From Massalongia carnosa (Eukaryota), in assembly GCA_965645245.1 (NCBI GenBank), contig OZ287074.1, positions 372,001-436,000 on the forward strand: a stretch of DNA of 64,000 nt. Reading direction: 5' to 3'. This document shows, one piece after another, positions 1 through 64,000 of this stretch. How positions within the stretch are numbered: the stretch's first letter is position 1; each line of letters opens with the position of its first letter. The notes under the pieces were generated by a model. It had not been told where the DNA came from and did not search any database. It saw nothing but the letters and a program-made list of their open reading frames with translations. The translations under genes were made by a program, and so were the position numbers.

Positions 1-721
1 CCTTATGATCGAAGCCAAGGATAAAGAGCAAGCGGTGTTTGAACTCATGCGAACGTTCAGGCTCCCAGGTTTTGATAGTTTTAACGACATCATTCCGCAT
101 GTTCGAAAAGATGACAACAAGCCCGTAAAGCTAGCAAAGAAGGAAACACCTCGAAAAAAGGCCAAGAAAGCCCAGGCTAGGGACGAAGATCTCGAGATGG
201 TGGATGAAATTATGAATGCTGAAGAAGATCGTGTCCAGGCTGAGATTGCGGACGAAGATGTTGGAATGGGGGGCCCTGACGGACGGGTTTACTGGCCACC
301 TAGCATGGAGCACTGGCTACGACCTGTGAAGAAGGTGTTGAAGCCCAAGAATCCAGGTCGTCTTGATGAGAAGGAGAAAGCCACGCCAGCAAAGAAGCGA
401 AAAGCTGGGGCAGATCCCACAGAAGCAACGGCGAAACTCGAAGACGAAGCCCGTCAAAATACTGATCCGATCGCAGCGGCTGCCCCACCCACGCCGGCGA
501 AAAGATCAAAAACCATGACCAAGGCTAATGCCAAGAAAGCAGCACCTTCGAAAAAGGCTGCTAAAAGTGTACTCGCGCCGTCGGCCTCTGATCATGAGAT
601 GTTTGATCCCTATCTCGATGGCTCGAAGGAGCCAGCTCCAATTTTGGCACCAGTCAAGCCACCGGTTCGAAAGAGCGCGAGAGCCAAGAAAATCAGCCAT
701 GCAACGAATAAAGAGTTATGA
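1..721 (+). CDS. uve1: UV-damage endonuclease (UVDE), 3' part only; gene begins upstream of the window
   Basis: ORF begins with MIEAKDKEQAVFELMRTF, which I recognise as the end of the fungal UVDE catalytic barrel, followed by a Lys/Ala-rich low-complexity tail; stop TGA at 719-721. Confidence 0.8.
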   Translation, partial: LMIEAKDKEQAVFELMRTFRLPGFDSFNDIIPHVRKDDNKPVKLAKKETPRKKAKKAQARDEDLEMVDEIMNAEEDRVQAEIADEDVGMGGPDGRVYWPPSMEHWLRPVKKVLKPKNPGRLDEKEKATPAKKRKAGADPTEATAKLEDEARQNTDPIAAAAPPTPAKRSKTMTKANAKKAAPSKKAAKSVLAPSASDHEMFDPYLDGSKEPAPILAPVKPPVRKSARAKKISHATNKEL

Positions 722-1296
722 CGATTAAGAACACCATGGGCTGATGCCACGAGAATGATGTATGGTTGGCTCATTCAGTTTGAAAAAGACATAGTACCTA
801 TATTACAGGTCGACAGGTATCAGCCGGAAGTTTTGCTTTGCAAGGTCATCCAGTACAAGTGCTACCGAGGGTGCATTTCTGCCCTAAGGTGCTTACTTAG
901 CCAGCGAATGACGTCGGAGGGAAACCTTTCGGCTACCTTAGCGTCGCTAGCTCTTCAAAAAGCTTGGCATGATGCCTGTCATACTGATCATCTTTGGCGA
1001 CAAACGGCTAAGTAGGTTTGGAATTACGCCTCGTTCTTTCGCGAGGCGTGCCATATGTGGCAGCCCATTGGGCATTGGGTGCATATTGTGGACTACTCAC
1101 ATGGTTGGTCTGGTTCTGGTAACTGTTAGTCTGGCTTTGAGCGATAAATCATCAACAAGATATGTAGCGGGGCTTTCTCAATACTTCTTTTGTTTGCACA
1201 CACAACTGAAAGTATTATTCGATTGTATTATTCTGTTCTGCTTATAAGTTGGCTGCGTTGTTACGACCAGGGTGATATTTATCGCAACTATCGAAT

Positions 1297-3730
1297 ATGG
1301 TGTCTCAACATGTCGTGGAACTATGCCACAGCTCTGCTACCGTGAGCTCAGAGCTGGCCAAACACCCTACAGCTTCGCCTGGAAGTATAGCTAAAACGCT
1401 GTATCACGGTGGCCAAACAGGCCATGTAGGACCTGAGCCACTCAGCAACCGAGTAGTGGATGAGGAGGATTTGGAGAAGGCATTCAGCTGTGGCAAATGG
1501 GGCAATTCTCGGCCTAGTGATCTCTTCTTGAGGGCAAGATCGCTAAATCTTTCGATATGGGTGCGATTCTAAAGAGTTTCACATTCAGATCTATCATGAT
1601 GTTCTATGTACTCTCGAACATGATCCTATGGCGAGCATGACTTCACCACCCTTGATAGGTACCTGTGGCACTGTACCACTGACTATCATTGCACCTTTGC
1701 CCGATATTTGCCGTCACATGTCAAACTGTATTGCCCGGGCCGAAAAGGAGGTTTTGTTGGCCACAAACTACTGGCAATCTTCGGATGCGTCTACATTGAT
1801 CACCAACTCCCTCAAAGAGCTCTCACGTCGTGCTGGAAATCGAGGAGATAGAGCAGTTGTGAAAATCATATTCGATCGAGGAAATCCCAAGCAAGTCAGT
1901 ATATGAGACTCATTCCAAACCAAGCTAATATGCCAGATTTTTGATAACCATCAAATCATCTCACCCGAGGAGTATACCGGAAAGGTAATTCTTTCCAAAC
2001 TAAGCCATTCATACAACTAAAGTGGAACTTTCATAGAATATTCGATTACCATCTCCTGCCGAGCTCCCTTATGTGGACCTACAAGTCATGAATTACCATC
2101 GTCCTATCTTTGGTACCTTTCATTGCAAGTTCATGGTCGTGGATAGAAAGATAGCCATCATTCAAAGTAACAATATCCAAGTACCTAACATAACCAACTG
2201 TTCGCTTGCTGGAAAACAGAACTAATTTTTTTCAGGATAATGACAACCTTGAGATGATGACCCATCTTGAAGGCCCAGTCGTCAATGCGTTTTATGACAT
2301 GTGGTTAAACTCGTGGCACAAGGTTCTGGAACCATTAGCGCCGACCCTTAATATACATGCGGACCCTATAGTTCCTCGGCCATCAAGTTTGGACCAATCC
2401 GATGACAAGAGCAGTTCTTCACCTATAACAGAGGTGGGAATGACCAGTTTTCCCAAGGGGGTCTTCCATCAGAGTGGGTCTGAAGATTTAGCCAAGGAAA
2501 CTTCATATCCTAGTGCCGAAACTCTTCCGGAGCATACAGCAAAGGACCCTCACTATGATGTTGATATTGCTTCTGAAGTACTCCGAGCTCAATCGGTGCT
2601 GGAAAAAAGAGGTAAAGAGAGTAGGATAAATGCTGTGACGAGACACCTAAGTACGTATAGCAATTATCTGCGCATGTCATAAGCAATGATACATAAGAAC
2701 AGATACAACAATCCAACCAGAGACGCAAGGTAATGCGCCTGAAGTGGGTCTGGAGGAGCAGATGACACCTTTGATCGCTCACGATTCACACGAACCCGTG
2801 CCAATGGCCCTTGTATGTCGCAAACCGTGGGGAGGTGATCTTGAAGCCCTATCAAGTTTGTAAACCCAAACGGCTAATTTATCTCAAGCACCAAACCATT
2901 CGAGTCGTTACGTGCCTCAGAACGAAGCCTTCCTTTCAGCTTTCCGAAATGCCCAAAAAAGTATCTTCATCCAAACACCAAATTTGAACGCCGAGCCATT
3001 ATTGCCCGCAATCCTTGACGCAGTTCGCCGTGGTGTTGACGTTACGTACTATGTGTGCCTTGGATATAATGACTCGGTATGCCCAAAGCATTTCCATAGT
3101 AATCTTGAAAAACCTCCCCTCCCTGCCCAATAGGAGACGCCGAGTTAACTAATTCATTCACACTTTAGGGGGAGCTACTTCCATTTCAGGGTGGCACAAA
3201 CGAGGTGGTTGCCAATAAGCTTTACAACAGTCTGGCAGAAGAGCACAAGCAGCACCTCCACATTTTCAATTACGTCGCCAAAGACCAAATACAGCCCATT
3301 CATAACAGCTTGAAGCAGCGTAGCTGCCATAGTACGTAAGCCCCATAATGATTAATTGTCTTATTGAGCCGCAGAAAGTGTTGTTTATTGTCAGTATGTT
3401 GTTAAAGCTAACAACATAGTTAAACTACTAATCGCCGATTCCCACCTCGCCATCCAAGGTAACGGGAACCAGGACACACAATCCTACTTTCACTCGCAAG
3501 AGGCGAACATTATGATTGACTCCGCTGCTATCTGTGCTGCATGGGAGGAGGGACTTCGCCGCAACCAGAACACACATCTTTACGGCGCCGTGAGTAAAGT
3601 TGACGGGTGTTGGAAGGATAACGAGGGAAAGATGGTGGAGGGAGCGTTGGGGTTGAATACGGGAAGATTTGGTATGCTTAAAGGGGCCCTGGGAGCGGTG
3701 AAGAGGGTCAGGGGGTCAGGGGGATTTTGA
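1297..3730 (+). CDS. Phospholipase D/nuclease-superfamily protein with two HKD motifs, multi-exon
   Basis: Spliced exons give HCKFMVVD...SNNIQ (about 2120-2180) and HIKLLIAD...GNGNQD (about 3328-3475), two HxKxxxxD motifs. ORF pieces at 1297, 1628, 2206, 2912 and 3512 are joined by short introns with CTAAC-like branch sites. Confidence 0.8.
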
Positions 3731-6700
3731 CGTTATGGGATGGTAAGCTAAATTAGTCCTGGGATTGTTGTCTTAACAGACTCCGTATGAAATTTTGCCT
3801 TAAACTATGCGGTTGAAATAATAATCCAGGTCGCCGAACCTATTCATTAGACATTTTAAGTAGGTCTGATCTTTCTCCCACCGAAAACCGAAAATTTCCT
3901 CCCATCCAACCCAACTTGAAAGTATGGTAGAGAAGCCTTCCTCTTTGGCGTTTTCATCCTCCTTCTCTCCTCCCAGTCCCCTGCATCCCACTCGCTCCAC
4001 CATATCGACTGTGCAACCCTTAGCCTCCCCCTCCTCGCCCGCAAATCCTCTAACCTTCGCCTTGCCACCCTTGTCTACTACCATCCTCCTACACCTTGAA
4101 GGCACGCTATTGAATCCGCCTTGCCGCCCTAAATGTCTACCACTTTATCGCCGTCACCCTTCCCCAGGGGCACTAGTGGCATCGGCGGAGGCATAGAAGC
4201 GCAAGACTGGATCAGCTCCATCAAACTCATCGGCTCCCTTACAAATCAAGAATGGTCCTTCCCCTTTGCCCTCATCTCTTCAGGGCCCCAGAGCGTTAGA
4301 TCATAGACAAGTAGATGGAAAAAATATATAAAATCTGCAATCTCCTTTGCTACCCACCATTTCGTCTCTAGGGCCCAATCACCGGCATTATATTAAAGAG
4401 GATGGATGGATGAAAGCTATATGATTTGTGAGTCAAAGTTTTTTTGGAAGAATCCACCCCTTATTTGTTGTTCAACTGACTCTCTTCAAGATACTAGTCC
4501 GTATTCATGACGGGCAGTTTGACGGAGTATGTCTGCCAGGATAAGAACTGTGATCACTGCACTACATTTCCTGCCGAAACCCAATCCACAATCCACTTGC
4601 CAAAATTGCCCAGCTAAAAATAGCATGGAGACTCTTCCCTATACAGCGAGAAACTCAACGACAACAAAAATCAAGATTTTGCCCTTAAGCCCTATTCTTC
4701 CATCTTATCATGCGCTTGGTGTACTCCAGAGTGCCTAGAAAGCCGCTCACACCTGCCATACGCCTATGCTGAACACCGTTGACCAATGTTGTGCACGCCA
4801 GCAACGCCTCCTGAAGTCTGTATTGAGGTAAGTTTTCATAAATAAAGCATTTGTGCCTGTACACAAACTCAGCCCAGGCCGACCCTAAAGACGACTCTCA
4901 GATCAAAGGAGAAAAAGTACCTACGTAGAGACGATAATCAAAAGGTGCAAAGCTCGCCCACAGAACTTGGCTGATGATGCGTGTAATATTACGGTTCATC
5001 GCCGAGGGTGGGAACTGGAAATAGAGTGGTAGTCGTGGTGCGCGTACGAGTGATCGAGATTGTAGTCGTAGGTAGATGGTTGGAGGTTTGGTATGAAAGG
5101 GTGCGTGAGAGATAGAGGGAGATGTTGGAGGCTGAGGAGGGAGGATGGTCAAGGATAAGGGGTGAGGTAGGGTAGTTATGACTGGCTGGATAGGCGGCTG
5201 GGTTTTTGAATGCAGTCGTGTTTTTATGGTAAGGGTGGAGAATGAAAGGTGGTTTGCCGTTTGGTGGAATTACAATGGTAGAAGTAGCTGGGGAGAACAG
5301 AGATAGTAGGAGAAGGGGTATCTTCATGGTTAGGGCTATGGTACTTCATGTATGTTTAGCACAGCATGAACGGGTTCACGGTTTTTGAAGGTGGGATCTG
5401 AACGGATATTTGATCAGCTATGTAGTTCAAAAATATAATTCAAAATGTAAACAATGAGGCACGTGTTTGGAATGTAGGATGTAGCAGCTGCTCCCTTGCT
5501 TGTTCCTGACCTTTGCACTTCAACGAGAAAGCCATCATCATCTTTATCCAACCACGTACTCAAATTCCCAAGGTGCAGAATGTCCAAGTTTATTCCGGAG
5601 TCAACCTAACCAAGGTATGGACTCTGTGAATTACGCGTAAACCTGTCGCATTGAGAGGATTTTTCGTGAGCATGAGGTTACCATGTCATTCTCGAACAAT
5701 GTATTGCGATGATGTTTGGAGATTTCTCTTGGATATTGACTTGACTGGGTTGATCTGAAGCCAAATCCAAGATACGAGTAGATGCGCAGGGTTTGGTTAA
5801 ACATCTGATATCCTCATGCTATTGGCCTTCGGAAATCTTCTGAGTTTTTTCTTGGTCTACCCAGGGCTAGATTAGGAACACAAATCTTTCAACGTGATAC
5901 ATCAGAGACAGCTCGCTAATCCGATAGATGTTTGTCCTGATCCAAATAACTCCAACAATGAATGCAAATACGAAGGAGTGACAGTATTGATATCTACATG
6001 ACCAGACAAGAACGGAAGCTTCATACGCATAAAGTTATGCTTCAGATACATTCATGACAGTGAAGATACAGTGAATAATAAGAGACGTTGAAGACATGGT
6101 CTTATAGGTATGCATCCACATCTCATAGGCTTGGAAAAAAGCCTAGGTAGTCCTAGGCTTCAGTGCTGCATCTTAAATTGGCTGTAAGTATAGGGAATAA
6201 TTTCCTTGAATGGGAATATCAGAGTCTGATCCAGAAAGCTCAGCGCTCTGGCTTCTGGTCGTGCAGTCTAAGCGCAGATAGAACTCTGAACGCTTCAAGA
6301 GAGGTAAACGTAGAGGTCGCTTGACAATGATTGATTTCTTCGCTGCTAGTCATTGCTGGTATGTATGTTATATGTGCGAGCGGATTTGGCAGTGGATGAA
6401 CTTTCATTTTCCTACACGTCACAGGGCTGACTTCACCACTTCCCCACGCCACTTGCCTCTCCTCTGTATTATATCTTGTTCACTGTAACTAACGACTAAT
6501 ACTGGCTCATAATTATCATATAAACATTATTCGTTTGATAGACTTTTACCTCATACAATACGTCGGTCACCTCTGCTTGCTTGCCATTCGTTCATTCATC
6601 CAGCTCTTGATCGCATGATGGGAACATAAAAGCAAGGCTCGTGAACATTGAACAAGAAACTGACCTAAGCTGGCTCCTCCGATCCCTCGGCTCAATTCTT

Positions 6701-6960
6701 CTTTTTCCTTCTTCCGTTACCTCTTTTCCCACACCCGTCAACGAGCCCGAGCACGATTTTCGGCCTTTAGGCACGATACGCTTTCCTACTATCGGTATCG
6801 TGCCCAATCGCAATTATATAAATTTCTCGTTGAGAATCAAGTCAGACGCAAGCAACGCAGAGAGGCTGGAAAGACAATACTTGGCCATCTCAGAAGGCGA
6901 AGGAGAACATTGTTGAATCTTCCACGGTCAAATGATGCGGCACCGGTGAAGACAACCGGA

Positions 6961-9654
6961 ATGTCCTTTCAACCCGATCTGGCAAATGCCGGGAGCGGTA
7001 GCAGCAGCCATGGAATGTCCCATGAGAGTGGTTCGCGACGAAGGAAGTTCGCTGGATATCTCAAAGCTGCAAACGACCTCCGTCAGTCATACCAACAATC
7101 CTATGGTCTGGGAGGTCAAAATGATGGTCAGACGAGTGAAGACGGTTCAGGCATGCCTGGGGAATTTCCAGACTTAGCGCTTGTGCGGCACGGCGATGAA
7201 GAGATGGTACTTTTCCCAAGCTATGCGAAGCTTCATCATGCAACAAAGGATCGTCCGCCGGGAGTACCTGGAGCATCTCAAGATATACGCGGTAGCGAAA
7301 AGTCGGGAGACTTGGATTACTGGAACAAGGAGTGGGAGAAATACGAGGAAAACACTTCGGTGGTGGATGTAGATGTGAGGGGTTGGGTCTATGCTCCGCA
7401 CAGAGGCCCGATGACTCGCAAAAACAAAATACTTGTAGGACTTGCAAGACATCTGAGCGGCGTACCAGCTCCGTTGAATGGCAACCGTAGCAGAGCATCT
7501 AGCCCGTCAGCCACACATCATGAAAGGGTCAAGGCTCGCGCAGCCAAGCATGATGAAGAACTAATGGAGCAGGAGGCCGAGGCCATCATGAGAAGAGGAG
7601 AAAACGAAGCAAATATTGCTGAGCGAGGAGGCTACAGCGAAGGACCTAGTCGTGTCTCTAACAGATCGGGCGATTATGAATTATCCCTTCATAGCCGTAC
7701 GCCTTCGCTAGGAAGAAAAGATCCCATACCAGGTCAACTCTCGCATGGGCCAACCAACGTGTCCTTTCGGAGTAATCAAGACGATGCACTTGGTCCAGGA
7801 TCCCTGGAGAAACGAGCTTCATGGAACCATCCCTCTGATATGAGCCCGGCTGAGCTGGCTGTTGCCAATGTAAACTTAATGGCAAGGCTGAGGCCTTTTC
7901 TGACGACTCCGCTCGTGGGTATACCGGTAACAATATTTTTTTACAACAACGACTCGTCTAAATCTCGCACTGTACTTACTGATGAGTCTGGGCACTTCTC
8001 TCTGCGTGCAGCGTTGGATTTTGTGCCTACAAATGTTCGTGTGCTTGCCTCCGAACAGCTATCAGCTACCGAAGAAGTTCGGATTACGGAGTCAACAGGT
8101 GTCAGCGTGATTAGTGATATCGATGATACCATCAAACACTCCGCGATTGGTGGTGGTGCCAAGGAAATATTTCGCAATGCCTTCATTCGAGAGCTGAGAG
8201 ATCTGTATATTGAAGGGGTCAAAGATTGGTACATGAAAATGGCCGAGCTTGGCGTTAATTTTCACTATGTCTCAAATTCACCTTGGCAGCTGTACCCAGT
8301 ACTTGTAGCATTTTTTACAGGAGCCGGTTTACCAAAAGGCTCTTTTCATTTAAAACAATATAGTGGCATGCTGCAAGGAATATTCGAGCCGGTGGCAGAA
8401 CGGAAGAAGGGAACTCTCGAAAAGATCCTGTGCGACTTTCCCAAACGGCGCTTCCTCCTTGTTGGCGACAGCGGTGAAGCGGATCTTGAGCTTTATACTG
8501 ACCTTGTTTTGGCCAACCCTAATCGAATTCTTGGTGTTTTTATCAGAGACGTTACCACCAGCGAACACCAGGGATTCTTCGATTCTTCGATGGGTGCGGT
8601 ACAGAGGGAGCGTTCTCAGACTTCGCTACGTGGAAGGCAGAAGGATGGTGGAAAGGTCTCGCCGAAAATAATCCTGGCTGACCCTGAGCAGCGACCAACT
8701 CTTCCTCCACGGCGGCAGACTCGATCCATAAGTGCTTTGGCATCAGACTCAAGAAGCTTTATGGCAGAAAAACCAACAAAGGTCGAGGGTGAATCATTAC
8801 CACGAATACATCGGTCAAAGACTGATGCCAATCTGGGAAAACCTGATCTCACCTTAACTTTCGGGTCTAAGCCTCCATCTCGTCCTACTAAGCCATTATC
8901 ATTACGATCTCGCTCTAGTGAACGCTCATCGGCGCCAGGTTCCAACATTCCCGGGAAATTGCCACCAACCCTGCCACCCAAACCACGACAATACATCACT
9001 TCTCAAGACTCTACCCAACCCATTGAGCCCAGTCCTCTCTCCCAAATACAGAACACCTCTTCACCCCGCACCCAAGAAACGTCGCTAGAACGGCAAAGTT
9101 ACCGCACCGCGGTAAAGAGCAAAGTAGCCTATGCCTACAACGCTCTGCCATCTTGGTACAGCACTCAACCTCAACCATCTCACCCAGCAGTGTCTCAGCC
9201 TGCTGCTCCAGAAAGCACTGTCCGTCAACCCATCCCTCCTTCCTCCTCTTCCACCACTGCCACTGCCGCGAACAGTAGCACCAAACCCCCCCTTCCGCCC
9301 TCAGTCCCTCCTCGACGTAACCTCTCCTCTTACCCAGCGGCCGCAGCTCACTATGCCACGAATCGGCTTAGCGGCGGCTGGAGCGGCTATAACAGCGCTG
9401 ATGCCGCCGCAGAGGACGTCAACGGGAATCCCACCAATCCCGCCGTGAGCAAGAAGGTAGATTTGTGGAACCGGCGCTGGGCGAGAGCCCAGGAGGTGTT
9501 TGAGCAACAAGGTGTACTATTGCGGAGCTGGAGGGTGGGAGGGGATGTTGTGAGGGATGCCTTGGCGCTGGTGGAGAAGGCGAAGAGGGAGGATCAAAGG
9601 AGTGGGCGGGACGAACACGGGGCTGGGAAGACGGGCGAGGGGAAGGTAAGGTAG
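6961..9654 (+). CDS. APP1: Phosphatidate phosphatase / actin patch protein App1 (DUF2183 family)
   Basis: Single long ORF with the HAD-like VISDIDDTIK (DxDxT) motif, FHYVSNSPWQLY and LVGDSGEADLE, then a Pro/Ser-rich C-terminus. First ATG at 6961 (the ORF track starts at a TTG). Confidence 0.9.
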   Translation: MSFQPDLANAGSGSSSHGMSHESGSRRRKFAGYLKAANDLRQSYQQSYGLGGQNDGQTSEDGSGMPGEFPDLALVRHGDEEMVLFPSYAKLHHATKDRPPGVPGASQDIRGSEKSGDLDYWNKEWEKYEENTSVVDVDVRGWVYAPHRGPMTRKNKILVGLARHLSGVPAPLNGNRSRASSPSATHHERVKARAAKHDEELMEQEAEAIMRRGENEANIAERGGYSEGPSRVSNRSGDYELSLHSRTPSLGRKDPIPGQLSHGPTNVSFRSNQDDALGPGSLEKRASWNHPSDMSPAELAVANVNLMARLRPFLTTPLVGIPVTIFFYNNDSSKSRTVLTDESGHFSLRAALDFVPTNVRVLASEQLSATEEVRITESTGVSVISDIDDTIKHSAIGGGAKEIFRNAFIRELRDLYIEGVKDWYMKMAELGVNFHYVSNSPWQLYPVLVAFFTGAGLPKGSFHLKQYSGMLQGIFEPVAERKKGTLEKILCDFPKRRFLLVGDSGEADLELYTDLVLANPNRILGVFIRDVTTSEHQGFFDSSMGAVQRERSQTSLRGRQKDGGKVSPKIILADPEQRPTLPPRRQTRSISALASDSRSFMAEKPTKVEGESLPRIHRSKTDANLGKPDLTLTFGSKPPSRPTKPLSLRSRSSERSSAPGSNIPGKLPPTLPPKPRQYITSQDSTQPIEPSPLSQIQNTSSPRTQETSLERQSYRTAVKSKVAYAYNALPSWYSTQPQPSHPAVSQPAAPESTVRQPIPPSSSSTTATAANSSTKPPLPPSVPPRRNLSSYPAAAAHYATNRLSGGWSGYNSADAAAEDVNGNPTNPAVSKKVDLWNRRWARAQEVFEQQGVLLRSWRVGGDVVRDALALVEKAKREDQRSGRDEHGAGKTGEGKVR

Positions 9655-10131
9655 GACATCAATGAGGACTACATGAGAAGGAGTAGTAAGGGGTTATCGT
9701 TAGCCAGTTCATGGTCGGATAGGCCGAGGAGTTTGGAGTGGAGCAATCATCGCATTTTCAACAGGGCTACGTGAGTGCTTGGGTTTGGATGGCAAATGCA
9801 TAGCGCATGGAGTTTTGCTGGGTCGCGGCCCGTATGTATCGATATAGTGGTTTTACAGCCTCACGAGAGGAGACATAGGATATGACAAGATCGATGGCTA
9901 CATCCGAAGCGCGAGGAGATATAGGAGGTGAACGTTGCTGTTAGCCGTGGTGACAATGTTTCCACGCTGATTGATAATGACCCTTGATGAAACGTCCCGA
10001 GTTTCTCCACCCACCCAATGTTTTCTACCTATTTCCGCGCTTTTCGCTTTTTGCCTGACAGCAGCTTTTCCTTGGTACACTCGTCTCATCCACTCCACGT
10101 ATGAATCCTCCATTCCAACCCGCCAACCTTC

Positions 10132-11732
10132 TCAAATCCCCTCCTCCCCATCCTGCGCCATCATGGCGCTTAACGGCCCTCTTTTAACCATCAGGCTCAT
10201 AACCTCAAATAGCGCGTCCGCGGCAGCCATAGTTGTCAGCTCGGCGTTGGTGTCGTACGCCGGCGCTACCTCGACGATGTCGGCCGCGACGAAATTGATG
10301 CCCTCCAGGCCGCGAAGGATGGTGCGGAGCTCGCGCGTGGACCAACCGCCTGTTTCGGGGGTGCCGGTTGCGGGCGCGACTGGAATGCGTCAGCGTGTTA
10401 CGATAAGGGGAGCGGCGGCGCAAGGCGTGTGGTTGTACATGATAAGAAGAGCAGGATTCGGCCAGACTTACAAGCGGGATCTAACGTGTCAATATCGATG
10501 CTCATATACACAGGGTTCGTCGTGCCGACTCGGTCCCTGATTCTTTGGATTATGCCTTTCGAGCCAATGGTGTCGATCTCGCGGGCCTCGACGATCTCGA
10601 AACCGCAATAGCCGTCATTGTCGTAGTCGCTAGGTCCGGACAGGGTCGTGCGGATGCCGGCATGAATGTTGGTATCGTTCGCGAGGAGCCCCTCTTCATG
10701 TGCGTGGAAGAAGTAGGTGCCATGGTTGACGGAGGCTTGTTTGCTCGGGGCGCCGCCAAAGACCTTGGGGCGCCAGGTGTCTCTTATGAGGGTTTAGAGG
10801 CGTTGAGAGTTGGGTATTTAACCGATAGCCCTTCGAAGCGAGCGACTTACAGATGGCTGTCAAAGTGGACGACACTGATTGGCCCATATGCTCGGTTCAC
10901 GCTCCTTAGGAGGGGAAGAGTGATGGTATGATCGCCTCCGAGCGTGATAACCCTTGGCAACGTCTTTCCGGCCGTGGAGGGACCTTTCTTCTTAGCGTCT
11001 GTTGCCGGGGCGCGGGCGAGAATGCTGTAATGACCCTCTTCGATCTGGCGAATTGCATACGCGTTGTCGTATCTAGGATGGATAAGACGTCACTTTCCCC
11101 AGCGCAAGCTCCCCAAACTTACGAAGTGACTGGAATATCCCCACAGTCCAAAACGGTGGCCCAGCTATTGAAGGGATTGGCGTCGAGGGGAACATTGTAT
11201 CCTCCACTAAGACAGTGGACGTGAGCACTTTGCCCCACCTGGAGTAAGCTTCTATCCACCTGAAGTGTGCGTACTAAAGATTGAGGCGACGAGAACCTTG
11301 CCTGATTCCCGAAGGGCCGAAACGCGCACCAGGTCTGTAGGATGTTCCCGTATCAAAGGGAGCACCTGAAAAGGGGGGTTAGCGGCCAACGTCAACACCC
11401 ACCGCCCTGGGCGCATTGGTACCAATGAAGGCAATGTCATATTTCTCCTCATCACTGGCGAGACATGGAAAATACGGCAGCCGGCCAAAGGTCGAAATGC
11501 CCGAGAAGACCGAATCCGCCTACAACGATTCAGTCAAGTACGCATTGCCCGTCGTCGTCGGCGAACCCCATACCTGCGTTCCGCCATCACCTGGTAACGC
11601 ATTGTACCACAAGCTCTTGTGGGGTCCAGCTATAGGCTTCTGGTCCTGATCCGCGTGAGCGAGAGTGGCGGTCACCCAACCGATCATAGACAGTAGACGG
11701 AGAAGCATGGCGGCTGTAAGTCGATATGCCAT
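10132..11732 (-). CDS. Agmatinase-like ureohydrolase (arginase family) with N-terminal hydrophobic leader, multi-exon
   Basis: Spliced minus-strand exons give [49 protein letters not shown] and [12 protein letters not shown], which carry the Mn-binding ureohydrolase ligands. Ends [12 protein letters not shown] at 10132. Confidence 0.9.
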
Positions 11733-12308
11733 TTCGGAAGCTGAAAATGGAGACCTTGAGAAAACACCGCGATGGGGGAGTGGCCGGATGCCAGAAAGAA
11801 AAGCGAAGGGCTCATCGTATGGGGCGAACCCCGGCCCTTCATTGTCGTCATTAGATCGAAAACGGGGCGGATGACGGTTTTCATGGGGGGTGGGGGGGGG
11901 AGGGGGAATGGGGAAGATGACATGTTGCGTTGGACAAAGGACGGAACGGAACGGAAGCAGCCGATTAGCTGGTCGATAGAGCGAGAGGGAAAAGAAAAAA
12001 CAGCCGGGGTCAAAGGACCGAAAGACCGAAAGACCAATGGACAAAAAAGGGAAAACGATGGACGAGACAATTGCCGTGATCGTGATCGTGATCACGATGG
12101 TGATGGGGAGTTTAAACGGTTCTGGGAATCGTATCATCAAGATCTCACGTTAGGGCAAGCACGCATTGCCCCAATGCCAAGATACCACAACAGGCAATCC
12201 AAACGCTTGGCCTTATCGGCCTTATCGGTCATATCGAGACGCAACACCAGTCCGTGGGGGAAATGTCCCCCGAAGGAGCAAAGGATATGGGATGACCACA
12301 TGATAGCG

Positions 12309-12436
12309 TGCCTGTATGCCCGTATCCCCGTATGCTTGTATGCCTGTATGCCTGTATGCCTGTATGCCTGTATGCCTGTATGCCTGTATGCCTGTATGCC
12401 TGTATGCCTGTATGCCTGTATGCCTGTATGCTTGTA
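12309..12436. repeat. 8-bp tandem repeat (TGCCTGTA)n, about 16 copies with a few degenerate ones
   Basis: Directly visible; it produces the spurious ACMPVCLY and HTGIQAYR ORFs. Confidence 0.95.
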
Positions 12437-12528
12437 GATAAGCTGTTCTGGCAACATCCCATGTCGTCTAATGCATTATATCGTCGTACGTACAAGCAAT
12501 TCCGCCTGCCCGGTGATTCGCGCTCCGG

Positions 12529-14073
12529 TCAGGCAACCTCATGTGCCGTCCGTTCGCCATCGTCCATGCGTTCGAAAGCCTTCTTAACTTGATCTTCCCA
12601 GTCACTAAAAGCAACAACACCCCATTCCACCGTGCCAACAAGGTACAAAGCGATGCACTGTCCTATCCATAGCCCTTTCAGACCCCAACCGTGAAATGCT
12701 AGATAGATCCCCAATGGCAACGCAAGGCAATAGTAGCTCACGACGTTGACCGCCGCTCCGATGTGTTGTCTTCCCATACCCCGCAAAGCGCCCCCGCAAC
12801 TACCGTTGAGACCATCGGCAATCTGGAAGAGGGCGACAAACGGTAAGACCTCGGCGGTAAGCTTGATGACAGCATCGTCGTTGTTGAAGATTTTGGCGAA
12901 ATGGTCCTTCGTCCCCCATAAAATGGCGAGGACGGCCGCGCCCAAGAGCATGCTGAGCCAAGCCGCGGAGTTGGCAGCCCTTGCGGCCCCCTTAGGGCTC
13001 CTGCCTCCGAGAAGATTTCCCACCCTCGTGCTTGCCGCCACACCGATTCCGAATGGGATTGTGTTCATCACTTGATCCGAGGTCATGATGACGCTTTGGG
13101 CGGCGAGAGGGATGGTCCCAAGCCTGCCGGCAGCTAAAGCGACAATCTCAAAGGCCCACCACTCCGAACCAACATGGAATATCCCCATGATTGCCAGGCG
13201 AGAAAATGTTCCCATGTGCCTCAAGCTTTTTTTGGACCAGCCACCCCAAGATTCCCAGCCTTTGAAAAACCGTGCGTATGCGAGCAGCAAGAAGAATGAG
13301 AGCCAATACGATATGCCAGTGGCCAACGGCGCGCCTATCAAACCCATCTGGAAGGTGTAAATGAATAAAAAGTTGAGGCCGGCGTTGATGGGAGAAGTGA
13401 TCAACAATACGTAGGATCCTGGACGCATGATTTCTGAAGCACGTTAGAATCAGCTTCAGCAAACGACCAAAGGTATCGAACCTTGAGCTTGCAAGAATTT
13501 TTTCATGCACTCGAAGTATATATATCCAAGCCCACCAGGGATCAGACACCAGAGGAACCTCGCACTCTCTCTTGATAACCGAGCGTCTTGTCCCAACGCC
13601 TTGAATATGGGTTCCGCCAATATCCATAAAACCACGACAGGGATATAAAATAGACCTAGGATGATGAAAGCTCGTTGGAGCAGAACGCCAAGATCATGAG
13701 GGTTCTGGCTTCCCGTAAAACTCGATGAACATAATGTATCCAACGCAGTGGTCCCCCCCAATGCTACAAGCCATGCCGTACTCATAGCAAACATGTACGA
13801 AAAAGCAGCAGTTGCCAGATCTTCTGGCGATCCTCTTCCAACGATGATTACGGAAACGGTCTGCAAGGAATTCTGCAGTGCATACGCCAGTATGACAGGT
13901 ATTGAACCTTTCAAAAGAACGGCGAATTCCTTCAAAACCCGTTTCGCAAGCGGTGTTCTCTCATCCTTTAGATGATGGATTTCTCCATCATCGTGATTTT
14001 CCGCATCAATCAGTCCATTTTTAGGTTTCGGCAAGAGGCTACTGTTTTCATCTGCGCCCCCTTTTAGTTTCAT
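12529..14073 (-). CDS. MATE-family efflux transporter, two exons (intron about 13434-13481)
   Basis: Motifs TALDTLCSSSF, KKFLQAQ, SEWWAFEIVAL, RVGNLLG, FQIADG...GGALRGMGRQHIGAAVN and many hydrophobic segments; a GT..CTAAC..CAG intron joins the two ORFs in frame. Confidence 0.92.
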
Positions 14074-15302
14074 CTTGTCGTTTTAAGGGAGCTAAGGCAA
14101 AGACTATGGGAGCCACAAAAAAGCAGAACGAGATTGTTTATGTTCTTGGAGCGAAATCACAAGTCAAAACACAAGCCAACATGGTGGGAGTATGAGAAGC
14201 CTTCCTGGTTGATCTCTGTAGAAGCTAGAACCTAATCACGGGGAAAGGATCTCATCATGCACGCAGCACATAAAGGGAAAAACCGAGATCCACCGAAGAA
14301 AGTTAGCAACCTGCAAGCCATGCAGAAAAGTCAAATCCTCTTAGTTCAAACAGCTCCTCAACCCGCATACATGACCTCATGCAATTTAATCAGTACGAAG
14401 TACTTGGAATGATTGATGATGAGAACCAGAGCCTAGGGTGATAAGACTTTCCATTCCTCTGGGCTATCGGTGACGTATAGAGTAGATAACATGACTCGAC
14501 CTGAATATGGAGGGTATTTCTATGTGGGACCACAGGGTGAGATTGATAGCTTTGGAGATGCCTCGTTACGTACCCTGTCTGTACTCTGTACAATCCATTC
14601 GTCTATCTTACAGTGAAGCGTGGAGTTGAGGAACAAATGAAGCGGCCAACAAGTTTTTACATAAGCATCGGCTAACCAAGATCGGTATATAACTACGGAG
14701 TACTCTGTACGTACCCACGTACCTTGTACGTGTTACTTTAGCGCAGGTGCCCCAAAGGATTTCTTCATCCAACATCTCTGTACAAAGATCAGTACATTCA
14801 ATCCTATCATCCATCGTAAATTTGTCTAGATGTGATTAGCGATGATGAAAGGTGCAGCCTCCCGTGTGCAAAGATAAGAAGACATTTCCCATTAGGCTCT
14901 TGGGGCGGGGGATGGCACAAAACCTTGCCAGTCTGGATCTAGTCCCTGCAGCTTCATTCATCCTCGCTTGAATGCATTCAGTGGAGATGGAGGCTTGGAA
15001 TGCAAAGACTATAATTTCTTCATTCTCGATGATCTCGGCCGATGTGAAGGTCTTGGCGCATCGAGACATCTTCATATTTCCTTCATCAACAACTCCCTTT
15101 AATTTTTTTCATGGCACTCGATTCTTCAGTTTGCATTTCACTCATCAACTGCTTTTGCTGTACTTTTAAGCGTTGAGCGCAATAGCATCGGAACTCAGGG
15201 AAAAGGTAGACAGGCTTTCTATAGAGGATGAAAAAGACCCGTCGTTTGGTATGAGCGACGATACAGGTGAACTTGGTCAATATGCTGGTTCTCTAGTTAT
15301 AT

Positions 15303-17224
15303 AACGTGGACATCGAGAAAAATATCGTCAACAAAGGTGCTGAGCATCAAGTCCCAAACAGTGGGTTCACCTTGCATCCACAGCCAACGTCAGATTTGCT
15401 AGACCTAAACTGGTCTTCATTGAAGAAATATACCATACTGGCGATTGTCATGTACTTATAAGCTTTCCTCTAATGTCTCAGTTTTAGAGTAAGGGAGTGA
15501 GCTTTAAGTGGAACCCATTGACGAAATACGCACATAGGCCTGTAACTGGACAAATGGAGAGTTCTAAACTTGCTGTAGATATTTCATGTTCACATACATT
15601 AACACCACTACAGTTCCATCCTTTCCTCAATTGCAAGCAGAGCTGAAAATTAGCTCCTCACAAGTAAATTAGACCGTCGCGCTACCAGCTCTAGGTCTAG
15701 CAATTGGTCATTTATTTTGGTCCTCGCTATTAGACATCTATGGCCGTCGGCTTATTTTCATCGTACGCTGATCGCCCTGGCATCGTTGATTGGAGCCGCG
15801 TGCGCCAAAGATTACAGTGGATACATGGTGGCAAGGTTCTTTCAAGCTTTTGGTGTGAGTCCTGGAGCGACTGTCGGCATGGCTGTAGTGAACGATTTAT
15901 TCTTTGAACATGAACGCGGCCAGAAACTAGGCTTATGGGTATTGGCGATCGACGCTGGTCTACTTGTTGGGCCGATTATCTGTGGGTTCGTGGATCTAGT
16001 CAGCTCTGCATGGATCCAATGGTTTACAGCGATATCGTTTGGTATTCTTTTGGTACTGGAACTGGCATTCATGTCGGAGACGTTATACCCTCGAAGTCAT
16101 ATGTTATCTTGAATGCCTCTGGCAATTGAAGGCATCCAGTCAAGCGACATTGAGAAGCTTGGCCATGCGAGAAAGGACCCCTCAGATATAAACTTGAAAC
16201 GCACGACAAAACTATCATTCCTCAACCTCAAGGGAATACCCGGAATACGGCATCCGAAACCCTGGGATTCAATCGTTCGCTTCGCGCTGACTTTCATATT
16301 CCTAGTCGTTGTCATCGCAGTGGGAATCTACTGCTTCTCCTGGTATTGGTGGGTGTTATCGATTATTACTATGCTCCCCGTAGCCTATGTTTCCTATTCA
16401 CCGCAGATCCAGGGCCTCCTCTTCCTTGGGCTGCTGGTGGGAACGCTATTCTCAGAGCTCTTCTGCTCGGGCCACCTAAGCGATTCGATCGTCTTGCAAC
16501 TGGCGAGGAAGAATGGTGGTGTTCGAAAGCCCGAAATGAGATTGTGGCTTGCATACCCTGCTGCGTAGCTAAGTGCAAGTATGTGTTGAGGTTTCGCATT
16601 TTCGTTGCATGTATGATGACCGTTAACCTCGTACACAGTTGGACTTGTTGTCTGGGGCATCAGTATTGACAATGCATACCACTGGATGGTAGGGTAGATT
16701 GCGTTCTTCCTATGTAATGCCTCCCCCTCCACCCTTTATAGATAACTCTACGATTCCCTCCCTCTTCTCTCGAGAGCAAGTCTACAATGCTAACTACTTC
16801 TGTTAAATCCCCATCAGTTAGGGCTAGAATTCAAACTAGCAACACGGTCATAACGAGTTACATCGTGGACAGCTACCCGCTCCAGTCCATGAGCATCATA
16901 ACCTTCTACGCCGTCCTCCTCAACCTAAGCGCGTTCACAAACCCCGTAAGCCCCCTTCCTTGGTTCTCGACCCATATTTATAGCAAGCATATAAATATAA
17001 ACCTCCGTTTACGAAGACCAAACTAACATCTCATCAACAACTTTCAGTTCTTTATCGCTCCCTGGCATGCAGCCACTGGCTGGACTCTCACGTTCGTGAC
17101 GCAAGGGATCCTGACGTTTTTCCTTGTTGTCCCTGTCATAGCGGCTTTGCATCGGTTTGGACCCCCGCTGAGGCGCAAGTCCGGTAAAATGGAGTGGGTG
17201 AATCCAGAGCTCGATAAGCTATGA
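15303..17224 (+). pseudogene. MFS (DHA1-like) transporter pseudogene
   Basis: MFS motifs LHPQPTSD..DLNWS..KK, DIYGRR, ARFFQAFGVSP, FFEHERGQKLGLW and KPEMRLW are present. In-frame stops occur at about 15670, 16110, 16566 and 16696, there is a frameshift near 15760, the first donor reads ATAAGC instead of GTAAGC (about 15457), and I find no in-frame ATG. Confidence 0.85.
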
Positions 17225-18178
17225 TTCCTCTGGGGCGCTCTTGGTTTTGTTGCTGTGTTCGCCGAGTGTACGAGATCCAAGGCTATGTATACATACATAT
17301 CACTTCGGGCCCTTTGCCTGAACAAATCGATGCTCTCTTGCTTTACCACCCAGCGCCCCCCTGTGATGAGTTCATGATATGAGACATCATGGAGCGGGCG
17401 TGGGCCTATGCTCATTATGGCCGAGAAAACATATTTGTGCGGTTGAAACCAGCTCCAGCAGCTCGCGAAGTCACACCACAATCTCGATCACTTGCACAGG
17501 CGGGGATCCGATACCCACCACCACAACTCCCACCCTTTCTCCGCGCCCTTCATCCCATCACCACCAACCCCCCCCCCCTTTTCTCCAACAAAAATTCCCA
17601 ATACCTGCAAGTTTTAGTACCAGGCACCAATCCTCACTTTCTCCCCTCCCTTTCGTTCAAAAATCCACAAAAAAACCCTCCGCGCTACTACCGGCATACC
17701 TGCTCTGGCTGTCGGTTATCCATTGGGGGGGTGGGCTGGTTTTCCAAGGGTTGGAGGTGGGAGGGAAATGGGGAAGGTGGGAGAGAACATGATACGATTC
17801 AGCTATAACATGACAGCGAACTTCAATTTCCCTTCCGTTCTGTTCCATTCCGTCGGTCTGTCTCTTGCTGGGGGACGCAGGCGATAACTACCCACCTAGG
17901 GGTTGGGGGGTTTCGCGCGGAGGATGAACGATTGGGTGGAAACGGCAGGATGGTGCGAGAAAGGCACAATTCCTCGCTCAAATTGGGTATATATAAGGCT
18001 TCGGTAGGCGCTTGAATAAGTGCGCTTCGGAACGCAAGGAGAAAATATAAAATAGGCCCCCCTCGGGAAGTATGTATCCGCCAACATAAGATGTATAGAT
18101 CGTTGCTAGCCTCCACACGGCTGCGAAAGCTCCCAGCTACTCCACCAAGGAAATCAACGTCGTCTCCTCCTCTCCTCG

Positions 18179-20083
18179 TTACACCTCATCCGTTTTCCCT
18201 GTCTTCGCCCCCTCGCTGCCCAGTCGCAAAACCCACATACCCGTCGTCATGACCCCAACTAAGATGGCGCCCGCAATATACGGCAGTCCAACCCATCCCC
18301 CTCCGCTCCGTAATCCTTGCTGAAACAGTGCCGCCAGCAACGGCGCGGCTACTAGCATCGAAACCGTCTGCACCAAGCCCACTACCACAAACAACCGCGC
18401 CACCTTCGTGGGCTGCACTAGCCCGGCCAGCAAGCTGCGGATTAGCGCTGCCGTGCCCGCGCCAAGTGTTTGCACTAAGAGGCCCATCAAGAACAGGGCG
18501 ATCGTAGGCGCAAGGCCATCAATCAGCATGCCAGCCGTCCCGAGTGCGAGGCTGATACGGCAGAGCAGCACGTCCTTGGAGAAGTTCGTATGAGCTTTGT
18601 GGCGGAGGCACCATTTCGATGCGATAGGAAGGAAAACTAATAGAGCAATGATGCTAGTCACGGCGCGGAGGGAGGAGAGATAGTTGGCTTGTGAAATGGT
18701 CCAGGCGTAGCGCTTGGGGATGTATTGGAGGAGAAGGCTACCGTTCATATCGGCGACCGTTTGTGTAGCTCCGGTGACTATTAGGAAAGGGATGCGCCAG
18801 TCGTGGAGGATGAAGTGGGAGGCAATAAGAATGGAGGAGATGTGGGAGGTAATATGAGAGGAGAGGGAAGGTTTAGCAATGGAAAAAAAATCATCCGAGG
18901 ATGAAGAGGCGTCGGAGGATAAGGACATAGTAAGGGGGGCTTCGATCCCGCAAGGATGAGAGGTAGATTTGGTGGGGCCAAGGGAGTATTTAGAAGAATT
19001 GGAATCAGAGTAGAGGGGCTCGGTCCTGATTGTTTGGTTGTGGTTATCCATAGTCGAGACTCGAGCCGTGGACACAATAAGAGTTTCTGGAAGAGCTAAG
19101 ACAAGGGGAACGCCGAGAGCGGTAAGGGCAAGGCCAAGGTTCATTGGAAGCCAGGGGCTTTTGTCCATAAGAAAAGAACCTAACGGAGGCCCTAACAAGA
19201 CAGTGACTAAGACAATGGATTGTCCATAGAAGAAGACAGTAGCCCTGGTCAGATCAGCAGGGTGGTCTACCTAGATGAGGCAGGGAAACCTTTTCTAAAC
19301 CTACCGTCTAGTCTCAGGTGTCACATCGGTCATAACGACGAGAAAGAGCGCTATACCTCGTCGATTAGCATGTTAAACTCATTACCATTTCGAGACAAAG
19401 GTCTTCACTTGTCACAACTTGTGGCCCACCACCTAATATTGTGAAAGCTCCTGAGAGCCACATTAATCGAATGGGTAAAGTCTGCGGGAACGCAACTGCT
19501 CGCCCGTAGGAGGTTAGTCATAAGCCATAAGATCCGTTGAAATAGATTTACCCACAAACAATATATAACCATAGGGTCTGAAGGAATAACGATACTGTGT
19601 TCAATACCATCAACCATTTCCTCCCGTACGTGTCTGCCAATATGCCATATGGTATGGCTAGAAAAAGCCCTATGCAACAGCAACGTAAGATGAGCGGCCA
19701 TCGCATCCCCTTAGCCTACGGAATCGCATACCTGGCAGAAGTTCGAAGAAGCTTTGCCATCCATTTAAAAATGCCAACTCCTCCTGCACCGGGTCGATTT
19801 TGCAGTACTGTTCGTCCACGATCCCGCCGTATATCAGACTTGGGTCCTCCATTGTGTAGAAATCATGGCAGATAATTGATTCCTCGATCCGCATCATTGG
19901 AGCCGCACTGAGATTTCCCGCCAAGTCCACAAGGAAGACTAGACTCAGAAGGACGGAAAGGGTATAAAATTGAAAGTTGCGTGAGTGAGAGTGCTGATCG
20001 TGCTTGACAGCTCCTGAGGGCTCAAGGCATGGCATCCGCTCCAGTAAATCTCCATCGTCGCGATAAGGGAAGCCTGTGGCCAT
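18179..20083 (-). CDS. MFS transporter (SLC46/UstT-like efflux type), about 5 exons, apparently intact
   Basis: Spliced protein has EESIIC..Y...EQYCKIDPVQEELA, AIPYGILADTYGRK, GGGPQV, TDVTPETRRATVF, LLQYIPKRYAWTI and many transmembrane segments. Confidence 0.82.
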
Positions 20084-22889
20084 GGCAAGTTAGAGGATTT
20101 CCCTGCGCGGGGGCGACGATCGTTGAACCGATATTTGCTGAACAGCTGAAGGCGTGAATTGGTATGCGATACATGCTCGTCATATATCCCGAGCACAGTA
20201 TATCTATTTTACAATGTATGAAGTCGGGTGACAATTGGTGAAGCTGATAAGAATAACTCTACGGAGAGGCAGCATCTTGGACAATGGCGATCCTGGCCAT
20301 GTGCGCAGGTTGTTTCGGATTACTTGTAAGGGGTCTGCCACAAAAGTCTGTGCCTTGGCGCGCAGCAGAAGACAGTGTGATGTCGAGGGACAGATTTTTG
20401 CGCGGCCAAGTATACCGGTTATACGCGTATTTGCCGAAGTCGGATGACGAGGCCATGGGAGACGCAGCAGCATGCTTGCACGCCAGGAGTTTTCATCTGC
20501 TGCTGAAGCTTCATCACTGTCATTTGCACAGTGGGTGACGGCCCGCTATCCAAGGTACCCGACCCGGCCTTTCGCTACTCAATTCCATCGTTCTTTGGTG
20601 CACGGAACGTGACAAAGCTCGGCACACCAACTGTTGAATGGATGTGCGGCACCAACATCATTTGATCAGGGATCTATCGCGCCTGGATCTTGGATGAAAA
20701 ACCAAGGGAAACGATGAATGCATCCACTAGGAAAGGATAGATACCTCGAGGGCCCGATCATTAATGCGATCGCATGATTAAAGTGCTCAAGGTGTGATGG
20801 GAAAAGAGGTTTCAATTTCAAGAGATGGAAGAAGAGGGTCGGGTTGCTTTACTTTGTGCCACCCCAGCCGAACCTGCAATTGGGTTCCTGCGATTCATCA
20901 GCTGAAGGATGAACGGAAGGAAAGGCTGACAAGATCGGGGCATTCGTATGTAGTTAACTAGATGTATGCATGTTACACCATCAGATGTAAGAGATGATAC
21001 CATTGTGCCACGACTTGAATGATTAATCCTCCACTCGAGGATGAATAGAGGCAAGCCCGAAAATAGACGGGTACCTACCTACTCGGTACCTACCTGGAGC
21101 TGTTTACATCAAGTATATGCCTCTTAGGTACAGAGTACTTGATACCTTAGTACATCGCATCAGGTATCTACGCCAAGACAAGCATCCAGTCTTAAAGATC
21201 ATAGCCCATGAAGCGGGAGGTCCTCTTGGTACAAAGTACTCACATAGTCAGAGATAGCTTGAGATATGTAGGAGTTTCTAAATCCCTCCTGCCCTTCATA
21301 GTTATATCATTAAAGATATTTTAATGCTCATTAGTTACCAGTCCCACCAGCACTTTGCACTTGTTCTGCGCAAGGGGATCAATCGCGGTTAACCTGTCTA
21401 TAGGGGAAGGAGCAACTTAAATCGTGATGTCATAAGGATTAAGACTATGGGCAAGGGATCTGAGGAAGGTGAGCTTATGCGACGTTGAAAGGAGTTGGAA
21501 TATATGGAGGAGATTTGGGCTAATGGTGGATGAGACTTGTTTTATGGCTACTACAGCTGGAGGATACTCGTATGCAAACCATTCGCTATTGCTCACTCGG
21601 AGACGTAGTCTAACCCTTTGCGTACACACGCAACTCTAAAATTGAAGATAGATAGTATTAAGAGCTCCAAGAACAGCTGCGTCTATAGAAAACAACAATG
21701 TCTCTAAGGCTCAAATCATCAAGCGGAAGGTGATGAATGATGGTCATTCGTAGATCGCTACTACAAGATAAGATGCTCATACAGAGTATAGACAACAACT
21801 TGGTTGGAATATCGATATAAGAAGAGATAATTCGTGCTATATGCAACGGGATGCTTCATCAGAAGTTAATACCCCCTAAACCAACCGTACAAGAGTTTGT
21901 AGGTTTTCTTCGGAAAGGAGGCCGTTGGTTTGCGATGATGGTAACAGTCGCTATAGTTACCCTCATCAAGGTATCTTTCAGTGAGTGTTCTGCCATCTGG
22001 TGGCAAAATCAAACTATCTGGGCGTAGGAATTTTAGCTAAAGCTGTAGGTTTGGGCAAAAGATGACAGGTTGTAAGATAGATTGGAGCGTTGATACGCTG
22101 TGAAGGATTAAGTTATATAAATCAGCATTTCTGCCATCATACTCACCGCTAGCACCTCAGTGTTAACTTCAAGTTTGTAAGAGGTCTAGGAATCCTGTGT
22201 GTGACCCCCCTAAAGTATTAAGGGAACGATAGATATAATGCTATATGGAGTATATTGAATGTAGTTGAGGGGAGAAATGGGATAGTTCAAATAGGCGAGG
22301 AGGATAAGGGTTTGGAAGGGCGAAAAGTGGGTGGAGGACGTGGCTTTTTTATAGGTTAAGGTAGAGGCGGGTGAGAAAGTGGTAAGGGATTTGATATTAT
22401 CAAACCAGAAATTGAATTTGGGAGAGGTGCGAGGGCTGCTTTTTCTTTCTTCTATTTATTGGAGGATTTGCAGGAGTGGTGGAAGAAGCGAATTGCTGAA
22501 CTAAAAAGAGGTAGCGTTATGAAGGGGAAAAAGGGCTAACAGGACACAAATTGATAGGAACTGATAGGAACCGACAGTCAAGAAAAATTGCTCGGGCAAA
22601 TGAGCTCGAGTTATTCAAGTCATCCAACATAGGAGGCTACAGACTCGAGGATTGCAAGTGCGGCAGGCTCTCTGGGCTAAGCTTACCGGCCCTATCAACC
22701 AAACGGAAGTGGATATTGAATGCGCCCATTTATTTTAGGCCAGGCTAATCCTATGGCGTAGGGAATCTAAAACGGGCATAGTTTCGTGACTGTAATATCA
22801 ACTTCTGCTCCTTAACATCCAGGAAGACTTGTGGCTGTAAAAGCTGGCCCGGTGGGAGCTCGAACGCTGCTCTAGGGCGATTGTAATGC

Positions 22890-23860
22890 TCAAGAGATTT
22901 CTTCAATCTTAGAAGACGTAGCACTGGATGCATGCTTGGTCTCATCTGCAGCTGCAGGTACGGACTTTCCAGCTGACTTGTCTAGTGGTTCTGCAGCAGG
23001 CTTCTCTGGTGGCTCTTCATCCTCCAGACCAGGCATCTCATCGTCATCGTCCTGACGGGTTTTTCAGCGTGAAAATCGACGAGACAGGTTTGATTTGTAG
23101 AAACTTACGTCGTCTTCACCCTCCCCTCCGCCAAGCCCTCCACCACCCATTTCCCCGAGTTTCGAGAAATCTGCATTTCATTGGTTAATTTGAAAGTAAG
23201 TGGTTCGGTGATCAATAGCTTACCGATGCCCCCAAACCCTCCATCTCCACCACCCATTCCTCGCATGCCTCCCATTCCTCCCATTCCTCCCATATCTTCC
23301 ATACCACTCATGCCTCCTAATCCTCCTTCATCCTCCGGTGCGGCTTCCTGCTCATCCTCATCCACCCACTTTCGGTTATATTAGCATCCTTTCAGATTTA
23401 GGAGCCTTTAAAGACCTCTAGCCGATTTTGACCTACCTTGTCAAAGTCAGTTTTCAAGAAATGCACTTTCTTACTCTCTTTAAGCAGTCTTGGCCAATAT
23501 TCCTGCTTTAGCTCCTGCTTCCTCAATACAAACTCCACGCCCCTTGATGAATGGATTGTCTTGCTTTTCTCAACATCAATCGCATCAAAGAGTTCGAGCT
23601 TAACATGATATGTAGTTTTCTTTGTGTCGGAATGGCCGGTGAAGGTGAGGCTGTTGGGTTTGAGATCAACATCGATCTTAGGTACATCGGGTGCAGCGAT
23701 GGTAAGGAAAACACAATTCTTTTCCGCATCAGTGCTTGAGGAGCGCTGTGCCCAAAGCACTAAATTATAGATATTGTAAGAGTGGGCGGCCTTGATAGCT
23801 TAACGATATTAATTGATGAGCTTTGCACTTACCTTCTGGGGTAGTTGTTGTCGATGACAT
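22890..23860 (-). CDS. SBA1: Hsp90 co-chaperone p23 (Sba1/Wos2), multi-exon
   Basis: PEVLWAQRSS, YWPRLLKESKKVHFLKTDFDKWVDEDEQ, a GGM-rich tail and SKIEEIS*. Confidence 0.93.
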
Positions 23861-24374
23861 GGCTGAACTATGAAGTAAACCAATTGCAAACACGGTTACG
23901 TGTAGGTATGAGTTAGGTTTAGAAATGGACGTTAAGTGCTTTGAGTAATCAAATAATTTACATGTCAAGAGCGCAGTTGATTCTTTTTGGGCGATTGTTA
24001 TTAGCGCCGTATGGGATATAAGGCTGAGATATTCTAGAGCTTCGTGGAATTTCGTAGAAAGTGTGTAACTTAAGTATTGAACTAGTACTCCATGTCTCAC
24101 TTAAGTAGTTACTCTCTATGAGTGTTTGTGAATGTACACATTTAAGAGTATAGTTTATTGAATGGAAAGCAAATCATGATCTACGACAAACACAGATAAT
24201 TTCTAAGTATGATTTGAAGCTGCTTGATATGTGGTTGTAATTTTCCCCCGCGCTTGTCTAGGCAGTATCACCTTATAACCATAGGTGGGGTACGAGGATT
24301 GTAGCTTGCGCTGATCATGAAAACAGTCATACATGAATTCACTTGTGCATTTTCTACTGTGAGGTTTCTAGAGT

Positions 24375-25118
24375 ATGGAGACTCTCAAAGCCGTTTTCTG
24401 GAAACCAGATCCCGCGGCTCAGGTTAGAAAATCGGTGCTCTGCATGTGCTGGATTACTCTGCTAATTCTAAAGTAGATGCGGAAATGCAATAGCCTAATA
24501 CGCTCAAACACTCGCAAACTTGACCGTGATATTAGTCAACTAAAAACATTGGAGTCCAAATCAAAGCAATACATAATACAGGCTTCAAAACGAGGGCAGA
24601 AAAACCCGTCCCAGGCCAAACAGGCTGCCAGCGAGACCCGGACCTTTGCACGGGAGATGATTAGAATACGGAAGCAAAGCTCTAGGTTGACAACAAGCAA
24701 GGCGCAGCTTCAGAGCGTGCAGATGCAAGTTAACGAGGCCTTTTCGGTCCGTAAGATTGAGGGGAGTTTGAGAGCATCGACAGGGATCATGAAGGATGTC
24801 AATAGCTTAGTCCGACTTCCGGAGCTTACAGGCACGATGAGGGAGCTCTCACAAGAGTTAGTAAAGGCAGGTATAATCGAAGAGATGGTTGGAGACAGCC
24901 TGCCGGACGACCAGCTCTTGGAAGGTGAGGACGATGAAGCAGAGGCCGAGGTCGATAAAGTGCTTGGGGAGATCCTTCAAGGCATATTGGGCAAGGCAGA
25001 TGGTAGCAAATTGGATGCGAATTTAGCGGAGGTGACCAATGAACCGGAAGTAGACTTGGAGGAGCAAGAGGCGACCTTAGCGCAAATGAGAGGCAGGTTA
25101 GAAGCACTCAAAAGCTGA
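24375..25118 (+). CDS. VPS24: ESCRT-III subunit Vps24 (Snf7 family), two exons (intron 24423-24476)
   Basis: METLKAVFWKPDPAAQ|MRKCNSLIR; SKAQLQSVQMQV; ELVKAGIIEEMV; C-terminal MRGRLEALKS. Confidence 0.92.
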
Positions 25119-25945
25119 AGAGTTTTTATTGTTAGTCAGTTCAGAACTTCAAAACGGCAAGATTTGGCTTAGAGAGAATATTCTTGCGGTTGAAGGCGTC
25201 TATTATCACAATTGCAAGATGGTGGTATACTCTGTACTCCATAATCCCTTTCATTTATTTCTTTACTTATGCCCGGTTCAGACTGACTTGATCCATTGGG
25301 AGTACGACTTAAAAGCGCTGTACCAGCATGAATCCTGACATGTTAGCGATTCACCAGGCAAGATACATAACTAGGTATGGTAAAGCGATGAGGTAGTGAG
25401 TACGGAGTACTTATCCACGTACTTAAGAGGCTCAATGGAAAATGAACTAAACCCGTTTAGCTCTAGTTTTTTTTTTTTGCAACCTTTATCTTATGTTACC
25501 TTCCCACGTTCTCATTCTGCTCCCTATCTACACACTTTCAACACACTTCTGCCTTTCAACACCCATTCATATTTTTTTCACGCTGCCAGATTCCAACTTG
25601 TTCCATTCATCTATTGACAATTATTTATTCTCGCTGGTAGTCGACGTGTTCACATCCCCTAATCACGTCAATCACAACACCAGGCAACGAAGCGATAGCA
25701 ACATCACGCGCTTTCCATCACCCTAATCACATAGATCACTCCACACATCATACCAGGGCTTGTAAGCATAATACATAAATCACCTCCGAAAACATAGGTT
25801 CTTCCTCTGCCAACGAAGACTGCTCCTCTTTTATCAAGCCTTCATAGTAATTTTCCCAATTTCTGGCTAGGCGAATCCAAGTCGCGCCTATTCAGCTCAA
25901 AGCGCATATTTACTAAATCTTGACAAAATTTGTCATCTTCTCAAC

Positions 25946-28018
25946 ATGTCTGGGAAACTTGATCAATCTTTGGACGAGATCCTCAGCTCGCGCCGTCAGA
26001 CTGCCCGCCGTGGAGGACGTGGTGGTCGTCGCTCAGCCCATCCTGCCAAGCCTACTGTTGTAGCACCTGTGGGAGGTGTCAAGAAACATGTAAAGCCTGC
26101 CAGAGGAGCAGTTCGAGCCGCAGTGCCAAGTGGACCAGCTGCTGGAAGCGGAGACTCAAAAATTATTGTGAGCAACTTGGTAAGCAATAACACTCCACCA
26201 GCATCATCGACTATAGCTTACGCATTATCATCATCCAGCCTTCCGATGTCAGCGAGGTTCAAATCAAGGTATGTTGAACTTGAGGCCACCATCTTCTGGA
26301 GATTCTCCGCCAGATCTCGTTTGATTGTCGACTGTTGCGAACCTTTCCGATCTTCCAAGGGGTAGCCGCCTTTTCTTTGAGCTCACAAATGATTGTTCTG
26401 TGGTGTTTCGATTGCAAAATCACTCTTCTCGCTCTCCACAACCTGCTTTAGCTCGCTTGCTCCAAGCTTGATGCAAAGCGGCGTGAAGCTGAGTACCAAT
26501 TAGAGTCTTGTCATATACACGTTGTCTTACCGCATCTCTGTCTGGCAAACAGAGTGCGCTGGCTCGCATACAGACTCTTGGTATAGAGATGTGTAGCCTG
26601 GAGGGCTAATGGTGATTGACGATTTGTCGACATCATGTATGAGACGCTTGAAGTTCTGAGCATCAGCGAGCAAAAGCAGAATGAGCAAAACAGCACTCTT
26701 TAGGACCGGTAGAAAACTTGGACGCTTTGAGCATAACTTGATGGATCATCCGACATCTCCTTAGAATGTGGAAGTCCTACTCATCAAAAACTTTTCGACC
26801 TAAAAACGCACTGTTACTAGGCTTGGGTGCAACTAGTTCTCTCTCAATCCTACTTCTTGAAAATTGGCGCGATTCCATGGGTCCTTCGCTTTCAGCTCAG
26901 ACAGGAAACTCTCTGTTGTACTCTGTACCAGACTCCCCCTTCGCACGCTGTCAGATCTTTTCACCAATGGCATTCAGCATCTAGTCTTTGTGTGGGAAAC
27001 GAAATTAGTATCTCGATCCGTAGGACTAGACCGGCGCATGGCTTATCGTATTTGATCGCTTCGAATCGACTCCTTCGTCTTGGAATTTCACTTGTCTTTG
27101 GATCGTCATTATCAGCTTAAAGTGTGGCCCAAAACAGAAAACTAACATTACTAACGCTCGTTGCTGGCTCGCTGATGCTCCTGTGGTGGATAAGATTTCT
27201 GCCGTCAAAATTGGGGGGGAAGCTTTCCGGAGGGTTCTAGCGCGGCTCTGTGTTTACCATATTGCTATTACCTTGCAAGATCCTTTCAATTTCTGCGGCA
27301 TACCAGTGGACTAACTCGGTTACCCGTCTTCTCAATGTAGGAATACTTTGGCAAATCTGTTGGTCCTGTCAAGCGTGCCACTATCACCTATGGTCCCAAT
27401 GGTGTTAGCCGTGGTATCGCAACCATTATCTTCGTTAAGCCGGGTAGCGCAAACGATGCGCTGGTTAAACTTAACGGTTTACTTGTTGATAAGCGGCCAA
27501 TGAAGGTTCGATCATCAGCTCAGAAAGAGTCGCAAGAAATATACTAATGTGTCGCTAGATTGAGGTCGTCCTCGACGCCTCCCGAGCTCCTCCTCCAGCT
27601 CCAGTTAAAGGATTGGGCGAGCGGATTGCGTAAGTCCAAACCATTAAGAAAAGCCCTGAGGATTTAATTTTCTAACTCTACACAGTCAACCCAAAGGACA
27701 GCCAAAGCCGGCTACAGCCGTGAAGCCAGCAACTAACGGTATGAGCTCCCGTGGAGGTATACGAGGCCGAGGCCGTGGTGTTCGACGTGGCCGGAATGCA
27801 GGACGCGCCAAGCCGAAGACAGCTGATGAGCTTGATGCGGAAATGATGGATTACTTCGATGCTACCGGAAACAACGGCACCGTAGGCGCCGATGGTGGAG
27901 TTGCTACGAATGGCGCAGCTCAGGCCGCAACAAATGGTGGAATAGACTCGGGTATGGAGGAGATTGTGAGCGTCTTTTACCCAACTATCCTGGATACTGT
28001 TAACCATTCATAAAGTAA
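25946..28018 (+). CDS. YRA1: mRNA export adaptor Yra1 (REF/Aly), multi-exon with a 1072-nt second intron (26269-27340)
   Basis: N-terminal REF box MSGKLDQSLDEI; RRM (SKIIVSNL|PSDVSEVQIK|EYFGKSVGPVKR...SRGIATIIF...LNGLLVDKRPMK|IEVV); C-terminal box KPKTADELDAEMMDYF. Confidence 0.93.
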
Positions 28019-28643
28019 ATTCTGGAGATGGTGGTCAAGATGGAAATCTTACGGCTTAGATTGCTTGGAAAGAGATTAGCGGTGGCTTGCTGAGCAAAGA
28101 TTTATGTTGCAGACACTCGGGAAGGGAGGAACTAGGGGGCTCTGAAAATCAAACGCCTATGACGGCTGGTTTTCTCATATTTCTTTTCTTTCTCCATGGA
28201 AGGGGTGTTTTTTACAGGTGGCATTTTCCTAATACCCCTTCGTATCAGCCTGTTCTAGGATGCCTTGGCTGAGCTTCTCTTCAACACTAGTAAAGTAATA
28301 CCCCAGCTACATCGTCCACGGGGCTCCAACAGAGCACCTCCCCTCCTGATGACTTAACTCACTCGGCCAATTTTTGTATTAAAAGTCCCTACTTAGTCTT
28401 CTGGTTTGGGAGACGAGTAATGAAATAGCAAAGATTTGCAAAAGTACTGATAGTCTTTTACTGGCAAGCAAAACATCAGTTCTTCCGGGAACAAAAGGGA
28501 AAGGTGGTAGAAGCAATACTTGACGGCGGAGCATAACATCTTCAACTTATGTGCGCTGAATAGTGGGAATAAACTCCTTGATATCTTATATGGAATGATT
28601 CTTTCCGACCGCCTCAATCTCCTGAAAACTTCCAACCCCATGC

Positions 28644-29873
28644 TCACCAACCTCTGCCACCGTTTCCCTCGGTCCTGCCGAAATCCCCTCCTCCCTTCCG
28701 TTCCTTCTCGACCATGTCGTCAAACTCCCTCTGCGCCTCCTCCCTCGCCCACTCGCGCTCCTGTTCTGGGGTCGAAAATGTGAAATCTTCGCTGCCCTCA
28801 CCCGCCGGCTGCTGTTCCCGCTGCGGTCCTCTTCTCCAGGCGCTGGAGTTGGGGTTGGGGCCGCCGGTGGTGCTGGAGGAGGATGCGTCGCGCCTGATGC
28901 GCCCCCAGGCACTACCGGACGAGGTGGGAGAAGAATCTTCGGCGAGCCAAGGTGGGGTTTCTGAGGAGGACGGTGAAGTATAGGGATTGGGTTGCGGTCG
29001 GTTTCGCAGACCCTTTGTGCCTTGGATTGGTTGCTGCGTGCTTAGTTGCTCATCACCCATCGGCATACCGCTGTCTTCGGGCAGCCCTTCGTCATCCGTG
29101 TATCTGAACGCTTCTCCGGTTGCCATGAGGCTTCCGTCATCGCGCTTGCTGATCGCCTCTGCGCCTATGTTCCCTCTATGCTGCTTCCACAGATCGCTGG
29201 CGGTCTTCTCTCCTTGGCCCGTCGGATCCAGCCGTCCCGTTGTCCGAGTCTTCGACTCCCCCCTCTGCTGTCTCCCTTTCGCCAAGAGCTCACGGGTTAC
29301 ATCCGTGAGCCTTGGATCTCGCATCTCCCCCACCGCCATCACAGTCGTCCCGTACGCAACGCTGCACGCGGTACAGAAGAGGATGCCTAGGACCCCATAG
29401 TTCGCCGCGCGGAACGAATGCACCAGGAGGCGCGCCCTTTCCCCGCGTGCAACCTCCCGACCTAGCAGCCGGATGCGCTCGCCATCGAACCAGCCGGATT
29501 CGCTCTTCATGGGGCCGGTGAACGGATGCCGGAAGTTGGCGCGCGTGTTGTATGCGCGCAGGCTACCAAGGAGGTAGCCGATGAGTGGGCCGGCACTCGC
29601 AATCCGGTTGGCCTTGGCGGTGTGGAAGGCTATTGCTGCCGCTTCGTCGGGGGTGATGGCGCGGGCCATCTGCTGATTTTGTCTTTCAATGCGACTCTTG
29701 ATTAGCCGGGAGTGTTGGACTTTGCTAAAAAGTATGGAGAACGGGAGGATGGTGGGGAGTTGGGCGAGATCGACCGTGATGATCGTCTGGGACGAGGCGT
29801 AGGGGTCGGGAGTAGAAGGATAGGGATCTGGAAAGGAGGAGTTAGGGTCGGCGGTGGAGGAGGGAAGGACCAT
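28644..29873 (-). CDS. Conserved fungal hypothetical protein with predicted membrane segments and an acidic C-terminal helix
   Basis: About 409-aa ORF from the ATG at 29873; features include ITPDEAAAIAFH, two hydrophobic stretches, GEMRDPRL, SAWGRIRR and AREEAQREFDDMVEKER. Confidence 0.75.
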   Translation of the reverse strand: MVLPSSTADPNSSFPDPYPSTPDPYASSQTIITVDLAQLPTILPFSILFSKVQHSRLIKSRIERQNQQMARAITPDEAAAIAFHTAKANRIASAGPLIGYLLGSLRAYNTRANFRHPFTGPMKSESGWFDGERIRLLGREVARGERARLLVHSFRAANYGVLGILFCTACSVAYGTTVMAVGEMRDPRLTDVTRELLAKGRQQRGESKTRTTGRLDPTGQGEKTASDLWKQHRGNIGAEAISKRDDGSLMATGEAFRYTDDEGLPEDSGMPMGDEQLSTQQPIQGTKGLRNRPQPNPYTSPSSSETPPWLAEDSSPTSSGSAWGRIRRDASSSSTTGGPNPNSSAWRRGPQREQQPAGEGSEDFTFSTPEQEREWAREEAQREFDDMVEKERKGGGDFGRTEGNGGRGW

Positions 29874-31304
29874 TGTTGCCGGTTGGAGTATTTGGGAAGC
29901 TGCCAACGGAGGGTATATTGGCTCGAGTTTTTTTTTGTGTGAGGGGGGGGGTGGTAAGGGCAAAATGTGGAAGATACAAGGTATGTAGAAATCGTTAGAA
30001 AATCCCTCTGTAGATTTTTTCCCGAGGTCGTGTTTATGTGCGTGAACCCGCTCACGACCAAGTCCGGGCGCCCTACGAAAACGATGAATTCCCCCTTCGC
30101 TACCCGGCTCACCCGTCTGGGTATATATTCTCGCTCCACCTCTTCCTCCTCTTTTCTTCCTTATGTCGACTTTACTTCATAGAATCAATTCTATAGTAAA
30201 CGTCCTCTTCTGAGCTCCTTACCAGAGCCACAGAATCTCCAACCCGGCTGATGACTTATGTCCTCGGTGCTCCAGAGTGATGCTTCAGATACTCTCGTAA
30301 TCCACACCCTGCTTGCTACCGTCTTCGACTGTGTGACTTTTGCTTTCGGGCATTGGGAGGCATCGGAACGGTGGCTTGAGGGAGAGAGTTTGGTGATGAT
30401 CTCAACCCCGTCTCGGTGCCTGGCTTCGGCCGACTGAACGGGGAGAGTGCTGATGGAGATCTGACGGGTCTTGCGTTGTTATGTTTTGTCTGATAAAAGT
30501 TATCCTAGATATTTGATGGCAACGGATTGTTCTTTTCTTTGGCTTTATGTCATAGCGCTTTTGGGTAGATGTGGTAGTCTTAGAAAACCATTTATCGTTC
30601 ATCACCTATTCATTAGACCATTTATTCCATGTCCATATTCAATGAAAATAAAATCGTGATAGCTATATGTACCATGCACTTGGTTCAACTGCCCTCCAAC
30701 CGCCCGTGCCGCCTTCATCTGATTCTAATCCATACAAGTACCATTAACTTTATGTCTACATTGTTATTGTCCCTAAGCCATCTCTCCCTCTTCTCTGCAC
30801 AGTTTCTGTAGCTGAATGCTCATGTCTAGAACTATGACATTCATTCTCGTTACGAGGAAGGAGTTGTCTTCAATAAATGTTTTGTGGGACAAAATTTCTC
30901 TTCCGCGCTTACGTTAACCGAGTTAGGCTTTATATTCCTTCCTGCAGTTTTTTTTTACCTTTGCTGCTGCCCACGAGCTTGTCAATATCTAACTTACATA
31001 CCAAAATCTAGAGCAAGTTTTACGCCCAAAACTTGGGCTGGTTGATTCGTCATCTGCGCCGCGGAAAGGGGAGTTGGCGGCTACGAGGTACAGACTCATA
31101 CTAACTGCTATACTTTATACGACTTTCCTCCGCTTAGTTCCCTAGATTATTTTAATTTACATCCGGACACCAGCAGTACAGGCTGCAGGAAACTGGGGAT
31201 AGTGCCTAAGTTGATTGATTGATTGCTTGACCACGAGGAGTTGATCGACCATCAATCTCCCATACAACGCCACCTATGCTGGGGGGTAGCCATGTTGATT
31301 TGAA

Positions 31305-31332
31305 ACATCGACATCGACATCGACATCGACAT
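31305..31332. repeat. (ACATCG)n microsatellite
   Basis: Directly visible, about 4.5 copies. Confidence 0.85.
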
Positions 31333-31430
31333 ACCCCATCAGACGGACAAGGGGGACGTGGTCGTCCATTCTCACATCCCCACGTTTTGTTTGGAGAATC
31401 AAGGGCTCACAATCACCAGCCCAATGTTCA

Positions 31431-31556
31431 AGGACAGGACAGGACAGGACAGGACAGGAACATCCCACATACATACATACATACATACATACATACATAC
31501 ATACATACATACATACATACATACATACATACATACATACATACATACATACATAC
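31431..31556. repeat. (AGGAC)n followed by (ACAT)n microsatellites
   Basis: About 5-6 copies of AGGAC, then about 22 perfect copies of ACAT (31467-31556). Confidence 0.95.
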
Positions 31557-31719
31557 CTAACACGTACCCTACTCTTCATGTTCCACATGGCGTATACCAT
31601 CGCGTGACACGAACCCGCACCCTCTCTCTAAATCAGAAACCCCCCCCCCCCACCCCCTCCAAATCTCGCTTTACCTATCTATCTATCCCCCTTTCCCCCA
31701 CCATATGTATATCTCTCCC

Positions 31720-31855
31720 CACCAGCAGCACCAGCAGCACCAGCAGCACCAGCAGCACCAGCAGCACCAGCAGCACCAGCAGCACCAGCAGCACCAGCAG
31801 CACCAGCAGCACCAGCAGCACCAGCAGCACCAGCAGCACCAGCAGCACCAGCAGC
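31720..31855. repeat. Perfect 9-bp tandem repeat (CACCAGCAG)n, about 15 copies
   Basis: Directly visible; it is the source of the spurious STS, HQQ, AGA and WCC ORFs. Confidence 0.95.
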
Positions 31856-32585
31856 GGAAGCGACAAACCAAAGGGGATCAGGGAAAGAAGCAACGAGGGA
31901 AAGCAACATACATACATATTTATATTCAGTTCAATTCAAAAAGGGAAAGGGATCTATCTGTTCACCAAGCATGTTTGATGCGGAAACAAACTACCCACAG
32001 AGACAGAGAGAGAGAGAGAGAGAGAGAGGGGCCAAGCAAGTGGCACGGTTGTAATTACGAAAAATTGCGGAGCCTGGGAAGGAGGTGATTTTGGATCGCA
32101 GATGGACGTTCTGCGGCTTGGACGGTCTCTCCCTCCCTTCCCCTACCTGCCTACATACAAGCATACATACATACATATATACCGCTCAGCCCTTTCCGTC
32201 TCGTCTCGCGGCGGAACCGCATCTCGTTAGACCTCCCTTTCCCGCTAAACCGATCGTCCATATTAGTTCGACAGTTCCCCTCATCAAAGGACGCAAAAGA
32301 AAGGAAAGACTTTTTGGGGTGAAAAATGGCATTTTCATCTGTCCTTGCAAAATCTTAGCTACCTTGCTGCTAGCCCCTACGTCCAAATACCCCCCCCCAA
32401 TCTCCCCGATCCGATAGCTTATATAAATAGATAGGCCATATATTGATTTGCGCAACCCTGAACATGCAATACCTTGATCCTGGAGCATACACGCGGAACT
32501 AGTCAGACAACTCAGCTGTATCGTGTACAAATTCGGGCAAAGGACTCCAGCATCGAGTTGGACCAAGCCAAAATCACCTGCGCCC

Positions 32586-35500
32586 TCAAAAATACAACGG
32601 AGGCACACTCTCATACGGCGAAGGCGCCTTGGCGCTCTGCTCCATGTGTGGGGATTTGACATTGTTCCGCCCGCGGCTCGTGCTGCGCAGACGGTCGGTG
32701 ATGCCCTTGATGTTATTCTTGAAATTATCGCTGCGTCCGCGTCGATGGTTGGAGTTGGAGCGAACGACCGTTGTAGGGGTTTGACGCTCCGTTCCCAGCA
32801 CCGGCGACAGGGTGTTTTGACGGGGGAGAGGGGGGACATCGATAATATACGAGTCTTGCGGGCTCGGCTGGTCGTCAATGACGATGCTGATGACGCCTAG
32901 TCCGCTGCCACTGCTCGCGGAGTGATGTGCTCCAGCTTCATTTGGAAACGCTGGTGGAGGGGGCGGAGGTGGAGGAACGGCCGAGGAAAGATGCTGGAGT
33001 TCCGGAAGTAAGGGCGGTTGCTCGATCGTTGTGATCTGCACCGTCGAGTCAGATGCTTGCAACGCCTCGTCAATCCCAAAAGTCATTGGAGCCAACGTCA
33101 TTGAATGCGAGTCCCCAGAAGGTCGACGACGATGTTGACCTATGTCGCCCAGCGGCGAGAAGTTGGAGCGCTTACTACCGGTACGTAGGGCCTTGTGGAA
33201 AGCAGGATGCGGAGGTAGATCAGATGGGATCGGTGGCATCTGCTGTTCAGGAATTGGAGCCGACATTGAACGTGGCAATTCTCGCATGGGTTGGCCGGTG
33301 TGAAACATTTCGCCCAGCGGTTGTATTGTTTCAGGGAGCTCCGGCACTGAAGGTATGCTCTCGTTTTGACTGGCATCATATCGGGGATGGCGCATTGCTC
33401 GTGGGGTGGCCGGAAGCCCATATGGCCCAACGCTCGCCGCTCCCGACCTGTGAACAAACTCACCCAGATTAGTACCTGGGGGAGTGATAGGCAGTTTTTG
33501 CCCTTGTTGTTGCAACGAAGCAGTAGCAGTAGCCCAGGAGGTAGGAGCATCGCCAAGGTCAGTGTGAGACCGCACACCGAGAGGCAGGCGCTGAGCCGAC
33601 AAATCGGCAGGATGAGGAATCTGAGGCGCCAGTGGTCGGCGAGCAAGTGATTCTCGGCGTGCTTCAAGCTCACGAGCTGCCAAAACTTTCTTCTGCTGTG
33701 TATCGGGATTTCCGCTGTTACGAGCCAACTGATCTAGTGCCTCTGCGAACTGCTGGTTGGACGCAAAACGTGTATCAATGGCTGATTGTGGAGGCTGCAT
33801 TCCATCATTAGTGACCGTCGCTCGTACATACTTGTTGTCCTGCGCTCTTCTACGATCGGGAGATCGGTCTCTTCGCGATGACGTACCGCGCTCCCGCGGC
33901 TTTCGGCTTGAGCTTCGGTGCCGTGATCGAATCCTGTGGCGGTTCGCGTCCACAAACCTCAAGGGGTCATCCTCATCTTCACTTCGCTGATAGTGTTTCA
34001 ATTGAGGCGACATGGGAAGTGGCGAAGAAGGTGACCTTGCTATTGACCCCGAGTTTTTGGATTTGCTTCGTCCACGCGAATCTCGTAAGCCTTCAGGGCT
34101 TTCTTGGCGGCTGCTCATCATGCTCCTGGTAGCGAAACTGGCTTCACTGCCAACGAGACTGTCAGAGAATCCCTCTGGTGATCTACGCCGCAGAACCGTT
34201 TTGTTCGAGTATTCCGATGCCTTGGAGCCAGATCGAAGCTTGGAGATACCCTTGGATTGAACACTGTGATCACGACCGTGCCTGCTGTCTAGACGAGCGG
34301 AAGGAGGACCAGTCAGCTGTGCATCAAGGCTATCAGTGCTTGGGTTGTCTTGGTAAAGATGCAAGTCGTCCGGCGACATAGGAACAGGTGATGATGGAGA
34401 GCGCTTGGCGGGTCGAATATATTTTTGATTTCGCCCGCGATCCTCAGATCGATCCTGTGCCCTATGCTTGCTTCGAGATTTATGGTCACCTGTTTGTGGT
34501 CGCCCCTCACGACTCTCCTGACGACGTCTTGATGTACCCTTTTGCCTTCGTGTATGGTAACCAGCCTCTTCCAAACTGCTTATGTATTGATCGATACTTC
34601 GAGAACTGACGCTAGGGCTTTTTGCTGATGCCCAGCTTTGATCGCTGATTGAGGGACTTTTCTCGCTCCTCGTATCAAGACGCCCGGAGAAACTCCCGTT
34701 GGAATGCAAGGAAGACAGATGACTTGGCCTCTTGTGGTCGGAACCCGAACCTCGTCCTCCAGAACCCGAGCCCCTTCCACCAGAAGATAGATAGTTGCTT
34801 GCCACATGGTTCTGCGACGGCATGTGAATATGTAAGCCATCAGGCTTTCTATCACGAGAGCCATTTCGAGCTCGACTTTTCTCAGCGAAAGCGGTAAAGT
34901 TGTCCGCCGATGGATCTGGCAGGACCGGGACTGGAAAGGACGAGCTTGGTAGCGCCGTCATCGGACTCTTTCCAAGTGCTGCGCTGCCAGGATCATACCT
35001 CGCAGAACTTAGAAGCAACGGCGCATCGGATGTATTGTTTTCCGCTGGGTTTTCATCTGCGCTCCGAGATTCAAAACGGCTCTCCTTTTCCAATTCAGAT
35101 CCCGAATTTTCCGGGGTAGGCAGAGCACCTGGTCGAGGAAACACCGGCATTGTTACATCCATCGGGGTCTCACCAATGGATGGCAGCCGGTTTCGGTGAT
35201 GGCCACCAGGAGTCGCTGTTCTCATCCCGACGTTGGCCCTAATTCGCGAAGACATCCTCGAGAAATCTCCAGATGTCTCTCCAAAAGAGATTGCAGATTC
35301 CGCGATTGGCGTTATCCCGGGTCCATTGGTAGGTGTACGATCATCTGAAATCAACCCCGGAAACTTAAACTGTGCCTTGTCAGGGGCGCCAAACGAGGTG
35401 ATTACTTTTAGCGATGAATTCTTGGTTGTCATTCGAATGGAACCTGTAGGCTTGATGGCAGGAGGCGGTGGGGATAACGGCGGGCTTAGCATCGAAGAGA

Positions 35501-37825
35501 TGCTCGGTGTTGCTTGAGAAGCAGTGCTCTGACTTCGCATGGACGGAGATGCCCATGGCATAAGTGGATCCATACCGGTGCAAGAGAAACAGCGGATGGC
35601 AAGCTGCTGTTGAGAATTCTCCACAACGAATTCACCCCAACGTCTTACCAAATGAGCCTGCCTCTGCCAATCGGTGGGGAAGACAAGGCAGGTCAATAAT
35701 ATAGCTTCCATGTAAAAACTTCGAGAAACGTAGACTTCCACCGCATCCTCGCGGTCACCGAGGCCCAGAAGTATCGTGGCTGAAGTATGAAAATCACCCT
35801 GCTGAAGGAGCTTTTGCACGAACGCTTGACCCATCTTCCCCTTAGATCCCTGGCCACCCATTGAGCTCAATGCAAGCAACATCCAATCCGAAGAACTGAT
35901 TGTACCCGAAATCATAGCTGCGGCCATTGTATCGGAATCGACTTCACCCAGCCATTTTGACAGGAGGACTGCGCTGGTCGATCCGGATTGGTGGTGCTCA
36001 AGCTCATCTCTTATTAGTGGTTCAATATCATCACTCCACCCAAAGACAACATCCAGCATTTGCCTGCGTAACTGATCGGGGCCCATTCCTTCTTGATCCA
36101 CTGGGTGGGGCTGTTTGTAGGTGACTGTACTTAGTCTGGCTCGCGTCCTGGGAAACAAATCTACGTATTTCAAAGTCTCCGGGCTTCGGAGTATTTCTTG
36201 ACGAAGACGAGAGCCTTTGGATCGTCGCCCCGACGACGCTCTGGATGCAGTCTGCGTCTGTTGAAATATCGACGATCCTCCCGAAAACATGCTGTCACGG
36301 CCCACCATCGACGGCGAGATAGTTGAGAAAGTGGTACCGCTGGCACCTCGAGAAGAGACAGACCGATTGGTCTGCTGATAGCGAGGGTTAGACGACACAG
36401 AACTGACCGATTCGGTTCTACTTTTCGAAGAAACCGACACCGGACTGGACATATCGGAACGAAGACGCCGAGCGTTCTCAACCGACAGCATATCATTCGC
36501 GCTCCGCTGAATAGTTGACAGTGTTACAGGTCCCCGACCGGAATCCGAACCATGCGAGAGAGCCATGGGAGGTGCAGTCCCAGGAATGTGGTGATTGCTA
36601 GATTCTTGCATGCCATGATTCGATTTCACTGGTACGGGCGGAGGGAGCATGGGAAGGTACTGAGCTCTCTTGACCAAAGCTGGGTGGCTTACATCATACT
36701 GTTGGACGGTATGATTTGGACCAAGCGTAAACAGAGTGGCGCCCTGCCCATAATTCGCCAAGCCTCTGAGCCCTTCCTCGGTTGGTATTGGCTCACAGGA
36801 TATATGTTTGGTCCTTACGTCCCAAACCCAGGTTTCACTAGACCCATCAGTATATTCTAGACTCATGGGGATCTTGCATGCACGGCACCCACCCATCAGA
36901 GTATTGCAAAATCCTGCCATTCTTAGACCAAGCTAACCAGTTGAGGCCAGAATCAACATTATCACTCTTCTTCAAGATCCGAATGGTTTTTGGTGACTCT
37001 GCCGTTGGTGGTTTCGACACGCTCCATACTCGCAAGTCCCCGTCGGAAGTCTGGGTTGCTAGCATGTCGGACTTTTGCTTGGTGGACGATGCGTGCCATG
37101 CTAGGTTGACGATCGAGGAAGGAGCACGTGGCGTCGTCAATGTATGAAGGATGGTAAATGCAGGTTGTAGCGCTACAATCAATATCGACCCGTTTAAATA
37201 TCTGCCGCCACATCAGCAAACGTGAGTAACCGTGATGCTGCATGTACTGACCCAATCGCGTATGTTTGGCAGTCCGAAGCGGGCGCCAGAGCCGTAATGG
37301 GGTCAAATATCGTACGTGCTGAAACATGCTCCGACGTCGAGGGCTCGAACAGAATGACGTTTCCTTGGGAATTTCCTGTAACATGTCAACGTCGAGGTCG
37401 TGACTCCCATGCCAACGGATTCTACCAAAAGCAACGTTGCCATTTTTCATCCATGCAGCAACTCGAATGGGCTCATACGACGCAAACCGAGCGATTTCGT
37501 CGCCTGTGAAGAGATCCCACACTATCGCAGTCTGGCTGGTATCGTAGCTGACCACCAAGCGACCGGCTCCTCGCTCGCTCACGTTGTCCACTGACAAGAA
37601 CAAAATACGGTCCTTGTGCCTCTCAAACCGACGTTCAATAGCCAAGGTATCATGGTGAAGGCATATTATCGAGGTGTCTTGGGAATATAGAAAGATGGAA
37701 GCTGTAGCAGCGCATGGTTCGAACTCGAACTCGAGATTGCGAGAATCTATAGGCGTGGCAGCACGGAGAGCAGGTCGGCTGCTGGATGATGTAGAGCGTT
37801 GCCTTGCCAGCTGTCCTGTGGACAT
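32586..37825 (-). CDS. Large WD40-repeat protein with a central helical domain and a long Ser/Arg/Pro-rich tail (about 1700 aa, 4 exons)
   Basis: N-terminal WD repeats (AIVWDLFTG, GDLRVWSV, ETWVWDVRT); helical segment TSATILLGLGDREDAVEVYVSRSFYMEAILL; last exon is over 4 kb; three short GT-AG introns between about 36838 and 37425. Confidence 0.8.
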
Positions 37826-40800
37826 GGCGAAGGCCTCGCGGGTGAAGACTGTCAAGCTTCAATCAGTTGAGATGTCGAAGCGAAGCGCTCGGGAACGCTG
37901 AATAGCATTGCTTCAACAGACGCGATGCTTGATATTCTCCGGTTGATGTGAAGCATGATTTCACGATGGGAAAAGACTTACACAAGCGGTATTTGTCAAT
38001 GCTATTGCCCAGCCGTATAGAGTTCAACGCTCGATGCAGGAGATCCCAAGTCTCAGATTAGAAACCAGGGTTTGAAACGTTGAGAGTCTGCAAGTCACTC
38101 CCTTCGCTTTCGCGGCTAATATCGCTCCAACCTTTTACGAGCAGGCGTGGTTGTGGTGCAACGTGCAGCCGGGACAGAGCATGGAAGGTAACAGAGGGTG
38201 TGGTCAAAAAGAAAGAACAAAAAGAGGTTTGCTGAAGCCGTGAAAAATGGCTGATCAGTTGCAATTTGAGCGTCCACCCTATCAATGCTTCCGCTCACAC
38301 CTAACGAACAGCCAAGCAAGCGCGGGCGCTTTTAACGACGATACAGGACTCGGCCGGCCTCCTCAGGGAGATCGGCATCGAAAGGCGTGGACCGAGTAGC
38401 TACTAATAAGACCACAATGGTACATATAAGAGGCTAGACGCAGTGAGTTCTGAGCGCGAAGACCCAACAAGTTGGGATGCAAATATGGAGAGCAGCTTTC
38501 ATCGTGTCGACCCAAAACAGCATCTTCGCAAACAAGTGCCGTAAAGAACGGCGCAAGGTTCGCTAGCTTCTCCTTTTGCAAACCCTTTTTCTGACGCTGA
38601 TCGGACCATCTTGACTTTTATTTTTCGACGTTTGGTTCAGATCCCGTGTGCAGTTGCCCCGGAGGAGCGAAATGCACCAAGCAGGAAGCCGAAAAGCACG
38701 AATTGTGACTGACTGACTGATTTACTGCTGGCTTTACCGGGGGGGGTTATTGTGCTGCTTTGTGCATGGCAGGTGTGGTTTTCGATGCAGGAACCTTGGC
38801 AGATTCAGGACGCGAGGTCGACTAAAAGGCTATGATTGGGCAACGCAACCTGCAGGCACCATCACACTTGCCCCAATCAGCGGTCGTAGAGGAGGATTCT
38901 CGCACGTGTCTACATTTCATTCACATCTTCTGACTAGGAACATGGGCACCCTTTGAGGCAAGCGCGGCGCATACAACACTTGCCTGAGTACATACAGCGT
39001 ATCCTAAACACGCAGTTTCGCCCCTGTTTCCAGTTGTCGCAAAGAGTCTTTTTATCCCGATCGCCCATATCTATTATTGTGCAAAGCTATGTTCCCATCA
39101 TGAAAGCCGCACTTCGTCAGCAGCCTCTACCCAAGAACATGGCTGTGATGCTGTGATGGGATAAAATAGCTGAAATGCAGGCTGTAAGGATAGTGTCGGG
39201 TCGGTAGTGATCACGTTTTTTTGGGAGCCCCTGAACCTCCCATTACGCTTCCGTCACACAGTCCCTCCCTCCACCTGCACGACCTCGTCGTTGCGATTCG
39301 AGCTCCCCCTTTACGGTGGTGGAGTGGACGATAATGCTTGCAGGAGAATGTGCACCGAATACTCTGTACACAACTAGACGATGATCACAGCCATTCATCC
39401 ACGTTTCTTGCTGTCAATGACCACGTAACCGCCAATCTGATGCAGAGCACACCTACATCAACCCCACCTTCATCCGTACCCCAGACTACAATCTAAAACA
39501 TAGGATTTGCCCTGCTTCAACCTCTTTACGCATGTCCAACGTCCTTCTCTGTTAACGTGAGATCGTACTGATTGCGAGACAACAAGCTGGCAAGGTTATT
39601 TAGGCAATACGACCGCCCGCCTGGGTAAAGAAGCAACCCTCGACCGTCGCAACAAGTCGACTCAAATTCACGAGTCGTGGATGGACTTTGAATTCCTTTT
39701 CTGATCAGTCCCACCTGCTGTCAGTTGGAGGCCGGCCTGGCTCTCGACCTTCTTTCGGGCACCTCTTTGATTGACTCGTGCGTGCATAGGGCAGGCATGA
39801 GTGCCAATCTATCATTTAATTCCCTGTGCAGCCCTAGTAGCCCTGCTTTCTCAACCGTGAACAGATCATGAGTTTGTTGTCTAGCCTCTGCATCAACGAT
39901 AGCGACTACTGAGGCCAGCAAGTGGTACTTTATTCGTACATACATGATCAAGTAAGCAATACACAGCGCATTATGCGACCAAGCCCAAGCCCAACCCCAA
40001 GGCCGTTAAAACCGAGTACTCTGGACGGAGTAAATCTCTTCCATCGACCTCGTCACGCTCGTGCATCCCGGCCCAATTCCCTCTTACCCCTCCCCCACTT
40101 CAGCCAAAAAAAAAAAGCCTCGGACCAACGGCCATGACCATCCCGTGACTAGATAGCCTTATCCGTTGTAGTACCCGTACAGTCCAGTACTCTACTGCGA
40201 ACTCCGTCCTCTGGTTCTCAACCATCGATAAAGATCTTCTGCGATGCTAAATCATCCGTGCGTCAATCGTAAATTCGTCCGGGATCGCGATCATCATCTC
40301 CTTGATGCTCTGCTTCCAATGAGGTTGACGCTAAGGGAGTAAATCCATCCATCATCAGAGGAAAGGTTAGGTGTTCACTTCACCCTCCGCACTTCGGAAG
40401 TCCACTCCAGTCACGCCGTAACCCCAACGGTTTCTGCGCGTCATCGTCGCACCTATCCGAACCCGTTGATCATCGGTTTCCATCCGCGACGAAGACGCCT
40501 TATCTCTAAGAGCTAAGTGATTGCCTTCTGCGATAGGTACACCATTCTTCGGATCGTTCATGTTTGCCTGTGGAGTCAGCCCAGATGAATGATAGCAACC
40601 CCAGCTTTATCGGAAGTGGACTTGAAACCCGCTATACCGGCACGGAGTACATTGCCGTTATATCATTCGGTCGCTCCATCAAAGCTGTCTTTGGGTCTGG
40701 GGACATAACAGGCTCATCTCGAGGAATACAGGCGTCACTCGTATATGATTATTTCTACCGTGGGGTTCATCACGAGGCTCTTTTGCCAAGGCCAAGTGAA

Positions 40801-40956
40801 AAGCTTCACAGCGACGCGTTTCATTAGTAATCCGCGATCTTTAAAGCACCGTAAAGCCTACAGCGAAATGCTAGTACATATTAGCTCAGTTCGGTAGCTT
40901 GACAGGTTGCGATTCTCTTACCTCTTGTGTTTTTCATTCTTCATTCAAGTAGCCTT

Positions 40957-41562
40957 TCACTCCGGGCCTTCTGTGATCGGGCTCAACCCCTTGACCGTCT
41001 TTTTCCGTTTCAGGGGTGAGCTCCTCCCTCTCTTCTTCGCCGATACCTTTGGCAATGGCAGGGAAGGCAACACGACTGGAGGCTGCCTCGTAGCCTCCCA
41101 CGAGATCCCGGTCGTAATGCCGTTGGCGCCGGCTATCATCCCAGCAGGGATTCGCACATCGCCATATAGATCGAGCTTTTCAAGATCAAGGAGATCCTCA
41201 TCCGAGATATGGGAATTAGTGGTGCAGTTCAGACTGCCGTACACAAAAGCTGTCGATGAGGCCAAGGATAGAAAATCTCGGTTGGGCCAAGAGGGATATG
41301 CGTAGGCGGCCGACAGGTTGGAAGTGGGGAGCATGGGTGTCGCGGGCGAGAGGGAGAAGGTGGACGATGTGGTTGATGTTGACGGTGGTGAGAGGAGCGA
41401 TTTCAAGGGAATGCTGATTGGATTTGCAAATGCACACCTGGGCGAGGGGACCGAAGAGGTTGAAGATGACGGCGAAAGCGACAGATCGCTGCTGCTATCG
41501 CTAATGCTATCGCTGTTGCTGTCGTCGGACATCATCTGTAGGGTGGAGAATGACGATGCCAT
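40957..41562 (-). CDS. Ser-rich conserved hypothetical fungal protein (about 200 aa)
   Basis: Single ORF with short ordered motifs NPISIP, AYAYPSWPNR and SHISDEDLLDL and a basic C-terminus. The start codon is uncertain. Confidence 0.65.
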   Translation of the reverse strand: MASSFSTLQMMSDDSNSDSISDSSSDLSLSPSSSTSSVPSPRCAFANPISIPLKSLLSPPSTSTTSSTFSLSPATPMLPTSNLSAAYAYPSWPNRDFLSLASSTAFVYGSLNCTTNSHISDEDLLDLEKLDLYGDVRIPAGMIAGANGITTGISWEATRQPPVVLPSLPLPKVSAKKRGRSSPLKRKKTVKGLSPITEGPE

Positions 41563-44500
41563 GGCGATGGTCAAGTTGTGGCGAGAGAGGTAGGTGGTGG
41601 ATAGCATCAAGATAGCTTTTCTGAAAATGGCTTGTGAAAGCGTCTCGGAGGTGTCGAAGGTATTAATCACTTTTTCGCACTGCGCCAAATGAAATGTCCC
41701 CGGCAAAGCGATCAGTCAATCTCTCACATTCAGCAAAGACGGCGCCGAGATGAATTTGGGGGGGGTGTAAGCTTTGCGCGCCGCAGCCGCAGTCATCAAG
41801 TTCCAAACCGCACGACAGGGCTGAGGAAGAGACACGAAAGAACAAAATCGGTGTATTTAGATACGTGTTGATTCAGCAGCCAACAACCAACAAGTAGACG
41901 TGTAGGGAGCACTCTTGAATATCGGGTGTCTATCAGATGGTCGGAGGGTTCCAAGTTTTGAATAGCATGCATATGTGGCCATCCCTTGGATTTGTATTTG
42001 TATATATATCAGGCTTTCATTGTACGGGAGCATTTACAGCGTATGAGATGTTATGTTCCCTAGCTGTGCGTTATTGGTGCCTTGCCCGATCGGAGTGTAC
42101 CTATCGCATGCATTCGCACCCAGTGGGCGACCTTGCCTAACTTTGTCCTCATTCTCTCCCCCAAACGCAGAGTCACACCGACAAAGCCCAACCAACCAAG
42201 CCGACCGACTTTTCAAGCGTCCCAAGTATCGAAAAGTATTCCCGAGGACCTAAGCATCTAGAAAACAGGCACTCTACGTATTTTTGTCGCTAGCCCAGGC
42301 AACGCTGCCTTTGGTCGTAGTTTATTACTAGGAAAGAGGGAGGGGGTTAAGGTATCAATCAAGAGCGAATGCGACGACGTTGCGTCGAACGAAACGAAAG
42401 AAGGAGAAATGCATGGTCTTTGTCCCCCAACTCAACCAAATCAACCAAATCATCATGCTTCCTCCGAAACATGTCAAGTTTTCTTGCTTTTCGTTGGAAA
42501 GTGCCCACCGATCAAAAAATGTGACACAAATCATGCGATCGGCAAGCTCGGGGCCGTCCCTTCCAGCTCATGCAAGGTAACGTTCAAGGAGGGGGAAGAA
42601 AGAATAATAATCAAAGAGTCGATAATTCCTAGATTCCAAATCGGCCCACTGCGCATTGGAGAAATCCCTAATCGACCGTTTTGTATGTATCGGCACGTTG
42701 GGCGGCCACCGGCCCGGAGGATCGAGGACGACGATCTAGTTGGTTGGCGATTTGTTAACTATGTAACTATAGAGTACTGTCCGTGCTTTCTTCCTGTGGC
42801 AGAAAATCCTCGCGACACGATGTCGCATTGTCGGTCTATAACAGATATAGCCCTTACGCTTATGGATTTACATAGTTTACTCTCCCACTATCGGCTCATG
42901 CAAGGCCCATTCAATATAGAATCCGATGAAAACCCAGAGATCCCATTCGTCGCCGGGTAGGATTCATGTTAACTAACGACTACACAATATGAACTACCGA
43001 CGAAGCGAAGCACCAAATTACGGAGCTGATGACCGGAAAGGATGGACGAAAAGCCTAAGTGAGCGTAGAGTCAGTACTCTATAAGTAAGGCAACTTTTTT
43101 TTGGTCGGAAGGGGGAGGGTTGGCCCGACTCTAATCCGCAGACTTCGCGAAAGCAAAACCGACTAGGTAGGTTGCTGGCACGGTTGGGAGTCAGCGAGAT
43201 GGGAGAAAGAAGGGCACACAACACGTTTGGCGGTGAATTGACCGCTTCGTTGTCCCCTCCCCCGCCTTGCGAATTTCGGTTCTTGCGGGTTTCTTATTCT
43301 GTAGTCGCCGGTTATGTATCTATCTATCTTGCACTCTCCCTCCTCCTCCTTCTCGAACGCTGCAAAACAAACCCAAATCCACTAGGTATACATACACAAT
43401 GAAGAATCGGGACGTTGCGCTTTCTGCTCTCGAGTCAGGGGGGGGGGGGGGTAAACCCAATTTACAAGAGAGTGGGTGCGGGTGGAGGAATGGCGATAGA
43501 GTGCGATGGGTGAGAGTGCATCGCCAACACGGAGGGTTTGGGATGGAAAGGTGGTGCAAAGTGCAAAGAGGCGGGGTGCGGTGGGTTGGTGGGGCAGGTT
43601 GTTGTGAGAGAGTCATCACCTTGAGCTTGTCATCAGTACGACAAATGAAATGCTACACTCGAAACGAGATGTTTTGCGAGGTGACGTGATCACTGGTTAC
43701 ATGCGATGATAGTGATTTATCATCTCGGTCATGATTTGACATCGCACACTTCTCTTTCTCTCAGATTGCGACGGCCAAAACGCTGGAGTGAGAGAGCAAC
43801 ACAAGTTCTTCCTCTTTGCTTCACCGATCTGATCACCAAGCTTTAACCTACTTCGTCATATTTCTGCCTGCACAATCCTTTCTTCCTTCCACTTCCTACT
43901 GTCCACCGCCTACTTCTCACTTCCCACTCCCCCCCGAAAACCCCCAACGGCCCGTCCCATTCCTTCCAGAAATTCTACCAACACCGGTTCCAGCGTGAAA
44001 AACAAGGTACACCGTGCAGATGCAGTCAGCACCGAACCCCTCCTCCCCATCATTTCCCACGTTGTCCACAAACGGCGTAAGCAACAGCTTTCGGGGCTAA
44101 GGTGGGACATACTCTAACTACGGTATGGATGGATCTTGGGGGATTACGGCATTAGATCTTTCGTTCCCCCTACCCGCCTTCCTCTCTCGGCGAAGGGGGG
44201 CTGACTGTTTTTAGATTTGGGGGGAGGCTGAAGAAGGGATGAAAGAGGAGCACATGGAGGGACACGTGGTGATTTTGGGGGCGGCTTTGACGTTGGGTAT
44301 ATGTAAATCGGTACTTTGTACTCTGCACTGTAATCCGGTACCGAGGAAGAGCTGCCTGCGGCAAGGTTGGATTTCCCCCAAGGCTGAGAAGACGATGAAT
44401 GGACAGATGGCTCCATGTAGTAGCTAGCCAAAGTGCGAAACCAAGGCGGGAGATTCACTTAAGATGTCGTCTAACCACTGTCGCAAACTGCTGATGAATT

Positions 44501-45652
44501 TCCCGAAAAGGGATGCTTTCCGAACCCAGTCGGTGCGACCCAATCCATTCAAATGGAGCGCTTCTCGCACACGTCATCATTCCCCAAGAGAGAAGGGAGG
44601 TGAGTCATTTCAGCTAGTATTTCCTGCTCTGTTCGAAAAAGAGTGAGGGGGAAATAGGTTTGAACGGCTGACCAATTTATAGACACGACACAGAGTCAGA
44701 TGTATAACATGTTGCATGAATGGGCTGGGTTTTCAGTTTGTCAACCATAGAATAATCTGCCGATACCAGTTGCGCTGTGGATTTGCAACTAGGTGGTTTT
44801 AGTGATGACGAGGTAGAGTACGCTGTATGGCGCTGTGGCACAGCTTGTTGAGTCAAGTGGACGAAGTAGATTTGAAAGATGAGAGGATATTTTAAGGTAG
44901 TGTAATCCCAAATGGTTATGCGGCGACAATGTTGTACCAGAAATAGATGCTCTCTTCGGATAATTGGCCGAGCCTTTGGAAGCGATATATGTATCAAGTC
45001 CTATATCCAGAGTCCAGAGGTTGGTGCGTAGGAACGTACAAGAGCGCGAAGGCGAGAGATCTAAACTGTCTAGTCAAGTACAGTAGGTATCTACTCAGAT
45101 GACGTTATTATAGCCGACTGTTTTTGGAAAGTAGAGGTTGATATAGTCCAAGCTTTTCTTAAATCTTGAGGTGGATCTAAAACGTTCTGTCCTTGAGCGG
45201 TACTGAAGATTTTCCACGGGCAAAATGTGAAATCGTATGGCCGCTACAGAACCCTTTGCCTGACCATACTCATCTATGTTCATAATCTGTTTATCATACG
45301 CAAGCAGAGTCCCAAACAATGAACACGTTGTCCATTTTTTATCGCTGTGGCTGGGAGAAGATGTTATTTAGGTCCTCCTGACTTATAGATTCTTATCTTG
45401 TATTGATTAGAGATGCTTGCTTAACAGGACTTAGAGTATGTAAAAGGACGAGTTTAACGGATATGCGCGTATTCATTAATGTATGGGCTGCTCAAAGTTA
45501 GAGAGTACACAGAGTTAGGTGCGCATATGCAAGGCTATAGAGGCCCTGTGCTTTCGCCAATGAATAGCAGAAACCAGGTCAAAAAACACCCCTTATCCTG
45601 TACGGAAACTCAACGCATCTTAGTACCGCTATGGAACTGCAGGAAACGGCCC

Positions 45653-47670
45653 CTACGAATTATGGGGAGTCGAATGAGTGTCACTCGCTGTTGCAGCAGG
45701 CTTTACTGCCGGAATGGTGGCTGTCCCAGGACCAGACTCGGCACTGACCAATGCAGTAGTTTCAATCGTTGCTTCTGGAGATATTGTTGTGGTTTTCTGG
45801 ATAGCCGACGCAGCTGTGGTTTGTGAGAGTTTTGGAGTATTCGGATTGGGCGTATCCCCTCCTCCTCTGCTATGCCTGCCTCCTCTCCGGATAGATCCTC
45901 CTCTTCCACCTCTGGGGCCCATCTGTGTACCTCCTCCACCTCTAGCAACTGTTGGTGCACCTCCTCCACGATTGTTTGAGATATGACTTCCAGTTCTTAC
46001 ATTCCGCGTTTGAAGTGAAGGACCAACCTTGCGTTCTAGCACGACAACCTGGCCTTGGGCAACCTTGATAGGACTTGCTTTGATGGCATCTTGTAACCCT
46101 TGCGGCTCCGCAAAATCTACGTATGCGAACCCCTTCTTCTTGTCAATCTCAACTTTCTTGACAGTACCAAATGAAGCGAATGCTTCCTCCAACAACACCT
46201 CAGTGATCCCCTGAGAAGGGTTGGCATGTTTCAGAAAGGCCTGAGTTGCATTCGGCGACGCTGAAGAATGCTTTACAGAAACGCTGAACGAGCTTGAATT
46301 TGCAGCCTTCGAATCAGATTGAAGGTTTGTTTTAGAAGCTGACCTAGAAGCGGCAGGACCCCGGGGAGGATGATTACTGTTTGGAGACTTAGGTGCAATG
46401 GCCGTTGTGGTTGGTAGGACGAAGGGTATAGCTAATTCTTTAATATTAGAATCAGGTAGGACGCCTGTTCCTGCCTCCTTGTATTGCTGAGCTGGTGATA
46501 GATTTTGTTTTGAAGTAGTAGAGCTCATGGTTTTGGATAGAGATTTGGCTGTAATGGCTGGAGCCCCTCCTCTTCTCTCGCCTTTCCCAGGATTGTTTGT
46601 AGTAAGACCCAGGTCGCGTTGTAGGATCTTTGCTGCAGCACTAGCATTACCACGCTCACGTCTTTTGTCCCCTAGCGGAGCATTAAAATTAGAGCTTGGT
46701 ATTGCTGCTGTTTTTGGATTAACCGATGAAGATACCGAACCTTTAGTTTTGTCCACTGCCTGCTTGTTGATCACACGGACCACATCTCGAGCAGCCTTTT
46801 CAACCTTGATAGCTTGTGCACTCCTTTGATCAGGAGATGAAGCATTGATACTTTCAGCCTTAGGAAGCTTTCTATCCTGCACTGGGCTTGATCTGTTATC
46901 GTTGGAATCTTGTCGAGTGTGCTTGCTTCCTTTTGGTGCTGAGACAATTTCTTTGCCCTTGTTCGCCTTCTTGTCCCTTAAGTATTGAATCAACGGAGTA
47001 ATGGTAACCTTTTCTTTACTTTTGCTAGCAGCATCACTCGCTTGGTCAACTGGTGTGGACTTCGTGATTGGATTCGTAAGGCTTTCTAGGAAATCAATGA
47101 ATTCTTGGTCTTGGTCAATCGTACCTTGACGTAGATCTTTTCGCCCTCGGTTGGTGGGAACACGGCCATGGGGGGCATACTCGACAGACGGTGGTCCTAG
47201 TAGAGCTGGATCCTTTGCGGAGCCTTTCACATCATTGAACACGGTATTTTGAACGTAGTCAGACAAGCGGCTTATATACTCCCATTTTGTTAGGTGCAGG
47301 TAAGCCCGAGCTGGTCTTGATGGCTTTGATGGACTATTGAGGTAACAGTCAGTACATTAAGCCTTAAGAATTACATCGAGAAATTGATCTACTCTTTCGA
47401 GACCTTTCCTTCCTTGTAATTTGTCCAGTCAACCATGCCCCCATTTATCTTCCAATCATCCCCTAGGATAGATTCGAACTCAGGTAAAGTCAGACCCGGC
47501 GGTAGCCGTCTTATTACAATTTTCAGTCTTGGGGTAACGACCTTGGTGAAAGGTCGTACCGAACCTGCTGGCGTACGTTTCTGGGTTACGGAAGCTGGTA
47601 TAGAGAGTACTCCATTTGCACGACTAGACACATTCTTTAGAGTCAATTGGCGAGGTGAGGAAGATGACAT
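45653..47670 (-). CDS. UPF3: Nonsense-mediated decay factor Upf3 (Smg-4/UPF3 domain) with a C-terminal RRM, two exons
   Basis: RLKIVIRRLPPGLT...YKEGKVSK|..SKPSRPARAYLHL...GPPSVEYAP...GTIDQDQEFIDFLESL; C-terminal AFLKHANPSQGITE...KKGFAYVDF. Confidence 0.9.
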
Positions 47671-48333
47671 GATTTTGGTTAGAGAAGGGATACGTCCCGA
47701 TAACGACGTGCCTCTTCAAGCAGGAGATAACTCGTTGGTTATTGCCCGTCGTTCAATCCTCAGAGCTTCCGTGGGGCATTTCATCGTGGCAGTGTCAGCT
47801 GACTTTGCGGTTTTATAAATTTTCCGTTTGGTAGCATATTATTCCGGTCCGAAAACCCATCTAAGCATCCAGCACGATGTCGAGAAGAATAAAGAACGAG
47901 ATCAACTTTGAACTTCTCTCGACCTGGGAGCCAACATATAGGATTGGGTTGTTTAGTTTGTTATCACTCAAAACAAAGATCTAGAATTATTGAAGGCAAT
48001 GATAATTAACGCAGACTTCCCTTTTGCCCTTTATTAATAGAAGAAGAGTGCAACCTCGATTCAGCACGTCGCTTCGATCAAGCATTCGGTTCGATATTGC
48101 AAACAGCTTCCAAATCGTAGACGACTTGAACTTGAATTCGATCCGGAAAGGAGCGCTCAATGAAGGCTACACGTATCTTGAGGATACCCGGAGTAATTGG
48201 CTATTACCATTTCATTTATTTGTAACTAAATCGCAACATACAAAACACAGTTGAAGAAGTTTTAGCCATACGTGGAAGCAAAAGGGAGTGTCGCGGCGAT
48301 CAGAAAGATCAAACAGATGCTAGTTTAGGTATT

Positions 48334-49735
48334 ATGCCTGATACCAAGGTTCCACAGCCTGGGCCGGCAAAGCTCACAAAAGGTTCCGGGCCTGATGAAT
48401 GGCTAAAGGCTGCGCTGAACAATCAGCATTTACCGGAGGGTATCATGAAGAAGCTTTGTGAGATGTGCAAAGAGTTATTAATGGAAGGTGAATGCGGCTT
48501 GAAATTAGTCCTCTTTCCAACTATAAGCCTGACATCTTTATTCCAGAATCCAATATCCAGCCGGTGTCAACTCCAGTGACAATTTGTGGTGATCTACATG
48601 GCCAATTCTACGACGTACTCGAGCTTTTCCGTATTGCAGGTGGAGTTCCTAGCGATGATCAAGTAGAGGCATCGCCTGCCCCAACGAACGTTATCACCTC
48701 TGATGATATTGAACCCCCTTCAAAGATTACCGATCCGAAGCTGAAAAGAAAGATGAGAAAGGTAACTTCGCAAGACCCAGGAGGAGAAAGTAGTACAGCT
48801 AGCAGTGGCATCAGTGACGACGATGATGATGGAGAGGAGATGCGCGGTCGAAAACGTGCTAGTGGTAACGGGGCGAGTCTAGGCATCGAGAAGGAGGGTA
48901 ATACAGGTATCCCTGGAAATCAAAACTATGTCTTTCTCGGAGATTTCGTCGACCGTGGATATTTCAGCCTGGAAACCCTTACTTTACTGTTGTGTTTGAA
49001 GGCTAGGTACATTCATAGAAAATTTTACCCAGATTCAACGCTAATCACTTTCAGTTAGATATCCGGACCGAATCACCCTCGTTCGCGGCAACCATGAGTC
49101 ACGCCAAATCACCCAAGTATATGGCTTTTATGAGGAGTGTCAGGTAAAGTATGGAAACGCTTCGGTTTGGAAGTGCTGTTGCCAAGTCTTTGACTTCCTT
49201 GTTCTGGGAGCTGTGGTTGACGGGAAAGTTCTTTGTGTTCATGGAGGTTTAAGTCCAGAAATTCGAACTCTCGACCAAATACGCGTCATTGCTCGTGCCC
49301 AAGAGATACCCCATGAAGGTGCCTTTTGCGACCTTGTATGGAGCGATCCCGAAGACGTGGGAACATGGGCTATATCTCCTAGAGGCGCTGGATGGCTATT
49401 TGGGAACAAAGTCGCCACGGAGTTCAATCATGTGAATGGATTCCAGCTTATTGCGCGGGCTCATCAACTTGTCAATGAAGGGTACAAGGTACTTGCGAAC
49501 CTTTCTTCTGCTGTGTAGCAGGCTGCTTACATATATTACACAGTGGCATTTTGATGATAAATCGGTCGTTACTGTTTGGAGTGCTCCGAATTACTGCTAC
49601 CGTTGTGGCAACGTTGCCTCTATTATGAATCTAGGGGAAGATTTAAATCCACGCTTCACCATCTTCTCTGCGGTGCCTGACTATCAACGAGCGGTACCAA
49701 TTGCTACTGGTCGTCGAACTGAATATTTCCTTTGA
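48334..49735 (+). CDS. PPG1: PP2A-like Ser/Thr phosphatase Ppg1, 4 exons
   Basis: [29 protein letters not shown] and C-terminal EYFL; the low-complexity insertion between GDLHGQ and GDFVDRG and the [10 protein letters not shown]-terminus match the fungal Ppg1 clade as I recall it. Confidence 0.88.
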
Positions 49736-50371
49736 GGCAGGTTAGTCTCCACCTATGACCCGCTTTGTTTGTCAGAATACCTACACTTTGTTCTTTAGCG
49801 GCATTGTTAATACCTTACCGCGAGACATGACACAGCATGTAAGGGCGGCGTTATTCGAATAGCTTCGTCTTTGTTGGTTTCAAACAGTGTATGTAAGAAG
49901 GATGAAGACTGCACGTACTGTACGATATCGAAGATGGACATCTTATACGTGGCAATGGATATGCCCATGTCGAGAGCATTGATGCGATGATCGAGTTTTC
50001 TGTCTGCTCGTACTTAGAAAAACCTATGAACATTCATCTTTGAAACTCATAGCCCTATAACTGATCCTGACACGATTGTTCATTAATAAACTGCTCTTAG
50101 TGAGAAGTTGTGATAGACTAAAAATCTTGCCATCCAAAGACTCACACTTCCACCTTGAAACCTTAGACGTTTTTCCCCCGGGAGATATTGCAGGTAATAG
50201 CAAATGAACAAAAGTTATAACATTATCTAGATATAACGAAGGGGAAAGCCCTTTCGCCTTGCCCAATTGGAAACCTATTCTTGGCCCAACCCCCTTTTTG
50301 GGAATAACGATTTGGACAATTAAGATATATTGATTCATAAACCAAAAAATGACATTTCCATAGAGTGAAAT

Positions 50372-50498
50372 GGGCCTGTGGCGCAACGGTAGCGCGCTGT
50401 AAGTGACTAAAATTCAAGTAAATCGTGAATCTCATAATTAACAATATGTGTAGCGACTCCAGATCGAGTGGTTGCCAGTTCAAATCTGACCGGGCTCA
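50372..50498 (+). tRNA. tRNA-Trp(CCA) interrupted in the anticodon stem by a 55-nt GT-AG insert (50399-50453)
   Basis: Joining 50372-50398 to 50454-50498 gives GGGCCTG TG GCGC AACGGTA GCGC G CTCGA CT CCA GA TCGAG TGGTT GCCAG TTCAAAT CTGAC CGGGCTC A (72 nt). The anticodon and D stems pair perfectly, A and B boxes are present, and TTTTT follows at 50501-50505. The T stem has one C-A mismatch. Confidence 0.85.
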
Positions 50499-52268
50499 AA
50501 TTTTTGCTTCAATTTTAGTTTTTACGCTATGAGCTCAACTTAATATGATATAATAAATCGATACTGCTAAAATTAATTTATGGTATGAAAGTAGGGTTCT
50601 AATTTACAGTTCACACTCCTCCGCCTTGGTCCAGAATCGTAGGCATAGAATTATAATGACGTACGTACATACCATACCGCCTTGGTATACGGCTAGGACT
50701 GATCCCCATGCCTGCATGTAAGGTACCCGGAGGGAATATCACTTCTAATACATAAGGCAGCTTTGTTGTCAAGTATTGAAAGTTAACGGTCTGGTTGGCG
50801 AGTACTTTGGCATTGCTGGCGCTGCTTATCTGGTTTTAGATTGCATTAAATATAGGTACTATCGGGGCGTCAAGGCGTAGCTTGCGGAGCTGGGCTTGAT
50901 TTGACCAAAAATGACATGACGACTAGGAAATTAACAGTGGGAAGTAGAAAGCATTCGAGACGAGGAACCCAAAGCGAGCTCAATGCCGATCTATACACCA
51001 CTTTCGTAATAGCCGACTATTGGAAGTCAACCACGAGGCCCAATATGTTCTGAACACGACACTCGGTACTCGGCAATTTAAGATGTCGTCGCCGAAAATG
51101 CTAGAATAGGAGGAAATGCGCCAAAGTAATGGCTAAGAGCGGACCTAGGTGGTGGATTTCCTTTAGTCAGCAAACTATCAGAAACAGAATCTTCTACCTC
51201 CTATTTTCATAGCTCACATGATACAATAACGTACTCTAAGCTTGGCTACTATTTATGCCATTTTTTCCCGTTTCTAGACGTAGAAATCTCTCAATCAGTG
51301 TTTGATAGACCAATTGCAGGTGGGTACTTATACGACGTTATTCTAAGAGTATAGAATAGTGAAGGGCCTTCCACTTTGAAGCAAATCCGTCATCACAGAG
51401 GAGAGTAAACCCATTGCCAAGTAGAAATAAGATGTTTGAACGACGATAGTATAGGAAATAGGCTGCATCAAGACAACTGAGGAAAATGGACATAATAAAA
51501 AATTCGAGACGGGGCAGATCGCTTCCTTCTGATAAGGGTACTCTATGGGGGCATCCCATGACTTGATAGTGTTTCTTTCTTATTATTACATCCAAGTTTA
51601 ATATTAGTTTTATTTGGAACGGTTTCTGATGGCGATCTCTGCGTACCTGATAAAATACTGATAACGAGTAGGCGATCCTAAGTGCTCATGACTCAACGAG
51701 CAACGCACTTGAGCCCAGCCTGTAGAGCCGTGACGAGATCCTTCGAAGGTACGTCCATAGAGGAGTCTTTAAGAAAACATAAATAACAAGAACAAAGGCA
51801 AATATTTCGAAGGAAAAAACCCCCTATTAGATGAGAGATATTTTAGCCCAAGCCTAACAGCGACATACTCTTCACTTATTCATTGGGCCAAATTCGATCT
51901 GATTGGATCAGTGTGTTTTAGAATAAAGACAGCCACACGAAAAACAAAATAAAGATAACTGCAACGCGTTAGAGTAAGTACCTCCTCTAGTATAGAGGTC
52001 GTTGAGCGTATGCACTCTACCCCCGATGAGGACAAGATATGCTACCTTTAGAGCCTTGTGATATATGTTTCTAAGCGCCTGCCCTATGATATTAGCTGAA
52101 CGTTGGACAAAGGTCAAGCCTATAAGGATTGTAGGAGGGGTTTTCTAGTAATTTATCGATCGGTTCTTGTTAAAGACAACTATTGTAGCACCACTAATTA
52201 TTTATTTCCATCGAGCAAGTATCGTAGCAAAGCTGTGAACAGCAAATTAGGGCAAATCTATTCTTCAT

Positions 52269-53142
52269 GATGATAATTCTTACTCCGATGTGGTACCAGC
52301 CGAAGGCCGACCCATGCGGGCAAGTCTATGGGATTATATAGGGAATTAATACCGGGACACCCCTTTTCACTACCTTGACACCCTCATTCTCTAGGTTAAC
52401 ACCCCCAAGTAAGCTAACTCGATTGAGTATAAATTTCCCTCGGACGCAGAAACAACTGAAGAAAACATTCTCGATTCGATGAAATTCAGGTGTTTTAGAC
52501 AGTCGTTTGATGCTTTCTCGATGATCGTTTTCAATGAAAATGAGCTTCATTTCGTATTTACATTCGAAAGGCCTGAAACAAATCCACATCATCTACTTCA
52601 ATCGATTGGATAGCTTCACCGGAGACCACCTCTTCATCTTGTGACGGCTCATCATTCCCCTCTCTGCCCCGTCCACGCCCTCGCCCCCGTCCTCGCCCTC
52701 GCCCCCGTCCTCGCCCTCGCCCCCGTCCTCGACCTCGCCTCCGCCTCCGCCTCGGAGGCCCATTCAACATCTCCTCGACATCTTCGAACCCTGCTAACTC
52801 CCGTCGAGTAGAGTTATCAGCCTTTCGTTGCTCTTTCCGATTGTAAACGCATCGCGATTGTAGGACGCATGAAATGCATGCAAGGTATGAGTGCAGAAAT
52901 TTTCGAAGTTCCAGCTCCGGAACGGATAAACTACCCAATCTGGTTAGCTTATTTTGGGGTGTTAACCTAGAGAATGAGGGTGTCAAGGTAGTGAAAAGGG
53001 GTGTCTCGGTATTAGTTCCCTAATTATTTGTTCCTATGGAGCGTAACATTGAATGTCTGAGTTTGCAAAACTTGATTACATGTTTCGCGGTTTGTTTTGG
53101 CCAGCCACATAGACACTTCGGTGTCAAGACGTCGGGAACGCG
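52269..53142 (-). mobile_element. 5'-truncated non-LTR retrotransposon (Tad1-like LINE) remnant interrupted by a TIR element
   Basis: Flanked by the perfect 15-bp direct repeat AAATCTATTCTTCAT (52254-52268 and 53143-53157). 53142-53021 encodes RVPDVLTPKCLCGWPKQTAKHVIKFC, a CCHC knuckle like the LINE ORF2 C-terminus. The 3' end has a short ATC-repeat tail. Confidence 0.75.
52341..53020. mobile_element. 680-bp non-autonomous DNA transposon (MITE-like) with about 89-bp terminal inverted repeats
   Basis: 52341-52429 and 52932-53020 are ungapped inverted repeats (7 mismatches by my count) starting GGGAA, with TA on both outer sides. The interior has a short minus-strand remnant (STRRELAGFEDVEE...GRGRGR) and no full transposase. 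Confidence 0.88.
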
Positions 53143-53180
53143 AAATCTATTCTTCATAAAAATCGCAAAAAATTTTAATT

Positions 53181-53251
53181 TGCATCGACCGGGAATCGAA
53201 CCCGGGGCTGGCCGATGGCAACGGCCAATTTTACCACTAAACCACCAATGC
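53181..53251 (-). tRNA. tRNA-Gly(GCC), intronless
   Basis: Reverse complement GCATTGGTGGTTTAGTGGTAAAATTGGCCGTTGCCATCGGCCAGCCCCGGGTTCGATTCCCGGTCGATGCA folds into a 71-nt cloverleaf with a GCC anticodon; a T-run terminator lies just downstream. Confidence 0.95.
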
Positions 53252-53536
53252 TTGATGATAATAATCAAGTTATTAGATTACATATTGTTAAATGTGTCAG
53301 TGTTAAAGAGTGTAGCAACGACATCGAAACGCCTTAATTAATTAGGCTACGTACCTACCAAGCCATCCTAACCCCAAACGCAGGCGGGATTGGGACTTGT
53401 GAGCGAATTTGTTCGACGGCTTATCAAGCGCATGACAATTGATCGCCACCATAGAGTTGACATGTCGATGACTTATTGGACAGTTTATGGGCTTTAACGC
53501 ACTTTCAGGTTCTTTTGAACAAATCCAACAAGAACA

Positions 53537-54409
53537 ATGCCTAAAACTATGGATTCTATTCCTGATAACCTAAGGGATTGGGTAGGTATAAGCAACCGCT
53601 GCCTCATAAACCTTCCCTTTTCCTAGTCTACAAAGCCAACCTCAGTCTAGGCCCTTGAACAACAAGTCTTTTTTACAGCCTCGGCCCCCCTGGCAGGCAA
53701 GCATGTTAATATCTCCCCTAAAGGGCTCCCGTCATCTACATTCTCAATCTTTGGTCCGAACCAAGCGGCTTATGTTGACGGTACTGGATCAGGATGCGAG
53801 ACCATCAGTCATGTCTATGAAAATGGAAGAATCACCATCATGTTCTGCTCTTTCTCCACAACGCCGCGAATCTTACGCTTCTATTGTAAGGGTAAGGTTA
53901 TTGAATGGGATCAACCGCAATTTGAACCTACGATCAAGAAAATGGGAAGAGAACATATTCAGGGTGCGAGAGCAGTCATATTATTAGATGTTTTTAAAGC
54001 AAGTCTCTTATGTATTTTTATTATAATTCCGCTGATTCAAAGCACGCAGGTCCAAACATCGTGTGGGTATGGTGTGCCTTTCTTGATCACGGAAGAGAAG
54101 CCAGGGTCAGCGGGGGAACTAAATCTAGCCATGAAAGATCGTGAGACATTGGGGCATTGGGTATCGAAGAAAATCGAGAAGAATAAATTGCATGCGTATC
54201 AGGCAGAGTGGAACGCGAATAGTCTTGATGGACTAACCGGTTTGTGTGCTGCGAGAAGAGATGCTGGCGAGCGACTGTGGGTGACAGAGACAATGGCTTA
54301 TATCCGTCGAATTTCCGCACAGAGGGAGGCAGTATTGGTTGGCATTGGAATAGGAGTTCTGTTGATTCTAGCTTTGCAGACTACTCAGATTATGTTCACA
54401 AAGAATTAG
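53537..54409 (+). CDS. Pyridoxamine 5'-phosphate oxidase-family (FMN-binding split barrel) protein, 3 exons
   Basis: VFFTASAPLAGKHVNISPKG, YVDGTGSGCETISHVYENGRITIMFCSF...PRILR, VQTSCGYGVP, WNANSLDGLTG and a C-terminal hydrophobic anchor; introns at 53582-53650 and 53999-54049. Confidence 0.88.
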
Positions 54410-57400
54410 AGATGTCTATGCCATATCCTAAGCGGTCTCAAGCTGTAATAGGGCATCTAGAGAGATAAGAAGTGAAAGGTGGCTGAATACGTGCAATGTA
54501 AAGGATCGTCTCACTACTAAGCATGAACAACTTTCTACGGACTCTAAACCATAGGGATTTTAGGATTCGTCAGTTTTACCTAAGGAATGAGCCATGCATT
54601 GATAATCATCTAGGATGGAGTTTAAGTACTGAATAGAATTAGGTTTATATAATTTAATAAAATCCAATTTTTTGGCTGTAATGGTCACAATTTAAGAAGA
54701 TTCCATATTACCACTTGAGCTTCCCACCAAACTTTACCGAAAATTCTAGGTGCCCAGTTCGAATCCGGCGGTAGTTTTCAACTCGTGTGGGTAGCCCACG
54801 AAGCTTGTTGGCTCTAAGCAATGAAGATGATTCTTGAGGGAAGTAATTCTGCAGAGACATTTTCACCGCCGGATGGCGATATTGGATTACATCTGCTTTC
54901 GATTTGGGGTGTTTGAATTGGTTGGATAATCAACTTTTTTTTGATTACAGTTTATCTATTAGTTATACGCTTCGATCTACTTTTAATAAATAAATAACAG
55001 ATCATCAATACTAAAGTTTATTCTTAGCCAGGTAAGGTAACGTCTTAATCCTACACCTCAGATTAGATTCTTTAAGATACAAGAGGGGCACTGTGCTAGT
55101 AAATTCTCATCATACAAGCGGCCGAGGTCAGGATCTCCCTCAGCGCTCCATGATAACTTACTCTCTACAGGATGGCGGGATGTTCTCAGCCGAAACCCGG
55201 TGAGGTGAGAAGCACATGTTTCAGGAACCAAAAGTAGAAAGCAGCACACGTATCCGTGCAATGCAAGACACATTAAAATCCTAGCCCTACCTGCATATTC
55301 GTGGTGGCATGAACATTTGAGGATCATTGGGCGGGACACCGCGTACACGAAGTAATGGCTTAGCTGCTTCAGTGCTGTGTTACATGGTTCAAGACAAGAA
55401 TCTTGCAACATCAAAGTCAAATGGATGACGAAGCTGGCTGTATGTCCAATATCGGACTGCCGAATTGATTATGATGTCTCGCATCAAAGCCGCTTGCCTA
55501 CAACGCTCTGCGCCTCTGATAGCCATTTTGGAGGCTGCAGTACTCTGTACACCAGAGCTGAACCGTCGTAGCAAGCTCGGAGATGCAGAGCTTGGGAGCT
55601 TGAAGCCAGAATACTTGGATGTTCTGCATCATGATTGGTCAGTCAAGTACAGAGTAGTGAAAAGCGGAGAATCTGATCTCAAGAACGACTGCCCAGCTCC
55701 GAAATCCTAAAGATGAGACACTCGATGTTTTTGTACTCCCTTCTGCCTAATTCACCTCATTGCTCTTACAAGCGAGTACTCCGTACCCCGCCAGGCCCAC
55801 ACAGTAAGGCTAATCGAATTTAGAGACCAACTCATACCAAATTTACTTTTGAGTTACCCTACCCCGTAAATTCCTTTTTTCAGACCCAAACAACTCTCTC
55901 CCGGTTATGGATTGCTCGTAGTTGCATCACAGGATATCTCGTCCACAGACCGCCATCAACGCAATGATCACAGAAAGTCCAATGAAGCGAAACGAGCGCA
56001 TCAACGGGCGCATCCAAACTCGATCACCGATGCAGCAAGGATCGCTTGCTATCTGCCTGCATGGAAGGCCATTTCAGAGGCCTTAGAAGCCGCCAATCGC
56101 AAGAATCACCGGCTGTTTGGGCTAATGCATAACCCTTGTAGATCTGCCCGTGCAATGGGACTGGACGCATGGTGGGGCTCTCTGTGCAACGCGAGCTGGC
56201 TTTGTGATGGTCATGCATGATCCGTGTTGTTTGGTGGAAGGCTTTCGCTGGGCGTTAGGGGCGACCAGCCAATGACGGGCGCCGCTGAAATACACTCCAA
56301 AACTCAAACGATTCGCGGTGAGGAAGTACTAGCAGCGAGAGGTTGACTCAATCGCAACAAACTTGGACATCCTATCATTGAGTCCAAGATTACAGTAGTC
56401 TTAAGACAGCGGCCTGTCGAGTGGGACGTAAGGCGACTCACGAACAGAACATAGCAAAGCAAATGGTAGAAGTAACTTATGACGGATTGGGTTTTTAAGT
56501 GTGTCGATGATTACTATTGGCGGTTTAGCCAGGGTCAAAGTTTCGGGTGCGGACAGGTCCAGGTGCTGCCTGCGCAAGCTTCTCCTTTTCGTTGGGACAC
56601 CAAGGGCGGAGTCGTGCAGCATCCCCCATGAAGACTTATCGTAAGGGAACGGCCCCACGAGCGCAAAACGGCCGGGTACAAGCAAGATTTTAACTACGAG
56701 CCTCCTATTCTGTATACTGGATAGAGCCTCAAAACGCATCCATACGGATCATTGCCAAAAGAAAGGCGCATGTGCCACCAACAGGGCGTCGTCAAACACG
56801 AACAGCCTTCGTGCGGGATGGAACCAAATACTTTGAGGAGAATTAGGCGGCATCGCTTTCGCCTAACCAAAGGGTAGATGCAGTTCCCTTTCAGCTCTTG
56901 TATACTCCGTACAGCGTGCTCTGGAGGTGAGCCCACGACAACATGATACTGCTGACGTGATAAGAGAAAGCCGACGTATCATGCTGACAATACTGATCCC
57001 CACAGACACGAAGTACCTTTACAGTAAATGCGCATGTAATATATTGTAGAAGGTATTGGTTGCTTTGAAGGTGGGGGTGAATATATAGGTCGTTATAATC
57101 ACGCGAGAGGCTGTAATTGAAAGTTCCCCGAGGCAATGGTGAATCAGAAAAGCAGGCAAAACAGGAATGAGGAACAATCAAAAATCCCAGGACTCAGGAG
57201 GACATGTTGCATCATAATGCCTACTGCATTGACAGGTCTCGTGGGGGAACCCAGAGCATCCCAATAAGGCACCCATACTCCCTTCGTAACGGCCCAAAGA
57301 ACAAGTCTCGCTTACCGCTCCAGCAGCGTGAACTGTGAATGGGTGAGAGTACGTTACTCTGCACTAGAGGAAAGACTGAAGGGAGAAAGAGGAGTTGCCT

Positions 57401-58294
57401 ACCTACAGAGCAGTTGCGCTTTGTGAGTCCGTTGTGAATAGCAACAAGATTCTTGTGAACCTTCTTGGAGATTCCAGAATATGACTGCCAAAGCGTCACA
57501 ACCAACACGCACGCAGACACACCTACGGGGGCAAAACCCACAATGATTCATATCAGTTCTTTTCGAGTTCTTGACCCCAGGACTTGAAAGGTGAATGTTC
57601 AACGCTGAATGAAAGATCCAACAAACAGGCCATCACACCGTACCGCCGAGAGAATTTGCAGTCATACAAAAATACCGAATCACTTCGTCCGCCTTTTTAT
57701 TATTCATTACCAATTCCCCAGTTACCAATCACTTGAATACTCACCCCCTCTTGACGGTGACCCCCTTGTTCTGGTCTGGGTTTTGCTGCGCCAGAATTGC
57801 CGCTAGCCAATATATTCACCCCTGGTCGGTGTACTAAATACCCGGACGCACACGTACATATAATCTAGCCCAGCCTCTTCCTTTCGTCTGTCCTCGTTTC
57901 CCTTCCCCTTCCTATCAACATCCATTCCATAAAAATACTCGTCGAGATCAATTCGATCATAGTACTCTGTACTCCTCACAGGGTATTCCGTACTCCTCAC
58001 ACATCGAAAAAGAAAGGTTTTCGAGCCTTGACCAGTTTGCTCGTTCTTTGGATCACCCGGTCCATCAATCTCCATCATCTTGGATTTTCCCAACTTCCAG
58101 CAATCCACCCGACCGACCCTATGTTTGAGAGAAAGTGCCAGAGTCCTCCTTTCCTCTTCCTTCGACACAACGACGCCCCCCGGCAACGGGCGACTGCCTA
58201 CCTTACAGTTGATATCCTCTGTCCAGACCGAAGTCAGAGATCATACCCGACTTGTATATAACACCTCTTATCCTTATGCGAACTCGACCACAAC

Positions 58295-59512
58295 ATGTAC
58301 CATTACTCCGTTCCCCCACCGGGGTATGTTCGTTACGAGTACACTACCTCAGCATCTACCTCTCCGTCGAGCTCTCCATCGCCCGACCATGCATACGCAT
58401 ACTACACACATCACCACAAGACGACAACCGCGTCGCCAACATCTCGTCACACAAACGCGAGACATGCTCGAAAGGAGAGTTACTCCAGTCCTCGAGGACC
58501 AGCTGCCTGGCACTCGCCCCCGGTGTATCCGTCGCCCGAGTATTACGCAACGCTACCGGACTATCATAACTCACGAGGGGGCCAGCCATATGTGAGTCTT
58601 CACGGAAAACCTCGCCGTTTCCCAAGCACTGGTGGCGGTGGCGGTGGCAAAGGCAATTCGTCAATGCGACACGCGTCCATGGAATCGCCGACCCAGCGCA
58701 TCATCATAGATACGTCTGACGAAGCAGATGATTCACCTATGTACACATACATCAAGCCCCGAACCAGTCACCACAAGGAAAGGTCAGCCAAAGCTGATCC
58801 GCATTTCTTCTACAATCAGGGGCCTGCCTATGACGATACCTCTGACTCACAACCCGATCGGTCGCGTGCACGTCGATCATCCCAGCCCACAAAATCTAGA
58901 CCAGCGGTGGCAACAAAACCCGTCACGCCGTCCCGACAGGCAACGGCAGCAGATGCCGCCAAGGCCAACGTTCCGGCTGGTTTTTCCCTCAAGAACTGGG
59001 ATCCAGCTGAAGCCCCCATTTTGTTGCTTGGCAGCGTCTTTGATGCTAACTCGCTCGGTAAATGGATCTATGACTGGACAGTCTTTTACCACCGTCCCGC
59101 GACACCTATCACCGAGGTCGCAGGTGATCTCTGGCTGCTCATAATCAAGCTAGCTGGGAAAATGGCTAGGGCCGACGAATGCTTGGCTCGCATCAAATCG
59201 CGGCACAACTATGAGATGGTGGAGGACTTTTTGAAGAGTGGTGATCGATTGTGGGGTCGCCTCAGCGCTCTCCTCAGAGCCTGCGAAGCATATATGTGGG
59301 GGCCTGCAAGTAAAGGTCAATCCAAGGGGTCAGCGCGCATGAGCAAGAACGCGGGGTGCGAGTTTGTTGACGCAATGTTTGGACGCGACCGGGAGTTGGA
59401 GAAGACGGAGTCCTTGATGCAGAGCATCCGGCTGTGGGACATACGCTTTGATGCCAACTGCGAGGATATTCTACGGCGTTCCTCGAAATCACGGCGGTCT
59501 TCGGGCGAATAG
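58295..59512 (+). CDS. Conserved fungal hypothetical protein (family often auto-labelled 'vegetative cell wall protein gp1')
   Basis: 405-aa single-exon ORF with a disordered N-half and a conserved C-domain PAGFSLKNWDPAEAPILLLGSVFDANSLGKWIYDWTV...FVDAMFGRDRELEKTE. Confidence 0.82.
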   Translation: MYHYSVPPPGYVRYEYTTSASTSPSSSPSPDHAYAYYTHHHKTTTASPTSRHTNARHARKESYSSPRGPAAWHSPPVYPSPEYYATLPDYHNSRGGQPYVSLHGKPRRFPSTGGGGGGKGNSSMRHASMESPTQRIIIDTSDEADDSPMYTYIKPRTSHHKERSAKADPHFFYNQGPAYDDTSDSQPDRSRARRSSQPTKSRPAVATKPVTPSRQATAADAAKANVPAGFSLKNWDPAEAPILLLGSVFDANSLGKWIYDWTVFYHRPATPITEVAGDLWLLIIKLAGKMARADECLARIKSRHNYEMVEDFLKSGDRLWGRLSALLRACEAYMWGPASKGQSKGSARMSKNAGCEFVDAMFGRDRELEKTESLMQSIRLWDIRFDANCEDILRRSSKSRRSSGE

Positions 59513-61410
59513 AATTCAGGGTTAAGGGATGCTTCCATCAATCGGAGTCATTTGCATGCATTCCGGGGACAGCCATGTGCAACCTTTGCTTATAGCTTTT
59601 GGTTTCTCCGAGGTCTTTTGCCAGTTCTTGTTGCTTCCATGATACCACCTTTGCGATGCTTGGGTTTGAGTTGTTTTCATTTGGCGTGTTGGAAGATGGT
59701 CACTGTCAGCGAAGCATTTGATGGTTGCGATGACTGTATCATTATGGGCATTCCCTATTCATGCATCCATCTGGGAGGGGGTTTATCATTTCTTTTCTAA
59801 AATCTTTGTACCGGTCTGACCTTTCTTGTCTCGGAGTCACCATCTCCCACCCACCCACCGTCAGTCCGTTCACGATGAAAAGCTCGATTAAAAAAATTTT
59901 TGGCGAGAGGATTACGATGGAGCAACACCTATCTACCTGTAATTAATACTCGTGCATCTTTTATTGCCATTATACCCCACCAGCTAGTTTTTACAAAAAA
60001 AAATTAAAAAAATTAAGACTCCCATGTCCTCTACTCTACCAGCCACCCAGCCCACCCCTGGAGAATTAAGTCTCCCCGATTTCACAATCCCGTTCGTTTC
60101 CCGTGAACTAAACACCACCCGTCTTCCAGCCACTTCCAATATTATAATCCCAATATCATAATCCCACCTTCCCTTCCAAGACTTAACTCCAGCCTCCACC
60201 CGCACATTTGCACATCTCAGGTACTCTGTACCTCAGCGCCATCCCGTTCCATAGACAGCCACTCACAGCCTAAGAGACGGCATCGCAACCGCGCCCCGCA
60301 GCGCGCCATACGTCCAATATTCCCAGCGCGTTGCAACCCTACCCAGGTAACGTATTCCGAGGGAGTAGGTACGTTTAACTAAGAAGGCAGGTATGACGAT
60401 TTGGCAACCCAGGATCGCCAAGCCGGATTCCCCCAGTCTATGGGTTTTCTGTCGGGGCTTCTTTCCGAGCTTCTAGCCGCCGAAGAACGGCTTGTCCAAG
60501 GATGGAATGGCGGGAGGGAAAGGAGGGAGGGAGAGATTGTTGGCTTTGTCACTTTCTCCGATGACATTAGGTAATGCATACCTTCCTCCACCAGGCACTC
60601 TGTACTCTAGGTGAGGTATGTAGGTACCTAGCTGGGAAGGGATCTGTTGTACTCGGTAGTTACGGAGCATGCCGCCGCCCCTTCGTGTCCATGCAGTCGC
60701 ATTGCATAATTAGCCGTGATCTCGACGGCTTGGCACTTGGTGTTTCCTTTTTCTCATCCCTAAATAATACGTAATCCAACACGGTTCCTTCGCTACTCGA
60801 TTAGAAAACGAGCCACACTGTTTGTTTTACTCGCCGCCTTATTCTTCACAGTCACACTTTGATAAGTTAGTTACTTTGGAACCGGTCTATTTTTAGATTC
60901 GCATCGAAGAGGTGGTGCAGAAGGAAACACACAGTAAGCGCACTGATAACTGCTGCTGCTGATGCTGCGGCTTATGATTACGTGCTGAGTTTGTTTCTTT
61001 CTTTACTTTTGTCGGCGTTGGGGGAGATCGAGGTGGGCAAGAAATAAGCAAGGGGGTAAACGGTGAGGATGCATGGGGGGCACGGTAAGGTGGGATCTGT
61101 TCTGGGAATTGCGGGTTATTCTAGTTATGGATATGATATGGGGGGGAGGGAGAGAGGGGGAGAGTTTCTTTGCAGGAGTATACCATTACAGTAGGATCGT
61201 GATTGATGGATTTGATGGGTGATGTGAAAAGTAACTGGTTAGCCAGTTGCTGACACTAGTCACTATCACTCTCTGTCATCATCATCACTACCATCACTGT
61301 CTCACTACCACCATCCGCAAGCTCTCATCCCAAGTACCGAGTAAGGGTTTTGGCGTTTTCTCATCGCTGATCCTTAACTATGCGTTTTCCGTTCCGGGCG
61401 GAGTGCTCTC

Positions 61411-61462
61411 TATCGCTATCACTATCACTATCACTATCGCTATCGCTATCGCTATCGCTATC
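61411..61462. repeat. (TATCRC)n hexamer repeat
   Basis: Alternating blocks of TATCAC and TATCGC units. Confidence 0.85.
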
Positions 61463-61663
61463 ACCATCACCCCCAACCCCTCCCCCTCTATCCATCTTTC
61501 TCATCCATTCCCCTTTCCACCCAAGCTAGTTAGCCGCCATTTCAACCAAACGCTCGTGCCCCCACTTGCGCCCCCTTTTATAATATAACTAGTTATCAGC
61601 CTCCAACGCGCCACCCGCAATGCCCAACTTGCATAATTCCAATCACGCAGGATGCTCGATGGA

Positions 61664-61710
<47 letters not shown>
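61664..61710. repeat. (ATT)n microsatellite, about 15 copies
   Basis: Directly visible. Confidence 0.95.
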
Positions 61711-63435
61711 CGGTTTAACCGCTCGCGCTTGTTAGGAGAAGGTGTAGGGAGTTCAGGTGGGCGGGTTGGTTTTTTTTAGAGACTGGTACGTAAGGCGTTT
61801 GGGGGAGGAGGGAAGGATGAGGGGGTTGGGTTTCTTGGAGTGGGGGAGGATGAGATGGATTACTTGCCTGACTGGCTAGATGAGGGGATGCGGATTGATT
61901 GTTGAGGGGGTATCATGGAAAGGAAGTGGGAAAAGGAATGATAAGCACCATCCATCCATCCACTATCCTTTTCTCTAGTGATCACATCACGCACGAGTGA
62001 ACCCACTCCCTCCTCTCTTTTTGTGTGTTTCCTACACTTATCATGTGTTTCCCCGATAAGTTGTTAGAGCTTTCATCCTGAACAATATTCGGGTTGTGGT
62101 TACTTTTTTCTTTTCGTCTTTTTCTTCGATGCCCCCTTTTTGCACATGTATTTCCCATCAAGTATCCTACCTACCCACCCGTCTATCCCGCTTTACCTAC
62201 GGGGCACCTATTCACAGACGCATAAACCACTTCCCTCGTCAAGAGAGCGATGTGATGCTTTTTTCTTCTTCTTTCAATTTCAAATCCCACATGAACCTAA
62301 CCCGTTTCTTCCGCTTTGGCGATTCCCATCAATTGTCATTGGCCATTTCCCGTTCTTCGCCTTTCCTCCCCTTTTTCTTTTTCTCTCTTTAATCAGTCGT
62401 CTCGTCTTGTCATGTAGAACTATAGCCAACCAACCCGAGACGGAAATAAAATGAATGATCCAAGTGTCAATTTCACCGCCGTCGATTCCATCTTCCATTT
62501 TCCAGCTCCCGCAAAACCGTGACGTATTCGCTGGAGTGGAGATGAGGCATACATACATACGCTCCTAATGGTGTTAGCTGCCTTTCTGCTTCTTGAAGGA
62601 ATTCGCTCTTTCCGTCCCTGTCTTTACACATTGACTCTACATCTCTCTTAGTATATTAGCTTCCGAAAGGCGTTTCGTCGTCTCTCTTTGATACTTCTTC
62701 CTCCCTTTCTTGTCGTCAAAAGCTGGTGGACGTGATAAGCAAGCCTTCCCCCAGTCCTCCTTCTTCCTCAACCAACCTCTTAGCCGCCCTTTCTTCCCCT
62801 CTCTCCCAATCTCCAACTCACCATATCCAACACCCCTCCGTCAACCTTCCATCTCGCCCACTCGCCCCCCCCCCCTCCCCTTGCCCCTACGCCCTTTCCA
62901 CTCCTACACTACCTCTATCCGCTGGATATCCCAGGGTCTTTTTATATCTGGTTCCTACCCCTCTTTTCGCCCAGCAAGTATCCACTAGCTAGGTGGGCCG
63001 CTAGCTGCTGAAAGGTGGTTAGGAATAACATAATACGATAACCTCGACTGATAGAAAAAGGGGGGGATTGGTCCTGGAGGACTGGGGGGATGATATGTGA
63101 GACCATGATGATGGGTGAATGGAGAAGAGAGGAGGGATGATGGTTAGATTGGGGCAGGGAAAGAGTGTTAATGATATTGGGTGTTGAGGAAAGAGGAAGG
63201 GTGTTATTAAAAATGGGCGTTGATGAGCCAAAACGAAGGAACCAGGAGGGCATGAGATGGCCAAAAGATAAAGAAAGTGGGAGTCGCTACGGACTGCAGA
63301 GAGCGTCAGAGTATCCCTGTGATCCATAATACACGTTCCGAATCAAGCTGGGCCTTTAAAAAATTTTCGACTTATGTACGTAGTTAAACTTTCGTAGCAT
63401 ACATGATGAAGCTAGACCTTCCAAGCTCCAAGAAT

Positions 63436-64000
63436 TCACCCAAACATCGCATCCCCAATACGAATCGATACGGTCTTCGTTTGCGTATAATTCGCCAGCA
63501 CCGCCTCACCTTGCTCGCGCCCAATACCGCTCTCCTTGTAGCCGCCAAACGGCAATGTATGATGAAACATGTTGTATTGGTTTACCCAGACGGTGCCCGC
63601 GCGCAGCTCATTCGAGACGCGGATGGCGGTGTTGAGGTTCTTGGTATGCACAGCGGCGGCGAGGCCGTAAGTAGTCGTGTTACCAAGGCGGATGGCGTCG
63701 GCCTCGTCCTTAAACTTAGCGATGGAGCACACGGGGCCGAAGATTTCCTCTTGCATGATCTTCATGTCTTCGGTCACGTTGGAGAAGATGGTGGGTTGGA
63801 TGAAGTAACCTTCCTTGCCGTGGCGTTCGCCACCAATCTCAACCTTGGCCCCTTCCTTTTTGCCATGTTCGATGTAACTATGTACTTTATTTTAGTAGAT
63901 GCGGGGGCAACGCCGTCTGTTGGCGAACATACCTCATGATGCGATCGTACTGAAGCTGCGACACTTGAGGGCCTTGGAACGTGTCAGGCGCGAATGGATC
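63436..64000 (-). CDS. Aldehyde dehydrogenase (AldA/ALD4-5-like), 3' part; intron 63878-63932
   Basis: TFQGPQVSQLQYDRIM, GYFIQPTIFS, EEIFGPV, YGLAAAV, PFGGYKESGIGRE and YTQTKTV. Confidence 0.93.

Follow-up and report, generated by a model that had tools for sequence, protein, structure and literature searches.

A candidate spliceosomal intron at position 28/29 of a nuclear tRNA-Trp(CCA) gene in a lichen-forming ascomycete

A tRNA-Trp(CCA) gene in the DNA of a lichen-forming ascomycete carries, between canonical positions 28 and 29, a 55-nucleotide insert (50399-50453) that begins with a 5′ splice site, carries a branch-like box and ends in TAG. The same position is occupied in related genes recovered from metagenomes; the splice signals are conserved at the borders of inserts that otherwise differ, and the exons evolve under purifying selection, with compensatory changes in their stems. 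We think it probable that this is a functional nuclear gene with a true U2-type (GT-AG) intron, one that would be removed from the precursor by the spliceosome. The split gene would also be the main or only source of tRNA-Trp in this organism.

Results

Anatomy of the split gene

The gene occupies positions 50372-50498 on the forward strand of the window, by which we mean the whole 64-kb stretch of DNA that was analysed. Its features are these:

50372-50398 (+): exon 1 of tRNA-Trp, 27 nt, comprising the acceptor 5′ strand, the D arm, G26, C27 and T28
50379-50389 (+): A-box-like sequence inside the D arm of exon 1, read from the sequence
50399-50453 (+): insert of 55 nt that bears U2-type intron signals and in which the longest run of T is 2
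50399-50404 (+): 5′ splice site GTAAGT, at the start of the insert
50437-50442 (+): branch-like box ATTAAC, with the putative branch A at 50441, 12 nt from the end of the insert
50451-50453 (+): 3′ splice site TAG, at the end of the insert
50454-50498 (+): exon 2 of tRNA-Trp, 45 nt, comprising the rest of the anticodon stem, the variable loop, the T arm, the acceptor 3′ strand and the discriminator A
50459-50461 (+): anticodon CCA, in the loop CTCCAGA of exon 2
50478-50486 (+): B-box-like sequence in the T arm, read from the sequence
50475/50489 (+): C50.A64 mismatch in the T stem, exon 2
50501-50505 (+): T5 run resembling a Pol III terminator, 2 nt past the discriminator base

In canonical numbering, 28/29 falls within the anticodon stem, on its 5′ strand. 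The endonuclease-type introns of eukaryotic tRNAs are found at 37/38, a single base 3′ of the anticodon; the insert in the window lies elsewhere, and there is no insert at 37/38, the anticodon loop of this gene being uninterrupted. The borders of the insert cannot be slid, since its last base is not the one found just before it, nor its first base the one found just after it. The two internal promoter boxes were assigned by eye, against what we take to be the A-box and B-box consensus. Each coordinate given for the exons, the insert, GTAAGT, ATTAAC, TAG and the T5 run by the annotation that first drew attention to this locus (hereafter the initial annotation) is correct to the base; its single C-A mismatch in the T stem is real (C50.A64), and its placement of the insert at about 28/29, with no intron at 37/38, is confirmed from the sequence.

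Splice-like motifs are not rare enough to be informative by their mere presence. The pattern GTAAGT..YTRAY..YAG is found three times in the 64-kb window against 2.23 expected, which is no enrichment. What goes beyond chance is the exact fit of the splice pattern to both borders, together with its recurrence across lineages. With introners in mind, a second copy of the 55-nt insert was sought within the window, and none was found.

The initial annotation had also held that the insert matches the messenger RNA introns of the window in size and layout, and this proved to be so for the neighbouring gene. A PPP-type phosphatase gene (48226-49735) lies on the same strand, with the tRNA gene about 640 nt downstream, and we found no convincing reading frame between 49735 and 52558. 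Three introns of 59, 52 and 55 nt interrupt the phosphatase gene, two of them with a CTRAY box 14 nt before YAG; in size and layout the 55-nt insert is therefore like the mRNA introns of this organism, as judged from these three, which form the whole reference because de novo intron calling from open reading frames was too noisy.

Related split genes in metagenomes

Metagenomes were scanned with a pattern in which only 17 nt from the D arm and the anticodon loop of 7 nt were fixed, with 45-75 free bases between them; 17 loci were returned. Twelve are Trp-CCA genes split at exactly 28/29. In four, the pattern had caught an uninterrupted tRNA of another kind by way of a chance downstream match, and the remaining one (L006) is a Trp gene of the ordinary sort, its intron adjoining the anticodon (37/38-type). 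The same pattern gave three hits in prokaryote genomes, none of them a split Trp gene, and no hits in viral contigs. Because the pattern demands an intact D arm and anticodon loop, decayed copies cannot be found with it, and for 24 of the 72 exon positions conservation is built into the search. The splice signals form no part of the pattern, so their presence at both borders is not an artefact of the search.

The inserts of the 12 split loci are 47-52 nt long and take the following forms:

L012, L004 and L001 (L014 is identical to L001): 47-48 nt, GTAAGT..CTAAT/CTAAA..TAG
L005: 52 nt, GTGAGC..ACTAAT..CAG
Seven loci on JAABU* contigs, first intron: 49-51 nt, GTAAGA..GTTAAT..TAG

A GTRNGT-like 5′ splice site stands exactly at the upstream border in all 13 genes (the window and the 12 loci), and YAG, as TAG or CAG, exactly at the downstream border in 13/13 first introns and in 7/7 of the second introns described below. 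A branch-like box precedes the end of the insert by 9-12 nt in every one of the 12 split loci; it is a strict YTRAY in 11 of the 12, with the near match ACTAAA in L001 and its identical counterpart L014. Counted by distinct first introns, the YTRAY box is present in five of six, and it is found in all second introns too. The boxes read ACTAAT, GCTAAT or GTTAAT, and ATTAAC in the window. Exon 1 of the window gene is the same as that of L012, L004 and L001, base 27 excepted.

Between these signals the inserts have little in common. The interior of the window insert resembles those of other lineages with z values of only -1.1 to 1.5 against shuffles, and the JAABU insert is not significantly like the inserts of other lineages; the insert sequences of the four lineages apart from the window are distinct or at most faintly alike. 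Since the interiors of the window and the other lineages are unalike, the conservation of the insert ends points to selection and not to recent descent. The intron is old, for at least four lineages besides that of the window have it in the same place.

In every related locus the gene is followed by a run of T5 to T9, which is no more than about 6 nt away except in L005, where it starts about 12 nt on, and no intron of the window or the related loci holds a T run longer than 4. Reading by eye the lists of open reading frames in the ±400 nt flanks of the metagenome loci, we saw no evident coding sequence.

A second intron in one lineage

The seven JAABU loci among the 12 hold a further insert, located in the variable loop at AG/GTT (45/46). 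It is 50 nt long and has the form GTAAATCATA..CTGAT..TAG, with the start GTAAAT. Four placements of this insert are possible, only one of which gives GT-AG. The box takes the form CTGAT, CTAAT or TTGAT in these loci, and the insert ends in TAG or CAG; all three substitutions within the signals keep the consensus, one at the R of the box, one at its Y and one at the Y before AG. The JAABU lineage has gained a second intron of the same type at 45/46.

Behavior of tRNA finders

ARAGORN calls no tRNA on the native window sequence. Once 50399-50453 has been removed by script, it reports a 72-nt tRNA-Trp(cca) with a 5-bp anticodon stem, which is the outcome that the initial annotation had predicted for a scanner run with and without the insert. 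Across six lineages, ARAGORN at its default settings finds Trp(cca) in 6/6 script-spliced sequences and in 0/6 unspliced ones. The Rfam tRNA model (RF00005) does match the window gene over its full length, 50372-50498 (+), with 34.8 bits against a gathering score of 29, treating 68 nt of the gene as one large insertion; the score is low because the model skips the entire anticodon arm. When nine loci were run against this model at E<=0.01, two of the eight split loci were detected (L004 with 39 bits and L012 with 36.6 bits), as was the ordinary gene L006. The further suggestion of the initial annotation, that genes of this kind are missed by standard scanners, agrees with both sets of results.

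Several calls were regarded as spurious. The intron option of ARAGORN, applied to the unspliced sequences, called three of the six, two of them with nonsense anticodons; L005 was called as Trp with a misplaced 51-nt intron. Under relaxed ARAGORN thresholds, the window gene was called as Val(aac).

Evidence that the split genes are functional

In the JAABU group, the 72 exon columns are all invariant, while variation is seen in 24 of 100 intron columns (Fisher p=7e-7) and in 56 of 300 columns in the 5′ flank (exon versus flank, Fisher p=4e-6). Because 24 exon positions were fixed by the search pattern, the fair exon count is that of the columns outside it, of which 0/48 vary (p=6e-5).

When the introns are removed by script from the sequences of six lineages, 123 of 126 stem cells pair, and seven pairs have changed on both sides: 3:70, 4:69, 6:67, 27:43, 51:63, 52:62 and 53:61. 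These compensatory changes are distributed over the acceptor, anticodon and T stems. One of them, 27:43, bridges the intron, being C-G in the window and T-A elsewhere. The six-lineage table comes from a script; a formal count was made on five rows, since MAFFT misplaced the third exon of L003, and in it 97.1% of cells are paired and six pairs show double changes, a result that 0/500 shuffles equal and that no slid register comes near.

The T stem has irregularities. C50.A64 is found in the window and in L012, T53.T61 in L001, and A53-T61 replaces the usual G53-C61 in L004. Such irregular T stems could reflect relaxed constraint. The C50.A64 mismatch is common to the window and L012 though their introns cannot be aligned, so that it is old and tolerated and not a sign of fresh decay.

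In a tRNA pseudogene, stems decay freely and no selective difference separates the gene from its surroundings; the split genes keep their stems paired and differ in variability from the sequence around them. We conclude that the split gene is most likely a functional nuclear tRNA-Trp(CCA) gene and not a dead copy. The initial annotation had looked to the absence of GT, branch and AG signals from orthologous loci as a mark against its own reading; all 12 split loci keep the GT, a branch-like box and YAG. Its proposal of a working tRNA gene with an intron of spliceosomal type is supported by these signals and by exon covariation across the insert.

Discussion

How the split gene may be expressed

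We suggest that Pol III is most likely the polymerase of the split gene, because the A-box and B-box regions are intact, T5 to T9 runs stand behind every gene, and no intron contains a T run longer than 4. Transcription would be directed by the internal A and B boxes and would end at the T5 terminator directly behind the gene. In the precursor, the spliceosome would recognise the 5′ splice site, the branch box and YAG, and the 55 nt would be removed as a lariat. Only after this removal could the anticodon stem and the cloverleaf form, to be followed by the usual processing of the ends and addition of CCA. We attribute excision to the spliceosome because what has been conserved, namely the sequence signals found at both borders and a box that precedes the 3′ end by 9-12 nt, is what the spliceosome reads. 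Exon 1 is very short and, if made by Pol III, uncapped. To our knowledge, U6 is the only Pol III substrate of the spliceosome.

Alternative explanations

Two accounts that dispense with the spliceosome deserve consideration. The split genes might be dead copies with a fortuitous insertion, the working tRNA-Trp being supplied by uninterrupted Trp-CCA genes elsewhere. The T-stem mismatches in the window, L012 and L001 would fit this, as would Rfam scores of just 34.8-39 bits; the low score, however, is traced to the way in which the model passes over the anticodon arm, and dead copies would hardly still have pairs in 123 of 126 stem cells after compensatory changes at seven pairs, show variation in 0/48 unconstrained exon columns where 24/100 intron columns vary, and retain GT, branch and YAG in every lineage. 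We regard this explanation as highly improbable. It is also quite unlikely, if somewhat easier to entertain, that the gene is functional and that its insert is removed by the tRNA splicing endonuclease and a ligase, or by some other nuclease, through a fold resembling a bulge-helix-bulge (BHB), the route proposed for the ectopic tRNA introns of Cyanidioschyzon and of nucleomorphs. A BHB places the cut sites in two 3-nt bulges, with a 4-bp helix between these and further helices on either side. Ectopic tRNA introns do exist in eukaryotes, many of them lacking a defined BHB (PMC3978253), and for intron 1 a central helix of 3-4 out of 4 pairs can be drawn in 8/8 sequences, with a 4-pair inner run in five of the eight, as scored by a simple script and not by a dedicated BHB scorer. 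Drawing this helix, however, requires the 3′ strand of the D stem, paired with the end of the intron, as well as G.U pairs. Since the outer helix amounts to at most 1 bp in 8/8 sequences, the second intron reaches just 1-2 of 4 pairs, and about 45% of random sequences are calculated to reach 3 of 4 over the four registers tried, we find the endonuclease route unsupported. It would, moreover, leave unexplained why GTRAG, a CTRAY box at 9-12 nt and YAG are conserved in inserts that otherwise cannot be aligned.

Another possibility accepts the spliceosomal intron and places the tRNA inside a Pol II transcript, produced by read-through or from a host noncoding RNA downstream of the phosphatase gene, from which RNase P and RNase Z would then cut the tRNA. 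The phosphatase gene ends at 49735 on the same strand, about 640 nt upstream, and the recruitment of the spliceosome is normally coupled to Pol II (PMC8527467). Yet in every lineage the gene is followed by a run of T5 to T9, the introns contain nothing longer than T4, and the A-box and B-box sequences are intact. The flanks, furthermore, are wholly different between lineages, so that no conserved host transcript is apparent. We consider a Pol II origin unlikely, and return to a Pol III precursor, spliced by the spliceosome, as the preferred reading.

Relation to known introns

Spliceosomal introns are known from the genes of small structured noncoding RNAs. An intron of the mRNA type interrupts the Pol III-transcribed U6 snRNA gene of Schizosaccharomyces pombe, and introns occur in the U1, U2, U5 and U6 genes of Rhodotorula hasegawae (Tani and Ohshima 1989, 1991; Takahashi 1993, 1996; all as cited in PMC5855946). 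Like the insert in the window, these combine GT-AG borders with a branch box in the gene of a small structured noncoding RNA; their hosts, however, belong to the spliceosome itself, and it is from this that gain by reverse splicing is usually argued, whereas a tRNA has no such proximity to it. In PMC5855946, the noncoding RNA hosts listed for spliceosomal introns are U6, U2, U5, U1 and rRNA, and tRNA is absent from the list.

Closer in kind are the ectopic spliceosomal introns of nuclear rDNA in lichen-forming ascomycetes (Bhattacharya 2000, as cited in PMC8527467). Yeast removes a 57-bp rDNA intron of Cladonia grayi from Pol I rRNA (PMC8527467). These introns share with the window insert the kind of organism, a similar size and a host transcript not made by Pol II (Pol III being our own proposal for the tRNA). 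They differ in that their host is a Pol I rRNA and that they vary between species, while the tRNA-Trp intron sits in a 72-nt tRNA and keeps one position across lineages.

Introns in unusual places in tRNA genes have also been described, in Cyanidioschyzon merolae and in the nucleomorph of Guillardia theta, where they are either BHB-mediated or of undefined structure (PMC3978253). They resemble the Trp introns in lying off 37/38, in sometimes numbering more than one per gene and in being missed by standard scanners, but they are described without GT-AG or branch signals, which the Trp introns keep, with no convincing BHB of their own. The canonical eukaryotic tRNA introns at 37/38 are removed by the tRNA splicing endonuclease and ligase (PMC10275265, PMC13149111). 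With these the window insert has in common a nuclear tRNA gene as host and the need for removal before the anticodon arm can form; unlike them, the Trp introns stand at 28/29, inside a stem, and at 45/46, and it is their sequence signals that are conserved and not a structure. Reviews state that tRNA splicing is independent of the spliceosome (PMC10275265, PMC13149111). Searches of the full-text literature outside subscription journals turned up no earlier account of a tRNA gene with a spliceosomal intron.

We lean, if only slightly, toward a broader proposal: that in one ascomycete clade, with lichen-forming fungi among its members, the tRNA for the sole Trp codon comes from a gene with one or two spliceosomal introns, and that the translation of UGG consequently depends on the spliceosome by way of a Pol III pre-tRNA. 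No tRNA was previously known to be spliced in this manner, and this one would be the first. The introns would predate the divergence of these lineages and possibly act as a brake by which translation capacity is coupled to splicing capacity, a role already suggested for the rDNA introns of lichens. If this is correct, the textbook rule does not hold here: tRNA joins the substrates of the spliceosome and provides a second, independent case of a spliced Pol III transcript. It would also offer a clean system in which to study how introns enter structured RNAs, the second intron lying at an AG/GT site. For annotation, the consequence would be that fungal genomes with such genes seem to have no Trp tRNA, or list a pseudogene in its place, because scanners miss the split genes.

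Read sets, variation and genomic setting

In the Logan contigs of four read sets, recorded as possibly DNA or of unrecorded kind, we saw no joined form and no extra piece on 50372-50498, contigs being evidence of presence and not of absence. One contig spans the 45-nt exon 2 unbroken in three read sets, and no other contig lies on the gene. The Logan contigs presumably derive from 31-mer graphs, in which case they should have been interrupted had there been another identical copy; we take this as a hint, and only a hint, at a single copy. Short paralogous pieces of 38-56 nt were placed at 49565-49623.

Another individual of the window's species (run X4) differs by seven bases and one indel over 2 kb around the gene. 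One of these differences is in the middle of the intron (a neutral T>C at 50426), three are in the 5′ leader and none is in the exons, numbers that are too small for a test.

Rfam also identified a fungal U3, a fungal SRP RNA and a tRNA-Gly in the window; the U3 snoRNA gene is without an intron. For a UPF3-like reading frame at 45653-47356 (-), the best relatives with a name all belong to Lecanoromycetes and share no more than 63% identity with it, among them Letharia, Mycoblastus, Alectoria, Lasallia, Lecanora and others. The locus is also present in a DNA run labelled as a lichen metagenome.

tRNA-Trp Genes with Two Inserts

Seven metagenome loci on JAABU* contigs (L003, L007, L008, L010, L013, L015, and L016) are alike in carrying a tRNA-Trp gene with two GT..AG inserts, the first at position 28/29 and the second, of 50 nt, at an AG|GT site in the variable loop. 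When these seven loci are compared, 19 of the 50 columns of this second insert (intron 2) are variable, whereas the exons are without any variation. One of these related loci and a metagenome tRNA-Trp gene from a different eukaryote are located as follows:

L003:316-487 (-), tRNA-Trp gene with two inserts
L006:393-502 (+), tRNA-Trp gene with an ordinary intron (Rfam, 50.3 bits)

The intron of L006 adjoins the anticodon, and this gene can usefully be contrasted with those split at 28/29.

Surroundings of the tRNA-Trp Gene

The following features accompany the tRNA-Trp gene in the window:

30165-30469 (+), fungal U3 snoRNA gene
48226-49735 (+), PPP-family (calcineurin-like) phosphatase gene; three short introns (48488-48546, 49007-49058, and 49489-49543)
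52558-53019 (-), open frame with a long Arg-Gly dipeptide repeat (RGRGRG...), adjoining the tRNA-Gly gene
53181-53251 (-), tRNA-Gly(GCC)
54673-54941 (+), SRP RNA

The donor of the tRNA intron, GTAAGT, fits the consensus better than do those of all three phosphatase introns (GTGAAT, GTACAT, and GTACTT). The U3 snoRNA gene, 20 kb upstream of the tRNA-Trp gene, is without an intron. The tRNA-Gly(GCC) and SRP RNA genes are both less than 4.5 kb away from the tRNA-Trp gene, and the three make up a small cluster of genes that are probably transcribed by Pol III. The Arg-Gly repeat frame gave no family matches above threshold.

In runs X1 and X2, other contigs contain short stretches that match 49565-49623 with 2-9 differences, probably reflecting conserved motifs of paralogous phosphatase genes. 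Run X4, from another individual of the species, differs from the assembly at seven bases over 2 kb, three of which (50355, 50356, and 50363) are grouped in the 17 nt directly 5′ of the tRNA-Trp gene.
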